From the NCBI GenBank assembly GCA_965262725.1, contig OZ253555.1:1696001-1760000 (forward strand): a stretch of 64,000 bases of DNA, given 5' to 3'. Position 1 is the stretch's first letter; each line of letters starts with the position of its first letter. A program made the position numbers and the translations under genes. This document shows, one piece after another, positions 1 to 64,000 of the stretch. The notes beneath the pieces are model-generated. The model did not search any database and was not told the DNA's origin. It saw only the letters and a list, made by a program, of their open reading frames with translations. Origin of the DNA: Dehalococcoidia bacterium. GTDB lineage: Bacteria > Chloroflexota > Dehalococcoidia > UBA2979.

Positions 1-322
1 GTCCGGCCACTCCGACCGCACACCCTCCAGTGCGCCGTAGCTTCCGGTCGGACACCGAGCCGGCAGCGAACGGGGTCCGGTCAAAGCCACCTTCCCGTGA
101 CCTCGCGGGCCATGGGAGAGCATCGAGGCCGCGAGCACGCGTCACCACTCACAGCGGAAGGCCCGCCGCGTTGCCCTGTGTTGCGATCGCAGCGGACGTG
201 GAGCCTGACGAGTCCCACGGCGGGGGTGATCCCTCGGCCCGCATCCCGTCCACGAGGTCAGGGTCGGGCTGACCCAGTAGCCGGTCGCAGCGCGTCCGCA
301 TGAGTGCCACTCGCGCCCGTGG

Positions 323-931
323 CTAGCGGATTCTTCGTCCCTGAGAGATGAGCGAGGCGACCTCGTGGCGCTCGTAGATCCGACCGTTCGTCACGTCTTC
401 GAAGAAGACCGGAATGCCGGTTTCGATGTCGAAGTGCATCTCCAAACGGATGTCATCACGTACCACGACCACCACAAGGTCACGCCCGACGGTCTCGGTC
501 AAGAGCATGCTGCCGGGAGAGGCGCTGGCGCGCCTGACGAACCCCTGCTCGTCGAGAAACCACGGTCCGGGAATGGGATACCCACGCCGGGACTCCGCGT
601 TCGGGTGACCGACGAGCCTGCCGTCCCGCACTTCTTGGCCGGTTCCGACAGGACTCGATTCCCTCGTGCTGCTGACGAGGGTCGCCTTCCAGTTTCGGTA
701 GTCCGAATAGACGAGATGGAGAACGTTGGTTTCGAAGTCTCCTCTCGTCACCGTACGCGTCATCTCGAATGGGGGGAACCGCTCGGCAAGCCGAGACTCC
801 CCAGTGGTCTGCTTCTCACCCGCACCGGTTCGCCAGGAGAGAGGCGAACGGAGATCCCCGAGGAGCGCGATGCCGACCACGACTGCCAGCGCAACCACGC
901 TGACGCTCGCGATGGCCGCTCTCGTGCTCAC
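323..931 (-). CDS. Hypothetical membrane-anchored or exported protein
   Basis: 202 aa ORF with N-terminal hydrophobic helix (AAIASVSVVALAVVVGIALL) and a GAGG upstream; no family recognised. Confidence 0.6.
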   Translation of the reverse strand: MSTRAAIASVSVVALAVVVGIALLGDLRSPLSWRTGAGEKQTTGESRLAERFPPFEMTRTVTRGDFETNVLHLVYSDYRNWKATLVSSTRESSPVGTGQEVRDGRLVGHPNAESRRGYPIPGPWFLDEQGFVRRASASPGSMLLTETVGRDLVVVVVRDDIRLEMHFDIETGIPVFFEDVTNGRIYERHEVASLISQGRRIR

Positions 932-1208
932 GTCGTCCTCGCTGGCGACCGCAGCGTCCTGCGTGCGTGCGCCGCTGCGGTCCCCGCTTCACCGACGATG
1001 TCGCCGCCGCCATCGAGGCGACCGGCCCCTACCGCTGCCGTACCCAGATCCGGGGGCTCCACAACTACGGCGTCGAAATCATCGAGGAGGAGGTCGCCCC
1101 GGAGCAGCGAGCGAAGGAGGGCGTGTGAATCGGGCAGTCATTTCCTTGATCGCGCGACCGTCGTGGCTGGCGTCACGGGCGCCCGCACGGAAGGGGCAGG
1201 GTTCTTCG

Positions 1209-1310
1209 GGGTCACGTCCCACAAGGTGGTGTCGCAGTTCACCATCCTTATTAACTGTCAGCCGGTGGTCCGCAGCAGCACGTCCCTACCTGACGTGACC
1301 TCTTCTCGGT
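1209..1310 (-). mobile_element. Relic right end of an IS256-family element
   Basis: gggtcacgtcccacaaggtggtgtc...accatccttat resembles the reverse complement of the IS256 right end near 20880-20974; encodes EEVTSGRDVLLRTTG* versus SELTPGKEVLLQAAG*. Confidence 0.75.
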
Positions 1311-1538
1311 GAGGCCGGCGCGGACGCGGGCCTCGCGGATGCGCGCTCCGAGCGCCTTCCAGCGATAGCCGTCGTCGCTCACAGCGGTGCTCCTCGACGT
1401 TCCAGGCTGCTACCAGCATAGAACTCCCGTTTTGCGGCATGCATCGAGTCGGTGGCGGCGGGAACTTCCGCTGCGGTCGCACGTCGCGTGCACGGGAACC
1501 CCGCCGGCGATGCGGCGCAGCGCCGGGCGCTCGTGCTC

Positions 1539-2177
1539 TCAGCGCTCGGGCCACTGGCGCTTCAATGCCTCGTGTGCGCGGTCACACGGCCATGTGCAGC
1601 TCCGGGCCTGGATCGCGTAGCCATGCAACGGGGGCAGGTCGCCGGGGCCGGGGGCCGAGCCGACGTACCGTCCAGACGCGAGGCGGCCGTCGTCGTCCTC
1701 GACGGTGGAATACGCGAGCTGGCGGTTGAAGTCGCTTCCCGCTGAACGGTAGAACGCGTCCACTGCCTCGCGCAGGGCGTGATCCTCAGCTGTGTGAGCC
1801 CCGGGTTCGGGCGGGGCGAAGCCGGGCTCGATGACCCAATCCGCCGGCGCGGGCACGACGAAGAGCGGGATGTCACGCTCGCGGGCGGCAATGAGCGAGC
1901 GCTCCGGCGGATGCGTGTGCTCGACCTCGAGCAGCGCCGTTAGCTCGCCGCGCGCGTCGAGCATGGTGATGTCGGGTATGCAGTAGCTCCCGTCCGCCAG
2001 CGGCAGGCGCCGCTCGGCAACGGCGCGGACGGCTCCCTCAAGTAGATCGAGGAGGTGGTCGTGTCCGTGTGGATCACACGTCCACACGATGAACTGGGCG
2101 GTGCGCGGAGGCGTCAGTCCCCGCAGGAGCAGGTCCAGGAGGGCGTCTTTCCACTGCTCATGCTGCCTGGATTCCAT
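1539..2177 (-). CDS. Hypothetical protein with a PD-(D/E)xK-like motif
   Basis: IPDITMLD...LLEVEHTH resembles a restriction-fold catalytic core. Confidence 0.5.
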   Translation of the reverse strand: MESRQHEQWKDALLDLLLRGLTPPRTAQFIVWTCDPHGHDHLLDLLEGAVRAVAERRLPLADGSYCIPDITMLDARGELTALLEVEHTHPPERSLIAARERDIPLFVVPAPADWVIEPGFAPPEPGAHTAEDHALREAVDAFYRSAGSDFNRQLAYSTVEDDDGRLASGRYVGSAPGPGDLPPLHGYAIQARSCTWPCDRAHEALKRQWPER

Positions 2178-2288
2178 GTGAGCGAGTCTACGTGATCGGG
2201 TTGCGAAGGCAGTGTTGGCGAATTGCCGGGTGCAGGCTACACGGAATCATCTCAGTCCTGAGCAAGTCCCGCCCACGAGGAGGAGACC

Positions 2289-2435
2289 ATGCCTGACTCC
2301 AACGAGATCCACCACCGGTGGGAGAGTGAGGGCGAGCTGTTGAACGCGCTGTCGACGAACTCTCGCGACGTTGTCCAGCGCGCTGGCATCCAGTCAATGA
2401 TCAACCGCTTCGACGGCGCGGACACCGTCGCATAA
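2289..2435 (+). CDS. Small hypothetical protein, 48 aa (not in the ORF track)
   Basis: AGGAGGAG Shine-Dalgarno before ATG 2289; MPDSNEIHHRWESEGELLNALSTNSRDVVQRAGIQSMINRFDGADTVA*. Confidence 0.4.
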   Translation: MPDSNEIHHRWESEGELLNALSTNSRDVVQRAGIQSMINRFDGADTVA

Positions 2436-2607
2436 GAGTGGTCGCTCTGCGACGGAGGCTCCGCTCCGCTACCCGCTCCGGTCGCGCGCATACGACCGCT
2501 CCCGAGGAGATCGCGGACGGCGCGCCCCGAGCGCCTCGGACGAGGGGCACTCCGCGCGCACATGGTCCATCAGCATGCATCTGGTTCAGCGATGCCGACG
2601 CGAACCG

Positions 2608-2970
2608 CTATCCGTCCTTCGCGTAGGTGAAGGGGTTGTCGACACTTCCCCAGCCGAACACGTAGACCTCTCCCTCACGCCTGCGGTCCCACTTTCTGTA
2701 GCCCTCACTAGGACGGCCGGTGGTCGCGCTGACGACCAGCCGCGTGAGCGGAGGGAGTCCGTTTCGATGGCAGTAGCCTCCGATCAGGTCGAGCATGCAA
2801 CCCAAGTTCCGTCGGGTGGCGCCGTAGCCAAGCTCGTCGGCGAGGTCGGTGTACGTGATGGTGCCCCCATCGCCGCGCGCGGCTAACTCCGTCAAAATCG
2901 GCCACGCCTGGAACGCGCGCCACTCCTCACTCACGATCACAAGGACTTCCCCTCCGGCATCGAATCGCAC
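2608..2970 (-). CDS. Hypothetical winged-helix-like protein (true start may be slightly downstream)
   Basis: TITYTDLADELG...LPPLTRLVV...TGRPSEG pattern, seen as an N-terminal module of some HNH nucleases. Confidence 0.55.
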   Translation of the reverse strand: MRFDAGGEVLVIVSEEWRAFQAWPILTELAARGDGGTITYTDLADELGYGATRRNLGCMLDLIGGYCHRNGLPPLTRLVVSATTGRPSEGYRKWDRRREGEVYVFGWGSVDNPFTYAKDG

Positions 2971-3044
2971 ACCAAGTTAGCACTGCGGGGCGGAGTAGGC
3001 TCCGCGAGTCGCGCCGTCGCGGGACGCAGCGAGAACGATGAGGA

Positions 3045-3758
3045 TCAACGAGCGTCGATCCTCATCGTTCCTCCGAGGAGCCCTTCTCCCTTTACCGCAC
3101 TGGCCTCGATCGGAAAGGCGATATCGCTAATGTCGCCGATGTCAAGCGTGAGTGGGTCCTCCCCTGATGTGTGGGTGTCTATCGCGATTCTGAACTCACG
3201 CTGGAAACTGAACTCCGTCTGCTTCCAGAACACCGCTTCGAGGCCCTCGAAGTTGCCGTGGAATGTGTCGGGATCGTAGTAGTTCACGAGTCTGCTCGCC
3301 GCCCGGTAGCCGTTATCTGTACAGGCGCCTTTGAGTCGATCCATGAAGGCAGCCACATCACAGATCACCACTGCATATGGTCCCAGGGAAAGGCAGGCAT
3401 CATCTACGCGGAGGGCTTCTCGCAGCACTTCGATGTTGTCGTGTGAGATTGTCTCCAAGTCGACGTCCCCGCTATGGACGGCATGTATGCAGAACAGGTG
3501 GAATTCGGAAAGAAAGTCCAACTGGATTTGGAGCGTTATGAGCCCTTCGCTGAGGTCCATACCATTGAGGACCAAGGTCAGGTTCGCCCCTTGTAGCCAG
3601 CTCGTAGTTCCTTCGTCACGGTCGATCCGGGCAGTCGTGTCCTCCCCTTCAGCCCTTCTGAATGCGGAGAGCCTGTTGGCAAACACCTTCCCCTGGAGGA
3701 AAGCTTCAGCGTATTCCTGCTTGTCAAAGAACTTGATGAAGAGAAAGATCCTCCTCAT
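3045..3758 (-). CDS. Hypothetical protein, DUF2971-like
   Basis: Lower-GC 237 aa ORF; VNYYD...FWKQTEFSFQREFRIAI resembles the K-x3-F/W-x2-E/Q-x-E-x-R signature. Confidence 0.55.
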   Translation of the reverse strand: MRRIFLFIKFFDKQEYAEAFLQGKVFANRLSAFRRAEGEDTTARIDRDEGTTSWLQGANLTLVLNGMDLSEGLITLQIQLDFLSEFHLFCIHAVHSGDVDLETISHDNIEVLREALRVDDACLSLGPYAVVICDVAAFMDRLKGACTDNGYRAASRLVNYYDPDTFHGNFEGLEAVFWKQTEFSFQREFRIAIDTHTSGEDPLTLDIGDISDIAFPIEASAVKGEGLLGGTMRIDAR

Positions 3759-3872
3759 GGCCCTGCCTTACTAACGCTTTGCCGTCACCTTACACGGACG
3801 ACCAGTGGTGCGTGTGGTTCGAGGGCAAGCCGGAGTCCACCACTTCAAGGGCCGCCGAGCGATGACCGGCAT

Positions 3873-4640
3873 TCACCACCTGCGTGTCTGGATTGCGGTC
3901 GGGGCGCGAGACACGCTCCGAGAGGCCCACCCCAACCGAAACAGACAAGCCGGTGGGCCGCCTGCTGGGGCGCGCCAGATCGAGCCGAACGGCCTACTCG
4001 CCACGGTGAGCGCGCGGTACGAGACCCGCAGCGGCAGGTCGACGCGGGCGCGCTTCATCTCCGCGCCCGCCACTCGCAGGAAGTGGTCCGCCCCGACGTG
4101 GTCGTCGGTGGGCCGCTGCGAGGCATAGTAGCGCAGGTAGGGGGCGAGACGGGCGGCCATCGTCGAGCGCCTGACGGCGCGGCGCTCCCACTCGAGGAAG
4201 AACGCCCACGGCGGCCCCTCGCGGCGCAGGAGGCCGAAGGCGTCGGGGTGGACGGAGTGGAGGCGGTCGTGGTGGCGGAAGTACCTGGACGCGCGGTGCG
4301 GTGGGTCGAGCAGCTCGACCTCCCACCTCTCGTCGCGCGCCTGCCGGGCCAGCGCCCCCGCGAAGCCGTGCACGGCGGCGGTGTGGTCGATGGTGCGCAG
4401 GAGCTGGCGGCTGCGCCTGCCGGCGACGTTGCGCCACGCGAGCGGTGCGACCGGGTCCAGCGAGCGGGCGCTCCATCGCCTGCGGGCGAGGTTGGCGGCG
4501 GCGCGGTCGCGGCGCGCGAGCAGCGCCAGCGCGCGGTCCGAGAGCACGAGCCGGCCCCCGACGCGCGTGACAAGCGACGCCTCCCGGAGCGGCTGCAGGA
4601 GCTGTGAGACGCGCCGGGCGGAGACTCCCAGCAGCGCCGG
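3873..4640 (-). pseudogene. Replication-relaxation (Replic_Relax) family fragment
   Basis: HTAAVHGF, HPDAFG and FFLEWER motifs; N-terminus missing and apparent internal deletion. Confidence 0.65.
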
Positions 4641-4713
4641 GCAGGGCGCCTGAGTGCACGACTCGCGCCGGTGCTATCTTCTACGGGTGACCCACCACCG
4701 GGAGGAGGCCAGC

Positions 4714-4983
4714 ATGGCTACTCGCCGACCCACCGAGGAAATCGCTCGCCTCGGCCACGAGATCTACGAGCGCGACATACGGCGGGAAGTCGAAACCGAC
4801 CACCGTGGCGAGGTCGTCGCCATCGACATCGACAGCCATTGCTGGGCAATCGGCGACACGGTGAACGCCGCGCGGGACCGCCTGCGAGTGGAGCGCCCGG
4901 ATGCGATCAACGTGCTGTTCGAGCGTGTGGGATACCGCGCGATCGACCGCTTCGGGGCGGGCTTCCTACGGAGGGCCGGTTGA
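4714..4983 (+). CDS. Small DUF5678-like protein
   Basis: GGAGGAGG SD; GHEIYERDIR...HRGEVVAIDIDS...RVG pattern; stop overlaps the next start. Confidence 0.7.
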   Translation: MATRRPTEEIARLGHEIYERDIRREVETDHRGEVVAIDIDSHCWAIGDTVNAARDRLRVERPDAINVLFERVGYRAIDRFGAGFLRRAG

Positions 4984-5348
4984 TCCAGGGGGCGGTCAAT
5001 GCAGCCCTCGAGGCCGTCCTGCCCCTGACGGTGCAGGGTACCGCCGGGCACGCGCAAGAGCTCGAGGCCGTCATCGACACCGGCTTCAGCGGGTTCCTGA
5101 CGCTCCCGTCGGCGCTGGTGGCAGGGTTGGGACTCGCGTTCAGCGGCGTCGGCTGGGCTGTTCTCGCCGACGGGACCGAGGCGAGATTCGATGTGTACGA
5201 CGCCACGCTGCTCTGGGATGGCCGGCAAAGGCGCGTCTACGTCTACGCGGCTGAGACGGCACCGCTCGCAGGCATGCGCCTGCTCGAAGGCCACGACTTG
5301 CATGTCGAGGTCGAGAGTGGCGGGCGCGTCGTCATCGAGGCCCGCTGA
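4980..5348 (+). CDS. Clan AA (retropepsin-like) aspartic protease
   Basis: AVIDTGFSG catalytic motif, LADG flap and PLAGMRLL C-terminal motif; TTG start overlaps upstream TGA. Confidence 0.85.
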   Translation: MIQGAVNAALEAVLPLTVQGTAGHAQELEAVIDTGFSGFLTLPSALVAGLGLAFSGVGWAVLADGTEARFDVYDATLLWDGRQRRVYVYAAETAPLAGMRLLEGHDLHVEVESGGRVVIEAR

Positions 5349-5374
5349 GCAGACGAACCCGATCCCGTGGCTCC

Positions 5375-5953
5375 CGATGATCGTCTGGGCTGAGACGGAT
5401 TACAGCGTCTACACGATGCGGCAGGCGTCACGGCGCTCCTGGCGCAATCGGCCAGACCCGGTCCGTCCAGGTCGTCTTCATAGCCTACCGGAACACCCTG
5501 CAGGCGGACGCCCTCCAGCTCGTGGCGCAGAAGCTCCATTCGTCGCTGGCGGTGGAGGGCGAGTTGCCCGAGGACGGCCTCGCCGCCTACGGGGACGACG
5601 GCGACGACCTCATGCTCGCCCTGGCGAGGAAGATCATCGCGGGCGAGGAGGGCGACGGCTCGGTCGAGTCGGTCTTCGAGCAGGCCCGGCAGGTCGCGGC
5701 CGGGGCCGAGGCGCTGCTGGTCGACGAGGACTGGCACGCGCCCGAGCCCGTGGTTGTCGGGGCCGGGGTGGCAGCCGATCCGCCCGTGGACGACGACGCT
5801 CCCGAGCCGCAGCGGACGCTGTTCTCGTGGGCGGAGTTCATGGCCGGGGAGCCGGAGGAGCCGCCGCGCAAACGCCGGGACGAGGCTCCGACGCTCTCGC
5901 TCTTCGAGTGGGCGCTGGAGCAGGAAAGGGTACTGGCCGAAGCCGCCGGGTAG
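5375..5953 (+). pseudogene. C-terminal remnant of a large SF2/SNF2-type helicase from a conjugative element
   Basis: YSVYTMRQASRRSWR then a +1 frameshift near 5446 to IGQTRSVQVVFIAY (motif VI); no N-terminus. Confidence 0.7.
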
Positions 5954-5961
5954 GACTGCAC

Positions 5962-6000
5962 GCAGGGAGGACGCCGCCGATGTGGCGGTGTCCTCCCTGC
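5962..6000 (+). terminator. Strong hairpin after the helicase remnant
   Basis: gcagggaggacgccgcc-gatgt-ggcggtgtcctccctgc, 17-bp stem with one G-U; no U tract. Confidence 0.5.
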
Positions 6001-6050
6001 CCACCCGTGTATACAGTGCCTTCTTGGTGTAGCCGCGCCGCGCCTCCGCG

Positions 6051-6875
6051 ATGATAGCGAGTCAACGTGCACGCCCGGAGGTGATAGGAGTGTGGAAAAG
6101 CCTTGCCGAGAAGGGTCGGGTCAACGCAGAGTTCGTGTTGGCGGCGATCCTTGGGCTGGATGTAGAGAAGCCAGCAATCATCCTGCTACAACCGGCCTAC
6201 CAGCTCGCCGTCGAGGGCCTAGAACTGGTCCTGAAGGCCATGATGCTGAAGCAGGGGGCAGACCCTCATCCGACGCACCAGCTGGAGACTCTCTACGAGC
6301 AGCTGACGCAAGCCGACAAGTCGGTGGTTGACGATGCCGTCCGCTCCGCCATTGATGAATCGGCGACGGGGCCGGTCCCTTTCAACCTGCAGAACGTGGC
6401 TGGGGTTCAACTCCTGAAGGACTTCACGCTTGGGGTCGATACAGCTGAAGAGGATCACACGTCTGGCTATGCACACATGGAACCCGTCGAGTTCCTCCGG
6501 ATGCTCGACACAGAGTGGGGGACCGACATCAGCCAGTACGTGGGGGTCACCCGATCGTTCAGTATCGAGAAACAGACAATAAGGGTGGACACGCGAATAC
6601 TGGCTGGATCCATCCGGGTACTCCTCACGCTGGCAGAACACCTCCTTGGTCCGGTTGTCCCGGCCCCTGAACGAAGGTCGGCGAGTCGGTTGGCCGGTTG
6701 GATCAACTCAGACGGAACATGGACCGGTGTCCCCGCAGACCACGCCGTAGAGAAAGACGGGGTTCTGGAGATCTACCTAGAGGGGGAATTGGTGATCGCC
6801 GTTCCCTTGGGTGAAAAACTCGGTTGGCAATGGAGGGATGCAACGGGGCGTGCTGTCGCGGGCGAGGAGGCGTAG
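6051..6875 (+). CDS. HEPN-domain-like protein
   Basis: QLAVEGLELVLKA...HPTHQLETLY matches the HEPN E-x2-LK...H-x-L pattern; lower GC. Confidence 0.6.
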   Translation: MIASQRARPEVIGVWKSLAEKGRVNAEFVLAAILGLDVEKPAIILLQPAYQLAVEGLELVLKAMMLKQGADPHPTHQLETLYEQLTQADKSVVDDAVRSAIDESATGPVPFNLQNVAGVQLLKDFTLGVDTAEEDHTSGYAHMEPVEFLRMLDTEWGTDISQYVGVTRSFSIEKQTIRVDTRILAGSIRVLLTLAEHLLGPVVPAPERRSASRLAGWINSDGTWTGVPADHAVEKDGVLEIYLEGELVIAVPLGEKLGWQWRDATGRAVAGEEA

Positions 6876-6968
6876 TCGTCATCAATGTAAGCAACACCTA
6901 CAGGTTTGTTTGCCTATGGGACGCGAGGCGGAAGACGGGACCGGCGGCCGGGACCGCCTCCAGGGCGT

Positions 6969-7075
6969 CTGTCGCTCTTCGAGTGGGCGGTGGAAAGGGA
7001 GCGTGAAAGAGTGCTGGCCGCTGGCTGACGGGCCACGGAGTCGCGCAAGGGGCGTCGCCACGTGGGCGGCGCCCC
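6969..7075 (+). repeat. Diverged second copy of the helicase 3' end plus hairpin
   Basis: tcgctcttcgagtgggcg is identical at 5897-5914 and 6972-6989; SLFEWAVERERERVLAAG* is followed by a hairpin at 7049-7075. Confidence 0.75.
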
Positions 7076-7729
7076 ATCGCCCCCTGTGCGGCCTTCCGTA
7101 CGTTACGGCCCGCCCGTCGCTGCAGGGCTGCCGCCTACTGAGGAGCGCGTGCTGCTCTCCTCTAGATGGACACGGAGGCCGACGCCGGGGGCTCTCGCAG
7201 CGCAGCGACTATGACGAGCTGCTCGGGACGCTGCGGGCGGCGCTCGCCGATGCGCTCTCGAAGGGATCGAGGCGGCTGACCTACTCACCGCGGCAGGAGA
7301 GCGCCGGTTCGCCTCCGCCGATCCGGGCCGCGCGCCTGCCCCGCGCCCATTCCGGCGGGCGCAGGGTCTCGGCGATTGGCGGATGGGTTGAGCGTCGGAC
7401 GGCGCTGACGACCAGCCGAGAGGCCGCGCGATGTCGTGTGGCCGCCTCGGTGAGGGGCCTTGCTCAGGGGATGCTATGCCAAGCCCGCTCTCGACGACCC
7501 CGCCTTTCGAGGCTAGCCTCGCACTTGCAACACCAGACTGCCTCCCTGGCGGGCTCGACCCTGTGGAGCGCCCCAACGAAGGATAGTGTCGCGTGCCAGA
7601 CTCTTCGGAAGCGTGCCACCGACAAGCGTATACGCCGCACCACACGTGCAGCGGTCGTCACATCAAGGCGATCGAGGTGCCCCGATATGCTACCCGTGAC
7701 GACTTGCGCTCGTGCTGGACTCGGTCGTC

Positions 7730-9694
7730 ATGACAACTAGGAACCGCCGCCGCGGACGAGCAGGCGGTTCGGCTTCGACTACCGCCCGCAGACTCCAAAT
7801 GCAGTATGCCGGGGGGATGATCCGTCACCTAGGCTTGCAGATGTACGGCGGCGCCGTGCCCGCGATAGCTGAACTGATAGCGAACTCTTGGGATGCCGAC
7901 GCGACGCGTGTCGACATCACCATCCCGTTCGGCGAGCCCATCGCTAACAGGATGCAGATCGAGGTCTTAGACGACGGAGTCGGGATGTCGTTCGAGGATG
8001 TCAACAACGCCTATCTGGTTCTGGGTCTCGATCGCCGCGAGAAGGGGCGCGGCAGATCGGCGAACCGCCGGCTCGTAATGGGACGGAAGGGCATAGGTAA
8101 ACTTGCCGGTTTCGGAATCGCCAAGATCGTCCGGGTCGAGACGAAGAAGGATGGGCACCTCACAATATTCGAGATGGACTTCGACCAGATGACCCGGACC
8201 GACGCCTTCTCCGAACAGTACGAACCGCAGCTCCTTCACGACGGTCCCGACGAGGACGATGTTATCCCGCATAACAACGGAACCCGCGTGACCCTCAAGG
8301 AACTCCAGATCCGAAATGCAATCAGCGAGGACCGTTTTCGACTCAGTATGTCGCGGCGGTTCTCCGCCTTGGGCGCACAATTCGCTGTGGCGATCAATGA
8401 CCGGGAGCTCGAACGCGAGGAGATGCCGCTGGAATTCCGTTTTCCGGAGTCGGGCCTGACGACCGAGCGCGTTCCTGGGTTCGGACGCGTTGAGTGGTGG
8501 ATGGGCTTTACTGAGAAGCCGATCTCGCAGGAAGAAGCCCGCGGTATCGTCGTGCTCGTACGCGGCAAGCTCGCCCAAGCCCCGTTCTTCTTCGACCAGA
8601 CCCGCGGAACCGTTGGCCAACTCGGGCTCCAATATATGACCGGAGAGGTCCACGCTGACGACATAGATGATGTAGAAGACTTGATCTCGACCGACCGCGC
8701 GTCGATCCGCTGGGAACATGAGCGATCTCAGGTGCTACTCGCGTGGGGACAGGCCAAAGTGCGCGAGTCGCTCCAGCGGTGGGCAACGTCGCGACGCGAA
8801 CGCAACAAGGGGCGCGCCGAGAAGCGCCTACAGGCGAGTATTCCGCATCTGGACCGGATACGACGATTCCCTGACGCGCAGCAACGCGAGCTACTTGCAG
8901 CGGTCGAGCAACTCGCGTCCGTCGAGACGATCGAGCGGGACCGGCTTGAGGCGCTCGTGGATTTCCTCCTGCGAGCATACGAAAATGACCACCTCCTAGA
9001 ATTGATCAGGCAAATCAGTGAGGCCAACGCGGAGTCGTTGACCAAGCTCGAAGAGGTTGTCGCCGAGTGGGACATTCTTGAGGCAGTTGCGGTGGCTCAG
9101 GTGGTTCGCGGACGCATCGCGATGATCGACAAGTTTCGGGAGCTGATCGATTTGGGCGCACGCGAAGTGCCGGAGATGCATGAATTCATCGAGAAACACC
9201 CGTGGGCGCTCCGTCCGGAATGGGCTCCTCTGGTGCGGGAGCGCTCGCTCGAGCGGGCGCTGCGAGACAATATCAATCCCTCGACGAAGCGACCGCGCCG
9301 ATCCGGGAAGCGCGGGCAGCGCCGGGTAGACATGCTCTGTCTCGGGAGCCCCGGGATGGTCATCGTCGTGGAGCTCAAGAGGCCGGGCAAATGGGTTGGA
9401 CGTGCCGAGCTGCGTCAACTGGAGGACTACGTAGATTTCCTTAGAGGCGAGCAGAGCGGAGTCACTACACCGGGGGAGCGGCGCCAGGTAGTCGGCTTCC
9501 TCGTGTACGGCCGGATGCGGCCAGGGAATGATGAACTCATCTCACGGATGACGAACGCGGGAATCTTCATCGAGCCGTGGGAGAAGCTTTGGGAGGATGC
9601 GGAGCGTCTCCACCGCGACTACTTCGACGTGATGCGCTCCCGGGCGGACACCGAGGACAGCCGGATGGCGCGTCTCGACCTCCTGGATGCGTGA
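7730..9694 (+). CDS. MORC/GHKL ATPase fused to a C-terminal PD-(D/E)xK endonuclease
   Basis: AIAELIANSWDADA, DDGVGM, GRKGIGKLA and GTRVTL GHKL motifs; RVDMLC...VVELKRP nuclease motif. Confidence 0.88.
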   Translation: MTTRNRRRGRAGGSASTTARRLQMQYAGGMIRHLGLQMYGGAVPAIAELIANSWDADATRVDITIPFGEPIANRMQIEVLDDGVGMSFEDVNNAYLVLGLDRREKGRGRSANRRLVMGRKGIGKLAGFGIAKIVRVETKKDGHLTIFEMDFDQMTRTDAFSEQYEPQLLHDGPDEDDVIPHNNGTRVTLKELQIRNAISEDRFRLSMSRRFSALGAQFAVAINDRELEREEMPLEFRFPESGLTTERVPGFGRVEWWMGFTEKPISQEEARGIVVLVRGKLAQAPFFFDQTRGTVGQLGLQYMTGEVHADDIDDVEDLISTDRASIRWEHERSQVLLAWGQAKVRESLQRWATSRRERNKGRAEKRLQASIPHLDRIRRFPDAQQRELLAAVEQLASVETIERDRLEALVDFLLRAYENDHLLELIRQISEANAESLTKLEEVVAEWDILEAVAVAQVVRGRIAMIDKFRELIDLGAREVPEMHEFIEKHPWALRPEWAPLVRERSLERALRDNINPSTKRPRRSGKRGQRRVDMLCLGSPGMVIVVELKRPGKWVGRAELRQLEDYVDFLRGEQSGVTTPGERRQVVGFLVYGRMRPGNDELISRMTNAGIFIEPWEKLWEDAERLHRDYFDVMRSRADTEDSRMARLDLLDA

Positions 9695-9825
9695 CTGTGC
9701 AGTGAAGCCTGGTGTCAGAGTGGATCCGCGCGGCGCCCCACTAACCGATGTCGACGGAGCGATGCCACTCCCTGCTGTGCGGCAGGCCGCAGTGCGGCTG
9801 CTCGAAGCACGTCACCCCAGGCTCG

Positions 9826-9831
9826 TATAAT
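9826..9831 (+). promoter_or_regulatory. -10 element for the methyltransferase gene (near-leaderless)
   Basis: Perfect TATAAT 10 nt before ATG 9842 in GC-rich DNA, with no SD. Confidence 0.55.
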
Positions 9832-9841
9832 CGGGCGCGCA

Positions 9842-10915
9842 ATGGAATCCCGCACATCCTTCTGCCTTCCGCCGCCACGCTCGGCAATCGACCTTTTTGC
9901 CGGAGCGGGTGGTTCGGTGCAGGGCCTGTCGCAAGCAGGATTTTCCATGCTAGCTGCGGTCGAAGAAGACGCGGAAGCCGCAGCGACACTCAAGGCCAAC
10001 CACCCACAGATGAGGGTACTGAGGCGCGACGTGAGCCTAGTCTCGCCGCGAAAGCTGCGCGAGTGCCTTGGACTAGCGCGCGGTGACCTTGGACTGCTCA
10101 CCGCGTGCCCACCCTGCCAGGGGTTTTCGACGTTAGGAACGCTGGACCCATCGGACGAGCGCAACGATCTCGTCGCACAGGTATGGAAGTACGCGCGGGA
10201 GTTCCGACCAGCCGGGGTCCTCCTCGAGAACGTCCCCGGACTCTCACGCGATCCTCGTTGCGACCGCCTGTTCAGACAGCTTCGAGCTGCTGGATACGGT
10301 CTCCGGACCTGGATCGTGGACGCAGCGGACTTCGGTGTACCACAGCGACGACGCAGGCTCATCGCAATCGCCGCACGCGGCGTCCAGAAGGATGAGATGC
10401 CACTTGATCTCCGCGATGCCTTGCCCGCTGACTTCAGCCTGCGGCCGCAATTTGCGGACGAAGCAATCTCGCTCGCAGGGCGGCTGGATGGCACCGCCGA
10501 CTCGTTGCATCGCGCCCGCCAATTGTCACCGAGGGTGCTCGAGCGGATCCGCGCGATACCACGAGGGGGAAGCCACCGGGACCTACCGGACGCGCTTCGA
10601 CTCGCCTGTCATGTACGGCTCGCGGAACGGGGAAAGAAGGGTGCTACCGCACCATACGGACGGATCCGCATTGGGGAACCCGCACCGACGATCACCACGC
10701 GATGTACTACTGTTTCCTGCGGGCGCTTCGTCCACCCGACTGAAGACCGCGGCATCAGCCTGCGCGAGGCTGCGCTTTTGCAGACGTTCCCGTTCGAGTA
10801 CTCGTTCATTGGCTCGCACGGCGCAGTCGAGCGCCAGATCGGTAACGCTGTGCCTGTTCGACTCGCGGAGGCGCTAGGACTTGCAGTAAGGCGGATACTC
10901 CTGCAGGTCGGCTAA
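9842..10915 (+). CDS. dcm: DNA (cytosine-5) methyltransferase
   Basis: DLFAGAGG (I), PPCQGFS (IV), ENV (VI), PQRRRR (VIII), QIGNAVP (X). Confidence 0.95.
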   Translation: MESRTSFCLPPPRSAIDLFAGAGGSVQGLSQAGFSMLAAVEEDAEAAATLKANHPQMRVLRRDVSLVSPRKLRECLGLARGDLGLLTACPPCQGFSTLGTLDPSDERNDLVAQVWKYAREFRPAGVLLENVPGLSRDPRCDRLFRQLRAAGYGLRTWIVDAADFGVPQRRRRLIAIAARGVQKDEMPLDLRDALPADFSLRPQFADEAISLAGRLDGTADSLHRARQLSPRVLERIRAIPRGGSHRDLPDALRLACHVRLAERGKKGATAPYGRIRIGEPAPTITTRCTTVSCGRFVHPTEDRGISLREAALLQTFPFEYSFIGSHGAVERQIGNAVPVRLAEALGLAVRRILLQVG

Positions 10916-10996
10916 CGTTGGGCCTGGGCGGGAATTCGTGAGGACGATCGGAGAGGCTAGCATTACGCTCGCAGTCTCCCCCGACGGGAACCCAGC

Positions 10997-11236
10997 GTGG
11001 CTGGATCACACGACCTGACGCAAGCACTGGAGAAGCGATCCGCAATCGCCCGGGACTTGACTCGGTGGGGTCGCCGCAACGCGCGGGAGTACCCGTGGCG
11101 CGAGGAATTGCCTCTGTGGCAGGCGCTGATCGCCGAAGTAATGCTGCAGCGCACGCGTGCTGTCGGAGCACCATACGACGGTGAGACGCGTCGGAAGCGC
11201 TGGCTCCGCGAGCTGGCGGAGGCGAAAGGCTCGTAA
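10997..11236 (+). pseudogene. Truncated HhH-GPD (MutY/Mig-like) DNA glycosylase
   Basis: WGRRNAREYPWR...ALIAEVMLQRTRA is the MutY/Mig N-terminus; similarity stops near 11160. Confidence 0.8.
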
Positions 11237-11238
11237 CG

Positions 11239-11730
11239 ATGCCGTACCATTCCGCCCTGCACGACAGCGACAACGTTGACCACGCCGAGCACGGTTGCCC
11301 GCGCGCGGCCCGCATTCTAGACCGTTGCGACTGTGAGGAGCGGCGCCCGGCGGCGCGGTGCAGTTGGTGCTACACCGGTCGTATAGAGCGCGACCCCGCC
11401 CAATTGGATCATGAACGGCACTACGCCACCCTTGCGATGGAGCCTCCTGCGTGGCGCGCGAGCGTTGTATGCGGCTCCGGCGCCGATGTGGACGTCAGCC
11501 AGGCTCTGGGGGCGTTCACCGGGAGCATTGAGGAGATCGACGGGGCGGTGCGCTTCGACCCAGCGAAGGGCCCGCTCTTCATCGAGTGCTCCAAGCACGG
11601 GATGTACCTTGGCTACTGGCGGCTTCTTCCTCGAGCCGGCGGCGCGGCCTTCAAGCCTCTCTCAATCCCTCTTCTGCTGATACCGCTCCGGGACGTGGAG
11701 CACGTCATTCCGCTGTATCAATCTCCCTGA
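11239..11730 (+). CDS. Hypothetical Cys/His-rich protein
   Basis: 163 aa ORF starting 2 nt after the upstream stop; no family recognised. Confidence 0.45.
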   Translation: MPYHSALHDSDNVDHAEHGCPRAARILDRCDCEERRPAARCSWCYTGRIERDPAQLDHERHYATLAMEPPAWRASVVCGSGADVDVSQALGAFTGSIEEIDGAVRFDPAKGPLFIECSKHGMYLGYWRLLPRAGGAAFKPLSIPLLLIPLRDVEHVIPLYQSP

Positions 11731-11883
11731 CCATCAAGCGAGACCAATTGACCCGACCCCCTGAAACGGGACCGCTGTTGATGAGAGTCCTTTGGCCCGC
11801 GAGGGTGGGCGGAGGAGGACATCACGGTGAAACGACGCAGGCATACGGCTGAGCAGATCGTGCGGAAGCTTCCATGAGGGTCG

Positions 11884-12219
11884 TCTGATCCGCAAGGCCG
11901 ACGTGGCGGTCTTCTGCGCCGTCTACCGATCGCGCCTCCCATCCGCAGCCCTGTTGTGGTTGTCGGTACAGATACGAGTGGTGTCGTCGTGTCGTCCCCG
12001 GGAAGTCGTGGTGGCCATGCTTCCATTCGCACTCGTCGAGGGGCCTCTCCGGGCCCGGTGCATGATGGTCAACCTGTCTCCAGGGTGTGGGCGCTGCCAT
12101 CTGAGGGCCGTCCTCGTTGGGACCAGCTTCCGTCGCAGTCGCCCGAACGTCGGCATCCCTCGCATCCTCCGGAGCCCACCGGCCGCCCGGTCGCCTCGCT
12201 CCTCGCATGCTGCCCGCTG
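11884..12219 (-). ncRNA. Putative bridge/seek RNA of the IS1111 element
   Basis: Internal loop with ctgaggg (12101-12107) and cagcttccg (12124-12132) matches both halves of the reconstituted target cggaagCTgaggg; cttccat (12020-12026) matches the donor junction; boundaries approximate. Confidence 0.7.
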
Positions 12220-12838
12220 CTACGCCGCCTCGGCCGCGTGCGCGTGGCGCAACGGCTCGTAGACCTCGCCGCTCTTCCAGAGTGCAAGCATCAGCACCGC
12301 CAGTCGCCTCGCGACCGCGACGACGGCACGCTTCTTCGCATTGCCGGCCCCCGACTCCGCGTACCGCAGCCCCCACCTGCGGAGGTCGCTGTCGGGGCCG
12401 AAGGGGCCCAGGATGTAGTGCGCGGCCTGGTTCAGCACCCGGCGCAGCGCCACGTCCCCTTCCTTCGTGATCCGCAGCTGGGGCTGCCGGTCACCGGAAT
12501 CGCGGCTCCGGGGCACCAGCCCGAGGTAGGGCCCCACCTCCCTGTTCTTCGGGAAGCGGTTCGGGTCCTCGATGGTGAGGACGAAGGTGAGCGAGGTGAT
12601 CGGGCCAACGCCCACGATCTGCTGGAGCACGCCGGTCTCGGGGTAGCGCTCGCACATCGCGGCGAGTTGCTTGTCGGCCTGGCGTATCTCCCCGGTCAGG
12701 TGCTCGATCTGGTGGAGCATCGGCAGCAACGCCGGGCCCAGCTGTCGATCGCCAGGGTCATTGATCCACGCGTCGCCACGGTCATTAGACCACCCGGGAC
12801 GCCGGTAGGCGGCTTGATATCAGTGAGCGTCTAGCGCG

Positions 12839-13612
12839 TCAATCACCTCCCGTCTGCGCCTCGAGCAGGGCGCGGTGCGGCGAGAGCCGCTGGCGGTAGC
12901 TATCGCCCTCGATCACGATCTGGTAGCTGGCGTTGGCGAGCCGGTCGAGGGCGCTGTTGCCGAGGATCGGGTCGTCGAAGAGACCCAGCCATTCCTCCAC
13001 GGCGCGGTTCGAGGTGATGACGAAGCTGGAGCTGCGGTGGCGCCCGATGACCAGCTCGTAGAGGTCGATGGACTGCTGCGCGCTGAGGCGATGGAGCCCG
13101 AGGTCGTCGAGGATGAGCAGGTCGGGCGCGAGGAAGCTTCGGAAGACCTTCTCGGCCGAGTGGTCGACGCGGGCCTGCGCCATCTCGCGGAAGTAGTGGT
13201 CGGCCGGGGCGAAGCGCACGGTGCGTCCGGAGCGGACGGCTGAGTAGCCGAGCGCCTGGGCCAGGAAGCTCTTGCCGACGCCGACGGGGCCGACGAGCAG
13301 GACGTGCTCGCGGCGATCGAGGAAGTGCAGCGAGAAGGCGGCGTCGAGCAGGCGGCGGTCGAGCCGGATGGCGGCCGCCCAGTCGAAGTCCTCGAGGCGG
13401 CAGAGCTGCTCGAAGCCGGCCTGGCGCAGGCGCAGCTCCAACCGCCCGTGGTCGCGGCGGCTCACCTCGTCGACGAGCAGGATCTGCAGGAAGTCCGCGT
13501 AGTCGAGGTGGTCGCGCCGCGCGAGGGCGATGCGCTCGGGCAGGGTGTCGAGCATACGGCCGAGCTTGAGGCGCTTGAGCAGCGGACGGAGGTCTGAGGT
13601 GGTGGCGGTCAT
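12839..13612 (-). CDS. istB: IS21 helper ATPase IstB
   Basis: GPVGVGKS Walker A, LLILDDLG, ITSN and ALDRL; ATGA overlap with istA. Confidence 0.95.
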   Translation of the reverse strand: MTATTSDLRPLLKRLKLGRMLDTLPERIALARRDHLDYADFLQILLVDEVSRRDHGRLELRLRQAGFEQLCRLEDFDWAAAIRLDRRLLDAAFSLHFLDRREHVLLVGPVGVGKSFLAQALGYSAVRSGRTVRFAPADHYFREMAQARVDHSAEKVFRSFLAPDLLILDDLGLHRLSAQQSIDLYELVIGRHRSSSFVITSNRAVEEWLGLFDDPILGNSALDRLANASYQIVIEGDSYRQRLSPHRALLEAQTGGD

Positions 13613-15189
13613 CGTGGTGCTCCTGTCGGGGTCTGCGTGCGGGACTGTGCGAAGACGGAGCCCGAGTGGGCGAAGCGCCCCGGAGGTGGCGGCAGCTCGG
13701 GCTGGTCTGGGGTGCTCTCCTGGTCGAGGGCCTCGACGAGGATGCGCTCGAGGCGGCGCACGTCGATGAGGTCGACCTCGAGCGCGCGGCGGCAGGCGGC
13801 GTCGAGGCGGTCGGGGGAGTAGCGCTCGGCGAGCCGGAGGAGCTTGTGGCCCTGCCGCAGCTTCGCCCAGGGCAGGGAGCCCTCGAAGAGACGCTCGGCG
13901 TAGGCGCCCACGGCCTCCCCCAGCTCGGCGGCGCGGCGCTGTATCCAGTCGGGCGCCCGCCTGGTGTAGGGGGTGAGCTCGGCCGGGTAGTCGTTCGGGT
14001 CGGTGGCCCGGCCGCCCCGGCGCTGGCGCGGGTGGACCTTGATGAGCTGACCGCGGTGGTAGATGCGCACCAGCTTCGAGCCGAGCTGCACCTCGACCTT
14101 CTGGCGGGGCGGGCAGGCCGTGGACGGCACCGAGTACAGCGCGTACTGGCAGGCGATGTGGTGGTCGGGATGGACCGTGGCGGTCCGCCAGTCGGGGACC
14201 TCGTAGGGCTCGCCGTCCCACGGAGCGAGCAGAGGGAGCTCCTCCTCCCGGAAGACCTCGAGCGGCCGGCGGCGGGTCGTGCCGTGGATGCGCTGCCCCG
14301 CCACCTCGAGGCACCAGCTGCGGGCGGCGGAGCGCAGGTCGACGATGTCCCGGAAGTCGCCGCCCTTGAAGAGGCGCTCGCGCACGTAGGGGATGCTGCG
14401 CTCGACGCGCGGCTTGTCGCGGGGATGACGTACGCGCGCCGGGTCGGTGATGAAGCCTCTGTGGCGGGCGTACTCGAGGAAGCCCCGGGTGAGGCGCGGG
14501 TGGAGCGCGTCGGCCCCGGCCACGGCGGCCGGGAAGTTATCGATGACGAGGTAGCGGGGCACGCCCCCGAAGAAGGACCAGGCCTCCTCCAGGCCCTCGA
14601 TCACGGCGTCCAGCGTCTGGCTGGTGGTGGGCCACACAAAGCAGTGGCGTGAGTAGCGCCAGACGACGACCAGCGCCCACACCGCGCGCCGGCGGCCGCT
14701 CTCGGGGTCCCGGATGAAGCCGAGGCGGCCGAAGTCCATCTCCGCCACCTCGCCCGGCGGCCCGTCGTCCATGCGCACGGTCGACGGCAGCCGGTGGCGC
14801 CAGCCGCGGCGCCGGATGAAACGCCGCAGCGTGGTGTAGGAGACCTCGCAGCCTCGTCCGGCGAGGAGCTCCTGGATGCGCGTCAGTTGCAGGCGGTCGG
14901 TCTCAAGCCAGCGCTCGATCTGCTCCGCCCAGGGCGAGAGCAGCTCCTCGCTCGGCGCCTCGACCTGCCGCGGGCCGGAGAGGCTCAGCGTCGCCAGCGC
15001 GGCGAGCTGCTCCTCACTCGGCTCGGGACCGCCCGGCGTGAGGCCGGCCGCCTCGGCCGCCTCGACGTAGCGGCGCACCGTCACGCGCGATAGCCCCGTG
15101 CCGCTGGCGATGCGGCGCTGGCTGAGCCCCGCCTGCCAGCGTCGAATGATCTCCTGGATCTCCACCCCGTGTACCTCCCGGTAGGCCAT
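13609..15189 (-). CDS. istA: IS21 transposase IstA
   Basis: N-terminal HTH, AEMDFG, LVIDN, DKPRVER, RIHGTT and YSVP. Confidence 0.95.
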   Translation of the reverse strand: MAYREVHGVEIQEIIRRWQAGLSQRRIASGTGLSRVTVRRYVEAAEAAGLTPGGPEPSEEQLAALATLSLSGPRQVEAPSEELLSPWAEQIERWLETDRLQLTRIQELLAGRGCEVSYTTLRRFIRRRGWRHRLPSTVRMDDGPPGEVAEMDFGRLGFIRDPESGRRRAVWALVVVWRYSRHCFVWPTTSQTLDAVIEGLEEAWSFFGGVPRYLVIDNFPAAVAGADALHPRLTRGFLEYARHRGFITDPARVRHPRDKPRVERSIPYVRERLFKGGDFRDIVDLRSAARSWCLEVAGQRIHGTTRRRPLEVFREEELPLLAPWDGEPYEVPDWRTATVHPDHHIACQYALYSVPSTACPPRQKVEVQLGSKLVRIYHRGQLIKVHPRQRRGGRATDPNDYPAELTPYTRRAPDWIQRRAAELGEAVGAYAERLFEGSLPWAKLRQGHKLLRLAERYSPDRLDAACRRALEVDLIDVRRLERILVEALDQESTPDQPELPPPPGRFAHSGSVFAQSRTQTPTGAPR

Positions 15190-16258
15190 CGCTGCTCCCT
15201 CCGCTGGGGATGCAGGCGATGGTGGCCGTACCGGCGACCCGGGCGGGCAGGAGTCCCTGACGGGGTGGATCAATGACCCTGGCGAAGTGGATCAATGACC
15301 CTGGCGATCTGGCGATTTCGTGGTCTATAGACCTTGGCGATTCACAGCAGCTCCTCGGGGATGTGCCCGATGACCGCGCGGTGGAAGACCGGCGCCGTGC
15401 AGCTCGGAAGCGCCGCGCCCCACGCCTTCACCGCGCCCCGGACGTGGTTGATCAACATCGTGCGCGCCCGGACCAGCGCCTCGCGGCTGCGGAGCACCTG
15501 GAGGTCCGCCTGCGCCATGGCGCTTCGGTGCCGGATGGGGAAGAGGAGCGCCGGGTCGAATCGGCCGAGCCGTGCGAGGTGCTCGGCATCGGAGCGGTCG
15601 GTCTTGCGCTGGCTGCGCGCGATCAGCCTGACCTGCCTCGGGTTGGCGACGATGACGTCGTGCCCGAGCTCCGAGAGCATCCGGCTCAGCCACGGGGACC
15701 GCGGCCCCACCTCCATCACCACCCGCGCGCCCGTCATCCCGGCGAGCGCCCGCGTGAGCGCCGCGGTCGTGGTGCGGACTCGCTCCTCCCGCACGATCTC
15801 CCCCTCGCCACCGAGGACGCAGAGGTGGCTGTAGCGGTCGCTGACGTCGATGCCGACAGTCACGAGCTCCGCATCCCCCACCTTCCTGCTCTCTGTGACA
15901 TCTGATGTACCCTCTGCCACGGTCGGTCTCCTACCTCTCGGCTCGCCTGAGCCGTTCTCCTGGGCCACCACGTGAGCCCGTGCCTGGAGGGGAAGTATCC
16001 CCTCTGAGGAGGGGACCGACCCTCATGCCATCTGAGGGAGGCGGAGCGGCTGCTCGGCGAAGGGCAGACGATCGCCGAGGCGGCGAAGCAGGTCGAGATC
16101 TCGGAGCAGACCTACCACCGCTGGCGCAACCAGTACGGCGGGATGAAGGCCGACGACGCCAGGCGGCTGCGCGAGCTGGAGCGCGAGAACGCGCGTCTGA
16201 AGCGGATCGTCGCCGACAAGGAACTCGAGATCGACGCGCTCAAGGAGATCGCGCGGGG

Positions 16259-17098
16259 AAATTGGTAAGCCCGTCGCGCCGGCGTGAGGCGGTCTGCATG
16301 TTGCAGGACCGCCTCGAGTTGTCGGAACGACGGGCATGCCGGGTCACCGGCCAGCACCGCTCCACGCAGCGCCGCCTCCTGGCACGCGGCCGCGGCGACG
16401 ACGCGCTGCGGACGGAGTTGCACGCCTTCTCGCGTGGCCATTCCCGCTGGGGGTACCGCCGGGCCTGGGCGACCTTGTGCGAGGAGGGCTGGGGTGTGAA
16501 TCGCAAGCGGGTGCAACGCGTCCCGGTGAAACGACGCAAGCGTCAGCGCCTGGGGGACTCGGCAGTGCCCGCCGTGCGGCTGCGGGCTGAGCGGCCGAAC
16601 CACGTCTGGGCGCTGGACTTCCAGTTCGACCAGACCGCGGACGGGCGGGTCCTGAAGCTGCTCAACATCGTTGACGAGCACACACGGGAGGCGCTGGCGA
16701 TCGTGGCCGCCAGGAGCATCACCGCCGACGCTACCGCCGCCACGCTCGACCGGATCGTCGCCGGGCGCGGAACGGCGCCTGGGTACATCCGGTGTGACAA
16801 CGGTCCCGAGCTCACGGCCAACGCCCTGCGCGACTGGTGCCGGTTCTCCGGCACGGGCAGCAGCTACATCGAGCCCGGTGCGCCGTGGGAGAACCCGTAC
16901 GTGGAGTCGTTCAACGGCCGGTTGCGCGATGAGTTCCTGGCCGTCGAGCAGTTCGACAGCTTGCTCGAGGCGCAGGTGCTGATCGAGGACTGGCGGATCG
17001 AGTACAACACGAAGCGCCCGCACAGCAGCCTCGGCTGGCTCGCCCCGGCTGCCTACGCCGAGCAACGCAGGGCGGAACAACTGGTTGGACTCTCATAA
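16259..17098 (+). CDS. IS3 OrfB DDE transposase (frameshift-coupled; small internal deletion likely)
   Basis: WGYRR, WALDF, IRCDNGPE, PGAPWENPYVESFNG and RPHSSLG; the usual LWREEGLR-like segment after KRVQR is absent. Confidence 0.88.
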   Translation, partial: KLVSPSRRREAVCMLQDRLELSERRACRVTGQHRSTQRRLLARGRGDDALRTELHAFSRGHSRWGYRRAWATLCEEGWGVNRKRVQRVPVKRRKRQRLGDSAVPAVRLRAERPNHVWALDFQFDQTADGRVLKLLNIVDEHTREALAIVAARSITADATAATLDRIVAGRGTAPGYIRCDNGPELTANALRDWCRFSGTGSSYIEPGAPWENPYVESFNGRLRDEFLAVEQFDSLLEAQVLIEDWRIEYNTKRPHSSLGWLAPAAYAEQRRAEQLVGLS

Positions 17099-17402
17099 GC
17101 GGTGGTCTCGCGAAGGGGGTCCGGTCACACCCGCAGCCCGCGCCGACTCGAACTCCTCCAGCGCCTGCCTCCGCTGCTCGATACGCAGGACCGCGTCGCG
17201 AGCGCGCTGCTCCTGCTCCGCTGCGCTCAGCCCGCGTCCGTCGCGGTGTCGATACGAGCGAGCGGGATAGCTGGTGGTGCACCGGGACCAGGATGTGCAA
17301 GCGGGCGCGGCAACGAAGAAGTCGGCCCGACCAGCGGGGCCGTCGGCGGTCAGGGCGTGCGGTATCCTGCTGCGTCGGATCGCATCGAGCGAAGGAGAAC
17401 CT

Positions 17403-17654
17403 GTGCCGAAGTTCGAGAAGTTGGACCCGAAGGATGTCGCCGTCGGCCGCAGCCGGGCGGCCGCTGCCGCACGCGAGCCTTACATCCAGGCCCTGAAGGC
17501 GGGAGCCGCCGGGCGCATCGAGCTTGAGCGTGGCGAGACGCAGGCGGTCGTGAAGCGGCGCCTCCAGGAGGCGGCCCGCGAGAGCGGTATCAAGCTCCGC
17601 TCCTCGTGCGAGAGCCCGCGCTCGCTGGTGTGGAAGCGGACCGGGCAGGTGTGA
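17403..17654 (+). CDS. Small basic hypothetical protein, possibly DNA-binding
   Basis: AAGGAG SD before GTG; stop overlaps the next start (GTGA). Confidence 0.65.
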   Translation: MPKFEKLDPKDVAVGRSRAAAAAREPYIQALKAGAAGRIELERGETQAVVKRRLQEAARESGIKLRSSCESPRSLVWKRTGQV

Positions 17655-18622
17655 CGGTGGATGTGGGTGTCTGGAGCGTCGAGGACGACGTCCCGCGGCG
17701 CGTGAGTCGCGGGGGCGTCGGACTGGAGAGGCGGCTCGAAGACTGGATCGCTCGCGACGCGAGCCTGCTGGCCGACGGCCTCACGATCGTCGGTCGCCAG
17801 GTGCATCTCGACGGCGGCTTTCTCGACCTGCTCGCCATCGACTGGCGAGACCGCTGGGTGGTCATCGAACTGAAGCGCGGGCGGCTGTACCGGGACGCGC
17901 TGGCTCAAGCCCTCGACTACGCATCCTCGATCGCGCGGATCGGAGCCGCCGAGCTTGAGGAACTGCTTCGTCCCGGCATCGAAGGGCTGGGCGACGCCGA
18001 GGAGCTGGCCCGGGCGGTGCGGCGGCAACTCGACGGCGAAGACGGCGACCGCGAGGTGGCGGTCCTGCTCGCCGGCGTCGGCGTGGACGCAGGCCTGCAG
18101 CGCATCGTGGCTCACCTCGGTGGCTACGGCGTGCCGATCACGATCGTGAACTTCGAGGTGTTCGAGCCTGGCGAGGGCTCCCGGCTGCTGATGCGCGAGG
18201 TCACCGAGGAGGAGTCCCGTCCTCCGCGCCGGGAGGCGAGACGCCACACCGTCGAGGCGATCCGGCACCGCGCCCGGGAGGAGGGCGTCGGCGTGCCGTT
18301 CGACCGCTTCCTCGACATGGCGAAGGAGGCCGGGCTCGTGGTTCGGCCGTACTCGCGTGCCGTCATGATCGCGCCGCCGGCCAATCGCAGCCGCTTCCTG
18401 ATGTACGCGCGACCCGATTCGAGCCGCATCGTTCTGAGTGCGGGGCCGGCTCAGTTCGCGGAGTTCTTCCCGCCCCTGACCGAAGAGGAAGCGACCACCG
18501 CGATTGGTCCGTATGAGCGCGGAGGCGCTCCGCATTTGGCCGGTGCCGAGCTGGAGGCGCGCCTCGACCAGCTCGAGACATTCCTGCGGTCGTTGCCCCG
18601 TGCGGAGGACGATGTCGGGTAG
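17651..18622 (+). CDS. NucS/DUF91-like PD-(D/E)xK endonuclease
   Basis: LERRLEDWI...GRQ...FLDLLAID...VVIELKRG...QALDY. Confidence 0.8.
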   Translation: MTVDVGVWSVEDDVPRRVSRGGVGLERRLEDWIARDASLLADGLTIVGRQVHLDGGFLDLLAIDWRDRWVVIELKRGRLYRDALAQALDYASSIARIGAAELEELLRPGIEGLGDAEELARAVRRQLDGEDGDREVAVLLAGVGVDAGLQRIVAHLGGYGVPITIVNFEVFEPGEGSRLLMREVTEEESRPPRREARRHTVEAIRHRAREEGVGVPFDRFLDMAKEAGLVVRPYSRAVMIAPPANRSRFLMYARPDSSRIVLSAGPAQFAEFFPPLTEEEATTAIGPYERGGAPHLAGAELEARLDQLETFLRSLPRAEDDVG

Positions 18623-18703
18623 CGTGGCCCCGCTCGCCATTGCCTGGTGGCGGACAGTCGGCGCAAGGCAACTACAGCTTCAAGCCAGACTCGGAGGTGG
18701 AGG

Positions 18704-19084
18704 ATGACGAGGCGCATCTTTGCCGTGGTGGCCGTCATCGCCATGCTGCTTGCGGCCGCATGCGCGGCCTCGACCACCGCCCCGTCCACCCCGCCGGCAG
18801 TGACAACGCCAGCCGACTCGCATCTTGGGCCCAACGAGATGGTTATCCTCGCGAAGAGCACCGATGATCTGGCGGGGAGCCTCCATAGTTTGGGAAAGTC
18901 GTATCCGTGCGCGCACGATCCTCGCATGGCGTGTTGGGACGGTCGCCCGGTGGGCCCGCCACCGCCCCTTGACTACTACGTCACGGTGCAGTTATTCGGC
19001 GAGACCCGCCAGATGCAGGTGTCCCAAGCGTGCTGGGAACGCTACCGAATCGGCGACGTCCTCCCGAGAGAGTGCCGCCCATGA
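18704..19084 (+). CDS. Putative lipoprotein
   Basis: MTRRIFAVVAVIAMLLAAAC lipobox-like signal peptide; GGAGG SD. Confidence 0.6.
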   Translation: MTRRIFAVVAVIAMLLAAACAASTTAPSTPPAVTTPADSHLGPNEMVILAKSTDDLAGSLHSLGKSYPCAHDPRMACWDGRPVGPPPPLDYYVTVQLFGETRQMQVSQACWERYRIGDVLPRECRP

Positions 19085-19100
19085 TCCGGGCGGCGATTGA

Positions 19101-19439
19101 GTGATGGCAGACTGGTCCGCGTGGCGACAGTTCCCCGATTTCAAAGTAGACGGATATCCCGAGGCCTCGGTTGGCCCCGGAGTCTACGAGCTGCGGCATC
19201 ACTCAACCGGTAAACGCATCCTCGTCGGCGAAAGCAAGACGCTGGCCAAGCGGATGAAGTCGCTGCTGCCGAAATCTCACGGCGGACGCGGGACGCGCAA
19301 GAACTCGAACAAGCGGGAGTACGTCGCCGCGCACCTGCGGGACGTTGAGTACCGCACGCATGATTGTGCGACCAAGGCTGAAGCCAGGGAACTGGAACGT
19401 CAGTTGTTCGACAAGCACACGTACATTTTCCCGACCTAA
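19101..19439 (+). CDS. Stand-alone GIY-YIG-like nuclease
   Basis: PGVYELR...ILVGES...LAKRM...ARELERQL. Confidence 0.65.
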   Translation: MMADWSAWRQFPDFKVDGYPEASVGPGVYELRHHSTGKRILVGESKTLAKRMKSLLPKSHGGRGTRKNSNKREYVAAHLRDVEYRTHDCATKAEARELERQLFDKHTYIFPT

Positions 19440-19503
19440 CCTCAACGGACGGGTGAATGTTGCGACAACTACCAACTGAACCTACCGAACTTTGTCGGAC
19501 ACT

Positions 19504-19545
19504 GGAGAGCCGGATGTCCGGTTCGGAGGGGGGCCGACGGAAGGG
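19504..19545 (+). ncRNA. Possible relic of group II intron domains V/VI
   Basis: ggagagccggatg-tccggttcggaggggggccgacggaa matches the DV consensus with the central GNRA arm missing. Confidence 0.45.
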
Positions 19546-19555
19546 TGCTCCATGC

Positions 19556-20974
19556 TAGTAGCGTCCCGAGAAGTGGTGTCACAGGCGGGGAGACGGTCTC
19601 CACAGGGGGACCTACTACCGACACGGTCCCCATGCAGGTGGACGTAAGAGACTGACCGGACCCCCTTCACGAAGTTATGACGAACGTGGAGGAGGACGAC
19701 GGTGGTCAGAGAGAGCGTGGACGTGTTGGAACTGCTCCGCAAGCAGGCATCGGGAGCTGACCTCGATTTCCTGCGCGAAGCGGTGGCTGTGCTCGCCGAG
19801 GCGGTCATGGACCACGAGGTCTCGGCGCAGGTCGGCGCCGGCTACGGCGAGCGCAGCGAGATGCGCACCACCCGGCGCAACGGCTACAGGCAAAGACGCT
19901 GGGACACGCGGGTGGGCAGCATCGACCTGCAGATCCCGAAGCTCCGCCAGGGGTCCTACTTCCCGGCGCTGCTCGAGCCCCGGCGCCGCTCAGAGCGCGC
20001 CCTGCTAGCCGTCGTCCAGCAGGCGTACGTGGAGGGCGTCTCCACTCGCCGCGTCGACGACCTCGTGCGCTCGCTCGGCTGCGAGGGCATCTCGAAGAGC
20101 CAGGTCTCGCGTATCTGCTCGGAGCTCGATACGGTCGTCACGAGTTTCCTCGGCCGGCCCCTCGACTCCGGCCCCTACCGATACCTCTGGCTCGACGCGC
20201 TCACCCAGCGCGTACGCGAGGAGGGCCGCATCGCCCAGGTGAGCGTCGTCGTCGCCACCGCGGTGAACGCCGAGGGGAAGCGCGAGGTGCTGGGCATCGA
20301 CGTCGGGACCAGCGAGGACGGGGCCTTCTGGCTGGCGTTTCTGCGCGGCCTCGTAGCACGAGGGCTCTCCGGCGTGGAGCTGGTGACCTCCGACGCCCAC
20401 CATGGCCTGAGGGGAGCGATCGCGACCGTCTTCGGCGGCGCCTCCTGGCAGCGCTGCCGTACCCACTTCATGCGAAACCTGCTCACGCGCGTGCCGAAGA
20501 GCGCCGAGGCGCTGGTGGCGACGACCGTGCGCACCATCTACCAGCAGCCCTCGGCCTCCGAGGTGCACGCCCAGCACACGCGGGTCGTGGAGCAGCTCGG
20601 TGCGCGCTTCCCGCAGGCCGCGGCAATGCTCGCCGATGCCGCCGAGGAGATCCTGGCGTTCACGGCCTTCCCGGTGGCGCACTGGCGTCAGGTCTGGTCG
20701 AACAACCCCCAGGAGCGCCTCAACAAGGAGATCCGCCGGCGCACCAACGTCGTCGGCATCTTCCCCAACCGCTCAGCGGTCATCCGGCTCATCGGTGCGG
20801 TGCTCTCCGAGCAGCACGACGAGTGGGCCGTGGGGCGGCGCTACATGACGATGATGACGCTGCTCTCCCCGCCGGGGAGTGAGCTCACGCCGGGCAAGGA
20901 GGTGCTGCTGCAGGCTGCCGGCTAAGAAATGATAAGGATGGTGCGCAGTGACACCACTTGCCGGGACGTGACCC
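19556..20974 (+). mobile_element. IS256-family element
   Basis: IRs (tagtag)cgtcccgagaagtggtgtcac and gtgacaccacttgccgggacgtgaccc; no TSD seen. Confidence 0.85.
19702..20925 (+). CDS. IS256-family (mutator) transposase
   Basis: RNGYR, IPKLRQG, GVSTR, YLWLDA, SDAHHGL, QRCRTHF and NNPQERLNKEIRRRT. Confidence 0.96.
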   Translation: MVRESVDVLELLRKQASGADLDFLREAVAVLAEAVMDHEVSAQVGAGYGERSEMRTTRRNGYRQRRWDTRVGSIDLQIPKLRQGSYFPALLEPRRRSERALLAVVQQAYVEGVSTRRVDDLVRSLGCEGISKSQVSRICSELDTVVTSFLGRPLDSGPYRYLWLDALTQRVREEGRIAQVSVVVATAVNAEGKREVLGIDVGTSEDGAFWLAFLRGLVARGLSGVELVTSDAHHGLRGAIATVFGGASWQRCRTHFMRNLLTRVPKSAEALVATTVRTIYQQPSASEVHAQHTRVVEQLGARFPQAAAMLADAAEEILAFTAFPVAHWRQVWSNNPQERLNKEIRRRTNVVGIFPNRSAVIRLIGAVLSEQHDEWAVGRRYMTMMTLLSPPGSELTPGKEVLLQAAG

Positions 20975-21140
20975 AAACGCCTGGGCTTCGCAACGTGCGC
21001 TGCCGCATGCCCCTCCGTCTCAGCTGCAGACGAGCGCCCGGGGATCTGACCGCGTTGACGCGTTGAAAGGCGCCGGCCCGTGGGGCCCCTGTCAATCACG
21101 TCCCCGCTCTCCTGCGAGGCCCCATGGAACACGGCGACCT

Positions 21141-21280
21141 CGGCGCAGGCTGCTCTCGGCCGAGCACTTCACGGTCGAGGGGACGCTGCTCGAGGCGTGG
21201 GCCGCGCTCAAGAGCTACCGCTCGCACGATGAGCAGGGCCCATCTCCTTCGCGAGGCGCCACCCGAGAGTGGACTTTCGA
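21141..21280 (+). pseudogene. IS5-family transposase fragment
   Basis: LLSAEHFTVEGTLLEAWAALKSYRSHDEQG is homologous to LLSEEHFTVDGSQLEAWASHKSYRSRDEQD at 46396-47472. Confidence 0.8.
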
Positions 21281-21335
21281 CTGGGCCGACGTCGCGGGCG
21301 CGCGGAGCGGATCGAGGCGCCATGTGTCTTGATCG

Positions 21336-21357
21336 CTTGGGGCCATCTTGGGGCCAT
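21336..21357. repeat. Tandem 11-bp direct repeat, arm-site-like
   Basis: cttggggccat x2. Confidence 0.6.
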
Positions 21358-21482
21358 GTTCGGTGGGACGGCGTGGGACCAGAGGGCACGAGCCGTCGCA
21401 TAGAGTGCCCGAATCCCTCGGCGACAGGTACGAAACGGCTCCTGACGTGACGGGCTGCGACGGGCCGGGATCGACCTGAGTA

Positions 21483-21529
21483 CCCTGTCACCGTGGAGAT
21501 CGTCGATTCGCATCCGCTCGGGGTCGCCA
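21483..21529 (+). pseudogene. Degenerate 3' half of tRNA-Asp(GTC), att-site relic
   Basis: ccctgtcaccgtggagatcgtcgattcgcatccgctcggggtcgcca: CTGTCA anticodon loop, decayed T-arm and GGGGTCGCCA acceptor. Confidence 0.55.
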
Positions 21530-21812
21530 CAATTGCCATGCGGAAACCGGCGCTGCGGCTGAGGGAGGGTGCTGGTCAGCCTGAGCCCGGTCTTCCCGGG
21601 ACTGAGCAGACACCGGTCGAGTCACCCTCCTAGCGCCTGCAACTCCCGGCCCGTGTACGCCGCCCCTGCACTTCCCGCAGGCACCATCCGCGGCTGCCCG
21701 CGTTCCGCGCACCATCTGCGTTCCCTTCTCAACGTCGGCGCAACCAACCGACGCTCCGACGTGCTCTTCTCGCCGCCCCGGCCGACGATAACGAGAACGC
21801 GTGGCGTGACCA

Positions 21813-22826
21813 TCATCTGCTGGTCTGCGCCCTCGTCCCGGCGATCCGGTCCATTGGCGAGAACTTTCGGTGCTGGACGGCCACGTGCGCGGAGGCGAGG
21901 TTCACGTAGCGACGCACCATCTCCAGCGTCGAGTGGCCGAGGATCTGCTGGAGGCTGAAGACATCACCCCCGTTGATCAGGTAGCGCGTCGCGAAGGTGT
22001 GGCGGCAGAGGTGAGGATGCAGACGCGTCACCCCCGAGCGCATCGCGGCGCGCTTGATCGCCTGCGTGAGCGCGCTACGCCCCAGGGGGCGCCCGTCGAG
22101 CGTCAGGAAGACGTAGACGTCCGGGCCCAGCGGTTCCGGCCGGTAGTGGTGCTGGTAGCGCCAGAGTGCTCGCTGCGTGGCGGTGCCGAAGGGCACGATG
22201 CGCTCCTTGCCTCCCTTGCCCAGAACCTTGAGCCATCCGGCGTCAAGTTCGAGGTCCGCCGTCCGCAGCCCGGCCACCTCGCTGATGCGCAGGCCGGAGT
22301 CGAGCATGAGCGTGAGGATCGCGTAGGCGCGCGCTCCCCAGTCCGACTTCGTGTCGCAGGCGGCGAGCACCCGGCCTATCTCGGCCTCGGTCAGCACGTC
22401 GACGATCCGGCTGGGGACGCGGTAGTTGGCGAGATGCTCGAGGCGGTAGCTCTCCGTGTAGCCCTCGCGGTGCAGCCAGTTGAAGAAGGCCTTGAGGGCG
22501 CGGATGCGGTTCTGGATGCCGCCGGGCGAGAGTCCCTCCTCGGCCGTCGGGCAGAACTCGGTGTCGTCCCACTTCCGCTTCTGTTGCAGGTACGCGATGT
22601 AGGCCCGCACCTGCGGTTCGCCGGTCTCGGCGATGAGCGTCGATGAGCCCTCCCCGGCGAGGAAGCGCTCGAACTTCCCGAGTTCATAGTTGTACCAGCG
22701 GATCGTGTTGGGGGACTTGCCGTCGGTCCGGTTGTGGAACTCCCAGTAGCCGATGAGATCCCGCAGCGCCAGTTGCTCCATCCCGCTCCTCCATCGCTGC
22801 TCCGTGCGGCTCTTGCCTCGCGTCAT
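21813..22826 (-). CDS. Tyrosine recombinase/integrase
   Basis: SGLRISE, GKGGKER, HLCRHTFAT and LGHSTLEMVRRY give the complete R-K-H-R-H-Y set. Confidence 0.95.
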   Translation of the reverse strand: MTRGKSRTEQRWRSGMEQLALRDLIGYWEFHNRTDGKSPNTIRWYNYELGKFERFLAGEGSSTLIAETGEPQVRAYIAYLQQKRKWDDTEFCPTAEEGLSPGGIQNRIRALKAFFNWLHREGYTESYRLEHLANYRVPSRIVDVLTEAEIGRVLAACDTKSDWGARAYAILTLMLDSGLRISEVAGLRTADLELDAGWLKVLGKGGKERIVPFGTATQRALWRYQHHYRPEPLGPDVYVFLTLDGRPLGRSALTQAIKRAAMRSGVTRLHPHLCRHTFATRYLINGGDVFSLQQILGHSTLEMVRRYVNLASAHVAVQHRKFSPMDRIAGTRAQTSR

Positions 22827-22862
22827 GACCCTCTCCCCTCCGGTCCCGGGCGGTCAAAATCT

Positions 22863-22913
22863 CGTGACCGCGCCGTGATCCGTGCGTGAAGCGGACGTGA
22901 CCTGAGCGTGATC
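22863..22913. repeat. Five CGTGA motifs at an exact 11-bp period
   Basis: CGTGA starts at 22863, 22874, 22885, 22896 and 22907, between the integrase start and the tRNA. Confidence 0.75.
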
Positions 22914-23048
22914 TGTGGCTCGACGAGGCAGGGGGTCGCGGCAGCAGTGAATAGCCGCACGGCGATGGCTCACCCGCCGCCGTTCAGGGGGCGGAATGGG
23001 GGATTCTGAACCTAAGAACGGGCTCTCACGCCGCGATGGCGAGAGATC

Positions 23049-23124
23049 TGGAGCGGGGGACGGGTCTCGAACCCGCGACCTTCTGCTTGGAAGGCAGACG
23101 CTCTGCCAGCTGAGCTACCCCCGC
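23049..23124 (-). tRNA. tRNA-Gly(TCC)
   Basis: GCGGGGGTAGCTCAG...CTTCCAA...GGTTCGAGAC...CCCCCGCTCCA, 76 nt cloverleaf. Confidence 0.97.
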
Positions 23125-23323
23125 CCGACCACCGGTTGGCACCCGATCGCGTCGCAGCGCGGGCGCTCGCATAGAGTGTATCCGCGAGGGGCGTTGACCG
23201 GCGCCCACCCGGCGTGGTCCCGGACCGCAGCGATGCCGGCGGGCAGATGGGCCCGGGGCCGCGCCCGCGCTCCTTCGCGCCGGAGCGGGAGAGGCCCGAC
23301 CGGGCGCAGTGCGAGGGGGAACG

Positions 23324-24220
23324 GTGGCGGCGACGAGTCTGGATGTGACCCGAGGCTTCGTGAAGACGCCGCACGGGCACGTCGAGTACCGCGAGGCCGG
23401 CGAGGGGGAGCCCTTCGTCATGCTCCATACCACTCCGTCCACCTCCGAACAGTACCAGCCGCTCTTCGGCCATTTCTCCGGCCGCTACCGGGTCGTCGCG
23501 CCCACGACCATCGGCTACGGCCACTCCGACCGGCCGCCCGAGCCGTACACGAGCGTTCGCGAGTTCGCGCAGGCGCTCTCCTGGACCCTCGACGGACTCG
23601 GGCTCGACCGGGTTCATCTCTTCGGTGCGAAGACCGGTGCGCAGATCGCGATCGACCTCGCAGGCTGGCAGCCTGAGCGCGTGCGCTCGCTGGTTCTCGA
23701 CGAGCCTTTCGACTACTGCAACGAGGAGGGGCGGGCGCTCCACGGCCGCATCCATCGCTACTACCCCGAGCAGGCCGACGGCAGCCACCTGGTGGCGATC
23801 TGGAAGCGGGTCGGCGGCGATCGACCGGGGGCCGATGTGGCCGAGGCCAACCGTTCGCTGATGAACCTGCTGCACGTCAACGAGGGAGGCGACGACGTGC
23901 GAGCGATCTACGGCGACATGGGGTGGGAGGGTGCCGGTCCCTACGCGATCTGCCACTTCTCCACGTTCGATCACACGCCGATGATCCAGGCGCCGACCCT
24001 GGTGATGCACGGCTCGGAGAGCCGATTGCGCTCGCTCCACGCGCGCTTCCTCGAGACGATCCCGAACGTGCGCGGCGTGCTGATCGGCAACTCCGGCCTC
24101 GAGGAGTCCGTGACACGCCCGGCCCACCTCCGCGGCCAGTTCTTCGCGACGCAGGCCCCCGGGGAGTGGTCCGGGGCCATCCTCCGCTTCCTCGACGACG
24201 CGGAGCGGACGCCGGCCTGA
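23324..24220 (+). CDS. Alpha/beta hydrolase-fold protein
   Basis: GYGHSD, LDGLGLDRVHLFG, PERVRSLVL and IQAPTLVMHG; nucleophile elbow reads GAKTG. Confidence 0.85.
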   Translation: MAATSLDVTRGFVKTPHGHVEYREAGEGEPFVMLHTTPSTSEQYQPLFGHFSGRYRVVAPTTIGYGHSDRPPEPYTSVREFAQALSWTLDGLGLDRVHLFGAKTGAQIAIDLAGWQPERVRSLVLDEPFDYCNEEGRALHGRIHRYYPEQADGSHLVAIWKRVGGDRPGADVAEANRSLMNLLHVNEGGDDVRAIYGDMGWEGAGPYAICHFSTFDHTPMIQAPTLVMHGSESRLRSLHARFLETIPNVRGVLIGNSGLEESVTRPAHLRGQFFATQAPGEWSGAILRFLDDAERTPA

Positions 24221-24276
24221 CACCGCCCGCGGATGTGGCGCGACGAGCGGAGCCCGGGGACGGCCTCCTGGCGCTG

Positions 24277-24960
24277 CTACTCACCCCGCCGCGCGTCTCG
24301 CAGCTCCCGCACGAGCGTGGCCGCCACGTGGTCGACGCGGGGCCCGGTCTCCTGCGCGACGATCACGGTCCCGCCCGTCGGCACGACGGCGATGAAGAGC
24401 TGCGTGCCGGAGGGCTCGACGGCAGTGCAGGTGAGGAGCCAGCCGCGCTCCCCCGCGAGTGGCGCCTCGGCCGCTGCACAGCGGTGTGACGGCGTGTCCC
24501 CGCCCGCCAGCAGGGCGGCCAGAGACCGGGCCACCGACTCGTCGCCCGCGTCGAGCAGCTCCACACCTCCCGCCGAGCCGGCCCCGGCCGTGGCGACGTA
24601 CGAGTCGACGAGCAGGTCCAGCGGGAGCCCCGCGCTCCGCGCATCCTCGAGCACGCCTGCGCGTTCGACGATCTCTCGCAGGAAGCGGTCGCGGGGCTGC
24701 CGGGAGACGACGGCTGTACGGCCGTAGGTCGCGACGACGGAGCGTGTGAGCGCCTCGAGCAGGAGCGAGGAGCGCCCTTCCCCCTCGGATAACGGAGAGA
24801 TGCTGCGCTCAGACTCGCTCCCGCCGGCCGCGCACGCCGGGCCAAGGATTGTGATCACGGCGAACAGCAGCATGACCCGGAGGCGGGCGGCGAAGGGGCC
24901 GCGGCCCGCGCCCGTACGGCTCGTGCGCGCGGCTGCGCTGTGTGCCACTACGGTGCTCAT
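24277..24960 (-). CDS. Hypothetical protein, putative lipoprotein
   Basis: GAGGAG SD; hydrophobic segment ending LGPAC. Confidence 0.55.
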   Translation of the reverse strand: MSTVVAHSAAARTSRTGAGRGPFAARLRVMLLFAVITILGPACAAGGSESERSISPLSEGEGRSSLLLEALTRSVVATYGRTAVVSRQPRDRFLREIVERAGVLEDARSAGLPLDLLVDSYVATAGAGSAGGVELLDAGDESVARSLAALLAGGDTPSHRCAAAEAPLAGERGWLLTCTAVEPSGTQLFIAVVPTGGTVIVAQETGPRVDHVAATLVRELRDARRGE

Positions 24961-25137
24961 CGTCGGCGCTCCTCGCGGTCATCCCGCTCCGAGGATGCGC
25001 GCGAGTCTATCGATAGCGGGCTCCGGTGACCCGCCGGCCGGAAGCGGCTACGATGCCCTCCCTCCGGCGCGGGCGCCCGCTCGCGCTGTCCCCGCATCGC
25101 TCTCGCGGGCGGTCGCGGTTGCCGGGAGGGGAGGCCG

Positions 25138-26007
25138 ATGGCCGGGATCGCGGAACGCTGGGAGCCTCTCGGGCGGCACGGCGCGACGGAGCTCGTGGCC
25201 GCGCGCGAGCAGCTGCATTGTGCGGCGCAGATCGTGGCATCCGTCCCGCGCGTGCTGGCAGTGCCGCTCCCCGACTGGAGTCACAGCGCCTACACCTGGG
25301 ACGACTCCGTCCGCGCGATGGTGAGCAGCGCGCTCCCCGGCCGGACGCCCTTCCGGGTCGCGCTCCGGCCAGCGGGTCTCCGCGTCCTGCTCCTCCCGCT
25401 GGCGGGTGGCGAGCCGATCGCCGAGTTTGCCGCCGGGGGCCGCACGACCGGCGATCTCTTCGCCTGGCTGGGCGAGCGCGCCGTCGAGCTGACCGGCGCG
25501 CCCCTCCCCGGGCCGCTTGAGGAGGCGGACGAGTACCCGCCGTCGCCGTGCACGCCCGACCAGCGCTTCGAGGCGGGCGACGCCACGGCGTTCGGCGAGC
25601 TGGAGCGCTACTACGTCGACGCGGCCGCGGCGCTCGGCTCCGTCGTCGGCTCCCGGTCCGACGCCTCGCCGCTGCGCCTCTGGCCGCATCACCTCGACAT
25701 CGCGACGCTCATCACCCTCGATTCCGGGGTCGATCCGGAGGAGGCGCGGAGCGTCGGAATCGGGATGCAGCCCGGAGACGATGGCTACCCGGAGCCGTAC
25801 TTCTACGTGACCCCGTGGCCCTACCCTGCGACGGGCTTGCTCCCCGGCCTGGAGGGCGGCGGCCGCTGGCACACCGAGGGCTGGACGGGTGCCCTCCTGC
25901 CGGGGAGCAAGCTCCAGGCGGCCGGGGCGGCGTCCGCGCAGGCCTCGATGCTGGAGGCCTTCCTTCGGTCGGCGGTCGGCACCGTCCTCGAGCTGCTCGA
26001 GCGGTAG
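25138..26007 (+). CDS. DUF5996-like protein
   Basis: DWSH, PLRLWPHHLDIA, PGDDGYPEPYFYVTPWP and GRWHTEGW. Confidence 0.7.
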   Translation: MAGIAERWEPLGRHGATELVAAREQLHCAAQIVASVPRVLAVPLPDWSHSAYTWDDSVRAMVSSALPGRTPFRVALRPAGLRVLLLPLAGGEPIAEFAAGGRTTGDLFAWLGERAVELTGAPLPGPLEEADEYPPSPCTPDQRFEAGDATAFGELERYYVDAAAALGSVVGSRSDASPLRLWPHHLDIATLITLDSGVDPEEARSVGIGMQPGDDGYPEPYFYVTPWPYPATGLLPGLEGGGRWHTEGWTGALLPGSKLQAAGAASAQASMLEAFLRSAVGTVLELLER

Positions 26008-26034
26008 CGGCGTCCGGCCCCCTTACCTTCTTTC

Positions 26035-26245
26035 TGCGGCCTGGGTAGCTTCCCGGGCCGGGAGTCCGGCCGTGCCGGCATGGCTCAGTGCCCCCTGTCG
26101 CTTGGCGGCCTGGGGGGTGTTGCCACCGGCACTGCTCGGTGCGTGAACCTCTGATAGGGACATGCGAGCTGATCGCTGATTCGTAAGGTGGATGACGGCG
26201 CGCGCACCTGCGGCCTTCCGGACGAGTGGACGAAGCACCCGAGAG
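26035..26245 (+). ncRNA. Putative bridge RNA of the IS110 element
   Basis: gatagggaca (26153-26162) equals the right end 27517-27526; gtaaggtg (26183-26190) is the reverse complement of the junction caccttac; gccccc/gggggg loop matches the poly-C target; boundaries approximate. Confidence 0.75.
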
Positions 26246-26253
26246 GAGCCGCA

Positions 26254-27468
26254 GTGGGAACGCCCGATGACATCGACGTGTGGATCGGCCTCGACATCGG
26301 CAAGGCAGAACATTTCGCTGACGCGCTGGACGCCGCGGGCGAGTCGCTGTTCGCCGGCGCCGTGGCCAACGACGAGGCCGACATCGAGACGCTCCTCGGC
26401 CGTGCCCAGGCCCTGGGTGCCCCTGCCCTGGTCGTCGACCAGCCCGGCTCGCTCGCCAGCCTCGTGCTCGCCGTCGCTGCGCGCCTCGGTGTGCCGGTGG
26501 CGTACGTGCCCGGCCTGATAATGCGCCGCGCTGCCGACCTCTACCCGGGCGAGGCCAAGACCGACCGTCGCGACGCCTTCGTCCTCGCCGACACCGGCCG
26601 CATCCGGCGCCACCAGGTGCACTGGCTCGACGCCGGCAACGACGAGCTGCTCGCGCAGCTCCGCGTCCTGAACGGCTACGACGCCGACCTCGCCACGGAC
26701 GCCACACGGCTGTCGAACCGGCTCCGGGACGCGCTCACGGGCATCTCCCCGGCGCTGGAGCGCGTTCTGGGCCCGAGGCTGCACCATCCGGGCGTCCGGG
26801 ATCTCCTGGCACGCTACCCGGCTCCCCAGGCACTGGCGAAGGCCGGCCGCGGCCGCATCGAGAGCACGATCCGGAAGCGCTCGCCGCGGCTGGCGAAGGC
26901 CCTCACCGTCGCCGTGACGCAGGCGCTCGGAGCTCAGAGCGTCGTCGTGCCGGTCGAGGCCGTGATGGGGCGCGTGATCTCCGAGGTCGTTGTCGAACTC
27001 GACCGCACGCTGGAGCGACGGAAGCGGCTCGCGGCCGACATCGAGGAGCTCTTCGAGGCACACCCTTTCGGACGCATCCTCGGCACGCTCCCGGGCATCG
27101 GCCCCCGGGCCGGGTCGAGGATCCTCGCTGAGATCGGCGACGGCGCCCGGTTCGCGAACGGATCGAGGCTCGCGAGCTACGCCGGCCTCGCTCCGGTGAC
27201 CCGCCAGCCCGGGTCGAGTCTCCGCGGCGAAGCGCGCAGCCGGCGCGGGAACCACCGCCTCAAGAACGCGATGTTCCTGGCCGCCTTCGCCTCGCTGCGC
27301 GATCCCGCATCGAGGGCCTTCTACGACCGGAAGCGGGCCGAGGGGAAGAAACACAACGCCGCCGTCATCTGCCTCGCGCGCCGGCGCTGCGACGTCATCT
27401 TGGCCATGCTTCGCTTGCGCCAGCCCTACCGAGCCACGCAATCTCGCCACAACGCGGCAGCCGCCTGA
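26254..27468 (+). CDS. IS110-family recombinase
   Basis: IGLDIGK, VVDQPG, AKTDRRDA, LPGIG, SYAGLAP and AVICLARRR; AGGAG SD. Confidence 0.95.
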   Translation: MGTPDDIDVWIGLDIGKAEHFADALDAAGESLFAGAVANDEADIETLLGRAQALGAPALVVDQPGSLASLVLAVAARLGVPVAYVPGLIMRRAADLYPGEAKTDRRDAFVLADTGRIRRHQVHWLDAGNDELLAQLRVLNGYDADLATDATRLSNRLRDALTGISPALERVLGPRLHHPGVRDLLARYPAPQALAKAGRGRIESTIRKRSPRLAKALTVAVTQALGAQSVVVPVEAVMGRVISEVVVELDRTLERRKRLAADIEELFEAHPFGRILGTLPGIGPRAGSRILAEIGDGARFANGSRLASYAGLAPVTRQPGSSLRGEARSRRGNHRLKNAMFLAAFASLRDPASRAFYDRKRAEGKKHNAAVICLARRRCDVILAMLRLRQPYRATQSRHNAAAA

Positions 27469-27628
27469 TGGCCTCCCGCCACCTCGACTCACAACCTCGA
27501 GGCCCTTGACAGAGAAGATAGGGACACCCCCCCGACGCCCCGGCGGTGTTTGGTGCCCGCGCCGCCGTGTGCGACACTTCGCCGGCCGGCGCGCGAGGGG
27601 CGCGACGACCGAGGGCGGGGGGCGCCGC

Positions 27629-29230
27629 GTGCCGCGCTGGGTGACCGTGATGGCTGCCGCCGAGCTGCCCCGCGATCGCCCCGTCACCGTGCGCGTCAAC
27701 GAGCGTGACCTCGCCCTCGCGGATTGCTCGCAGGAGGGCTGCGGGCCGCACCTTCTCGAGAATCGCTGCCCGCATCGCGGGGGCCAGCTCGGCGACGGGT
27801 CGGTGCGCGGCGACGACATTGTCTGCCCGCTGCACGGCTACGACTTCGACCTGCACACGGGCATCTCGCGCTACGACCCCGCGGAGCGCGTCGGGGTCTA
27901 CCCGGCGCGGATCCATGGCGGGGAGGTGCAGGTCGACGCCGACGAGGTTCCGGCGCTCCCACGGGATCACGACGCGGGATACCTGGAGCGCTGGGCTCGT
28001 CGCCACGACGGCAGCCTGCGCGCCTACGAGTACCTGCAGGGACTCGCATCGGGCCGGCCGCCCGTGTCGGCGATGGGAACCTCGCTTCGGCTCCGGCCCT
28101 CGTGGGAGGACGTGCTGCTGCTCCCCGCCCAGCTCGCGCGGCAGCCCCTGCTCGACTCGGAGGAGGTCAGGCTCACGACGACCATCGGTCGCCGCGCGGC
28201 GAGGCCGCTCGTCCTCTCGCTCCCGTTCTACATCTCGCACATGTCGTTCGGGGCGCTCTCGGCGCCGGCGAAGGCAGCGCTCGGCCGGCTCTCCGCGGAG
28301 CTCGACACGGCGATCGGCTCCGGCGAGGGTGGGATGCTGCCCGATGAGCGCGCGGCCGCGCGCCACTACATCTTCGAGATGGCCTCCGGCTACTTCGGGT
28401 GGGGCGAGGAGGTCGCGCGCAGCGCCGACGCCGTGGAGATCAAGTTCGGCCAGTCGGCGAAGGCGGGCTCCGGCGGGCTCCTGCCGGCCGAGAAGGTCAC
28501 GCCGCGCATCGCCGAGGTGCGCGGTCTCGCGCCCGGGGAGGCCGCTCACTCCCCGGCGCGCTTCGTCGACATACGCGGCGTCGCCGAGCTCCGCGCGCGC
28601 GTCGAGCAGATACGGGAGTGGCTCGACGGGGGCCCCGTCGGCATCAAGTTCGCCGCCGGGCGCGTCGAGGAGGACCTCGACGTGGCGATCGAGGCGGGCT
28701 GCGACTTCGTGACCATCGACGGGCGTGGCGGCGGCACCGGCGCCGCCCCCGAGGTCCTGAAGGACAACCTCACCATCCCCATCCAGTACGCGCTTCACCG
28801 GGCGCGCGTGCACCTCCGGCGCCGCGGCGCGGAATCGGTGGACCTGGTGGCGGCCGGCGGCTTCCGCAGCTCGGGCGACGTGGCGAAGGCGCTCGCTCTC
28901 GGCGCCTCCGCGGTCGCGCTCGCGACCGCCTCGATGATTGCGATCGGGTGCCAGCAATACCTCGCCTGCCACACCGGCAACTGCCCCGTCGGCATCGCGA
29001 CGCAGCGCGCCGACCTGGAGGCGCGCTTCGACGTCGCGCGCTCGGCGGCGCGTGGACTTGAGACCTACCGGGCCCTCGCCGAGGAGCTCCGGATGATCGC
29101 GCGCGCAGTGGGAGTAGGCGACGTGCACGCCCTGGCGTCCGGCGACCTCGCCACCCTCGACGCGGGACTGGCCGAGCACGCGGGGATCCGCCATGCGGGC
29201 GATGCGGTGCCGGCGGGCGACGATGCCTGA
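27629..29230 (+). CDS. Rieske [2Fe-2S] fused to an FMN-binding glutamate synthase family domain
   Basis: CPHRGG...CPLHG Rieske; MSFGALS, GEGG, EIKFGQSAK, IDGRGGGTG and CQQYLACHTGNCPVG. Confidence 0.9.
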   Translation: MPRWVTVMAAAELPRDRPVTVRVNERDLALADCSQEGCGPHLLENRCPHRGGQLGDGSVRGDDIVCPLHGYDFDLHTGISRYDPAERVGVYPARIHGGEVQVDADEVPALPRDHDAGYLERWARRHDGSLRAYEYLQGLASGRPPVSAMGTSLRLRPSWEDVLLLPAQLARQPLLDSEEVRLTTTIGRRAARPLVLSLPFYISHMSFGALSAPAKAALGRLSAELDTAIGSGEGGMLPDERAAARHYIFEMASGYFGWGEEVARSADAVEIKFGQSAKAGSGGLLPAEKVTPRIAEVRGLAPGEAAHSPARFVDIRGVAELRARVEQIREWLDGGPVGIKFAAGRVEEDLDVAIEAGCDFVTIDGRGGGTGAAPEVLKDNLTIPIQYALHRARVHLRRRGAESVDLVAAGGFRSSGDVAKALALGASAVALATASMIAIGCQQYLACHTGNCPVGIATQRADLEARFDVARSAARGLETYRALAEELRMIARAVGVGDVHALASGDLATLDAGLAEHAGIRHAGDAVPAGDDA

Positions 29231-31226
29231 GGCAGGCGTCCCGGGTCGCGGCGAGGGGGAGACGTTCGTCGACGCGGAGAGCGGGGAGCGGCTCGCCTGG
29301 TACCGCGTGCTCTCCGCCGAGGAGCTCCCGGAGGGGCGCGTGCGGACCGGTGCGGCGGGGACGCGCGCCGTGGCCCTGACGCACTTCGAGGACCGGTACG
29401 CGGCGCTCGACAACCGCTGCCCTCACCAGGGCGGACCGCTCGGGGAGGGGACGATCGAGCGGGGCCTCCTGCGCTGTCCGTGGCACGGCTACGACTATCA
29501 TCCGACCACCGGGGAGCCGCCGCCCGGCTTCACCGACTGCGTGCGGAGCTACCCCGTCGAGCTGCGTGGCGGCGAGATCTGGGTCGCCGTGCCGGCACCC
29601 GAGGCGCACGAGCCCACGGTCTCGGACGTGATGGTCGAGACGATGGTGAACTGGGGCGTCACCCACGTCTTCGGGATGGTCGGGCACAGCAACCTGGGCC
29701 TTGCCGACGCCTTCCGCCGCCAGGAGGAGCAGGGCCGCCTCACCTACATCGGGGTCCGGCACGAGGGCGCCGCCGCCTTCGCCGCCTCGGCCTACGCCAA
29801 GCTGACCGGGCGGCCCGCCGCCTGCTTCGGGATCGCGGGCCCCGGTGCCACCAACCTGCTCACCGGGCTCTGGGACGCGAAGATGGACCGGGCGCCGGTG
29901 CTCGCCCTCACCGGCCAGGTGGAATCGCAGGTGCTCGGGCCCGGGGCCTTCCAGGAGGTCGACCTCCAGTCGGCCTTCTCCTCGGTGGCGCGCTGGAGCC
30001 AGACGGTGCTCCCGGCGAGCCGACACGCCGAGCTCGTCAACCTCGCGCTGAAGCACGCGCTGCTCGAGCGCGACGTGGCGCACCTGATCGTCCCCAACGA
30101 GGTGCAGACGGTGCCCGCCGGCGAGGCCCCGGCGGGCTCGCCCTCGGGCCGTCTCCCGGATCTGAGGATCGGACCGTCGGCGGAGGCCGTGGGGCGAGCC
30201 GTCGATCTGATCCGCGGCGCGTCGCGCCCGGCGATCGTGGTGGGCCACGGGGCCCGCTTCGAGATGGCGCCGGTGATCGCGCTGGCCGAGCGCCTCGGCG
30301 CCCCGATCCTGACCACCTTCAAGGGGAAGGGGTTGATCGCCGACCACCATCCGCTTGCCACCGGCGTGCTCGGCCGCAGCGGCACGCCGGTCGCGAGCTG
30401 GGTGATGAACGAGTCCGACCTGCTCCTTGTCTTCGGGGCCTCGTTCTCCACGCACACCGGCATCGCCCCCTACAAGCCGACCATCCAGGTCGACTTCGAT
30501 CCGATGACGCTCGGCAAGTTCCACGGCGTGACCGTCCCGGTGCTCGGCGAGATCGGGCGCACCGCGGAGGAGCTGCGGGCGGCGCTCGAGGGTGCGTCGC
30601 TCCCGGCCGCCGACCAGCGCGCCGACATTGCCGTGCGCCGGGCGCTCTGGGCGGCCGAGAAGGAGCGCCGCGGCGCGGACGACAGGGGCCGGGGCGTCGC
30701 CGCCGCCGCCGTCTTCGCCGCGCTCACCCGCCACGCCCCTCGGAACGCCGTCCTCGCCGTCGACGTGGGGAACAACACCTACTCGTTCGGCCGCTACTTC
30801 GAGTGCTCGGGCGAGCAGTCGGTACTGATGTCCGGCTACCTCGGTTCCATCGGCTTCGGCTATCCGGCCGCGATCGGCGCCTGGGCGGCCGCGCCGGAGC
30901 GTCCGATCATCGCGGTAACCGGGGACGGCGGATTCGGACAGTACCTGGCGGAGCTCACCACGGCGGTCCGGCACGGCATGAACATCACCCACGTGCTCCT
31001 GAACAACGGCGAACTCGGGAAGATCTCGAAGGAGCAGCGCGCCGCCCGGCTACCCGTCTGGCAGACGGGGCTCACCAACCCCGACTTCTCGCGGTTCGCG
31101 GAACTCTGCGGCGCCCTCGGGATCCGCGTCGACCGCGCGGAGGAGCTCGACGGGGCGCTCGAACGCGCCCTCGCCCACGAGGGGCCGGCCCTGGTCGAAG
31201 TGATGCAGGATGTCGACCTGATCTAG
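29223..31226 (+). CDS. Rieske [2Fe-2S] fused to a TPP-dependent enzyme (pyruvate oxidase/AHAS-like)
   Basis: CPHQGG...CPWHG; RHEGAAAF, GPGATN and GDGG...LNNG TPP motif. Confidence 0.9.
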   Translation: MPEAGVPGRGEGETFVDAESGERLAWYRVLSAEELPEGRVRTGAAGTRAVALTHFEDRYAALDNRCPHQGGPLGEGTIERGLLRCPWHGYDYHPTTGEPPPGFTDCVRSYPVELRGGEIWVAVPAPEAHEPTVSDVMVETMVNWGVTHVFGMVGHSNLGLADAFRRQEEQGRLTYIGVRHEGAAAFAASAYAKLTGRPAACFGIAGPGATNLLTGLWDAKMDRAPVLALTGQVESQVLGPGAFQEVDLQSAFSSVARWSQTVLPASRHAELVNLALKHALLERDVAHLIVPNEVQTVPAGEAPAGSPSGRLPDLRIGPSAEAVGRAVDLIRGASRPAIVVGHGARFEMAPVIALAERLGAPILTTFKGKGLIADHHPLATGVLGRSGTPVASWVMNESDLLLVFGASFSTHTGIAPYKPTIQVDFDPMTLGKFHGVTVPVLGEIGRTAEELRAALEGASLPAADQRADIAVRRALWAAEKERRGADDRGRGVAAAAVFAALTRHAPRNAVLAVDVGNNTYSFGRYFECSGEQSVLMSGYLGSIGFGYPAAIGAWAAAPERPIIAVTGDGGFGQYLAELTTAVRHGMNITHVLLNNGELGKISKEQRAARLPVWQTGLTNPDFSRFAELCGALGIRVDRAEELDGALERALAHEGPALVEVMQDVDLI

Positions 31227-31278
31227 CGGTCCGGGCCCGGGCGCAGCTGGCGCCCGCGCGGCTCGGCGGCGCCGGCCG

Positions 31279-31968
31279 TCAGCCGGCGGCGGCGATGAGG
31301 GTGCGCGCCCGCTCGATCACCGAGTCCAGCATCGGCTCCGTCAGGCGCCCGGTGAAGGTGTTCTGCTGGCTCGGATGGTAGGAGCAGATCACAGTGCGGC
31401 CTCCGGCGACTTCGACCTCGACGCCGTGGCCGAAGCGAGGTCGCGGCCTGATCCCCTCCAGCGCGGCGACTGCCCGGTAGGCGACGCCGCCGAGCGCGAT
31501 CAGGACCCGCGCGCGATCCAGCAGCCGCAGCTCCCTCTCCAGGTAGGGCTGACACGCCGCGGACTCCTCCGGCAGCGGGCGGTTGCCGGGGGGCGCGCAG
31601 CGCACGGCGGACGTGACATAAGCGTCGCTGAGGCGAAGGCCGTCATCGAGATCGGTCGCCGTCGGCTGGCTCGCGAAGCCGCCCCGGTGAAGCGCCCGGT
31701 AGAGCCAGTCGCCCGAGCGATCGCCCGTGAAGATCCGCCCGGTGCGATTGGCGCCGTGGGCGGCGGGCGCGAGCCCCACGAGCACGAGGCGAGCGCGCAC
31801 ATCGCCGAAGCCGGGGACGGGCCGGCCCCAGTACTCTTGATCGCGGAAGGCGGCGCGCCGTTCGCGGGCCACGCGCTCGCGCCACTCGACGAGCCGGCCG
31901 CAGAGGCGGCAGCCGACGATCTCGCCGTGGAGGCGCTCGATCCCGTTGCTCTGGCGTGCTTCGCTCAC
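31279..31968 (-). CDS. udgB: Uracil-DNA glycosylase, family 5
   Basis: CxxC, GLAPAAHGANRTGRIFTGD, RCAPP and YHPSQQN. Confidence 0.92.
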   Translation of the reverse strand: MSEARQSNGIERLHGEIVGCRLCGRLVEWRERVARERRAAFRDQEYWGRPVPGFGDVRARLVLVGLAPAAHGANRTGRIFTGDRSGDWLYRALHRGGFASQPTATDLDDGLRLSDAYVTSAVRCAPPGNRPLPEESAACQPYLERELRLLDRARVLIALGGVAYRAVAALEGIRPRPRFGHGVEVEVAGGRTVICSYHPSQQNTFTGRLTEPMLDSVIERARTLIAAAG

Positions 31969-32112
31969 GCCCCGAGCGTACTATCCCCCGCGCCCGGAGC
32001 CGGGGCAGGGGAGCGGCGCCGGCGATCGTGTCCGGGTTCGCGGGCGCCGGAGATCTGCCAGCTGTGAGCGCGCCGGGGGCGACGGGACCCGGGCGCGGGA
32101 GTGATCGGATCG

Positions 32113-33564
32113 ATGATGCTCGAGCAGCCACCGCCGGTTGCGGAGGTCGCGATCGCGGCCCGGTCCCTGCGTCTCTTCGACCCGGTTCTCGGCGGCGAAG
32201 TGGTTCGCGCCGCCGAGCAGCGGGCGGCCCACGTCCGTGAGCAGCTCCGGGGCCGCACGGTATGGAACGTCAATTCGACCGCCGTCGGCGGTGGCGTCGC
32301 CGAGATGCTGCCCTCGCTCCTCGGCTACGCGCACGATCTCGGCATCGACGCGCGATGGCTCGTGATCGGCGGCGAGCCGGCCTTCTTCGGGGTCACCAAG
32401 CGCCTCCACCACGCACTGCACGGCTCGTCGGGAGACGGCCGGCCGCTCGGATCGGCCGAGCGGGAGATCTACGAGGCCGTGCAGCGCCACAACGCACCGC
32501 AGCTGGTGGAGCGGATTCGGCCCGGCGACCTCGTGATCCTGCACGACCCGCAGACCGCCGGCCTGGCGCCCTCCCTCTCGCGTGCAGGGGCCGTCGTTGC
32601 GTGGCGCTGCCATATCGGGCACGACGCCGTGAACGATGAGGTCGAGAGCGGCTGGTCCTTCCTTGAGCCCTACCTGGCCGACGTCCCGGCCTACGTCTTC
32701 TCGCGCCGGGCCTACGTGCCGCGGCAGCTCGATGCCTCGCGCGCCATGGTCATCGCGCCCTCGATCGACCCGTTCAGCGCGAAGAACGAGGAACTCGGCG
32801 AGGAGGCGACGCGCTCCGTGCTCGTCCAGATCGGGCTCGTCGACGGCTCGCCCCAGGAGAGGGGCGTCTCCTTCGCGGGCGCCGACGGCTCCGTGCGCTC
32901 GGTCCGCCGCCCCGCACGGATCGTACGCGAGGGCCCACCGCCGGCATGGGAGACGCCGCTCGTGGTGCAGGTCTCCCGCTGGGATCCGCTCAAGGATCCG
33001 CTCGGGGTGATCGAGGGCTTCCGCTCGCTGGCGGAGGGGGGGCGCGCCGGCACGGCGGAGCTGGTGGTGGCCGGGCCGGACGTGACCGCGGTCTCGGATG
33101 ACCCGGAGGGCCAGGTCGTGTTCCGGGCCGCCGCCTCCGCCTGGCAGGAGCTCCCCGGGCCTGTGCGCCGGCGCGTGCACCTGGCGCAGCTTCCCACCGA
33201 CGATCTCGCAGAGAACGCCTCGATGGTGAACGCGCTCCAGCGCCACGCCGCGGTCGTCGTCCAGAAGAGCCTGAACGAGGGATTCGGCCTCACCGTCACG
33301 GAGGCGATGTGGAAGGCGCGCCCGGTGCTCGCGACCGCCGTCGGCGGTATCCGCGACCAGATCGAGGACGGCGTCTCCGGCGTGCTCATAGCCGATCCCG
33401 CCGACGTGGAGGAGTACGCCGACGCCCTTGCCGTGCTGATCCAGGAGCCCGTGCGAGCGGCCAGGATCGGCGAGTCCGCCCGCGACCGCGTGCGCGATCA
33501 CTTCCTCGGCATCCGTCACCTGGGGCAGTACGCGGATCTGATGGAGCGCCTGGGGCTCTGGTAG
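32113..33564 (+). CDS. treT: GT4 glycosyltransferase, TreT-like trehalose synthase
   Basis: NVNSTAVGGGVAE, LHDPQ, WRCH, SRWDPLKD and EGFGLTVTEAMWK. Confidence 0.85.
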   Translation: MMLEQPPPVAEVAIAARSLRLFDPVLGGEVVRAAEQRAAHVREQLRGRTVWNVNSTAVGGGVAEMLPSLLGYAHDLGIDARWLVIGGEPAFFGVTKRLHHALHGSSGDGRPLGSAEREIYEAVQRHNAPQLVERIRPGDLVILHDPQTAGLAPSLSRAGAVVAWRCHIGHDAVNDEVESGWSFLEPYLADVPAYVFSRRAYVPRQLDASRAMVIAPSIDPFSAKNEELGEEATRSVLVQIGLVDGSPQERGVSFAGADGSVRSVRRPARIVREGPPPAWETPLVVQVSRWDPLKDPLGVIEGFRSLAEGGRAGTAELVVAGPDVTAVSDDPEGQVVFRAAASAWQELPGPVRRRVHLAQLPTDDLAENASMVNALQRHAAVVVQKSLNEGFGLTVTEAMWKARPVLATAVGGIRDQIEDGVSGVLIADPADVEEYADALAVLIQEPVRAARIGESARDRVRDHFLGIRHLGQYADLMERLGLW

Positions 33565-33605
33565 TGGCCGCCGGCCGGGACCGACTGGCCGGAAGGCGTG
33601 CACGT

Positions 33606-36533
33606 CTATCCGCCGGGCCCGGCCGTGTCCCCGTCCGCCCCGTCCAGTCCGAGCTTCGAGAGGCGCCGCTTCGCCTCGAGGATCCCCGCCCACGGATCGC
33701 CGACGGTCGCCAGGCGTTCCGGTAGCGTCGCCACGGTGAAGTCGCTCGGGTAGACACGCTCCAGCTCCTCCCAGAGCAGGGGCGTCGAGACGGGGGCGCC
33801 CGGCCTGGCACGCGGGGAGTACGGCGCGGCCATGTTCTTCGAGCGGGCGTTCTGGTTGACGTCGAGGAAGACGCGCCCGCGCCTCTCCCCGGTCCGCCAG
33901 CGGAGCGTCACCTCCCCCGGGTGGGCGCTCTCGAGGAACTCCGCGAAGGTCTGGCAGATGGAGCGGACGCCCGCGTAGCCGAAGGCGGGCTCTCTCACGA
34001 TCGGCACGTGCACGTGGAGCCCCGTGGCACCGGAGGTCTTGACGAAAGAGGGGAGCCCCGCCGTCTCGAGCAGCTCGCGCAGCCGGAGCGCGAGCTCGAC
34101 GGAGGCGGCCCAGCCTCGGCGGTTGAGCTCCGGCTCCGAGCCCTCCTGCTCGCGCCCGGAGTAGATGTACGGATCGAGGTCGAAGAGGAGGTAGTCGGGT
34201 CGGTCGAGCAGCGAGTCGGGCGCTTGCGCGAGCGAGCGCCCGGTCTCCCGGATCGGCATCGTCGCCTCCGGCTCTCCGGAGCTGCGGGCAAGCGAGGCGT
34301 GCAGCTCGAGGACGGCGAGCTGGCCGAGCCACATGAGGGTCGGAAGGTTGTTGCAGAGCACATGCACGCGCTCCCCCGCCGTCTGCGACGGAAGCTGCAC
34401 CGTCTGCACCCACTCCGGCCGGCCCTCATCCCAGTGTTTCTGGTAGAAGGAGCCTCCCTCCAGGCCGTTGGGGTAGCGGGTGAGCGTGAGCGGGCGATCC
34501 CGTAGGTGCCGGAGGAGGGACGGCGCGGCGCGGGCCAGGTAGAGCAGGAGACCACGCTTCGTGACGGCGTCCTGCCCCGCATGCGGGGGCCACAGCGGCT
34601 TGTCCAGGTTGGTGAGGCGTATGTCGACGCCCCCCACCACGAGGCGGAGCGACGTTCGCGCCGCGCCCTCGAGCTGGGCCGCCGCCTCGGCCGCCTGCTC
34701 CCCGAGCGAGGAGCCCCGGTCCGTGATCTCCCGGCGTCTCCCGGCCGCACGGGCGACCGCGGAGTCCGGCGCTCCCGCCGGGTGCCGGACGGAGTCGTCG
34801 GGGTCGCGGTCCGGGCGCATCCGGAGGAAGACGGGCGCGCGCAGCCTGCCGGAGCTCGTCCGCTCCGAGAACGTCACCTCGCACACGAGCTCCGGGCGCA
34901 CCCAGATCGCCGCGCGTCCCTCGGCGGGGATCTCGGCGAGGGGGCTCTCGGCGATCGAGAGCGCATCGAGGCGCTCTCGGAGCTCGGCGAGCCGGGCGTC
35001 GCTGAAGCCGGATCCCACTCTCCCGACGTAGGTCAACGCCGGCTCGGAGCCGGGGCCGGGGCGGCGGTATTCGGCCACGACGAGCGCGCCGAGCGTGGCG
35101 GCGCGCGCCCCCTTTCCCGCGATGTAGCCGCAGACGACGAACTCGTCGGAGCTCCGCGACTTCACCTTCACCCAGCTCGCCGAGCGGCGCCCGGGCTCGT
35201 ACGGCGAATCGGCTCGCTTCGCCACGACGCCCTCGAACCCGAGCGCAACCGCGGCTCGGTAGGCGGCGACGCCGTCCTCCTGGAAGCGCTCCACGAGTCG
35301 GATGCGTGAGGTCGAGGAGATCACAAGCGAGAGCGTCCGCAGGCGCTCGGCGAGGGGGACGCGTGTGAGGTCGTAGCCCTCGAGCTCCACGAGGTCGAAG
35401 AGGTACAGGCGCACGGGCGTCTCGGAGGCGGCGCGCTGGATGTCGACCTCGTTCTGGAGGTTGATGCGGTGCTGCAGCAGTTCGAAGGAGGGCCGTCCCG
35501 CTTGGTCGATCGCGACGATCTCGCCGTCGATCAGTGCCCCGGCGAGCGGCTGCTCGGCCAGCTCGCGCGCGAGCAGCGGGTAGGCGCGGCTGACATCGAC
35601 GCCGCGGCGGCTGGTGAGCGTGACCGTCGGCGCGCCTTCCCCGCTCTGCGCGATCCGCGCGAGCGTACGCACGCCGTCGAGCTTGGGTTCGAAGACCCAG
35701 CCGGCGCGCGAGAAGGGGCGCTCTGTCGCCGTCGCGAGCATAGGCGCGCGCTCATCCCGGCGCCGGGCCGGCAGTGGTTGGGCCCCATCGAGTTCGGCCG
35801 GCCGCAGCGGCGGGGGCCGGAGCCCGCGCGGGGCACGGTGTCCGGCCTTCAGGCGGTCGACGCTGAGATCGGAGATCACCGAGTCGAGCTCGGAGGTCAG
35901 CTCGCCCCCGCTCGCCTCGTCGCGATGCTTCAGGAGGAGCCAGCCCTCCTCGCCCCCGCCGCCGTGCGTCCGCGCAGCTCCGCCTCCTGGGGACCCGCCG
36001 GTGCGCACCAGTGCCCACGAGCCCTTCATCCGGTGCCCGCGCATGCGCACGGAGAGCTTTCCTTCGGCGAGTGCCGCGCGCATTCGCTCCTCGGCCTCGG
36101 TGCGGTCGTGGAAGGAGAGCACGCCGCCCTCGTCGGGCGAGTAGGTGCCGCGGTCCCAGACGATGACCTCGCCGGCGCCGTACTCGCCGGGGGGGATCAC
36201 GCCCTCGAAGCGCGCGTAGTCGAGCGGGTGATCCTCGACACGGGCGGCGAGGCGCCGCTCGCCCGGCTCCGCCGAGGGACCTCGTGGAATCGCCCACGAG
36301 AGCATGACGCCATCGAGTTCGAGCCTCAGGTCGTAGTGCAAGCGCCGCGCGGCATGCCGTTGCACGACGAAGGTGAGAGGCCCGTCGGCCGGCTCGGGGA
36401 TCTCGACCCCGGGCTCGCTCGTCCGCCCGAAGTCGCGCTTGCGGGAGTAGCTGTCGAGCGCGTCGCGCCCGCCCCGGGTCGCGGGGCTCGGGGCGCCTGC
36501 GCGAGCGGATCGCGTGCCCCGTCGGCTCGGCAC
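33606..36533 (-). CDS. ligD: NHEJ DNA ligase D (phosphoesterase-ligase-polymerase)
   Basis: HAARRLHYDLRLE, EPKLDG, EGVVAK, FDLDP and KTSGATGLH. Confidence 0.95.
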   Translation of the reverse strand: MPSRRGTRSARAGAPSPATRGGRDALDSYSRKRDFGRTSEPGVEIPEPADGPLTFVVQRHAARRLHYDLRLELDGVMLSWAIPRGPSAEPGERRLAARVEDHPLDYARFEGVIPPGEYGAGEVIVWDRGTYSPDEGGVLSFHDRTEAEERMRAALAEGKLSVRMRGHRMKGSWALVRTGGSPGGGAARTHGGGGEEGWLLLKHRDEASGGELTSELDSVISDLSVDRLKAGHRAPRGLRPPPLRPAELDGAQPLPARRRDERAPMLATATERPFSRAGWVFEPKLDGVRTLARIAQSGEGAPTVTLTSRRGVDVSRAYPLLARELAEQPLAGALIDGEIVAIDQAGRPSFELLQHRINLQNEVDIQRAASETPVRLYLFDLVELEGYDLTRVPLAERLRTLSLVISSTSRIRLVERFQEDGVAAYRAAVALGFEGVVAKRADSPYEPGRRSASWVKVKSRSSDEFVVCGYIAGKGARAATLGALVVAEYRRPGPGSEPALTYVGRVGSGFSDARLAELRERLDALSIAESPLAEIPAEGRAAIWVRPELVCEVTFSERTSSGRLRAPVFLRMRPDRDPDDSVRHPAGAPDSAVARAAGRRREITDRGSSLGEQAAEAAAQLEGAARTSLRLVVGGVDIRLTNLDKPLWPPHAGQDAVTKRGLLLYLARAAPSLLRHLRDRPLTLTRYPNGLEGGSFYQKHWDEGRPEWVQTVQLPSQTAGERVHVLCNNLPTLMWLGQLAVLELHASLARSSGEPEATMPIRETGRSLAQAPDSLLDRPDYLLFDLDPYIYSGREQEGSEPELNRRGWAASVELALRLRELLETAGLPSFVKTSGATGLHVHVPIVREPAFGYAGVRSICQTFAEFLESAHPGEVTLRWRTGERRGRVFLDVNQNARSKNMAAPYSPRARPGAPVSTPLLWEELERVYPSDFTVATLPERLATVGDPWAGILEAKRRLSKLGLDGADGDTAGPGG

Positions 36534-36553
36534 GGCGGCGGATGCGCCCGGTG

Positions 36554-37438
36554 CTAGCCGGCGGCCTCGCGCCGCCGGGCTTCGCGTTGGCGCCCGTTGG
36601 AGGCGGCGACGAGCCCGCCCTCGGGCTCGTCGTGAACGTCGGTGGAGGGCGAATCATCGTCGCGGTGGTGGGCGAGGGCCGCGTCGACGCTCGCCCGGAG
36701 CGCGGCCATCAGATCGACGACCGGGGTCGCGGGCGCGGGTCCCGTCTCGCCGGCCACGACCTCGCCGCCCTCGAGCTTCGCCGTGATGAGCGCGGTCAGC
36801 GCCTCGCGGTAGTCATCGGTGTAGCTGGCCGGATCGAAGGGCTGCCGCATCATGTCGATGAGCGCGAGCGCCATCTGAAGCTCCTGCTCGCTGACTGCGA
36901 CCTCGCTCACGTCGCCGGCGGCGGGGCGGATCTCGTCCGCGTGCAGAAGCGTCTCGAGGATGATGACTCCGTCCGAAGCCCGGAGCGCGCAGAGCTGCTC
37001 CCGGTTGCGGATGGCGATCTTGGCGATGCCCGTGAGGCCGCGCTCCTGGAGCGCCCCGCGCAGGAGCGCGAAGGGCTTCTCCCCGCTCTCGTCGGGCTCC
37101 AGGTAGTACGACTTCTCGTAGTAGATGGGGTCGATCTCGCCGGCCTCGACGAAGGAGGAGAGTGTGATCGTGTGCTTGCTCGCGACCGGAAGACCCTCGA
37201 AATCCTTCTCTTCCACCACGACGTAGCTGTCCCTGGCGTACTCGTAGCCGCGCACGATCTCCTCGGGGGCGAGCTCGCGCTCGTCGACGGGGCACCACCT
37301 GAGGTAGCGCACGCGCGAGTGATCGTCCCGGTGGAGCTGGCGGAAGGAGACGTCCTTGCTCTCCGTGGCGGTGTAGAGCCTCACGGGGATGTGGACCATC
37401 CCGAAGGTGATGGCGCCGCGCCAGATGGCCCTGGCCAT
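36554..37438 (-). CDS. ku: NHEJ Ku protein
   Basis: MARAIWRGAITFGMVHIPV, IVRGYE, YYLEPD, YTDDY and VDLMAALRAS. Confidence 0.95.
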   Translation of the reverse strand: MARAIWRGAITFGMVHIPVRLYTATESKDVSFRQLHRDDHSRVRYLRWCPVDERELAPEEIVRGYEYARDSYVVVEEKDFEGLPVASKHTITLSSFVEAGEIDPIYYEKSYYLEPDESGEKPFALLRGALQERGLTGIAKIAIRNREQLCALRASDGVIILETLLHADEIRPAAGDVSEVAVSEQELQMALALIDMMRQPFDPASYTDDYREALTALITAKLEGGEVVAGETGPAPATPVVDLMAALRASVDAALAHHRDDDSPSTDVHDEPEGGLVAASNGRQREARRREAAG

Positions 37439-37566
37439 GGGACCCTCCCGACCACTTGTCCGCCGCGCGGGGCGGACGCCGCTGGGGCCGCGCGTCGGCG
37501 CGATCACGGCGTCGGTCGTGCCCTCAAGTATAACGACCGGTGCGCGGAGGGAGCGGGGGTGTCGTC

Positions 37567-37881
37567 CTACCCGCCGACGTGCTCCCCGCGCTGCATGAAT
37601 TGTTCGGCGGCCTGCACAGCGTCGCGCGCCTCGGCCTGAGTCATGACGCGCGAGAGGAGCATCGGCGCGAGCGCCTCCACGGCGTCCGCCACGTCCGGGT
37701 CGCTCGCACGCAGCAACTCATGTGCCTCGGCCGGCGTCCGCCCCGCGCACCAGTAGGGGCCGAGCGCCGCCGCCACGAAGAGCCCGCCAGCGAGCTGCAC
37801 CCGCTCCTCGGAGCGCAAGCGGGAGCGCTCCAGCACCGAGGAGAGCTGCTTCGCGATGCGGCCCATCTCGCCCTCGTCCAT
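37567..37881 (-). CDS. Hypothetical protein
   Basis: 104 aa ORF with coding-like composition; TATGAT 9 nt upstream. Confidence 0.6.
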   Translation of the reverse strand: MDEGEMGRIAKQLSSVLERSRLRSEERVQLAGGLFVAAALGPYWCAGRTPAEAHELLRASDPDVADAVEALAPMLLSRVMTQAEARDAVQAAEQFMQRGEHVGG

Positions 37882-37981
37882 GGTGAGAGGATCATACCGC
37901 GAACTGAGTAGATGGGGAAGCCTCTTATCAGTTGCCGCGACGTGAGGCCGGGACGAGGCGCCGGCGGGCGGCCTGCCCGGG

Positions 37982-38344
37982 CTACGCCGGCGGCGCGCGC
38001 TGCCAGTCGTCCTCCTCCAGCTCGGCGATGAGGAGCCGCATCAGCTCGTCCGGGCCGCAGAAGGCGAGTGGGCCGTCTGCGGCCTCGGCGGCGAGCGCCG
38101 CGCCCAGCGCCTGATCGGGTGTCCCGACCGCGGGCGCGGCGGGCGGCTGGGAGCGGCTCCCCGCGTACCGAATCGCGCTCAGGCGCCGCTCGTCGGCGCG
38201 CACCGCCTCCTCGAAGCGGCTCAGCAGGTCGAGCGAGTCCCGGGGGAGCGCAGCGAGCAACCGCTCGCGAGCCGCCTCCGGGGCCCCCGGAGTCTCCGCG
38301 GCCTCACCCCATCGCGTCTGGTCCACGTCACCTAACCCCCGCAC
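37982..38344 (-). CDS. Hypothetical protein
   Basis: 120 aa ORF with GAGGAG SD. Confidence 0.5.
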   Translation of the reverse strand: MRGLGDVDQTRWGEAAETPGAPEAARERLLAALPRDSLDLLSRFEEAVRADERRLSAIRYAGSRSQPPAAPAVGTPDQALGAALAAEAADGPLAFCGPDELMRLLIAELEEDDWQRAPPA

Positions 38345-38416
38345 GACTCACTCCTCGCCGCCTCGATCGTCGGTCGCCCCGGGCGAGCCGTACCAGCGCC
38401 CTGCCCCATCCCCCGG

Positions 38417-39781
38417 TTACCCTGCGCGGAGCTCCCGGAGGGCGTCCTCGACGCCCTTGTGGAAGGTGGGATAGGCGAAGTGCATGCGGCGGAACTCGTC
38501 GACGGGCACCGCGGCGTGGACGGCGAGCGCCAGCATGCCAAGTACCTCGCCCCCGTGCGGGCCGACCGAGGTGGCACCGACCAGGACGCCCCGCTCGGCG
38601 TCCTCGACGAGCTTGATAAACCCCTCGTTCCCCGCCTTGTGCATCCACCCGCGCGCGGTCCACGGGACCTGCTGCGTTCCGACGCGCACCTGCATGCCGG
38701 CGTCCCGCGCCTGTTGCTCGCTCAGCCCGACCGCCCCGACCTCGGGGTCGGTGAAAGTCGCGCGCGCCGACCCGCGGTAGTCGGCGGCGCGGACATCGCG
38801 TCCGAGGATGTCGGCGATCGCAATGCTCGCCTGGTAGTACGCCATGTGCGTGAAGAGGCCGGTGCCGGTCGCGTCTCCGATCGCCCAGAGCCCGTCGCCC
38901 GCGCGCATCCGCCCATCGACCGGAACGAAGCGTGCGCCCTCCTCGAGGCCGACCGTGCCGACGCCGAGCCCCCGCAGGTCTGTGGTCCGGCCCGTCGCGA
39001 CGAGCAGCTGCTCCGCGTCGACGGTCTCGCCGCCGTCGAGAGTGAGGCGCACGCCGGGGCCGGCGGCTTCCACCAGGGTGGCGGCGGCGCCGGTGCGCAC
39101 GCCGATCCCCTCGCGCTCGAAGACATCGGCAATGAGCGCGCCCACCTCCGGCTCCTCGAGCGGGAGCAGGCGGTCGAGCGCCTCGACCACCGTGACGGCC
39201 ACGCCGAAGCGGGAGAGCGCCTGACCGATCTCCATCCCGATCGCGCCGCCGCCCAGCACGACCAGTGAGGCGGGGAGCTTCTCCACCTGCACCGCCTCGT
39301 GGTTGGTCCAGTAGTCGACGCCCGCGAGGCCGGGGATAGGCGGCACCGCGGGGCTCGTGCCGGTGGCGATGACCACGGCGCGGCTCGCCTCGATCTCGTC
39401 GCCGTCGACCACCACGCGGCCCGGCCCGACAAGGCGCCCCTCGCCGCGCACGAAGTGCCCGCCCTTGCCGACGAAACGGTCGACGGCGACCTGATCGTTC
39501 CAGTGGTCGGTCGCCTCCTCGCGGATGCGCTGAGCCACGGGCGCCCAGTCCGGCGTGACGCTTACCTCCCCGGCCATCCCCGGGATGCGCCGGGCCTCCG
39601 CCAGCAGGTTCGCCGCCCGGATCATCATCTTCGAGGGGATGCACCCGTAGTACGGACACTCGCCGCCGATGAGGTGGCGCTCGATGCCGACCACCGTGAG
39701 CCCGGCCTCGGCGAGAGTCCCTCCGACGTGCTCGCCGCCCGGGCCGAGCCCGATCACCACCACGTCCGCCTGCCGTTTCAC
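38417..39781 (-). CDS. Class I pyridine nucleotide-disulfide oxidoreductase (LpdA/MerA-like)
   Basis: GLGPGG, GGECPYYGCIPSK, GGGAIG and AIGD; C-terminal AYPT. Confidence 0.9.
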   Translation of the reverse strand: MKRQADVVVIGLGPGGEHVGGTLAEAGLTVVGIERHLIGGECPYYGCIPSKMMIRAANLLAEARRIPGMAGEVSVTPDWAPVAQRIREEATDHWNDQVAVDRFVGKGGHFVRGEGRLVGPGRVVVDGDEIEASRAVVIATGTSPAVPPIPGLAGVDYWTNHEAVQVEKLPASLVVLGGGAIGMEIGQALSRFGVAVTVVEALDRLLPLEEPEVGALIADVFEREGIGVRTGAAATLVEAAGPGVRLTLDGGETVDAEQLLVATGRTTDLRGLGVGTVGLEEGARFVPVDGRMRAGDGLWAIGDATGTGLFTHMAYYQASIAIADILGRDVRAADYRGSARATFTDPEVGAVGLSEQQARDAGMQVRVGTQQVPWTARGWMHKAGNEGFIKLVEDAERGVLVGATSVGPHGGEVLGMLALAVHAAVPVDEFRRMHFAYPTFHKGVEDALRELRAG

Positions 39782-39894
39782 CGATGCCTCCTCGTGCCGC
39801 CGGGGGGCGCCCGCCTCCCGCGGCGACTGTACCGGGCGCCCGGGGCAACCGCACGCGCCCGACCGCAGCGGCGGAAGCGTCGTGCCGGTGTGCG

Positions 39895-41019
39895 CTAGGC
39901 GAGCAGCTCCGGCGTGAGGGAGGCCACGTCGGGAGCGCCGGCGAGCATCATCGCGAGCTCCACCTCGGCGGCGAGCAGCCCCAGCGCGTGCCGGACGCCC
40001 TCCTCCCCGCCTCCCCCGGCGCCGGCCGCGAGCGCCCAGAGCACCGGGCGGCCGAGCATCACCGCGTGAGCGCCCGATGCCAGCGCCTTCAGCACGTCGG
40101 TGCCGCGTCGGATGCCGCCGTCGACCAGGACGACGGCGCGCCCGTCGCCGGCCCGGGAGACCGCCTCCGCGACCGCGGGGAGCGCCTCGATGGTGGCGGG
40201 CGCGGTGTCGAGCTGGCGGCCGCCGTGGTTGGAGACGACGACGCCCGCGACGCCGCGCTCCACGGCGAGTCGGCCGTCCCGCGGGTCGAGCACCCCCTTC
40301 ATGAGCACGGGGAGCCGCGTCTCGCCGGCGAGCCACTCCAGGTCGCGCCAGGTGAGCGTGGGGTCGAGGTTCCGCTCGAAGTAGGCGGCCAGGCTCGACC
40401 CGACTCCCGTGGGCTCGAGGCGGGTGCGCTCTTGCTCCGCTGCGGCGATGAGGTTCGCGGCGACGAGACCGGCCGGGAGGTGGAATCCGCTGCGCGCGTC
40501 GCGCTCGCGGTTGCCGAGGCGGGGGGCGTCGACCGTGAGCACGAGTGCCTCGTAGCCGGCGGCCTCGGCGCGCGCGACCAGCTCCCGGGTGAGCCCCCGA
40601 TCCCGGAAGACGTAGAGCTGGAACCACGGGGGCGCCGCCGGCGATCCCGCGGCCGCCACGTCCTCGATCGACGTGGTCGAGAGCGTGGAGAGGGTCATCG
40701 TCACACCCGAGCCGGCGGCGGCGCGGGCGACGCCGAGTTCGCCGTCCGCGTGTGCGAGCCGCTGGAACGCCATCGGCGCGATCACGACCGGCATCGGATG
40801 GCGCCGCCCCAGGAGCTCGACCCCCGTGTCGACCGTCGATACGTCGACGAGCACGCGCGGCACGAGCGCCATCTGCTCGTAGGCGGCGCGGTTGCGGCCG
40901 AGGGTGAGCTCGTCGTGCGCGCCGCCCGCGTAGTAGTCGAACGCCATCGGGTCAAGGGCGGCGCGCGCCCGCTCCTCGAGCTCGAGGAGGTTGAGGGGAG
41001 CGGCTTCGTCCCGGGTCAC
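39895..41019 (-). CDS. FMN-dependent alpha-hydroxy acid oxidase/dehydrogenase
   Basis: DYYAGGA, WFQLY, LTVD, SNHGGRQLD and DGGIRRGTD. Confidence 0.95.
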   Translation of the reverse strand: MTRDEAAPLNLLELEERARAALDPMAFDYYAGGAHDELTLGRNRAAYEQMALVPRVLVDVSTVDTGVELLGRRHPMPVVIAPMAFQRLAHADGELGVARAAAGSGVTMTLSTLSTTSIEDVAAAGSPAAPPWFQLYVFRDRGLTRELVARAEAAGYEALVLTVDAPRLGNRERDARSGFHLPAGLVAANLIAAAEQERTRLEPTGVGSSLAAYFERNLDPTLTWRDLEWLAGETRLPVLMKGVLDPRDGRLAVERGVAGVVVSNHGGRQLDTAPATIEALPAVAEAVSRAGDGRAVVLVDGGIRRGTDVLKALASGAHAVMLGRPVLWALAAGAGGGGEEGVRHALGLLAAEVELAMMLAGAPDVASLTPELLA

Positions 41020-41089
41020 GCTCCCGGTGCCTTCCGGGAGGCCGGCCGCCCCCGTGCGTGGGCGGCGCCGATCTTCGTGCTCCCGGTGC

Positions 41090-42010
41090 CTACAGCCACG
41101 TGCCGGGCCGCTCCTCCCAGACGAACTGCAGCAGCATGCCGCCGGTGTCGTGCGGGTGCAGGAAGGCCTCGCGGTAGCGCGCGCCCTCGACCGTGCCTTC
41201 CTCGACGCCGAAGGGCCGCACGCCGTGGTGCGCGCAGGCCGCGAGGGCGCGTTCCCAGTCCGCGACGAGGAACGTGACGTGGTGCGGCCCGGGCCCGCGC
41301 GCGTCGAGGAAGCGCTGGATGAAGGATCCCTCGCCGCGGGGTGCGATGACCTCCCATCTCATCTCGCCCGTGGGGAGATCGAGCACGGCCGTGTCGTAGT
41401 CGCGATCCGGCTCACGGGGCCCGCGGAAGACCGTACGGAAGCCGAAGAGCTGCTCGTACCAGCCGGCGAGCGACTCGCGATCCGAGCCGGCGTGCGAGAG
41501 GTGGTGCAGCTCGGTGATGCCGAGTGTCGGGTGCCCGGGATCCCAGCGCTCGGCTCGCATCCGCTCGGCGTCGTTCCACTCCGGCCCGGCGAAGAGCTGG
41601 ATGAGCAGGCCCCGCCCGCCGCGGCGGGGGTGCAGGAAGGTCACGGCGCGGCCGTCGTTCTCGCCGGCGGTCTCGGTGCCGAACGGCTCGATACCCGCGC
41701 GCCGCAGCTCGTCGAGGGCTTCCTCGAGGTCCTCGACCTGGAAGGCGACGTGATGCAGCCCCGGTCCCAGGGGACCCTCCAGAAAGCCGCTCAGGAAGGA
41801 GTGCGCGCCCGTCGGCGCCAGCACCTCCCACCCGACGCCGGAGCGCCCCGGCACGTCGAACGAGACGCCGACGAAACCCTGTCCCTCGTATGGGTAGGTC
41901 TCGCGCCGCCGGAAGCCGAGGAGCCCCTCGAGGATCGCGGACTGCCGCTTCTCGTCCGGGACGGCCATCGCGATGTGGTCGACGTGGAGCGTCTCGATAA
42001 CCACGTGCAC
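41090..42010 (-). CDS. Tandem VOC-domain protein (methylmalonyl-CoA epimerase-like)
   Basis: Two repeats of H...EV-AP...GPG-HHV-F...FLHP...GLLIQL. Confidence 0.85.
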   Translation of the reverse strand: MHVVIETLHVDHIAMAVPDEKRQSAILEGLLGFRRRETYPYEGQGFVGVSFDVPGRSGVGWEVLAPTGAHSFLSGFLEGPLGPGLHHVAFQVEDLEEALDELRRAGIEPFGTETAGENDGRAVTFLHPRRGGRGLLIQLFAGPEWNDAERMRAERWDPGHPTLGITELHHLSHAGSDRESLAGWYEQLFGFRTVFRGPREPDRDYDTAVLDLPTGEMRWEVIAPRGEGSFIQRFLDARGPGPHHVTFLVADWERALAACAHHGVRPFGVEEGTVEGARYREAFLHPHDTGGMLLQFVWEERPGTWL

Positions 42011-42128
42011 CGTCCCGTACGCTGCGCCGCTCTCCGGCCGGCCCGAGTGTGCCGCGCGGTCGTGCCTCGCGCCAGCGCAGTGCGCTAGACTGCCGTCGCC
42101 GCTCGGCGGCGCGCCGACGTGGAGTCCC

Positions 42129-42758
42129 ATGTTCGTCATCGTCGTTCAGATCCGGGCGAGCGACCCCGATGCGCACGCCGCGCAGCACGAGCTCTACGCG
42201 CAGCTCGCCGGGCGCTATCCGGGCATGACGTACAAGCACGTCATGCGCTCGCACGCGGACGGGGATCGCTACATCGACCTCATGGCCTGGGAGAACCAGC
42301 AGCAATCCGAGGCCTTCGGCGTCGACCCCGAGTACCAGCGGCTTCGGCCCCCCCGGAGCGCCACCCGCCCCTCGCCGAGCCAGTTCTCGGATGCGAACCC
42401 CGGCTACTACGGGCCCGTCGCCGAGATGGCGCGCCCCGGGGCGGCGATCGTGGGCCAGGACGTCGCCTTCGTCTCCGCGCGACCGGGGGGCGAGGGAGAG
42501 CTGGCCGCGGCGTCGCGCGACCTCGCGGCGGCCGCCGACGAGCTGCCGGCGCTCTCCTCGCTGCGAGTGCTGCGCAACCTCGGCTGGCCGGCGCAGCACG
42601 TGATCGTCGTCGCCGCGAGCGACGCCGCGGATATCGCCTCGGCCGAGCCGACGCGGGCGGCGTGGGAGCGCTTCGTCGCCTGCTGCACGGCCCCGCCCGA
42701 CTGGGAGTCGGGGCACCTGGTCGTTAGGTGGGACGCGGAGGAGCCGGCCCGGAACTAG
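42129..42758 (+). CDS. ABM-like (dimeric alpha+beta barrel) two-domain protein
   Basis: PG...RYIDLMAWENQQQSEAF ferredoxin-like ABM pattern, repeated in the C-half. Confidence 0.6.
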   Translation: MFVIVVQIRASDPDAHAAQHELYAQLAGRYPGMTYKHVMRSHADGDRYIDLMAWENQQQSEAFGVDPEYQRLRPPRSATRPSPSQFSDANPGYYGPVAEMARPGAAIVGQDVAFVSARPGGEGELAAASRDLAAAADELPALSSLRVLRNLGWPAQHVIVVAASDAADIASAEPTRAAWERFVACCTAPPDWESGHLVVRWDAEEPARN

Positions 42759-42782
42759 ACACGGGGAGAGGGGAGACGGTCC

Positions 42783-43106
42783 ATGTTCGTCGCGACGGCG
42801 GAGGAGCGGATGATCCCGGGCCACCGCATCGAGCTCGAGGCGGCGCACCGCGAGGCGGTCGGGCGCCTGGGCGCGGAGCCGGGCTTTCTCGGATCACGGC
42901 TGCTGCACTTCGCGGGCGGTCCCTACCGCTACCTCTGGGAGATGAGCTGGAGCTCGCGGGAGGCGTGGGAGGACTTCTTCGACAGCGGGCGCTTCGAGCG
43001 GCTGCGCGAGCCCATCGACGCGGAGCTCTCCGAGCCCTTCTCGCTCACCCTTTACAACGTCCCCGTCGCCGGCGAGAGCGCCGTGCGGCACGGTGCGGGA
43101 GTCTAG
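42783..43106 (+). CDS. Antibiotic biosynthesis monooxygenase (ABM) family protein
   Basis: EPGFLGSRLL...YLWEMSWSSREAWEDF. Confidence 0.75.
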   Translation: MFVATAEERMIPGHRIELEAAHREAVGRLGAEPGFLGSRLLHFAGGPYRYLWEMSWSSREAWEDFFDSGRFERLREPIDAELSEPFSLTLYNVPVAGESAVRHGAGV

Positions 43107-43110
43107 CGCC

Positions 43111-43821
43111 GTGTCCGCCGCCGGGAGCGCGAACCACAGCCCGCCGCTCTTCGCGGTGCAGGGCATCAGCCGCGTCCTCCGGGAGCCGGAGGTGGTTGGA
43201 CGGCATGAGCGTGCCTACGACGCGCTGCTCCAGCGCGTCGACTGCCCCGGGATGTACTGGAACCTCTACCTGAAGGGACTGGACGACCCCGCTTCCAGCA
43301 TCCACATGCAGGTGTGGGCGAGCCAGCGGCACTCCGAGGAGTTCGGCGTCAGCCCCGGCTTCCAGGCGCTCCGCGGGGAGCTGTCGACGTCGGGCGGACC
43401 GAGGGGCCTGATGGTGGGGCCGCTCTCGCCGGGCTACTGGAGGCCGCTCTTCGAGGAGGTCGTCCGGACCGAGCCGACGGGGTGCGAACTCGACGGCGAC
43501 GACCTCGGCGTCGCGCTCCACGGCCTGACCTTCGTGAGGCCGGGGAGCGAGCGCGCCTACATCGCGGCGGAGCGGGCGGCGGCGGCGGCGTTCGCCGCGT
43601 CGGGCGGCATCTACGCGATGCGCTGTTTGCAGAACCTCGGGCATCCGGGCGCCTTCACGTGGGTGCGCCACGCCCCGGACCGGACCGCTCTCGATGCGGC
43701 GCTCGCCGCGGCCGCGGATGCCGAGGAGAGGCGTGCTGAGCTCGCCGCGGAGGAGACGGTCGGTCGCTACCGCGTCTGGCTGCTCTCAACGTGGCCCGAG
43801 CGCCGCGCCGGCGCGGCCTGA
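43111..43821 (+). CDS. ABM-like two-domain protein
   Basis: CPGMYW...MQVWASQRHSEEFGVSPGFQ; paralogous to 42129-42758 (shared SE-FGV-P, PGY and NLG-P). Confidence 0.6.
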   Translation: MSAAGSANHSPPLFAVQGISRVLREPEVVGRHERAYDALLQRVDCPGMYWNLYLKGLDDPASSIHMQVWASQRHSEEFGVSPGFQALRGELSTSGGPRGLMVGPLSPGYWRPLFEEVVRTEPTGCELDGDDLGVALHGLTFVRPGSERAYIAAERAAAAAFAASGGIYAMRCLQNLGHPGAFTWVRHAPDRTALDAALAAAADAEERRAELAAEETVGRYRVWLLSTWPERRAGAA

Positions 43822-43927
43822 GGGCCGCCGCCGCGGATGCCGGGACGGGGATGCGCCCCCGTTGCCCTGAGGCGGGCGGTCCTCATCGCCAGGGTCCGCT
43901 CGTGGACCGCGCCGGGAGGACCCTGAG

Positions 43928-45058
43928 ATGGCCGTGAGCTACCCGGCGCCGCGCGTCGCCGCGGTGCACGCGGCCCCCGTCTTTCTCGACCTGGAGCGAT
44001 CGGTGGCGAAGGCGTGCGCGTTGATCGACGAGGCGGCGCGCGCCGGTGCCGAACTCATCGCCTTCCCGGAGTCCTACCTGCCGGCCTTTCCCCTCTGGTC
44101 GGCGGTGACGGCCCCGATCGCGGCGCACGAGTTCTTCCGCCGCCTGGCCCAGAACGCGATGCGGGTGCCGGGGCCCGAACTCGAGAGCATCGCCCGCGTC
44201 GCCAGGCTGCGCGGCGTGCTCGTCTCCCTCGGCCTGACGGAGGGCACGGACCAGAGCGTCGGCACGCTCTGGAACGCCAACGTGCTCATCGGGCCGGACG
44301 GCTCCGTGCTCAATCACCATCGCAAGCTCGTGCCGACGTTCTACGAGAAGCTGACGTGGGCTCCCGGCGACGGCGCCGGACTGCGTGTCGTCGAGAGCAC
44401 CGCAGGGCGCATCGGCATGCTGATCTGCGGCGAGAACACGAACCCGCTCGCGCGCTACGCGCTCGCGGCGCAGGGCGAGCAGATTCACGTCTCCAGCTAC
44501 CCACCCGCCTGGCCGACGCGCGATCCCGCCCACGGCGGCAACTACGACCTCGAGGCGGCGATCCGGCTGCGCGCCGGCGCGCACGCCTTCGAGGCGAAGG
44601 TCTTCAACGTCGTCGCCTCGGGCTACATCGATGCGTCGACGCGCGCTGCCCTGGCTCCGCTCGGTGCCGACGCGCTGCGCATCCTGGAGGAGAGCCCGCG
44701 CGGCATCTCCCTGGTCATCGGGCCCTCGGGGGCTCCCGTGTCGGAGACGCTGCGCGACGAGGAGGGGATCCTCTACGCCGATCTGGACCTCGCCGACAGC
44801 GTCGAACCGAAGCAGTTCCACGACATCACGGGCGGCTACAACCGCTTCGACGTCTTCCGACTCACGGTCGATCGCACCGCACAGCGCCCGGTCGCGTTCA
44901 CCGCCTCGGGCGAGCCGCGGGGCGGTGGCCCCGCGGCCGCGTCACCGGCGGATCGCGGCGCGCCGCCGCTCGTCGCCCGGGACGCGGGAGGAGACGGGTC
45001 GGGCGGCCGCGTCACCGGGGCCGGCGACGGCGGGGCGCTTCCCCGCCAGCGGGGCTAG
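43928..45058 (+). CDS. Nitrilase (carbon-nitrogen hydrolase, branch 1)
   Basis: FPES, HRKLVPTFYE and LICGEN form the E-K-C triad; DITGGYNRFD. Confidence 0.92.
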   Translation: MAVSYPAPRVAAVHAAPVFLDLERSVAKACALIDEAARAGAELIAFPESYLPAFPLWSAVTAPIAAHEFFRRLAQNAMRVPGPELESIARVARLRGVLVSLGLTEGTDQSVGTLWNANVLIGPDGSVLNHHRKLVPTFYEKLTWAPGDGAGLRVVESTAGRIGMLICGENTNPLARYALAAQGEQIHVSSYPPAWPTRDPAHGGNYDLEAAIRLRAGAHAFEAKVFNVVASGYIDASTRAALAPLGADALRILEESPRGISLVIGPSGAPVSETLRDEEGILYADLDLADSVEPKQFHDITGGYNRFDVFRLTVDRTAQRPVAFTASGEPRGGGPAAASPADRGAPPLVARDAGGDGSGGRVTGAGDGGALPRQRG

Positions 45059-45156
45059 GCTGGGGACCACCCCGGTCGGCGCCGAAGGCAGCCCGGCGGT
45101 GGCCCGCCCGCCCGCGTCGGACGCGGGACAGCCCCGCGATCAGGATGGAGGTTCGA

Positions 45157-46248
45157 TTGCCCTACGACACGCTCGCCACCGAACTCGTCGGCAGTTACGC
45201 GAAGCCGCCGTGGCTCGTCGATCTCTCGAAACCGACCGCGATCGACCAGAGCGAGTGGTGGCGCGTCCCCCCCGAGCGGCTCCAGGCCGCCCAGGATGAC
45301 GCGGTACTGCTCGCGATCGCCGACCAGGAGCGCGCCGGACTCGATTACGTCACCGACGGCGAGCAGCGGCGGCAGAGTTTCTCCGGCTACTTCATGCGCC
45401 TCGGGGGCATCGATACCGAGAACTGGAGTGACCGCTACGGGGAAGGGACGCCCCGTACCAGCGACGTCGCCGACTACATCTCGATCCGCGACGTCTCGCG
45501 CCTGCGGACGGGGATGATGCGGATGGGCCCGACGGTGACCGGCCCGATCACCTGGGACGGTCCGCTCTCCGTGTCCGACCTCGAGTTCCTGCGCCGCCAC
45601 ACGTCGCGCGGGAGCAAGGTGACCGTGATCGGCCCGGCGACTCTCGCGGTGCGCATCGCCGACCGCTACTACGGCGACATGGGGAGACTGATGCTGGCGC
45701 TCGCCGACGCGCTCAACCACGAGGTTCGTGCGCTGGCGGCGGCCGGGGCCGACCTGATCCAGATCGACGACCCCGAGCTCCACTTCAACCAGTCACGGGT
45801 GCGCGACTGGGCGACGGAGGCGCTCTCGCGCACCGTCGCCGGCGTCGGGGCGCGGACGGCCGTGCACATCTGCTACGGCTATGCGCAGAACATCGCCAGC
45901 AAGCGCGTGAACCCCGCCTACGCCGAGGCGATGCGGATGATCGCCGCCTCCGACGTCGACGAGATCAGCATCGAGTACGAGCAGCCCGGCCACGAGCCGG
46001 ACGTCCTCGAGCACGCCGGCGACAAGGCGGTGATCCTCGGGCTGCTCAACCTCGCGCCGGAGGCACCGGTGGAGAGGACCGAGCACATCGTGGAGCGGGC
46101 GCGCGCGGCACTTCAGATGCTGCCGCCGGAGCGGCTGCGCCTGGCGCCCGACTGCGGCATGTGGTTCCTCCCGCGCGAGACGGCGCAGCGCAAGATCAGC
46201 GCGCTCGCCGCCGCGTCGAGGGCGCTGCGCACGGAACTCGGCCACTAG
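45157..46248 (+). CDS. Cobalamin-independent methionine synthase II family (single-domain MetE-like Zn alkyltransferase)
   Basis: VGSY, TDGEQRR, IQID, HICYG, ISIE and PDCG; TTG start after GGAGG. Confidence 0.88.
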   Translation: MPYDTLATELVGSYAKPPWLVDLSKPTAIDQSEWWRVPPERLQAAQDDAVLLAIADQERAGLDYVTDGEQRRQSFSGYFMRLGGIDTENWSDRYGEGTPRTSDVADYISIRDVSRLRTGMMRMGPTVTGPITWDGPLSVSDLEFLRRHTSRGSKVTVIGPATLAVRIADRYYGDMGRLMLALADALNHEVRALAAAGADLIQIDDPELHFNQSRVRDWATEALSRTVAGVGARTAVHICYGYAQNIASKRVNPAYAEAMRMIAASDVDEISIEYEQPGHEPDVLEHAGDKAVILGLLNLAPEAPVERTEHIVERARAALQMLPPERLRLAPDCGMWFLPRETAQRKISALAAASRALRTELGH

Positions 46249-47641
46249 CAGGGTCGGGAAAAAGGCCCCCTTTGGCGCGGCCACGGAGCGAATCACCGCC
46301 AAGAGGGCGTATGCGGCGTCATTTCGGGGCCGATTCTGGCCCCCTCCGGGGCTCTCTCACCCCGTCCGGGCGCCCCGGGACCTACTCCGGGCGCACTACG
46401 CCCGTGACAGCGCGGCGTCGATATTGGCCACGCGCACCAGGTTGTACGCGGCAGCGCCCATCTCCATCCAGAAACCGTTGACCTGTTCGCCGATGTAGCG
46501 GAGCTTGCGCCCGCCCCCCACGGTCTTCAGCCACCCGAAGCTCTCCTCCACCATCTTGCGCCGGCGCTGACTCACCTCGTAGCCGGGCGTCTGCGCCACC
46601 TCCTCGGGGATGGCGCTGTGCTTCGCTCGCCGTGCCACGTGCGGCACGACCCCGAGTTCGCACAGCCCCTCCACGAAGTGCTTCGCGTCGTATCCCTTGT
46701 CGGCGCCCAGCGTCGCCCCCGGTGTCAGGCTGCGCTCGGCCATGGCCAGCGCCGCATCCCGCTCCGCCCGCCCGTGCGCCGTCGTGAGCTCGACATCGAC
46801 GATGAGCCCGTTGCGGTTCTCCGTCATCACATGCCCGATGTAGCTCGGGCGCGCCGCCTGCCCGTTCCCCTTCCGGTACAGGTGCGCGCCGGGATCGGTC
46901 GTGCTGACGTGGGTGTCCCGGTGCCGGCGCTCGCCGCGGAAGTCGACGTCCGGATTGCGGCCCGCAGGCTTGTCCCCGTCCTGCTCGTCGCGTGACCGGT
47001 AGCTCTTGTGCGACGCCCACGCCTCGAGCTGCGACCCGTCGACCGTGAAGTGCTCCTCGGACAGCAGGTTCCGCTCCCTCGCCTCCCTCACGACTTCCTC
47101 GAAGAACCCCCGGGCGATGTCGCCGTCAAGGAGCCGGGAGCGGTTCTTCGAGAACGTGGAGCGGTCGAAGGAACCGGGGTCTCCCGGGAGGTCGAGGAAC
47201 CACTTGAACGCCATGTCGGACCGCAGCCGCTCGCAGAACTGGCTCTCGCTACGAATCGAGAAGAAGGCGATGAGGAGTGTCGACTTGAGCAGCGTCTCGG
47301 GCGGAATCGACGGTCGCCCGGACTCGCTGTAGAGACCGTCGAAGCGCGGGGAGAGATTGGCGAGCGCCCGGTCGACGATGGGCTTGATGCGTCGGAGCGG
47401 GTGGTCGCTGGGGACGAACATCTCCGGGTAGGTGAGAGTGGCGCGGCCCTGGTCCTCGCTCTGTCCTCGCATCGATATCCTCCCTCGTGGGGGTCCCTCT
47501 TGTATGATCGTTAGTGTACTCGTCTTATCAGTTACAGTCGACCACTACCTGGGGCTTCTGACAGCTACCGGGGGCGTTTGTTGCACCCGCGGGGCACCGC
47601 CGGCCATGCTCCGGGCACCCAGGGAGAAAATCACAACCCTG
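46249..47641 (-). mobile_element. IS5-family element with CTAG target duplication
   Basis: CAGGGT...ACCCTG ends; CTAG at 46245-46248 and 47642-47645. Confidence 0.9.
46396..47472 (-). CDS. IS5-family transposase
   Basis: VPSDHPLR, GRPSIPPE, FTVDG, GADKGYD, RKMVEESFG and AAYNL. Confidence 0.95.
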   Translation of the reverse strand: MRGQSEDQGRATLTYPEMFVPSDHPLRRIKPIVDRALANLSPRFDGLYSESGRPSIPPETLLKSTLLIAFFSIRSESQFCERLRSDMAFKWFLDLPGDPGSFDRSTFSKNRSRLLDGDIARGFFEEVVREARERNLLSEEHFTVDGSQLEAWASHKSYRSRDEQDGDKPAGRNPDVDFRGERRHRDTHVSTTDPGAHLYRKGNGQAARPSYIGHVMTENRNGLIVDVELTTAHGRAERDAALAMAERSLTPGATLGADKGYDAKHFVEGLCELGVVPHVARRAKHSAIPEEVAQTPGYEVSQRRRKMVEESFGWLKTVGGGRKLRYIGEQVNGFWMEMGAAAYNLVRVANIDAALSRA

Positions 47642-47649
47642 CTAGGGCG

Positions 47650-47752
47650 GCGCCCCTGCGCGGCGCGCGGATCTCGGGAGCGATGCGCTCGGCCGCCTCC
47701 GCGGCGAGAGCGTGCCCGCAGTCCTCGAACTCGTGCACATCGGCATCCACGG
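47650..47752 (-). pseudogene. C-terminal relic of an alpha/beta hydrolase
   Basis: ADVHEFEDCGHALAAEAAERIAPEIR resembles the catalytic-His segment; no upstream part. Confidence 0.4.
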
Positions 47753-47793
47753 GCGCCGGGGTCCAGCGCGGCCGCCGGCACCGCGGGGCCGGG

Positions 47794-48489
47794 TTACGCG
47801 CCCTCTCCCCCGACGTGCGCCCAGGGCGCGCGCGTGCCCCAGCGCTCCTCGGCCACGACCTCGGCGAGCGGGCGGCGGCGCACGGTGCCGAAAGGCGTCG
47901 CCGGATAGCCGAGGGGGATGCAGTAGACGACCTGTGCCTGAGGCGGGATGTCGAAGAGTGCGTGGACGCGCTCCTCCACGACCGGGTGGAGCGTCGTGAT
48001 CGTGCCGCCGATCCCGAGCCCGCGGGCGGCGAGTAGCAGGTTCTGCGCGGCCGGGATGACGCACGTCGCGGCGTCGAGGCCGCGCTCGGTGGCGCAGAGC
48101 AGGACCATCGCCGGGACCGTCGCGAAGTCCTCGGCCAGGCGGTGAGCGTGCGGCATGACGCGGTGGCCGGCCGGGAAGTCCTCGACCGATCGGATTCCGA
48201 CCTCGCCCCGCTTCGCCCACCACGCCTCCAGGTAGAGCCGGGCGAACGCCTCGATCTGCGCCCGCTCACGCACCGCGATGAATCGCCAGCCCTGCGAGTT
48301 TCCGCAGGACGGGGCGCGCGTCGCCGCCTCCAGGATCGCCCGCAGGTCGTCGTCGGGAAGGGGCTCGGGCCGGAAGCGGCGGATCGCTCGCAGCGTGTAG
48401 AGCGCCTCGCCGAGCGGCATCGGCATCCGCGCCGCGGCGGTCTCGTCGGCGGGCGTGCTGCTCATGGGGGCCCTTTCGTCGCGCATCAC
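47794..48489 (-). CDS. Nitroreductase family protein
   Basis: RAIRRF, APSCGNSQGWRF, AAQNLLLAARGLGIG and IPLGYP. Confidence 0.92.
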   Translation of the reverse strand: MMRDERAPMSSTPADETAAARMPMPLGEALYTLRAIRRFRPEPLPDDDLRAILEAATRAPSCGNSQGWRFIAVRERAQIEAFARLYLEAWWAKRGEVGIRSVEDFPAGHRVMPHAHRLAEDFATVPAMVLLCATERGLDAATCVIPAAQNLLLAARGLGIGGTITTLHPVVEERVHALFDIPPQAQVVYCIPLGYPATPFGTVRRRPLAEVVAEERWGTRAPWAHVGGEGA

Positions 48490-48645
48490 CTCTCGGAGTC
48501 AATCTTCATCGCACAGCGCCCGAGGCAGGCGCAACACCGGAGGACGCGCTGCTGGTGGTGGCGCCGGGCGGAGCCGCGGAGGGCCCGCGACACGGTTGCT
48601 AGAATGACCTGCCGCACGACGCGCGGCGGGGAGATGGGGATACAG

Positions 48646-48930
48646 ATGGCTCGAGCACGGTGGAACGGCGCGGTCATCGCCGAGAGCGACGAGTACGAGA
48701 TCGTCGAGGGGAATGTCTACTTCCCGCGCTCGGCGGTGATGACCGAGTACCTGATCGAGAGCGAGACGGAGAGCGTCTGCCCCTGGAAGGGGACGGCCCG
48801 CTACTACTCGATCGAGGTCGCCGGCGATCGAAACCAGGATGCCGCCTTCTGGTACCCCGACCCCAAGGAGGCGGCCAGCAACATCGCCGACCATGTCGCC
48901 TTCTGGAATGGCGTCGAGGTGGAGCGCTAA
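48646..48930 (+). CDS. DUF427 family protein
   Basis: WNGAVIAESD, EGNVYFP, CPWKGTARYY and WYPDP. Confidence 0.9.
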   Translation: MARARWNGAVIAESDEYEIVEGNVYFPRSAVMTEYLIESETESVCPWKGTARYYSIEVAGDRNQDAAFWYPDPKEAASNIADHVAFWNGVEVER

Positions 48931-49174
48931 CCCCGGATCGCTCTCGTCCCCGGCGCCGGGGCGTGCCCGCTAGCTCCCGGCGCCGCCGAGGGGCATCCCG
49001 CGTATCCGCTTGCCGTCGCCCGATTGCCGGGTGGCGTGAGGGGGTGGCCGTCCCGCCGGGAGCCGAGTCGGGCGGTGGCCACGGAGGGACGGCCGGCCGG
49101 ACGCGGCGGCGACTGGCGGCAGGTGCGGAGGGCCGGCCGCGGCCGGCCCTCCCGCTGCGAACAGCGATCGGTCG

Positions 49175-50098
49175 CTACTGCGCGAGCAGCCCCTTCATCT
49201 CCAGCCACTCACGCGCCACGTTATCGGACTCGCGCAGCTCGAGGTCGGTCTCGATGTTCCACGCCACGAGGTCGTCGGTGGTGATGAGCGCGCTGAGAGT
49301 GTTGAGGGCGTCGCGGAGATCGGAGCCCCACGCCTCCAGCACGGCGGTGCTGATGATGGGCGCGATGTTCTGGGCCGGGTGGAGTCCCTTGTCGTCCTCG
49401 AGCACGCGGAAGCCCTCGACCCCGATCTGGGGTGCGGTCGTGTTCCAGACGACGGCATCCACCTCGCCTGCCGCGAGCGCCTCTCCGAGGAGCGGGCCGA
49501 ACTCGATCGTGACCGTATCGGCGAACTCGATCCCGTAGACCTCCGGGGCCGTGTAGCCGAGGAAGCACTGGGGCCGCTCGAAGCACGCGGCCGAAGCCCC
49601 GAACACGTAGTCGAGGGCAGCGACGTCGGAGATCGTCTGCGCCTCCGAATCGCCCCGAACCACGAAGGCGTCGCCGTCGACCGCCGGGGAGTAGTCGAGC
49701 ACGGTCGCGCCTGCGGCCTCGTGGATCGGGCTGATGGTCGCGATGATCGCGTCGGGGTCGGCGGCGTCGACCTGGGCATCGGGTGCGAGCGCGGTCAGCT
49801 CGCCGCCGATGTAGTCGACGATCAGGTCGATATCACCGTTCCGGAGGCCCTCGATCGCCTCGGTGCGGAATCCGGCCGCCGTCAGGATCTCGACGTCGTA
49901 GCCCCGGGCAACTAGGTACTGCCCGTAGACCTCGGCGATCGTCACCGCCTCGCTGAAGGCCTGACCGCGAATGCGGATGGTCGGCCCGTCCGCGCCGTTG
50001 ATGGTCGGTCCGTCCGCGCCGTCGTCGTCGCCGCACGCAGCCGCCGGCAGAGCGGCCATCACGACCACGGCCAGGAACACGCCGATCTTCCTTCTCAT
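49175..50098 (-). CDS. Osmoprotectant (glycine betaine/choline) ABC transporter substrate-binding lipoprotein
   Basis: Lipobox AAAC, FSE, DYIG and LEDDK. Confidence 0.85.
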   Translation of the reverse strand: MRRKIGVFLAVVVMAALPAAACGDDDGADGPTINGADGPTIRIRGQAFSEAVTIAEVYGQYLVARGYDVEILTAAGFRTEAIEGLRNGDIDLIVDYIGGELTALAPDAQVDAADPDAIIATISPIHEAAGATVLDYSPAVDGDAFVVRGDSEAQTISDVAALDYVFGASAACFERPQCFLGYTAPEVYGIEFADTVTIEFGPLLGEALAAGEVDAVVWNTTAPQIGVEGFRVLEDDKGLHPAQNIAPIISTAVLEAWGSDLRDALNTLSALITTDDLVAWNIETDLELRESDNVAREWLEMKGLLAQ

Positions 50099-50841
50099 CC
50101 GGTACTCCCCCTACCATCCGCTGCCGCGCGCCTGAGCCGGCGTACTCCGTGCGGTACCACCACGCGCTCGACCAGACTGACGGCCACGCTCGTCGTGGCC
50201 GCGAGCACCGCAATCAAGAGCGCCCCGCCGATGATCAGCGTGTCGTTGTTCTGCCCGAGTCCGTCGCGAACATACCGCCCTAGTCCGTCACCGCCAAGGA
50301 AGGCGCGGATCGGCTCGGTCGCGACGACCTGCACGGCGGCCACCCGGATACCGGTGAAGACGACGCCCATGGCGAGCGCGAACTCAACCCGGAGCAGGAT
50401 GGACCGCTCCCCGAAGCCCATCGCGCGAGCCGCGTCGACGGTGCCCGGCTCGACGTGGCGGACCGCCGTGTAGGTGTTGAGGTAGAGCGGCGGCAGGGCG
50501 AGCACGAGCAGCGCGATGAAGATCGGCCACGGCTCGAACCCCCATCCCCGGCGCAGCGCCACGGGCACGAGCAGGGCGGCCACTGCGAAAGTCGGAACCG
50601 CGCGGCCCAGAGTCACGAGCCCGGTTGCCGTCAGCTCGCCCCGGCGGAAGTGCGCGAGGAGCGCGGCCGACGGGACGGCGAGAAGCATCGCTGCGCCCAT
50701 CACGGCGGCGCAGAGCGTGATCGTGTCCAGTCCCGAGCTCAGGATCCCGTCGGGACCCAGCCACGTGTCGACGTCGGTGAGCCACTCCATGAGCCCGATG
50801 CCGCGCGGGACCGCCGCCTGAGCGATGGGGAGGGGGTTCAT
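50095..50841 (-). CDS. Osmoprotectant ABC transporter permease
   Basis: RAVPT, NTY, DAARAMG (EAA loop) and GGDGLG. Confidence 0.88.
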   Translation of the reverse strand: MNPLPIAQAAVPRGIGLMEWLTDVDTWLGPDGILSSGLDTITLCAAVMGAAMLLAVPSAALLAHFRRGELTATGLVTLGRAVPTFAVAALLVPVALRRGWGFEPWPIFIALLVLALPPLYLNTYTAVRHVEPGTVDAARAMGFGERSILLRVEFALAMGVVFTGIRVAAVQVVATEPIRAFLGGDGLGRYVRDGLGQNNDTLIIGGALLIAVLAATTSVAVSLVERVVVPHGVRRLRRAAADGRGSTG

Positions 50842-51509
50842 GCGCGTCTCCGCCTCGTCCAGGGCGTCGCCGCCGCGCCGAGGTGGTAGATCGCGACGTC
50901 CAGCATCAGCGCGAGCAGGATCGAGAGGGAGGCGCCGATCGTCATCGGCGTCCAGAACGCGCGGCGCAGTCCATCGAGGATCAGGCGGCCGAGACCGCCC
51001 TGTCCGATGATGGCCGCGACGGTGACGAGTCCCACCGTGGAGACGGTCGCGATGCGGATCCCCGTGATGATGTAGGGGAGCGCGAGTGGCAGCTCCACGG
51101 TCAGCACGCGCCGCCTCCGGGTCATCCCCATGCCGGATGCCGCCTCCCTCACCTCGGCCGGGACCGAGCGAAAGCCGTCGTTGATCGCCGTGATCAGGAT
51201 CAGGAGCGTGTAGCCGGCGAGCGGAAGCACGGCCGTGGCGCGGCTCAGCCCCGTGTACGGGACCAGCAGGCCGAAGAGCGCCACGCTCGGGAGCGTGTAG
51301 AACGCCGCCGCGCCCGCCGTGATCGTCGGCGCTCCCCGCTCGTAGCGGAGCGCCACCGCGGCGAGGATCGCCGAGAGAAGAAGGCCGAGGCCGAGTGCGA
51401 GCAGGGTCAACTCCAGGTGCTGAAGGAGAGCTGCCTGGATCTGGTCCCATTCATCGATGAACCACGACCAGCGGACGATCGGGTTGTTCGCCTGTAGAGC
51501 GGGCATCAC
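50838..51509 (-). CDS. Osmoprotectant ABC transporter permease
   Basis: YTLPSVAL, EAASGMGM, VELPLALP and GQGGLG. Confidence 0.9.
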   Translation of the reverse strand: MMPALQANNPIVRWSWFIDEWDQIQAALLQHLELTLLALGLGLLLSAILAAVALRYERGAPTITAGAAAFYTLPSVALFGLLVPYTGLSRATAVLPLAGYTLLILITAINDGFRSVPAEVREAASGMGMTRRRRVLTVELPLALPYIITGIRIATVSTVGLVTVAAIIGQGGLGRLILDGLRRAFWTPMTIGASLSILLALMLDVAIYHLGAAATPWTRRRRA

Positions 51510-52618
51510 TCGCTGCGCCCGGCGAGCCCCGCCCGGATCTGCTCCAGGGTGACGATCCCTCCGAAGCGGCCGCCGTCGTCAATGACGCCGACCGAGGTCC
51601 GGGAGTTCATGATCACTTCCATCGCCTCGCGCAGCGTGCTCTCGGGCCGCACCTGCGCCGCCGGGAGCTCGTGTGGCAGCACGTCGAGCGGGGCCCCCCT
51701 ATCGACGTGTTCGCGGTGGACCCAGCCGAGGAAGCTGCCGTGCGACGTCAGCCCGAGCCACTCCGAGCGTGCATCGTCGAGCAGCGCTCGGGCCTCGGCG
51801 GGCGCGCTCCGGACATCCAGCACGGGGCCCTGTTCGAACGTCAGCTCGCCGACGCGCTTCAGGGCGAGACGCTTCATCTCGCGGTCTTCGCCGAGGAACT
51901 CCTCGACGAAGGCACTCGCCGGCGAGTGCAGGAGTTCGTCTGGCGGGGCGTATTGCTCCAGCGTCCCGCCGATGTTGAGCAGGGCTACGTGGTCGGCGAC
52001 CTTGACCGCCTCATCGATGTCGTGCGTGACGAGCACGATCGTCTTGCGGAGCCGCTCCTGGAGTGTGAGCAGCTCCTCCTGGAGCCGCGCGCGCACGATC
52101 GGATCCACGGCGCCGAACGGCTCGTCCATCAGCAGCACGGGGGGATCGGCGGCGAGCGCCCGCGCGACGCCGACTCGCTGCTGCTGGCCCCCGGAGAGCT
52201 CGTCCGGGTAGCGCCCGAGCTGCTCCGGCTCCAGCCTCACGAGGTCGGCGAGCTCCGCGACGCGCTCGTCTACGCGCGCGCGCTCCCAGCGCAGCATGCG
52301 CGGCACGATCGCGATGTTCTGGGAAACGGTCTGATGCGGGAACAGCCCGACCTCCTGGATCACGTAGCCGATGCCGCGGCGCAGCTCCGCCACAGGTCGC
52401 GCGCTCGCGTCCTCGCCGTCGATCTCGATCCGTCCGGAGGTCGGTTCGATCAGCCGGTTGATCATCCGGAGCGTCGTGGTCTTCCCGCAGCCGGACGGAC
52501 CGATCAGCGCCACGATCGATCCGCGTGGGATGTCAAGGCTGAGCTCGGTGACGGCGGGCTCGCCCGCGCCGTCGAAGCGCTTGGTGAGCTCAAGCAGCCG
52601 TATGGCATTCTCCGTCAT
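51506..52618 (-). CDS. Osmoprotectant ABC transporter ATP-binding protein with CBS domains
   Basis: GPSGCGKT, LSGGQQQ, LLMDEPF and VTHD. Confidence 0.93.
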   Translation of the reverse strand: MTENAIRLLELTKRFDGAGEPAVTELSLDIPRGSIVALIGPSGCGKTTTLRMINRLIEPTSGRIEIDGEDASARPVAELRRGIGYVIQEVGLFPHQTVSQNIAIVPRMLRWERARVDERVAELADLVRLEPEQLGRYPDELSGGQQQRVGVARALAADPPVLLMDEPFGAVDPIVRARLQEELLTLQERLRKTIVLVTHDIDEAVKVADHVALLNIGGTLEQYAPPDELLHSPASAFVEEFLGEDREMKRLALKRVGELTFEQGPVLDVRSAPAEARALLDDARSEWLGLTSHGSFLGWVHREHVDRGAPLDVLPHELPAAQVRPESTLREAMEVIMNSRTSVGVIDDGGRFGGIVTLEQIRAGLAGRSE

Positions 52619-52799
52619 GGCGCGAGGATACAGTCCGACCTGATCGCGCGCGGCCGAGTCTCGTTTCCGATCGGAGCGGGAGGACCGGCCTGCCGGGTCG
52701 GTCCGAGCGGTGCGGTACGCTCTGGGCGGATGGCCTGGTGCGCCGGGCGGCGCCGACGGCGCCCGGCCGTCTGGCGCGCTCGCGGAGGGGGGACTGCCC

Positions 52800-53183
52800 G
52801 TGAGTGAGGGCGACGGCATCGACATCCGTGCGCCGTACGACCCGGACAACATCTTCGCGCGCATTCTCCGTCGAGAGATCCCCAGCGATCGTGTGCACGA
52901 GGACGATGACTTCGTCGCCTTTCGGGATATCGCGCCGCAGGCGCCGACCCACATCGTCGTGATCCCGCGCGGAGAACCGCCGACGTCGCCCGCCGGGATC
53001 GACCCCTCGCACGACCAGCTCGCCGGTCGCATGCTGCGGGTGGCCGCGGCGATCGCGAGGTCCCAGGGCCTGGAGGAGGGCGGCTACCGACTCGTGCTGA
53101 ACTGCGGGCGCAATGCGGGCCAGACGGTGCCGCATCTGCATCTGCATATCCTCGGTGGCGCGTTGCTCGGACCGCTCGCGTAG
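52800..53183 (+). CDS. HIT family nucleotide-binding protein
   Basis: NIFARI, DIAPQAPTH and GQTVPHLHLHILGG. Confidence 0.93.
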   Translation: MSEGDGIDIRAPYDPDNIFARILRREIPSDRVHEDDDFVAFRDIAPQAPTHIVVIPRGEPPTSPAGIDPSHDQLAGRMLRVAAAIARSQGLEEGGYRLVLNCGRNAGQTVPHLHLHILGGALLGPLA

Positions 53184-53399
53184 CCGGAGTGGACGGCTGC
53201 CAGGCTGGTCATCTGGGCGCCGGTGACTGCCATCCCCGCCGGCCGTGCGGCCACCGCACCCGGGCTGCTAGGATCCCCGACGTACGCTAGGTCGAGCGTT
53301 GGCTGGTGCGCTGTCACACACGGGTGGCCAGCAGCGGTGCCAGCGGCGAAGTGGTGCGGGAGGCTCGAGGTCGTCCGCCTCGTGGGCTCCCAGAGCGCC

Positions 53400-53476
53400 G
53401 GGCCCGTAGCTCAGCGGCCTAGAGCAGTCGGCTCATAACCGATCGGTCCCAGGTTCGAATCCTGGCGGGCCCACCA
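53400..53476 (+). tRNA. tRNA with CAT anticodon, probably tRNA-Ile2
   Basis: GGGCCCGTAGCTCAG...CTCATAA...GGTTCGAATCC...CGGGCCCACCA; paired 1:72 and no GGG/CCC anticodon stem exclude fMet; GGGCC start is Ile2-like. Confidence 0.9.
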
Positions 53477-53525
53477 TTTCCAGCCTAGAAGTCCGTGTCC
53501 ATTTGTGGATGGGAAGGGATTTTCT

Positions 53526-53927
53526 GTGGAACCGCGCATCAGCATTATCACCCTGGGCGTTACCGACCTGCCCCGGTCGGTGGAGTTCTACCGGGACGGA
53601 CTCGGGCTACCGCTTCTGGACGACAACACCGAGTCGATCGCCTTCTTCCAGAACCGGGGCACCTGGTTGGCTCTGTACCCTCGGGCGTCTCTGGCCGCCG
53701 ACGCTGGTGTCGCCACGGAGGGCAGCGGCTTTTCCGGCGTCACCCTTGCCCACAATCTCAACACGCGGGAGGAGGTGGACGCCCTGCTGGACGTAGCCGT
53801 GGCCGCCGGCGCCACCTTGGTCAAGCCGGCCCAGGACACCTTCTGGGGCGGTTACTCGGGCTACTTTGCCGACCCCGAGGGCTACCTGTGGGAAATCGCC
53901 TGGAATCCCCACTTTACGATTGAGTGA
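53526..53927 (+). CDS. VOC/glyoxalase family protein
   Basis: ISIITLGV, FYRDGLG and FWGGYSGYFADPEGYLWEIA. Confidence 0.92.
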   Translation: MEPRISIITLGVTDLPRSVEFYRDGLGLPLLDDNTESIAFFQNRGTWLALYPRASLAADAGVATEGSGFSGVTLAHNLNTREEVDALLDVAVAAGATLVKPAQDTFWGGYSGYFADPEGYLWEIAWNPHFTIE

Positions 53928-54161
53928 CTGGCCCGTGTTCTGGCCGTGGCGCACATGGCCACGCGCGCGCCCCTTCGCCTCGGCTACGCCGTGCTGTCGG
54001 TGCGCGGAGACCGGTGACGCTGCCGGCACCCGGACACCACCGGCCTTCGATGTGGCGGCCCCTCCGCCCGGGCCCGCGCGCGACCCGACGCCGCGGCTCT
54101 CCCCCGGCTACGCTCTTTCCGCTGGGACGGAGCTCTGGCTCACCGGGCTCTCAGGGAGCGG

Positions 54162-55199
54162 TTACCACTGGCTGGATCGCTCCGAGTATTTGTGGTCCGG
54201 AACCTTGTAACTGATTCCGGCATCATCGTACGCCGAGATCGCAAGCAACTGGCTAAAGCTATCCGACTCTAATCGTCGATTTATCTTTGCCAACATACGC
54301 TGCCATCGTTGCAGCATCTTGAACTGGAAAAGAACTGCATGTGCCCTGGACTTCGGGAAGCGTAGCTGGTCCGCCATTTCATCGCCGATGAGCGCTCGCG
54401 ACAAGGGGAATATCTGCTTCTCCGCCATGGCGCTCCGTTGGGCCGGTTCCGTTACGCCCGCAACCAGGGGGGCGGAATTGATCAGCGCATTCGCCATGAT
54501 TATCGATTCGTCCGATACCGGTGGCTCGCACATGGAGGCGATCTTGTACAGGTGGAGAGCCTCTGCTTCGTCCGTGGACAGGATGGATTCCGGTATGCCC
54601 ATGAGCCAAGCGGTGTACCGCCAGATGGCCATGATGCTGTCGCGTTCCTCCTGTGTGAAGCGAACGCCCAGCGACTCGGCGTGCCTGATTGTCCGCGCCG
54701 AGAAGCAGGAGGCAGCGTAGCCCGTGTGAGCCGCACTGATAGGAAGGCCCCACGCCTCCGTGTCCCAGTCGTCGGCGGCACCTATCAGATTCCTCAGTTG
54801 AGCGTGAATGAACCGGATCCGGACGGAGAGTTTCCATCCGTCACCTCGCCGGTCCAGTCCCCCGGGGAAGAATACCTCCAGGAAGTGGCGGTTGTTCTGC
54901 TGGAGCCGCCTGATGCCGCGATCAAAGATTCGACCCGTCAGCACGAATGACTTCGCGATGTACGTGGTGAACCCGTCGACGAGCACCCCGGTCACGAATC
55001 CCGCAAGGATCATCCCGCTGTCCCTGTGGAAGGCGCGGATGCCTGGGATGAACGCCTCGCGATCGAGCCATGGCGGGTCCGCACGCGACGAGAGGAAGAA
55101 GTCACGCAACGCTTCCGGCGCCGAGCGCAGCGTGTCCTCGTCTTCGTCCATACCGGCTTGGAGGAACCGAGCAACCTGATCTCCGGGGACGGAGGACAT
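54162..55199 (-). CDS. MpaB/Lcp-like heme oxygenase family protein, probably 5'-truncated
   Basis: DPPWLD, TGRI, GWKLSVRIRFIHAQLR, WGLPIS and WRYTAWLMG. Confidence 0.75.
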   Translation of the reverse strand: MSSVPGDQVARFLQAGMDEDEDTLRSAPEALRDFFLSSRADPPWLDREAFIPGIRAFHRDSGMILAGFVTGVLVDGFTTYIAKSFVLTGRIFDRGIRRLQQNNRHFLEVFFPGGLDRRGDGWKLSVRIRFIHAQLRNLIGAADDWDTEAWGLPISAAHTGYAASCFSARTIRHAESLGVRFTQEERDSIMAIWRYTAWLMGIPESILSTDEAEALHLYKIASMCEPPVSDESIIMANALINSAPLVAGVTEPAQRSAMAEKQIFPLSRALIGDEMADQLRFPKSRAHAVLFQFKMLQRWQRMLAKINRRLESDSFSQLLAISAYDDAGISYKVPDHKYSERSSQW

Positions 55200-56808
55200 G
55201 AGCGACGACTCCTACCTGACGTGGATGGTCTTCGCCTCGCTCGTCGTCGTGGGTGTCTCCACGATCCTGCAGGTGCGCCGGCTCGGTTTCGTCGGCGCCG
55301 GCGCGGTCCTGCCGATGTTCACGGCCGCCTTCTCGATCCCCTTCTGCATCACCGCGGTCGAGGACGGAGGGCCGGCGACGCTGGGGGCCTTGGTCATCGT
55401 CTCGGCGGTCGTGCAGCTCGTCGTCTCCCGGCGGCTCTTCATTCTGCGGAGAGTCGTCACGCCGATCGTGGGCGGCACGGTGATCATGATCCTCTCGATC
55501 ACGCTCGCCTCGGTCGTCTTCGATCTGCTGGACGAGGCCACCCTGGCCGACCCGGAGGAAGCGTCGCTCACCGCCCTGGCAACAATGGTCGTCGCCGCCG
55601 CGCTCATGCTCCGGGGCTCGGCGGTTCTGCGCTTCTGGGGACCGCTGGCCGGTATCGTGGTCGGCTGTGCGCTCGCCGGAGCGCTCGGGATCTTCGACAC
55701 CGGGAGGCTCGCGGAGTCAGCCTGGATCGGGCTTCCGGGCGATCGTCCGGCTCTGGGACTCGACCTGGGGATCTCGTTCTGGACGCTGCTTCCGGCCTTC
55801 TTCTTCCTGGGCCTGATCATCGCCATCCAGGCGAACGGGGCGGCCATCGCGATGCAGCGCGTGGCATGGCGCGAGGACCGGGCCGTCGACTTTCGCCAGG
55901 TCCAGGGAGCGGTGTCGGGCGCGGGCGTGAGCAATCTGCTCGCCGGTCTCGCGGGGACGGTGCCCAACGCCATCAACCCCGGCATCGTCTCGTTCACGCA
56001 GATGACGGGAGTCGCGTCCCGCCGGCTCGGCTACTGCATCGGCACCATCCTCGTCGCCGTGGCGTTCTTCCCGAAGGTATCCGCGCTGCTCAGCAGCATT
56101 CCAGGGCCCGTCATGGGGGGCTATCTCATCATGGTGACCGGGGCCCTGTTCGTTGACGGCGCGCAGACGGTCATCCAGAACGAGCAGAACAGGGAGAAGA
56201 TCGCCGTCGCCGGGGTCTGCTTCTGGATCGGCGCGTCGTTCCAGTTCGAGCTCTTTGCCCTGCCGGATATCGGGCCGGTGTGGGGAGCTCTCCTCACGAG
56301 CGGCATCACGACCGGAGGGCTCGCCGCGATCGCGATGGTCCTGTACCTCGAGCTCACCAACCCGCGGCGGATGAGGTTCACGTCGAGGCTCCACATCGAT
56401 GCCCTGCCCGAGCTCAATGAGTTCATCACCAGGTTCGTCAGGCGCCGGGGCTGGGATACGGCGATGGAGGAGCGATTGCGCGCGGTTGCCGAGGAGACGC
56501 TCCTGGTCCTCGCCCCACTGGACCTGGGAGGCGGGGAGGAAGCGGAGATCCACGACGAGCGGCGACTGGTCGTGCTCGCAGCCAGCGAGGGCTCGGTCGC
56601 CGACCTCGAGTTCATCGGCGGAGGAGACGGGTCCAATCTCGAGGACCAGATCCGCCAGCTCCAGCAGCACGACACGGAGGCGCCGGCCGAGCAGGAGCTA
56701 TCGCTCGTGTTGCTGCGGAACTACGCGTCCTCGGTGAAGCATCAGCAGTACCACGATACGGACATCATCACCGTCCGCGTCGTCCCCCCCGGGGGAGGCG
56801 TAGGCTAG
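55198..56808 (+). CDS. NCS2 (xanthine/uracil) permease with a C-terminal cytoplasmic domain, probably 5'-truncated
   Basis: [32 protein letters not shown] and IPGPVMGG; the TM1 QH segment is absent. Confidence 0.75.
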
Positions 56809-56851
56809 GGGCCGGGCCCAGAGGGCTTCGCGCCACCGGGAGGTAGCGGGG

Positions 56852-57165
56852 TTGTCCGTCATTGACGAGGTTCTCGAGAACGACGCGCCCGACGCGGTGA
56901 GCTTCGAGAACGGTGACCTGCCCGGCGCTCCGGGGCTCGGGCTCGCTGTCGTGGCCTGCCTGGATGCGCGCCTCGACAGCCACAGGCTGCTCGGGATCGA
57001 AGAAGGAGACGCGCACGTCATCCGGAACGCGGGCGGCGTGATCACCGACGATGTGTCCGGCAATCCATCGCCCGCATACAGGTCAGCCCCTTCCTCCCTG
57101 GCAGGCATGACGTGCGCGGCTTCGTCGACGGATGCGCGACGGGGCTGCTGAGGGAGTTCCCGGTC
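56852..57165 (+). pseudogene. Beta-class carbonic anhydrase with internal deletion
   Basis: VACLDARL and HVIRNAGG followed, after a frame change, by [15 protein letters not shown]...VRGFV...TGLLRE; the HxxC region is missing. Confidence 0.8.
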
Positions 57166-57213
57166 GTCTCATCCGGGGCGGCGGGGCCGGGCGCGGGAGA
57201 CCGGGAGGCGCGG

Positions 57214-57840
57214 GTGAGCGAACGCGGGCGTCTGCGGGCCTCCCTCGCCTCCTATCGGCCGCGCCTCTCCGGGTGGGAGGTGCCCGGCGCCGGGCGCGGC
57301 GCGACCGTGCTCGGAGACGGCCGCTTTCGTCCGGCGGCGGTGCTGCTCTTGCTCGACGCGCGGGCGGGCGAGGAGCGCGTGATCTTCCAGCAGCGCACCG
57401 CCGAGGTTGAGGATCACAAGGGGCAGGTCAGCCTGCCCGGCGGGCGGCGCGACGAGGAGGACGACTCGCTGCTTCGGACGGCGCTGCGTGAGACGCACGA
57501 GGAGATCGGCGTGCCGCCCGACGCCGTCGACGTGCTCGGCCGGCTCGACGACATCACGACCGGCACCGGCTACGCCGTCTCCCCCTTCGTCGGCGCTCTC
57601 GACACGCGCTGGCCCGGCCCCTTCCGTCCGCAGCCGGCCGAGGTCGAGCGGCTGATCGAGGTGCCGCTCGCATACCTCAGGGATCCCCGCTCGCGCGTGC
57701 GCGCCTCGGTCCTCGTCCGCGCCCGACCTCGCTCGGAGGAGGCATTCCTCTTCGACGGCACGCTGATCTGGGGAGCGACAGGTCGGATCCTCCACAACTT
57801 CTTGGCTGTGATCGCCGCGGAAGGCGGTCGTGGGCCGTGA
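57214..57840 (+). CDS. Nudix CoA pyrophosphatase (NudL-like)
   Basis: AAVLL, HKGQVSLPGGR, ALRETHEEIG and IWGATG. Confidence 0.9.
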   Translation: MSERGRLRASLASYRPRLSGWEVPGAGRGATVLGDGRFRPAAVLLLLDARAGEERVIFQQRTAEVEDHKGQVSLPGGRRDEEDDSLLRTALRETHEEIGVPPDAVDVLGRLDDITTGTGYAVSPFVGALDTRWPGPFRPQPAEVERLIEVPLAYLRDPRSRVRASVLVRARPRSEEAFLFDGTLIWGATGRILHNFLAVIAAEGGRGP

Positions 57841-58469
57841 CCCTCCTCCTCGTCAGGCACGCCCAGTCCGCCGGCAACGCCGCCGGCACCATCCAGGGCT
57901 GGCGCGACGAGCCGCTGACTGCCCTCGGCCGCGATCAGGCTTCGACGCTCGCGGAGCGTCTGAGCGTCCGCGAGCCCAGGATCACCGCGCTGTACAGCAG
58001 CACGCTCACGCGCGCACGTGAGACCGCCGCGCCTCTCGCCGCGGCGCTCGGCGTGCCCGTCGTCCTGCACCCGGACCTCAGGGAGTACGGCTATGGATCC
58101 GCCGAAGGGCTCAGGTGGGCCGAGGTCGAGGAGCGCTTCGGCGTCACCCTCGGGCAGTGGGGGAGGGGCACGCTCCCCGGCGAAGAGGGCGCGGGGGCCT
58201 TCACGGGTCGCGTCCTCCGCTGCTTCGCGGAGCTCACGGAGAGGCACGGGCACGAGGTCGCGGCTGCCGTGACGCATGGAGGCGTGATCGCAGCCGTCCT
58301 CGCGCACGTGCTGGGCATTCCGAGCGGCGCCTGGCCGCAGATCCATCTCCCGAACGGCTCCCTCACCGAGGTGGCCTCGGAGCGCGACGGGCACGCGCTT
58401 GTCTCACTCAACGACGATGGCGATCTTGCCGGGCTCCCCGGGGCGACGGGCGGTCCCGCCTCCGCCTAG
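57837..58469 (+). CDS. Histidine phosphatase (phosphoglycerate mutase-like) family protein
   Basis: LVRHAQS, SSTLTRARETA, LRE and VTHGG. Confidence 0.9.
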   Translation: MTLLLVRHAQSAGNAAGTIQGWRDEPLTALGRDQASTLAERLSVREPRITALYSSTLTRARETAAPLAAALGVPVVLHPDLREYGYGSAEGLRWAEVEERFGVTLGQWGRGTLPGEEGAGAFTGRVLRCFAELTERHGHEVAAAVTHGGVIAAVLAHVLGIPSGAWPQIHLPNGSLTEVASERDGHALVSLNDDGDLAGLPGATGGPASA

Positions 58470-60844
58470 AGCGTGATGAGGTGGGCGACCGTGACTCCCT
58501 CCCCGCCCTCGGCGGGCTCGGCGACTTCCTGCGATGCGACGAGCGGGTGACCGGCGAGCAGATCGCGCACCGCCCGGCGGAGCGTCCCCGTCCCCTTCCC
58601 GTGGATCACGAGTACGCGGCTGCGGCCGGCGCGGACGGCACGGTCGAGATACTCCTCGACGGTGGGAAGCGCGTCGTCGAGCGTGCGGCCGCGCACCTCT
58701 ATCGACTCGCCGGGATCGGTGACGGGCCCCGTGCGGAGCCGTACGGGCTCGGCCTCTGGCCCGCCGGGCGCCTCCGCGCGAACGACCTGCGCGAGCCGCA
58801 CGCGCGTCCTGAGCGCGCCCAGTGTCAGCTCGAACTCACCGCGCGCGTCCGGCGCGCTCAATGCCTCGCCGGGCACGCTGATCCCCGTGAGCCAGACGCG
58901 TGCGCCCGGCACGACGGGCGCGCGCGGCCGTCGCTCCGCCGCGGGCGGCGGACGCTCGGGCGGGGAGCGCCTGACGGCGCGGGCGGCCTCGCGCGCGCGC
59001 GCCATGTCGGCGTCCGCCTGCTCGAGGCGCGCCGCCTCGACCTGCCGCCTCGTCCGCGCGAGCAGGCGCTCAGTGTCGCGCAACTCGTCGTCGAGGCGGC
59101 GTTGCGCCTCCGCGCGCCGCCGCTCGCTCTCCGCCTCGAGATCCTCGTAGCGCGCCGCCAGCTCGGTACGCAGGCGCTCCGCCTCGGCGCGGTCGTGCTC
59201 CGCCTGCCCCGCGCGCGACTCGGCACGGTCGAGTTGCACCCGGAGGTCGGTGAGCACGCTCGCCAGATCCCGCTCGTCGCCGGACACCACGCCGCGCGCG
59301 GCCGCCACGACGTCGGCCGGCATCCCCAGGCGCTCGCTGATGGCCAGCGCGTTCGACTCGCCGGGGATGCCCATCCGCAGCCGGTAGGTCGGCGAGAGCG
59401 TCTCGATGTCGAACTCGGCAGAGGCGTTGAGCAGGAGGGGATGCTCATGCGCGTGCACCTTCAGCTCCCCGTGGTGCGTGGTGGCGATGAGCGTGACCCC
59501 GGCTGCGACCAGGCGCTCCACGATCGCCACAGCGAGCACGGCCCCCTCCGCCGGATCGGTCCCGGCGCCGAGCTCGTCGAGCAGCGCGAGCGAACGCGGA
59601 CCGGCGCGCTCGATCACGTTGATGATCGCCGTCACGTGCGAGGAGAACGTCGAGAGGGACTGCTCGATCGATTGCTCATCGCCGATGTCGGCGAATACCG
59701 CGTCGTAGACGGGGACGGTGGAGCCCTTCTCGGCAGGGATCGGCAGGCCGCAGAGCGCCATCAGCGTGATCAGGCCGGCGCTCTTGAGTGCGACCGTCTT
59801 TCCGCCGGTGTTTGGCCCCGTGATCAGCAGTCCCCGCCCTTCGCCGCCGACGGCGAGTGAGACCGGCACAACGTCGCGGCCCTCCCACACGAGCACGGGG
59901 TGCCGCGCGTCGAGGAGGCGGAGCTCTCCCGGCGCCGTGAGCAGCCACGGCTGCTCGGCTCCGGGACCGGCCGGAAGGCCTGCTCCGAGTTCGCGCCCGA
60001 GCGCCGCCGCGGCGACGGCGCAGTCGATCGTCGCGAGCCGCTCGACGCTCTCGGTGAGATCGGCCGAGGACTCGCCGACCACGGCGGAGAGCTCGCGCAG
60101 GACGCGCTCCACCTCGCGCCGTTCCTGCACCTGGAGCTCGCGCCAGCGATTGCCGAGTTCGACGACGGCGAAGGGTTCGACATAAACCGTGCGGCCCGAC
60201 GACGAGGTGTCGTGCACGACGCCAGGGAGCGCCGACCGCGCCTCGGAGCGGACGGGAACGACATAGCGGCCCTCGCGCTGCGTGACGATCGCATCGGAGA
60301 GCGCGGGCCGGAGCGTCGGTGAGGAGGCGATCGACTGCATGCGCGCGAGCAGCGCGTCGTGCGTCACCGCCAGCTCCGCCCGGATCTGGGAGAGCTCGGC
60401 GCTCGCGCCGTCGAGCAACTCCCCGCGCGTATTGATCGCCCCGTCGATCAACCGTCTGAGGGCGTCGAGATCGGGGAGCGCGGCTCCCTCGGCGGCGAGC
60501 AGCGGCGCGCCGTCCCGGGCCCGCCCCAGCGCGCGTCGCACATCTGCGGCGCAGCGCACGGTGTTGGCCACCTCGCGGAGGGCGAGCGGAGCGAGCGCGC
60601 GGCCGCGCGCGGCGGCGTCGGCCGACGCCCGCACGTCGCGGACGCCCTCAAGCGCGAGTGACACGGAGACGCCGTGGAGCCAGGCCGCCTCGGCCGCGAC
60701 GCGCTGCCGACGCACCACGACGGGGCGCTCCGCGACGGGGCGCATCGCCCGCGCGCGTTCGCGGCCGGCGGAGGAGGCGGTGAGCCGCGCGAGACGGTCG
60801 AGGACCGCCGGCAGCTCGAGGATGCGGCACGTCTTATCGTCCAG
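58466..60844 (-). CDS. mutS2: MutS2 endonuclease (Smr domain); probable CTG start at 60844
   Basis: ITGPNTGGKT, DIGDEQSIEQSLSTFSSH, LDELGAGTDP and IHGKGTG; the frame extends to (M)DDKTCRILELPAVL after GGGGAG. Confidence 0.93.
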   Translation of the reverse strand: MDDKTCRILELPAVLDRLARLTASSAGRERARAMRPVAERPVVVRRQRVAAEAAWLHGVSVSLALEGVRDVRASADAAARGRALAPLALREVANTVRCAADVRRALGRARDGAPLLAAEGAALPDLDALRRLIDGAINTRGELLDGASAELSQIRAELAVTHDALLARMQSIASSPTLRPALSDAIVTQREGRYVVPVRSEARSALPGVVHDTSSSGRTVYVEPFAVVELGNRWRELQVQERREVERVLRELSAVVGESSADLTESVERLATIDCAVAAAALGRELGAGLPAGPGAEQPWLLTAPGELRLLDARHPVLVWEGRDVVPVSLAVGGEGRGLLITGPNTGGKTVALKSAGLITLMALCGLPIPAEKGSTVPVYDAVFADIGDEQSIEQSLSTFSSHVTAIINVIERAGPRSLALLDELGAGTDPAEGAVLAVAIVERLVAAGVTLIATTHHGELKVHAHEHPLLLNASAEFDIETLSPTYRLRMGIPGESNALAISERLGMPADVVAAARGVVSGDERDLASVLTDLRVQLDRAESRAGQAEHDRAEAERLRTELAARYEDLEAESERRRAEAQRRLDDELRDTERLLARTRRQVEAARLEQADADMARAREAARAVRRSPPERPPPAAERRPRAPVVPGARVWLTGISVPGEALSAPDARGEFELTLGALRTRVRLAQVVRAEAPGGPEAEPVRLRTGPVTDPGESIEVRGRTLDDALPTVEEYLDRAVRAGRSRVLVIHGKGTGTLRRAVRDLLAGHPLVASQEVAEPAEGGEGVTVAHLITL

Positions 60845-62258
60845 CGCGACTCTCCCCCGGCAGGCGGTCGCCGGCCGCGTCGCGCCCTAGCCCGCAGGCC
60901 TCGCCGATGGCCGCCGCCACCGCGTCGTCGTCCGCCGGGTCGACTGTGCGAGGGTCGAGCAGCACGCGCCCGTCTTCGATGCGGGCGATCACCGGCGGCT
61001 CGTGGGCGCGCAGCCTGCGCGCCAGTTCGTCCGCGCCGCCTCGCTTCGCTCCCTGCGGCGGATCGAGCGCGCAGAGAACCGTCGGTACCGACTCCTCCGG
61101 GAGCGAGCCGCCCCCGATCATCGAGCGTCCTCCGATCACCGTCGCGTCGCGCCCGGCTGCGAGCGCCCAGCGCCGTGCGCGCGCCTCGATCTCCTCGACC
61201 GAGCGGGCGAGCAGGCGCCAGATTGGGACGGCGCTTTCCGCCTCGCCCCGCGCGTAGTGGGCGAGTGTGGCGGCGAGCCCGGCGAGCGAGGCCTTGTCGA
61301 TGCGGAGCGCGCGGGCGAGCGGGTGGCGTCGGAGCTCTACGATCGACTCGGCTCGGCCGACGGCGATCCCGGCCTGGGGCCCGCCGACGAGCTTGTCGCC
61401 GGAGAAGAGCACCACGTCCGCTCCGGCGGAAACCGAGCGCTGCACCGTCGGCTCCGGGGCGAGCCCGAATCGCCTCGTGTCGAGAAGCGAGCCCGATCCG
61501 AGATCGTCGATGAGCAGCAGCCCGCGCTCGCGCGCGAGCTCCGCGAGGGCGGGAAGCGACGGCTGCTCCGTGAAGCCGACGACGCGGAAGTTGGAGGAGT
61601 GCACGCGCAGGATTGCGGCCGTCTGCTCGGTGATCGCCGAGGCGTAGTCCCCGGCGTAGGTGCGGTTCGTGGTGCCGACCTCGACCAGCGTCGCGCCGGA
61701 CTGGCGCAGCACGTCGGGGATGCGGAAGCCGCCGCCGATCTCGATCAGCTCCCCGCGGGAGATGATGACCTCGCGGCCTGAGGCGAGGGCGGCGAGGGCG
61801 AGCAGGACGGCGCCGGCGTTGTTGTTCACGACGACGCCGTCCTCGGCGCCCGTCACGCGCCTGAGCAGCCCGCCCAGGTGCGCCCCGCGCGATCCGCGCC
61901 CGCCGGCCTCGAGGTCGAACTCGAGCGTCGAGTAGCCACGTCCGATCTCGGCCATCGCCTCGACGCTCTCCTCGGAGAGCGGCGCGCGCCCGAGGTTGGT
62001 GTGCAGGACGACGCCGGTCGCGTTGATGACCGCCCGCAGCGTTGGCTCGAGGACCGCGGTGCGCGCGATCAGCGCGTCGACCGCATCGGTGTCCGGTGCC
62101 CGCCCCTCCCGCGCGATGCGCGCGCGGTACTCGTCGAGCACGCTGCGGGCGATCTCCACCACGGCGTCGCGCCCGTGCCGCGCGGCGATCGGGCGCACCC
62201 GCTCGTCCGAGAGCAGATGCTCGACGGAGGGGAGCTCGCGGTAGTGGTTGTGACCCAT
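60834..62258 (-). CDS. selA: L-seryl-tRNA(Sec) selenium transferase
   Basis: VINATGVVLHTNLGRAP, VNNNA, SRGELIEIGGGFRIP, EVGTTNRT and FSGDKL. Confidence 0.97.
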   Translation of the reverse strand: MGHNHYRELPSVEHLLSDERVRPIAARHGRDAVVEIARSVLDEYRARIAREGRAPDTDAVDALIARTAVLEPTLRAVINATGVVLHTNLGRAPLSEESVEAMAEIGRGYSTLEFDLEAGGRGSRGAHLGGLLRRVTGAEDGVVVNNNAGAVLLALAALASGREVIISRGELIEIGGGFRIPDVLRQSGATLVEVGTTNRTYAGDYASAITEQTAAILRVHSSNFRVVGFTEQPSLPALAELARERGLLLIDDLGSGSLLDTRRFGLAPEPTVQRSVSAGADVVLFSGDKLVGGPQAGIAVGRAESIVELRRHPLARALRIDKASLAGLAATLAHYARGEAESAVPIWRLLARSVEEIEARARRWALAAGRDATVIGGRSMIGGGSLPEESVPTVLCALDPPQGAKRGGADELARRLRAHEPPVIARIEDGRVLLDPRTVDPADDDAVAAAIGEACGLGRDAAGDRLPGESRAGR

Positions 62259-62354
62259 GCCCGGGCATTGTAGGCGGCGCCGGGGGCCCCGCGCGCCCGG
62301 CGCCCCGCGGGGGCTCGGGGCGATCCTTGCCTCTGGTCGACGTGGCGGCCGCGA

Positions 62355-62383
62355 TTGATCGTCGGGGGGGCCACCCGTACGAT
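62355..62383 (+). promoter_or_regulatory. Sigma70-like promoter for the aminotransferase-serA operon
   Basis: TTGATC-N17-TACGAT. Confidence 0.5.
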
Positions 62384-62452
62384 CCCGCAGCCCGACGGCC
62401 CCGGGATCGCCTCGTGGATTCCGCCGGTCGCTCCCCGCTGAGGAGTGCCCTT

Positions 62453-63556
62453 GTGAACCTGCGTATCCCTGGTCCGACGCCGCTGCCGCGGGAGGTGGCG
62501 GAGGCGGGTGCCCGCGAGATGATCAACCATCGCGGGCCCGAGTTCGCGAGCCTGATCGCCCGCACCACCGAGGGCGTGCGCCGCGTCTACGGGACAGAGA
62601 ACGACGTCCTGACGCTCTCCGCCTCCGGCACGGGCGGGATGGAGGCCGCCGTCGCCAACCACGTCTCGCCGGGTGAGCGCGTCCTGGTGGTGACGATCGG
62701 CGTCTTCGGTAACCGCTTCGCCGACATCGTCAGCGCCTACGGAGGTATCCCGCAGGTCATCGAGTACGAGCACGGCACGGCCGCCGATCCCAACCAGGTA
62801 GACCAGGTGCTGGCCTCCGATCCATCGATTCGCACCGTCTTGATCACGCACAACGAGACCTCCACGGGAGCGACCAACGTCGCGCTGCCTGAGATCGCCA
62901 AGGCCGTCCGTCACCACGACCGCCTGCTCCTCGTCGACGCCATCTCCTCGCTCTCGTCGATTCCGGTCGACGTCGACGGGTGGGGGCTCGATGTGGTCGT
63001 CTCCGGGTCGCAGAAGGGATGGATGATGGGACCGGGCCTTGCCTTCATCTCCGTCTCCGAGCGGGCCTGGGAACAGCAGGAGCGGTGCACGGCGCCGCGC
63101 TTCTACTTCGACCTGCGGCGCGCGCGGAGCAGCCTCGAGGCGGGCCAGACACCGTGGACGCCGGCGATAAACCTGCTCTTTCAGCTCGACCGCGCCCTGG
63201 AGCTGATGTTTGCGGAGGGCATCGATGCCATCTACGGGCGCCACCGCCGACTCGCGCGGATGACCCGCGACGGCGTGCGCGCACTGGGTCTTGAGTTGCT
63301 GCCGGCCGAGGGAGTCGAGTCGGACACGGTCACGGCGATCCGGGTTCCGGATGGCATCGAGGCGTCGGAGCTCCTCCGCGTCGCGCGCGAGGAGTACCAG
63401 ACCGTCTTCGCCGGGGGGCAGGGTTCGCTCAGTGGGAAGATCGTCCGCTTTGGACACCTCGGCTACGTGACGGAGGAGGACGTGAGCTCCGGCCTGGACG
63501 CACTCGCGCGGACGCTGCGCGCACTCGGGTTCGCGGGCGCGCGCGCGGCCGTCTAG
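62453..63556 (+). CDS. Class V PLP aminotransferase (alanine-glyoxylate/phosphoserine aminotransferase-like)
   Basis: IPGPTP, SGTGGME, HNETSTG, VDAISS and SGSQKG; adjacent to serA. Confidence 0.92.
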   Translation: MNLRIPGPTPLPREVAEAGAREMINHRGPEFASLIARTTEGVRRVYGTENDVLTLSASGTGGMEAAVANHVSPGERVLVVTIGVFGNRFADIVSAYGGIPQVIEYEHGTAADPNQVDQVLASDPSIRTVLITHNETSTGATNVALPEIAKAVRHHDRLLLVDAISSLSSIPVDVDGWGLDVVVSGSQKGWMMGPGLAFISVSERAWEQQERCTAPRFYFDLRRARSSLEAGQTPWTPAINLLFQLDRALELMFAEGIDAIYGRHRRLARMTRDGVRALGLELLPAEGVESDTVTAIRVPDGIEASELLRVAREEYQTVFAGGQGSLSGKIVRFGHLGYVTEEDVSSGLDALARTLRALGFAGARAAV

Positions 63557-63567
63557 AGCGCCGATCC

Positions 63568-64000
63568 ATGGCGCGCATCCTCGTCGCCGACCGCATCGCC
63601 GCCTCGGGCATCGACCTCCTGCGCCGGGCGCACGAGGTGGAGATCCGTACCGGCCTCTCCGAGGCGGAGCTCGGCAAGGCGCTGGTGGGCGTGTCGGCCC
63701 TGATCGTGCGCAGCCAGACACGCGTGACCCGGGCGTCGCTCGCAGACGCCCGCGACCTCCGGGTCATCGCCCGCGCGGGGGTCGGCGTCGACAACATCGA
63801 CATGGAGGCGGCGACCGAGCGCGGGATCACCGTCGTCAACGCGCCGCTCGCGAACACCATCTCCGCGGCCGAGCATGCCTTCGGCCTGATGCTGGCGGTC
63901 GCGCGCAACATCCCGCAGGGCGACGCGAGCCTGCGCGGCGGCACCTGGGAGCGCGGTCGCCTGCAGGGCGTCGAGCTCGCGGGGCGCACGCTCGGCATCA
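63568..64000 (+). CDS. serA: D-3-phosphoglycerate dehydrogenase (partial, runs off the window)
   Basis: MARILVADRI...LIVRSQT...RAGVGVDNID...NTISAAEH...GVELAGRTLGI. Confidence 0.92.
   Translation, partial: MARILVADRIAASGIDLLRRAHEVEIRTGLSEAELGKALVGVSALIVRSQTRVTRASLADARDLRVIARAGVGVDNIDMEAATERGITVVNAPLANTISAAEHAFGLMLAVARNIPQGDASLRGGTWERGRLQGVELAGRTLGI

What the first reader, a model, noticed from the sequence alone, without database searches (positions are those of the whole stretch)
11869..12219. IS1111 bridge/seek RNA apparently programmed against another transposon's gene
Seen: the empty target is cggaagCTgaggg within IS3 orfA. The 3' non-coding end has a stem (ctgc 12094-12097 / gcag 12135-12138) enclosing ctgaggg (12101-12107), an inner hairpin gtcc-tcgttg-ggac, and cagcttccg (12124-12132, the reverse complement of cggaagctg). 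These are two guides for opposite strands overlapping at the CT core. cttccat (12020-12026) and tgccatct (12095-12102) match the donor circle junction atgccatCTtccatg, which would also create TTGCGG-N17-GAAGAT. Known: IS110/IS1111 recombinases are RNA-guided. Inference: this element is an RNA-guided hyperparasite of IS3/IS407 elements and inactivates them; repairing the IS21 insertion would give a new programmable recombinase.
Basis: partly seen in the sequence, partly recalled or inferred. Interest (0 to 1): 0.85.

Follow-up and report, generated by a model that had tools for sequence, protein, structure and literature searches.

The report
IS1111 guide RNA aimed at IS3
A broken jumping gene carries a small guide-RNA gene whose two short guide stretches spell out the exact spot inside another jumping gene where it sits, a clear natural example of an already known RNA-guided insertion mechanism.

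Summary
The region 11869-12219 is the 3' non-coding end, on the minus strand, of an IS1111-type element (11869-16033). This element sits in orfA of an IS3 element, and an IS21 insertion has broken it.

Its RNA gene has the published IS1111 seekRNA layout. The arm that pairs with the top strand (CGGAAGCUG) lies 5' of the arm that pairs with the bottom strand (CCCUCAG). Together they spell the site cggaagCTgaggg.

Four intact sister copies in the same genome are 92-96% identical. They carry different arms and sit in a different site, the reverse-transcriptase ORF of a group II intron, and their arms match that site.

I found 22 arm pairs in related genomes and metagenomes. Own-site matches averaged 11.8 nt, against 6.4 nt for mismatched pairings.

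One donor guide (AUGGAAG) is confirmed. The other, tgccatct, is misassigned; a better candidate lies at 12063-12072.

The "IS3 hyperparasite" reading is only partly supported. This arm pair occurs once, the copy is dead, and 21 related IS3 orfA copies are unoccupied. However, 10 of the 22 arm pairs sit in or against other mobile elements.

No repair is needed to obtain a working enzyme. This is a new member of a known kind.

The parts
11749..11870 (+). Left part of the host IS3-family element: IRL at 11749-11780, orfA start at 11827, left half-site cggaagCT at 11863-11870.
   Evidence: the IRL recurs at other IS3 copies; the reading frame was read.
11869..16033 (-). IS1111-type element, including the nested IS21. 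The core dinucleotide CT (AG in element sense) is present at both ends.
   Evidence: Sister copies of 1555 bp define the ends.
11873..11883 (.). Subterminal inverted repeat at the right end of the element (CATGAGGGTCG on the + strand). Its partner is at 16017-16027.
   Evidence: Read. Conserved in relatives.
16017..16027 (.). Subterminal inverted repeat at the left end of the element (CGACCCTCATG on the + strand), followed by the extension ccat and the core CT at 16032-16033.
   Evidence: Read.
11890..11895 (-). TTGCGG in element sense, the -35-like hexamer of the proposed circle-junction promoter. It lies in an invariant block of the right end.
   Evidence: CCTTGC.GA is invariant in 11 of 11 aligned relatives and the remaining G of TTGCGG is kept in 10 of 11. 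Promoter activity was not tested.
12014..12154 (-). Core of the seekRNA/bridge RNA gene, about 140 nt, from the outer stem GCCG to its partner UGGC.
   Evidence: Consensus fold of 11 relatives. 99.4% of cells are paired, against 31-41.5% when the partners are slid.
12124..12132 (-). 5' target arm CGGAAGCUG. It is complementary to the top strand, in element sense, of the flank next to the right end (AGcttccg).
12110..12123 (-). Hairpin GUCC-CAACGA-GGAC that separates the two target arms.
   Evidence: Conserved in all relatives.
12101..12107 (-). 3' target arm CCCUCAG. It is identical to the top strand, in element sense, of the flank next to the left end (ccctcAG).
12089..12100 (-). AUG plus the closing stem GCAG-CGCCC. 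Together with the core it reads AGAUGGCA, identical to the start of the left end. It may act like a handshake guide, but it is not a donor guide.
   Evidence: Invariant between win and sister although the left ends differ. The handshake-guide concept comes from PMC11208158, passages read.
12073..12084 (-). Small hairpin CCUG-GAGA-CAGG between the target and donor domains.
   Evidence: invariant. It is the insertion site of another family member in L053.
12063..12072 (-). Candidate 5' donor arm UUGACCAUCA. Five nt are complementary to the start of the left end (GATGG).
   Evidence: C/U here changes with G/A in the left end between win and sister. L031 is an exception.
12020..12027 (-). 3' donor arm AAUGGAAG, identical to the last 7 nt of the right end plus core (ATGGAAG).
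   Evidence: Changes with the right end in 16 of 16 distinct combinations and in 11 of 11 rows of the alignment.
12220..12742 (-). C-terminal part of the transposase gene (Transposase_20; contains GLVPRSRDSG). The stop codon is at 12220-12222.
   Evidence: No stop or frameshift relative to the sister.
12743..15347 (-). IS21-family element (istA 13609-15273, istB 12839-13612) inserted in the IS1111 transposase gene. Direct repeat CAGC(T).
   Evidence: A 100% identical copy lies elsewhere in the genome.
15348..15971 (-). N-terminal part of the transposase gene (DEDD_Tnp_IS110).
16032..17128 (+). Right part of the host IS3: half-site CTgaggg at 16032-16038, rest of orfA to 16268, orfB at 16298-17098, IRR about 17116-17128.

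Best explanation
Positions 11869-12219, read on the minus strand, are the right non-coding end of an IS1111-family insertion sequence. This end encodes a seekRNA (bridge RNA) of about 140 nt.

The target loop is an internal loop between the stem GGGCG-A-CUGC/GCAG-CGCCC and the hairpin GUCC/GGAC. It presents two arms:
- CGGAAGCUG pairs with the top strand of the DNA that now flanks the right end.
- CCCUCAG pairs with the bottom strand of the DNA that now flanks the left end.
- The two arms overlap at the core dinucleotide (CT on the window's + strand).

A second domain carries the donor arms. AAUGGAAG is identical to the right end. UUGACCAUCA is probably partly complementary to the left end.

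The inferred mechanism is as follows. The DEDD transposase bound to this RNA recombined the circle junction of the element with the site cggaagCT|gaggg. That site lies at codons 13-17 of orfA of an IS3-family element, so the insertion splits that gene. An IS21 element later inserted into the IS1111 transposase gene, so this copy can no longer move on its own.

Shown here: the anatomy, family membership, arm/target matching and its co-variation across relatives.

Inferred from published work on the family: that an RNA is made, that it binds the enzyme, and that it directed this insertion.
For: Family:
- DEDD_Tnp_IS110 (1.2e-20) and Transposase_20 (6.3e-19) on the two gene halves.
- The intact sister protein hits NF033542, "IS110 family RNA-guided transposase", at 217 bits against a cut-off of 140.
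- 11-bp subterminal inverted repeats.
- A 350-nt non-coding region downstream of the gene, and the motif GLVPRSRDSG. These are the IS1111 hallmarks named in PMC11187229, sections 4 and 6.

Arm order: the top-strand complement lies 5' of the bottom-strand match, as published for IS1111 seekRNAs (section 9 of that paper).

Natural control in the same genome:
- Four intact copies carry the arms AACCCCCUG / GAACAAG and sit in ccccCT|tgttc. The window copy carries CGGAAGCUG / CCCUCAG and sits in cggaagCT|gaggg.
- The arms differ at 12 of 18 positions, against 58 of 862 elsewhere (Fisher p = 3e-10).

Relatives:
- 22 distinct arm pairs were found on one conserved scaffold.
- In 25 insertions with both flanks, the cognate summed match averaged 11.8 nt, against 6.4 for 574 non-cognate pairings. 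Twelve of 25 cognate pairings reached 13 or more, against 1 of 574. This copy scores 15.

Donor: the 3' donor arm equals the last 7 nt of the right end in 16 of 16 combinations.

Structure: in the consensus fold 99.4% of cells are paired, against 31-41.5% with slid partners.
Against: - There is no evidence that the RNA is made. No run held half or more of the sampled words. The one RNA-library run laid (1 of 3 listed) gave contigs only, which cannot show transcription.
- The minimum-energy fold of the whole 357 nt is no more stable than shuffles (z = +0.83; 80 of 100 shuffles fold at least as well).
- 23 of 30 consensus pairs never vary, and only 2 show a change on both sides. The helices are conserved rather than proven by covariation.
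- 7 of the 25 cognate pairings scored 9 or less (L036, L037, L044, L045, L056, L062, L083).
- The 5' donor arm has only 5 complementary nt, and L031 breaks its co-variation.
- No Rfam family matched the region.
- This copy is dead, and its arm pair is a singleton.
Confidence: 0.88

Rival explanations
1. One reading: the element is an adapted hyperparasite of IS3/IS407 elements, and its lineage spreads by seeking out and inactivating them.
For: - The arms match the IS3 orfA site over 15 nt, and the insertion splits orfA after codon 15.
- The same IS3 family is abundant in related genomes: 21 of 99 genomes hold it, with up to 25 copies in one.
- A second arm pair (L040) sits cleanly in orfB of the same IS3 family, at the position equal to window 17024/17025.
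- In run X1, two contigs read C at 12104 and A at 12106. That would fit a CGA-codon allele of the same IS3 site, which is seen in L097 and L114. The whole contigs were not visible.
Against: - This arm pair occurs once among the 39 scaffold matches in the 8 of 99 order genomes that hold the scaffold.
- The exact 41-mer gave 0 hits in metagenome contigs.
- Of the 24 IS3 orfA copies that could be inspected (out of 30 loci fetched), only the window's is occupied. None of the 21 uninterrupted ones carries the exact 13-mer.
- The genome holds no other copy of the 13-mer.
- The copy is dead.
Confidence: 0.25
2. The clade has no special liking for mobile elements. Arms drift or are replaced, insertions happen wherever the arms match, and the copies that survive are those in dispensable, repeated DNA. 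That DNA is largely other mobile elements.
For: - Some arm pairs sit in ordinary genes: L032 in a subtilase, L034 in a VWA protein, L083 beside a permease, L060 beside an InlB-repeat protein.
- These genomes are crowded with mobile DNA. In G000 there are at least 15 near-full IS21 copies and at least 14 group II intron copies.
- Nested clusters are common in the relatives.
Against: - 10 of 22 arm pairs lie in or against mobile-element DNA, and in most of these the arms match that DNA. The exceptions: the L039 pair scores 12, and within the intron-5'-end pair L036 and L037 score only 6 and 9.
- The sister pair occupies 4 of 14 copies of its site, including one in a diverged intron of about 71% identity. 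That points to repeated on-target use.
Confidence: 0.45
3. The match exists because the arms were copied from the flanks after an off-target insertion (templated guide capture), rather than the arms having chosen the site.
For: - Whole arms differ between copies that are otherwise 93% identical: 12 of 18 positions against 6.7% elsewhere.
- The DNA of the 3' arm plus the next 6 nt equals the left junction (ccctcAGatggca).
- The recombinase seems to act on look-alike sites in its own non-coding region. Tandem right-end repeats in L038, L040, L042/L074 and L066 all rejoin after an internal AG, in 9 of 9 joints.
- A 232-nt head-to-tail joint appears in two runs.
Against: - No intermediate was seen.
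- Match lengths on the left side are tightly 7-8 nt in the clean cases. That looks like functional constraint rather than variable capture tracts.
- Published reprogramming needs no such step (PMC11187229, section 10).
Confidence: 0.12
4. The arm/flank identity is a coincidence and the region is only a structured untranslated tail.
For: The fold of the whole region is not unusually stable, and there was no Rfam hit.
Against: Only 1 of 574 non-cognate pairings reached 13, against 15 here. The sister copies switch both arms together with the site.
Confidence: 0.02

Closest known systems
ISEc11 / ISXne4 and other IS1111-family seekRNA elements (Siddiquee et al. 2024, PMC11187229; sections 4, 6, 9, 10, 13 and 14 read)
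   Same: DEDD transposase of about 340-350 aa. Subterminal inverted repeats. Non-coding region downstream of the gene. Two short target matches in which the top-strand complement lies 5' of the bottom-strand match. Natural redirection by replacement of the matching stretches.
   Different: The published natural example compares elements whose transposases are 72% identical. Here the redirected pair lives in one genome at 92-96% DNA identity, and 22 arm pairs share one scaffold. The targets are coding regions of other mobile elements. A second, donor-matching domain is visible here; that paper describes target matches only.
[quoted passage not shown]
   Same: An IS1111-family element whose specific site lies inside another transposon.
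   Different: Their site is the transposon's terminal repeat. Here the site is inside orfA of an IS3 element, and for the sisters inside a group II intron ORF. I did not read that paper.
ISKpn4 / ISPst6 / ISPa25 (attC sites of integron cassettes) and ISPa11 (REP sequences), as described in PMC11187229, sections 4 and 9
   Same: Specific targets in repeated, partly mobile DNA. The same arm order.
   Different: Different hosts (Proteobacteria) and structured non-coding targets. Here the hosts are MAGs titled Dehalococcoidia and the targets are protein-coding sequence.
IS621 bridge RNA (Durrant et al. 2024, PMC11208160, and Hiraizumi et al. 2024, PMC11208158; passages read)
   Same: One RNA carries a target loop and a donor loop, each with two arms for opposite strands that meet at a core dinucleotide. 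CT is the core in both. There may be handshake-like bases next to an arm.
   Different: The IS621 RNA is encoded upstream of the gene and its arm order is reversed. IS621 has only 2-3-bp subterminal repeats. The donor domain here sits in a multi-branch junction rather than a simple internal loop in the consensus fold.

Membership tests
IS1111 family (within ISfinder's IS110 family) | DEDD (RuvC-like) N-terminal domain plus a PF02371 C-terminal domain | tested here: met
   PF01548 at 1.2e-20 and PF02371 at 6.3e-19 on the two halves. The intact sister hits NF033542 at 217 bits against a cut-off of 140.
IS1111 family (within ISfinder's IS110 family) | Subterminal inverted repeats of about 11-13 bp with short asymmetric terminal extensions | tested here: met
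   CATGAGGGTCG at 11873-11883 and its complement at 16017-16027. The extensions are 2 and 4 nt beside the core, or 8 nt in all with one core copy. The paper gives 7+3 or 6+3, so the lengths differ slightly.
IS1111 family (within ISfinder's IS110 family) | Long non-coding region downstream of the transposase gene | tested here: met
   The stop codon is at 12220-12222 and the element ends at 11869/11871, giving about 350 nt.
IS1111 family (within ISfinder's IS110 family) | C-terminal motif GL-P----S(T)G and a transposase of about 330-350 aa | tested here: met
   GLVPRSRDSG in the window's C-terminal half and in the sister. The sister ORF is about 349 aa from the conserved start region.
IS1111 family (within ISfinder's IS110 family) | In the seekRNA, the top-strand complement lies 5' of the bottom-strand match | tested here: met
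   In RNA sense, CGGAAGCUG (complement of AGcttccg) precedes CCCUCAG (identical to ccctcAG). The rule was read.
IS1111 family (within ISfinder's IS110 family) | Circular intermediate with abutted ends, and RNA that co-purifies with the transposase | not testable with these tools
   This needs bench work. The head-to-tail joint seen is an internal 232-nt unit, not the full circle junction.
Bridge RNA in the IS621 sense (bispecific guide) | Target loop whose two arms co-vary with the two target flanks | tested here: met
   Cognate mean 11.8 against non-cognate 6.4; 12 of 25 against 1 of 574 reach 13 or more. Win against sister.
Bridge RNA in the IS621 sense (bispecific guide) | Donor loop whose two arms co-vary with the two element ends | tested here: inconclusive
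   3' arm: 16 of 16 combinations, but only two states (G/A). 5' arm: 5-6 complementary nt. It co-varies between win and sister, but L031 does not fit.
Bridge RNA in the IS621 sense (bispecific guide) | RNA encoded in the left end, upstream of the recombinase gene | tested here: not met
   The RNA lies downstream of the gene. This is the IS1111 arrangement, not the IS110/IS621 one.
IS3 family (host element) | orfA with HTH_Tnp_1 and orfB with an rve integrase core | tested here: met
   HTH_Tnp_1 at 1.1e-13. rve and rve_3. NF033516 at 204.5 bits against a cut-off of 160. Assignment to the IS407 subgroup was not tested.

The most novel reading that the evidence does not exclude
This clade of IS1111 elements, found in MAGs titled Dehalococcoidia, may be a fast-retargeting parasite of other mobile elements. 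Its targets include IS3 orfA and orfB, ISNCY and IS110-type transposase genes, group II introns and even its own family's RNA gene. Its guide arms may be replaced wholesale by a templated process, and that process may involve the recombinase acting on the look-alike sites that guide-coding DNA necessarily contains. The tandem right-end arrays that always rejoin after an internal AG, and the 232-nt head-to-tail unit, would be by-products of that activity.
Probability: 0.2. Interest if true: 0.8.

Novelty: new member of a known kind. Interest (0 to 1): 0.45.

Why it matters
The mechanism is already known, so the value lies in the natural material.

- One genome holds two versions of the same element, 92-96% identical, with both target arms and one base in each end swapped. 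Each version sits in the site its own arms spell. This is close to a natural reprogramming experiment.
- Intact enzyme copies are available for testing, so nothing needs repair.
- Across a narrow group of related genomes, 22 arm pairs ride on one scaffold. This gives a compact set for asking how guides change in nature, how many mismatches are tolerated, and why so many natural targets lie in other mobile elements.
- If the preference for mobile elements is real, these elements limit IS3 elements, ISNCY elements and group II introns in their hosts.

Tried and rejected
Rfam
- A scan of 11500-16500 at E up to 1 gave only two weak hits outside the region: mir-9416, and whalefall-1 at 15995-16043 (25.9 bits against a gathering score of 37). 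I treat both as chance. No curated family covers this RNA.

Single-sequence fold
- The fold of 357 nt was not more stable than shuffles, so I did not use it as support.

Searches for the same arm pair
- The exact 41-mer of the window's loop gave 0 hits in metagenome contigs.
- The scaffold pattern found 5 metagenome loci and 8 of 99 genomes of the order. None carries the window's arm pair apart from the window's own genome.

Sequencing runs
- The best holders had 0.41 of the sampled words, and the RNA runs had 0.06.
- Laid contigs cannot show transcription, ends or strand. Parts without cover mean nothing.

Model for the IS3 deletion form
- I tried to explain the IS3 deletion form (L113, L115) as mis-excision using the sTIR-like ATGAGAGTC just inside the IS3 IRL. 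The predicted joint is 3 nt short of the observed one, so I dropped the idea.

ORF choice for context
- I picked the longest stop-to-stop frames that abut each junction. In this G+C-rich DNA many such frames are spurious, so "no Pfam hit" (L033, L035, L038, L045, L056) says nothing.
- Rows dropped before the count: insertions lacking one recognisable end, exact duplicates, and one of the two own-genome sister rows (L079).

Literature
- Searches, and a term search in the 2026 review PMC13604230, found no report of an IS110/IS1111 element aimed at an IS3 gene or a group II intron. These searches cover only the held library.
- Supplements are closed. Durrant's Supplementary Table 5 and Siddiquee's target logos for more than 300 IS may already contain such cases.

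Tools not available or not used
- I ran no protein-structure, complex or protein-database searches, because family membership was already clear.
Full report
ANATOMY

On the + strand, an IS3-family element begins at 11749 with its left inverted repeat, and orfA starts at 11827. After ...gtgcggaagCT (core at 11869-11870) comes foreign DNA up to ...catgccatCT (core at 16032-16033). orfA then continues as gagggaggcggag....

The two flanks read V-K-R-R-R-H-T-A-E-Q-I-V-R-K-L | R-E-A-E-R-L-L-G.... The second part hits HTH_Tnp_1. orfB hits rve and rve_3 and NF033516 IS3.

The insert is an IS1111-type element on the minus strand. It has a DEDD_Tnp_IS110 N-terminal half (15971 to about 15348) and a Transposase_20 C-terminal half (12742 to 12220). 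An IS21 element separates the two halves (istA and istB), flanked by CAGC(T). A 100% identical IS21 copy lies elsewhere in the genome.

The 11-bp subterminal inverted repeats are at 11873-11883 and 16017-16027.

THE OBSERVATION

In RNA sense (minus strand) the region reads:

GGGCG-A-CUGC | GA-CGGAAGCUG | GUCC-CAACGA-GGAC | GG-CCCUCAG-AUG | GCAG-CGCCC

In element orientation the target is ccctcAG|cttccg. The first arm is the complement of AGcttccg. The second arm is identical to ccctcAG.

The seekRNA paper states that in IS1111-family RNAs the top-strand complement lies 5' of the bottom-strand match, and that the order is reversed in the IS110 type (PMC11187229, abstract and section 9). This copy follows the IS1111 order.

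A NATURAL CONTROL IN THE SAME GENOME

The window's genome holds four intact 1555-bp copies that are 92-96% identical. All four sit in gcgccccCT|tgttcgcc.

Their arms read AACCCCCUG and GAACAAG, which match ccccCT and CTtgttc. The scaffold around the arms is unchanged. The arms differ from the window's at 12 of 18 positions, against 58 of 862 elsewhere (Fisher p = 3e-10).

The ends differ too. The window has catGgaAG and AGatgGcat where the sisters have catAgaAG and AGatgAcat. Two positions in the RNA gene change with them: AAUGGAAG against AAUAGAAG, and UGACCAUCA against UGAUCAUCA.

The sisters' site lies 50-66 nt into the reverse-transcriptase ORF of a group II intron:
- Rfam group-II-D1D4-6 at 170 bits against a gathering score of 49.
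- RVT_1.
- TIGR04416 at 325.6 bits against a cut-off of 300.

The genome has 10 further exact, unoccupied copies of that 17-mer. One of the four occupied introns is a diverged relative of about 71% identity, so at least two of the insertions are independent.

RELATIVES

- A protein-seeded scan of one genome per species returned 22 loci. Twenty were in MAGs titled Dehalococcoidia bacterium and two in MAGs titled Planctomycetota.
- A scaffold pattern found 5 metagenome loci.
- The same pattern hit 8 of 99 genomes of the window's order, with 0 hits for the reversed control pattern.
- Together these give 22 distinct arm pairs.

For the 25 insertions where both ends could be recognised, I took the longest common substring between each arm and the adjoining 10-11 nt of flank.
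- Cognate sums averaged 11.8 (median 12).
- The 574 non-cognate pairings averaged 6.4 (maximum 13).
- Twelve of 25 cognate pairings reached 13 or more, against 1 of 574 non-cognate ones.
- The window copy scores 7 + 8 = 15.
- Seven cognate pairings scored 9 or less (L036, L037, L044, L045, L056, L062, L083). Some of these have rearranged ends or may be recombinants.

RNA STRUCTURE

The RNAalifold consensus of 11 relatives has these parts:
- an outer stem (GCCG/UGGC);
- the stem that closes the target loop;
- the GUCC/GGAC hairpin;
- a small CCUG-GAGA-CAGG hairpin;
- a longer hairpin between the two donor arms.

On that structure 99.4% of cells pair, against 31-41.5% when the partners are slid by 1-3 columns. 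However, 23 of 30 pairs never vary and only 2 show changes on both sides. The helices are therefore conserved rather than proven by covariation. The single-sequence fold is not unusually stable, and no Rfam family matches.

DONOR RECOGNITION

Only two states occur.

It has the same sense as the left end, whereas the symmetry of the target loop calls for a complement. It also stays the same in the sisters, whose left end differs.

The better candidate is 12063-12072. It has 5-6 nt complementary to the start of the left end in both subfamilies, and its C/U changes with G/A between window and sisters. L031 is an exception.

AGAUGGCA might work like the handshake guides described for IS621, which pair with the partner DNA after strand exchange (PMC11208158, passages read). 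The 3' arm plus these bases equals the left junction product. This is an inference, and co-variation does not support it: L039 fits, while L038 and L040 do not.

THE CIRCLE-JUNCTION PROMOTER

TTGCGG-N17-GAAGAT is correct as arithmetic. The block CCTTGC.GA is invariant in all 11 aligned relatives and the remaining G of TTGCGG is kept in 10 of 11, and the spacing is the same in both subfamilies. The family is known to form such promoters (PMC11187229, section 4). The -10 hexamer matches TATAAT at only 3 of 6 positions. Activity is untested.

IS IT A HYPERPARASITE OF IS3?

Against a habit:
- The arm pair is a singleton.
- The genome has no other copy of the 13-mer.
- The same IS3 family is common: 21 of 99 genomes hold it, with up to 25 copies in one.
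- Of the 30 loci fetched, 24 could be inspected. One (the window) is occupied, 2 are a deletion form, and 21 are uninterrupted.
- None of the 21 carries the exact 13-mer. They read CTGCGGG, CTGCGCG or CTGCGAG, which are synonymous Arg codons, where the window has CTGAGGG.

For the wider idea, 10 of the 22 arm pairs lie in or against other mobile elements:
1. IS3 orfA (this copy).
2. The group II intron ORF (the sisters).
3. Inside an ISNCY transposase gene (L031; 214.7 bits, truncated at profile position 215 of 368).
4. At the 5' end of an ISNCY transposase gene (L063, 404 bits; L071 and L084 share its left flank and L084 also its right flank; L071's right end was not recognised).
5. IS3 orfB, at the position equal to window 17024/17025 (L040).
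6. A DDE_Tnp_1_4 transposase (L041, L042).
7. Directly upstream of another IS110-family transposase (L039).
8. Likewise for L066.
9. The 5' end of group II intron homologues (L036, L037, L061, L082).
10. In L053, the small hairpin CCCTGGAG|ACAGGTT of another copy of the same family. The inserted copy's arms (CCUGGAG, and the complement of GACAGGTT) match that site.

Ordinary genes also occur: L032 subtilase, L034 VWA, L083 permease, L060. Survival bias towards dispensable repeated DNA could explain much of the pattern, and I could not run a null model.

PRECEDENT

- IS1111-family members aimed at other mobile DNA are known. IS4321 and IS5075 insert in Tn21-family inverted repeats (seen as a reference entry only). 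ISKpn4 and ISPst6 insert in integron attC sites.
- Natural redirection by replaced arms has been described for ISEc11 and ISXne4 (section 10).
- My searches found no report of an IS3 gene or a group II intron as a target. The library is partial and supplements are closed.

VERDICT

The RNA-guide interpretation is well supported, with one donor arm misassigned. The specific "IS3 hunter" claim is weak, while the clade-level tendency towards mobile elements is suggestive. No repair is needed to obtain an active enzyme, because intact sisters exist. This is a new member of a known kind. Its practical value is as a natural reprogramming series.

Noticed in passing
G000:C1, e.g. 1923902-1925857 (L118); occupied copies at 336175-339660, 3304330-3307808, 3504458-3507943: The genome holds a 1.93-kb group II intron in at least 14 copies. 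Four carry the sister IS1111 in the start of the reverse-transcriptase ORF. Two other copies are interrupted near intron position 1040 by inserts of about 2.2 and 1.3 kb that I did not identify.
   Followed up: partly
window 12743-15347 and at least 15 other places in G000: The IS21 element that broke the IS1111 copy has a 100% identical twin at G000:C1:524389-526989 and many copies at 97-99% identity. It looks recently active.
   Followed up: partly
G000:C1:2413941-2414224 (L113) and L115 in another genome: A deletion form of the same IS3 consists of the 32-bp left inverted repeat joined directly to cgggaggcggag. Its right endpoint lies 1-4 nt from the IS1111 core position. The same joint occurs in two genomes. 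A mis-excision model did not fit.
   Followed up: partly
window 11869-12100 as laid in runs X1 and X18; L038, L040, L042/L074, L066: A head-to-tail joint "12100 then 11869" (a 232-nt unit) appears in one contig each of two runs, one of them an RNA library. Assembled relatives carry tandem repeats of the right-end-proximal region. In 9 of 9 joints (7 distinct) the internal re-entry point follows an AG, which is the core dinucleotide.
   Followed up: partly
L053 (metagenome contig), positions about 1923-3560: One IS1111 copy is inserted in the small hairpin of another copy's RNA gene, and its arms match that site. Here the family targets itself.
   Followed up: partly
window 11870 (loose ends) and 12104/12106 in runs X1, X4, X18: Other samples hold uninterrupted IS3 orfA alleles that continue GCGCGAGGTGGAG after cggaagCT. 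X1 also holds element variants whose 3' arm reads CTGCGAG on the + strand, which would fit a CGA-codon allele of the same site. The whole contigs were not visible.
   Followed up: partly
window 9842-10915 (+): A 357-aa ORF just upstream of the IS3 begins with D-L-F-A-G-A-G-G, read from the sequence. From memory this resembles motif I of C-5 cytosine DNA methyltransferases. I ran no family search on it.
   Followed up: no
window 15995-16043 (+): There is a weak Rfam hit to whalefall-1 (25.9 bits against a gathering score of 37) on a hairpin in the left end of the IS1111 element. It is probably chance.
   Followed up: no

What the first reader, a model, noticed from the sequence alone, without database searches (positions are those of the whole stretch)
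11869..12219. IS1111 bridge/seek RNA apparently programmed against another transposon's gene
Seen: the empty target is cggaagCTgaggg within IS3 orfA. The 3' non-coding end has a stem (ctgc 12094-12097 / gcag 12135-12138) enclosing ctgaggg (12101-12107), an inner hairpin gtcc-tcgttg-ggac, and cagcttccg (12124-12132, the reverse complement of cggaagctg). These are two guides for opposite strands overlapping at the CT core. cttccat (12020-12026) and tgccatct (12095-12102) match the donor circle junction atgccatCTtccatg, which would also create TTGCGG-N17-GAAGAT. Known: IS110/IS1111 recombinases are RNA-guided. Inference: this element is an RNA-guided hyperparasite of IS3/IS407 elements and inactivates them; repairing the IS21 insertion would give a new programmable recombinase.
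Basis: partly seen in the sequence, partly recalled or inferred. Interest (0 to 1): 0.85.

Follow-up and report, generated by a model that had tools for sequence, protein, structure and literature searches.

The report
Bridge-RNA insertion sequence aimed at transposons
A broken IS1111-type jumping gene sits inside another jumping gene (IS3), and the guide RNA it encodes matches that exact IS3 site, as its relatives' guides match sites in other mobile elements.

Summary
Every motif lies at the stated coordinates. An IS1111-type element (window 11869-16033, minus strand, split by an IS21) interrupts IS3 orfA at cggaag-CT-gaggg. Its 3' non-coding end encodes a ~150-nt bridge/seek RNA (12010-12159, minus strand). 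Two loop segments of this RNA, ACGGAAGCU and CCCUCAG, flank a hairpin and read the two strands of that site.

The decisive evidence is natural covariation. Four intact 92-96% relatives in the same genome keep the scaffold but carry GAACCCCCU and GAACAAG. They sit in gcccc-CT-tgttc inside the reverse-transcriptase ORF of a 14-copy group II intron.

Across 9 of 99 related genomes there are about 25 guide pairs. Own guide/flank pairs reach at least 8 of 12 identities in 22 of 26 cases, against 12 of 630 for non-own pairs. Most targets lie in or beside other mobile elements: IS3, IS21, IS630-like, IS5-like, other IS110 elements and the intron.

The same intron family in turn sits in the left end of 8 of these IS1111 copies.

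The mechanism is the known IS1111 seekRNA/bridge RNA, so this is a new member of a known kind. No RNA or activity was shown.

The parts
11749..17127 (+). IS3-family element, the host of the nest. Left end TGACCCGACC..., right end ...GGTCA. About 1216 bp without the nested elements. orfA starts at 11827 and continues at 16034; orfB runs to 17098.
   Evidence: Sequence. orfB carries rve, rve_3 and HTH_21. Relatives at 95-97% identity occur in 20 of 99 family genomes. An X20 contig covers 11749-11868 joined to 16032-16412.
11869..16033 (-). IS1111-type element with a CT (AG on its own strand) core at both junctions. 4163 nt including the nested IS21; intact relatives are 1556 bp.
   Evidence: Junctions. 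The skip of 4163 nt in public contigs. Four 1556-bp relatives.
12739..15347 (-). IS21-family element (istA 13609-15273, istB 12839-13612) splitting the IS1111 recombinase gene. 2609 nt including a 5-nt duplication.
   Evidence: Pfam rve, Mu-transpos_C_2 and IstB_IS21. Contigs in X1 and X2 join 12738 to 15348 with up to a 5-nt ambiguity. Alignment to intact copies breaks here.
15342..15971 (-). N-terminal half of the IS1111 recombinase (DEDD/RuvC-like domain; GIDVS, MEVG and KTDRSDA present).
   Evidence: PF01548, E 1.2e-20. Translation. The intact relative aligns to ISCro4/IS621 transposase chains.
12220..12743 (-). C-terminal half of the recombinase (Transposase_20 domain with GLVPRSRDSG, i.e. 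the GL-P----SG motif).
   Evidence: PF02371, E 6.3e-19. Translation. The motif is as defined in PMC11187229, section 6.
12010..12159 (-). Predicted bridge/seek RNA core (about 150 nt): closing helix GCCG/UGGC, target loop, small hairpin, donor loop.
   Evidence: Covariance model R1 scores 163.7 bits here. RNAalifold structure. Pair counts: 97.6% of cells paired and 5 pairs with compensatory change.
12124..12132 (-). 5' target guide. The RNA reads (A)CGGAAGCU, identical to the IS3 coding strand cggaagCT, so it would pair with the other strand.
   Evidence: It changes to GAACCCCCU in the four relatives whose right flank is ggggcg.
12110..12123 (-). Inner hairpin of the target loop (GUCC-CAACGA-GGAC), conserved in all relatives.
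12101..12107 (-). 3' target guide. The RNA reads CCCUCAG, the reverse complement of CTgaggg.
   Evidence: It changes to GAACAAG in the relatives whose left flank is gaaca.
12090..12100 (-). AUG directly after the core (the position of IS621's handshake guide), followed by the 3' strand of the outer stem (GCAGCGCC).
   Evidence: Handshake guides are defined in PMC11208158 (passages). No strict covariation with the left end was seen.
12135..12143 (-). 5' strand of the target-loop outer stem (GGCGACUGC).
   Evidence: invariant in 36 distinct relatives.
12063..12068 (-). 5' donor guide. The RNA reads CCAUCA and matches the left end gCCATCt. It reads UCAUCA in relatives whose left end is gTCATCt.
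   Evidence: L015 and the 70%-identity group keep one mismatch.
12020..12026 (-). 3' donor guide. The RNA reads AUGGAAG, equal to the right end cATGGAAG. It reads AUAGAAG wherever the end is cATAGAAG.
   Evidence: The two agree in every row that has both a full-length guide and a right end.
11873..11883 (.). Subterminal inverted repeat catgagggtcg. Its partner is cgaccctcatg at 16017-16027.
16017..16027 (.). Partner subterminal inverted repeat at the recombinase-proximal end.
11890..11895 (-). TTGCGG (on the element's strand). In a circle it would lie 17 nt before GAAGAT formed across the joined ends, making a candidate junction promoter.
   Evidence: Sequence. TTGCGG and the spacing are conserved in 16 of 17 aligned relatives, with TTGCAG in L022. 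Function not tested. Junction promoters in this family are described in PMC11187229 (passages).

Best explanation
The window holds a three-level nest: an IS3-family element, an IS1111-type element inserted into codon 14 of its orfA, and an IS21 inserted into the IS1111 recombinase gene.

The IS1111 element works like the described IS1111 seekRNA/bridge-RNA elements. Its 3' non-coding end specifies a structured RNA of about 150 nt.

- Target loop: an internal loop around the hairpin GUCC-CAACGA-GGAC carries a 5' guide (CGGAAG+CU) and a 3' guide (CCCUC+AG). These base-pair with opposite strands of the target on either side of a shared CT/AG core.
- Donor loop: a second loop carries CCAUC and AUGGAAG, which recognise the joined ends of the excised circle.
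- Recombinase: the DEDD/Ser enzyme exchanges strands at the core, so no target duplication arises.

This copy's guides are set to the orfA site of the IS3 copy it occupies, and the insertion breaks that IS3's transposase gene.

In the clade (same bacterial family, Dehalococcoidia), the guide segments have been rewritten many times on a constant scaffold. Most guide sets point into or next to other mobile elements.

Shown here: the anatomy, the guide/target and guide/end covariation, and the nature of the targets. Inferred: that the RNA is made and bound, that recombination is RNA-guided in this clade, and that targeting of mobile elements is selected rather than merely tolerated.
For: (1) Exact motifs and junctions are. 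Contigs from other samples skip exactly 11869-16031 with a 2-nt ambiguity.

(2) Family features:
- PF01548 and PF02371 halves.
- GLVPRSRDSG motif and DEDD motifs.
- An 11-bp subterminal inverted repeat, a 349-nt non-coding region downstream of the gene, and a shared CT core.

(3) Natural guide swap within one genome. Four intact relatives at 92-96% identity differ from the window copy in blocks exactly at the two guide segments. They sit in gcgccccCTtgttcgcc, which those guides match. That site is in the RT ORF of a group II intron (RF02005, 170 bits), with 10 empty and 4 occupied copies.

(4) Wider test:
- Model R1 finds 98 copies in 9 of 99 family genomes, with about 25 guide pairs on one scaffold.
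- Over 6+6 flank positions, own pairs score at least 8 of 12 in 22 of 26 distinct guide/target combinations (mean 9.27). Non-own pairs do so in 12 of 630 (mean 4.22).
- An earlier hand-made set gave 11 of 15 against 4 of 200.

(5) Donor guides covary with the element's ends.

(6) The order of guides, with the top-strand complement 5' of the bottom-strand complement, is the one reported for IS1111 seekRNAs (PMC11187229, section 9).

(7) Target contexts by Pfam on flanks. Of 20 guide sets examined, by my reading:
- 10 insertion points lie in an ORF with a transposase or RT domain: IS3 orfA, IS3 orfB, intron RT, IS21 istA twice, istB, IS630-like twice, DDE_Tnp_1_4, and IS5-like.
- 9 lie within 900 nt of such a domain.
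- 1 has none.

(8) A public contig (X1) covering 11883-12451 differs from the window mainly inside 12098-12133, the guide segments.
Against: - No RNA evidence: the one RNA-library run laid has no contig over 12010-12150. Rfam 15 has no matching family. The whole non-coding end does not fold better than shuffles (z = 0.38).
- Stems are nearly invariant, so structural covariation is thin: 5 of 31 pairs.
- Only one copy carries the IS3-orfA guides, and it is dead. No empty site with the exact 13-mer exists in this genome or in an IS3 of 99 relatives; IS3 relatives have 1-2 mismatches.
- 4 of 26 guide/target combinations fit poorly (L053, L075 and L081 below 8; L040 only 8). L035/L038 sits in a site that fits another subfamily's guides.
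- 19% of this genome is repeated DNA. Landing in mobile elements is therefore less improbable than in an ordinary genome, and retention bias favours such insertions.
- Copies within a genome and among kin genomes are not independent.
Confidence: 0.9

Rival explanations
1. The mechanism is as above, but the 'parasite of other mobile elements' pattern is a by-product. Guides drift or recombine, and insertions into host genes are purged. Insertions into multi-copy, dispensable DNA persist and can multiply. What we see is survivorship plus copy-number opportunity, not adaptation against IS3, IS21 or introns.
For: - 19.1% of the genome is repeated DNA.
- The subfamilies with many copies are those whose site is multi-copy. 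One guide set has 25 or more copies in G080 at a short repeated site, some beside host genes (NDK, GNAT).
- Host-gene insertions with partial matches exist: L021/L041 in a vWA gene and L019/L040 in a PPC-domain gene.
- REP, attC and Tn21-end targeting by known IS1111 members follows the same safe, repeated-site logic (PMC11187229 passages).
Against: The guides match conserved coding positions of transposase or RT genes in at least 10 separate guide sets. The sites were therefore specified, not merely tolerated. This does not contradict the rival, however, which concerns why and not how.
Confidence: 0.35
2. The matches between loop segments and flanks are chance or an alignment artefact, and target choice is made by the protein alone.
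For: - The guides are short (6-9 nt).
- The genome is G+C-rich.
- Some elements fit poorly.
Against: - Joint expectation of the two motifs in 350 nt is about 3e-4.
- Block substitutions fall exactly at the guide segments while 92-96% of the rest is kept.
- Own versus non-own scores are 22 of 26 against 12 of 630.
- Recombinases at about 90% identity sit in unrelated sites.
Confidence: 0.02
3. The clade has been recruited by the host as an RNA-guided defence that disables other mobile elements, a domesticated function rather than a selfish element.
For: Targets are overwhelmingly other mobile elements, and insertion breaks their transposase or RT genes.
Against: - The elements keep full transposon anatomy: ends, donor guides and multiple copies.
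- They occur patchily, in 9 of 99 family genomes.
- They are themselves broken by IS21 and by a group II intron.
- They also hit host genes.
- No fixed single-copy locus was seen.
Confidence: 0.03

Closest known systems
IS1111-family elements with a seekRNA (ISEc11, ISKpn4, ISPst6, ISPa11; Siddiquee et al. 2024, PMC11187229)
   Same: - A DEDD recombinase with a C-terminal GL-P----SG motif.
- Subterminal inverted repeats with short asymmetric extensions.
- A long non-coding region downstream of the gene.
- An RNA with a top-strand match 5' of a bottom-strand match, the two overlapping at the insertion point.
- Natural reprogramming among relatives.
   Different: - The host is an uncultured Dehalococcoidia lineage.
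- Targets are coding sequences of other transposons and of a group II intron, rather than REP, attC or a short linear site.
- About 25 guide sets sit on one scaffold within one bacterial family.
- The RNA and its activity are not shown here.
IS621/IS110-group bridge RNA (Durrant et al. 2024, PMC11208160; Hiraizumi et al. 2024, PMC11208158)
   Same: - Two programmable loops, for target and for donor.
- Each has two guides for opposite strands around a CT core.
- 2-3 nt after the 3' guide sit in the position of a handshake guide.
- The C-terminal domain is detectably similar to the IS621 and ISCro4 transposase chains (E 2e-9 to 4e-10).
   Different: - The RNA lies in the right (3') end, not the left end.
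- The order of guides is reversed.
- The subterminal repeats are long.
- The donor loop is part of a three-way junction in the predicted fold, not a simple internal loop.
[quoted passage not shown] Seen only as titles in reference lists.
   Same: IS1111-family members whose specific target lies inside another mobile element, which they interrupt.
   Different: Those hit non-coding ends or recombination sites of one element type. Here a single clade is spread over sites in many element types, often inside their transposase or RT genes.
Bacterial group II introns that home into other mobile DNA (e.g. RmInt1 in ISRm2011-2). Recalled, from no call.
   Same: The intron found in the IS1111 left end is an RNA-guided retroelement inserted at one precise position of another mobile element.
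   Different: Here the same intron family (RT 82% identical) is also the target of an IS1111 subfamily, so the relation runs both ways.

Membership tests
IS1111 family (within IS110) | N-terminal DEDD (RuvC-like) transposase domain | tested here: met
   PF01548, 74.3 bits against a cut-off of 29, on window 15342-15971(-). GIDVS, MEVG and KTDRSDA are visible in the translation.
IS1111 family (within IS110) | C-terminal PF02371 domain with a GL-P----S(T)G motif | tested here: met
   PF02371, 68.6 bits against a cut-off of 21.3, on 12220-12729(-). GLVPRSRDSG is in the translation. The motif is as stated in PMC11187229, section 6.
IS1111 family (within IS110) | Subterminal inverted repeats of about 11-13 bp with short asymmetric terminal extensions (7 and 3, or 6 and 3) | tested here: met
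   catgagggtcg (11873-11883) and cgaccctcatg (16017-16027) form an 11-bp perfect repeat. Counted as a 10-bp repeat with the core assigned to one side, the extensions are 7 and 3. The definition is from passages of PMC11187229.
IS1111 family (within IS110) | Longer non-coding region downstream of the recombinase gene | tested here: met
   The region from the stop at 12220 to the end at 11871 is about 349 nt. Upstream of the longest ORF (15972-16031) it is about 60 nt.
IS1111 family (within IS110) | No target duplication; a dinucleotide core shared by element and target | tested here: met
   CT lies at both junctions. Public contigs join 11868 to 16032 with a 2-nt ambiguity.
IS1111 seekRNA / bridge RNA | The non-coding-end RNA carries a segment complementary to the target's top strand, followed by one complementary to the bottom strand, overlapping at the insertion point | tested here: met
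   Sequence. Covariation: 22 of 26 own against 12 of 630 non-own pairs at 8 or more of 12 identities.
IS1111 seekRNA / bridge RNA | The RNA is expressed and co-purifies with the recombinase, and is required for transposition | not testable with these tools
   Only contigs of public runs were available. The RNA-library run has no contig over 12010-12150.
IS1111 seekRNA / bridge RNA | Circular intermediate with abutted ends creating a promoter | not testable with these tools
   TTGCGG-N17-GAAGAT would form, and TTGCGG with its spacing is conserved in 16 of 17 aligned relatives. No circle junction was seen in the contigs laid.
IS110 group (IS621-type) | Bridge RNA in the left (5') non-coding end, with very short subterminal repeats | tested here: not met
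   The RNA model lies 3' of the gene and the repeats are 11 bp. The element belongs to the IS1111 group, not the IS110 group.
Any Rfam 15 RNA family | A match at the family's gathering score | tested here: not met
   The 4.9-kb region was scanned at E up to 10. The only hits were sub-threshold chance-level ones: whalefall-1 at 25.9 against 37 bits, mir-9416 and Pyrobac-1.

The most novel reading that the evidence does not exclude
These genomes may record a reciprocal contest between two kinds of RNA-guided mobile elements.

- An IS1111 clade repeatedly rewrites its bridge-RNA guides to land in the genes of other mobile elements: IS3, IS21, IS630-like, IS5-like, other IS110 elements, and a group II intron's RT.
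- The same intron family homes into the IS1111 left end between CATGCC and ATCT. That is exactly the stretch read by the 5' donor guide, so the insertion splits the donor site and immobilises the IS.
- The intron-targeting IS1111 subfamily carries a changed left end (CATGTC), with a matching change in its donor guide (UCAUC). This could be an escape from intron homing.
- Half-guide sharing between subfamilies would be the route of retargeting: one guide is kept and the other replaced.
Probability: 0.3. Interest if true: 0.8.

Novelty: new member of a known kind. Interest (0 to 1): 0.6.

Why it matters
The mechanism itself, an IS1111 element with a programmable RNA, has been in print since 2024. 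Three things add value here.

1. A natural reprogramming series. About 25 guide pairs sit on an almost invariant 150-nt scaffold, each with its natural target and several with off-target insertions. This is a ready data set for learning the pairing rules and tolerances of IS1111-type bridge RNAs, which are less studied than IS621.

2. An ecological pattern. Within one family of uncultured Dehalococcoidia with very repeat-rich genomes (19% repeats), this clade lives mostly inside other mobile elements, and a group II intron lives inside it. Nested, two-way parasitism between RNA-guided elements could shape how insertion-sequence loads are limited in such genomes.

3. Material for testing. Four uninterrupted copies in the same genome allow a test without touching the broken copy.

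My full-text searches found no paper describing an IS1111 clade aimed at transposase or RT genes. Those searches cover open-access papers and preprints only.

Tried and rejected
- Rfam scan of 11500-16400 at E up to 10 gave no bridge-RNA family, only sub-threshold hits.
- Folding the whole 354-nt non-coding end gave z = 0.38, no better than shuffles. The signal lies in the 150-nt core and in covariation, not in overall stability.
- The exact empty target was sought in the genome (0 hits) and in 99 family genomes. There were 9 hits, none in an IS3, against 17 for the reversed control. It was rejected as evidence for or against.
- Expression: the run search found no run holding half of the sampled words. 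All runs are kept as contigs. The single RNA-library run (X20) covers 12151-12402 but not the RNA core. This says nothing about expression.
- Handshake-guide covariation: the 3 nt after the core in the target loop do not track the left end consistently. The idea is left as a positional analogy only.
- I looked by eye for EBS/IBS pairing of the intron with the IS1111 end. No secure assignment was possible, so I dropped it.
- The intron's 3' junction was checked in 3 loci. L128 fits the expected flank. In L130, ATCT is restored but the flank does not fit that element's guide. In L129 the 3' end is not in the fetched stretch.
- The first regular expression for the RNA core found nothing because a length bound was too tight. 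It was corrected.

Full report
**Anatomy**

The window carries a nest of three insertion sequences.

- An IS3-family element runs from 11749 to 17127. Its orfA starts at 11827. Its orfB has rve, rve_3 and HTH_21 domains.
- orfA is cut after ...gtgcggaagCT (core CT at 11869-11870) and resumes at 16034 with gagggaggcggag.
- Between these points lies an element on the minus strand, with the same CT at its other junction (16032-16033). It has an 11-bp subterminal inverted repeat: catgagggtcg at 11873-11883 and cgaccctcatg at 16017-16027.
- This element's recombinase gene is in two halves. The N-terminal half is 15342-15971 (PF01548, DEDD_Tnp_IS110). The C-terminal half is 12220-12743 (PF02371, with GLVPRSRDSG).
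- The halves are separated by an IS21 (istA and istB; 12739-15347).
- Contigs of public runs from other samples confirm both sets of boundaries. Two contigs of X4 and one of X20 join 11868 to 16032, skipping 4163 nt with a 2-nt ambiguity. One contig each of X1 and X2 joins 12738 to 15348, skipping 2609 nt with up to a 5-nt ambiguity.

**The observation**

On the element's own strand, the 3' non-coding end reads:

...GGGCGACUGCG-ACGGAAGCU-GGUCC-CAACGA-GGACG-GCCCUCAG-AUG-GCAGCGCCC...

- The first variable segment equals the IS3 coding strand up to and including the core (cggaagCT).
- The second is the reverse complement of CTgaggg.
- In this genome the 9-mer and the 7-mer are expected 0.008 and 0.037 times per 350 nt.

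**Covariation within the same genome**

The genome (one 3.67-Mb contig) holds four uninterrupted 1556-bp relatives, 92-96% identical. Aligned with the window copy, the scaffold is kept. The two loop segments are replaced as blocks: ACGGAAG becomes GAACCCC, and CCCTC becomes GAACA.

All four sit in gcgccccCT|tgttcgcc, which those segments match: CCCC+CU on one side and GAACA+AG on the other.

That site lies at about codons 17-23 of the reverse-transcriptase ORF of a 1.94-kb group II intron. The intron scores 170 bits on RF02005, and RF00029 scores 39.9 bits, just under its cut-off of 40. It has 14 near-identical copies, 10 empty and 4 occupied.

The element's ends differ as well, and candidate donor guides follow them:

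| | Window copy | Four relatives |
|---|---|---|
| Right end | CATGGAAG | CATAGAAG |
| 3' donor guide | AUGGAAG | AUAGAAG |
| Left end | GCCATCT | GTCATCT |
| 5' donor guide | CCAUCA | UCAUCA |

**Covariation across genomes**

- A protein-seeded scan of one genome per species gave 23 loci. Twenty-one are from Dehalococcoidia metagenome-assembled genomes and two, at 48% identity, from Planctomycetota.
- Their non-coding ends align on the same scaffold, with the two target segments hypervariable.
- A covariance model built from 11 sequences (A3, R1) finds 5 copies in this genome. It finds 98 copies in 9 of 99 genomes of the same family.
- I fetched 90 regions covering 92 of the 93 non-own matches. 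I left out one partial match in G081.
- The model alignment of 96 matches has 36 distinct sequences and about 25 distinct guide pairs.
- Guides and flanks were extracted by script. Among 26 distinct guide/target combinations with both junctions, own pairs reach 8 or more identities out of 12 flank positions in 22 cases (mean 9.27). Non-own pairs reach this in 12 of 630 (mean 4.22, maximum 8).
- Rows without a recognisable AG left junction or without both flanks were dropped before this count. That removed the 25-copy subfamily of G080, whose left end my pattern missed, and the intron-bearing copies.
- A first version with hand-copied strings gave 11 of 15 against 4 of 200.
- Poor fits are L053, L075 and L081, which has a one-base offset in guide 1. 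L035/L038 is an internally deleted copy lying in a site that fits another subfamily's guides.

**Structure**

RNAalifold on 11 sequences gives:

- a closing helix (GCCG/YGGC);
- the target loop, with an outer stem of 8 pairs, two single-stranded guides and an inner 4-bp hairpin;
- a small hairpin (CCUG/CAGG);
- a donor region with a GCACC/GGUGC stem, flanked by the two donor guides.

On the 36 distinct sequences, 97.6% of cells are paired. Five of 31 pairs show compensatory change; no shuffle reached this, though that control ignores relatedness. Most stems never vary, so the structure rests mainly on conservation.

The order of the guides, with the top-strand complement first, is the one reported for IS1111 seekRNAs (PMC11187229, section 9).

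AUG occupies the position of the 2-nt handshake guides of IS621 (PMC11208158 passages). I saw no consistent covariation there.

**What the guides point at**

I ran Pfam on stop-free segments of the flanks (plus 8 and 24/25 for this genome). Segments were at least 60-70 aa long, lay within 900 nt of the junction, and came from representative loci only. Twenty guide sets were examined.

Ten have insertion points in an ORF with a transposase or RT domain:
- IS3 orfA (window)
- IS3 orfB at the YNTKRPH|S motif (L026/L061)
- the intron RT
- IS21 istA (L020/L039 and L048)
- IS21 istB (L073)
- IS630-like HTH transposases (L015, L022/L081)
- a DDE_Tnp_1_4 transposase (L027/L028)
- an IS5-like DUF772/DDE_Tnp_1 gene (L083)

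Nine lie within a few hundred nucleotides of such a domain:
- four directly upstream of another DEDD_Tnp_IS110 gene
- two about 100-150 nt downstream of DDE_Tnp_1_6 ORFs
- one upstream of an IS630-like ORF
- two poorly matching cases next to IS21 genes

One (L017/L045) has no hit.

Clear host-gene insertions exist: L021/L041 in a vWA-domain gene and L019/L040 in a PPC-domain gene. They carry guides whose best match is the IS21 site.

The baseline is not negligible, since 19.1% of this genome is repeated DNA of at least 300 bp at 85% identity or more. Copies in kin genomes are also not independent.

**The IS3 site itself**

IS3 relatives at 95-97% identity occur in 20 of 99 family genomes. Intact copies read gtgcg[g/c]aagCT|gcg[g/c]gagg. 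The window's IS3 has the synonymous AGG (gaggg), and the 3' guide matches that variant exactly. The consensus would give one mismatch.

No other copy with these guides was found. This guide set is therefore known from a single, now inactivated, insertion.

**The reverse relation**

Eight of the 96 copies, from three genomes and three guide sets, share an odd left junction...gttagccgggcg|CTCT-GGCATGAGGG. The upstream DNA is a group II intron:

- RF02005 scores 165.6 bits.
- The ORF is 576 aa with an RVT_1 domain.
- Its RT is 82% identical to the RT of the intron targeted in this genome.

The intron lies on the opposite strand, between CATGCC and ATCT of the IS1111 left end. In L128 its 3' junction is followed by ATCT plus the IS21 flank that this IS1111's guide predicts. 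So the IS was inserted first, and the intron then entered its end. In L130, ATCT is restored but the flank does not fit; in L129 the 3' end lies outside the fetched stretch.

The intron's native 5' exon in this genome (ccctgatcc) resembles the IS1111 end (ccctcatgcc). The insertion splits the sequence read by the 5' donor guide. That this immobilises the IS is my inference.

**Comparison and verdict**

The element meets every sequence-level criterion of the IS1111 family and of its seekRNA/bridge RNA (see the membership table). It fails the IS110-group criterion on RNA position. Natural reprogramming, and IS1111 members that target other mobile DNA (Tn21 ends, attC), are already described (PMC11187229 sections and passages; titles in reference lists). 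It is therefore a new member of a known kind.

What is new is the breadth. One clade has about 25 guide sets, aimed mostly at the genes of other mobile elements, and it has a two-way relation with a group II intron. Three full-text searches found no description of this. Subscription journals and supplements were not searched.

RNA expression, the junction promoter (TTGCGG-N17-GAAGAT; TTGCGG and spacing conserved in 16 of 17 aligned relatives) and activity remain untested.

Noticed in passing
L128 93-2021 (G081); also the left junctions of L044, L046, L047, L049-L052 and L091: A group II intron sits precisely in the IS1111 left end, between CATGCC and ATCT, on the opposite strand. Its RT is 82% identical to the RT of the intron that this genome's IS1111 copies target. 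It is seen in 8 of 96 copies, from three genomes and three guide sets.
   Followed up: partly
L026/L061 2877-3611; L022/L081 2768-2941; L028/L079 2864-2922; L076: Tandem partial repeats of the right end and non-coding region follow the element: 5, 3, 2 and 2 right ends respectively. L026 has a second full copy of the RNA gene. Junctions fall at internal sequences resembling the donor end (the DNA of the 3' donor guide) or the target. This recalls the one-sided or half-match reactions reported in two 2026 preprints (passages; abstract).
   Followed up: partly
L014/L160 (G000 C1:2413941-2414213) and L143 (G004): An IS3 variant lacks about 90 bp, from just inside the left end up to exactly the CT-core position where the IS1111 is inserted in the window (...ccgctgtt|gcgggagg). 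It is present in two genomes. Whether it is a footprint of IS1111-mediated deletion is open.
   Followed up: no
L035/L038 (G079) compared with L020/L039 (G077): An internally deleted IS1111 lacks about 510 bp of the recombinase gene. It carries one subfamily's guides but sits in the IS21 istA site that matches another subfamily's guides. This is possibly mobilisation in trans, or recombination between copies.
   Followed up: no
Alignment A4: Subfamilies share half-guides:
- Guide 1 ACAGGCUGCU occurs with guide 2 CCGCAU (IS3 orfB) and with CUUUUC (a 25-copy subfamily).
- Guide 2 CGGCAG occurs with two different guide 1 sequences.
- Guide 2 CGAAGC occurs with two different guide 1 sequences.
This suggests retargeting one half at a time, or recombination between elements.
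   Followed up: no
Whole genome G000: 19.1% of the 3.67-Mb genome lies in repeats of at least 300 bp at 85% identity or more. The IS21 ends alone match about 25 places. This is an unusually repeat-rich genome for this group.
   Followed up: partly
window 15995-16043 (+): There is a sub-threshold Rfam match to whalefall-1 RNA (25.9 against 37 bits) over the hairpin CCCCTC-TGAG-GAGGGG, just inside the recombinase-proximal end of the IS1111. The hairpin is conserved in relatives. It is probably part of the element's end or leader and not that RNA family.
   Followed up: no
G080, 25 or more copies (L096-L120): One subfamily has multiplied at a short, variable repeated site (...tttttc-AG-cagcctgcta/g...). 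Some copies lie about 150 nt downstream of IS5-like transposase ORFs and others beside host genes (NDK, GNAT). The nature of this repeat, whether an IS end, a MITE or REP-like, was not resolved.
   Followed up: partly
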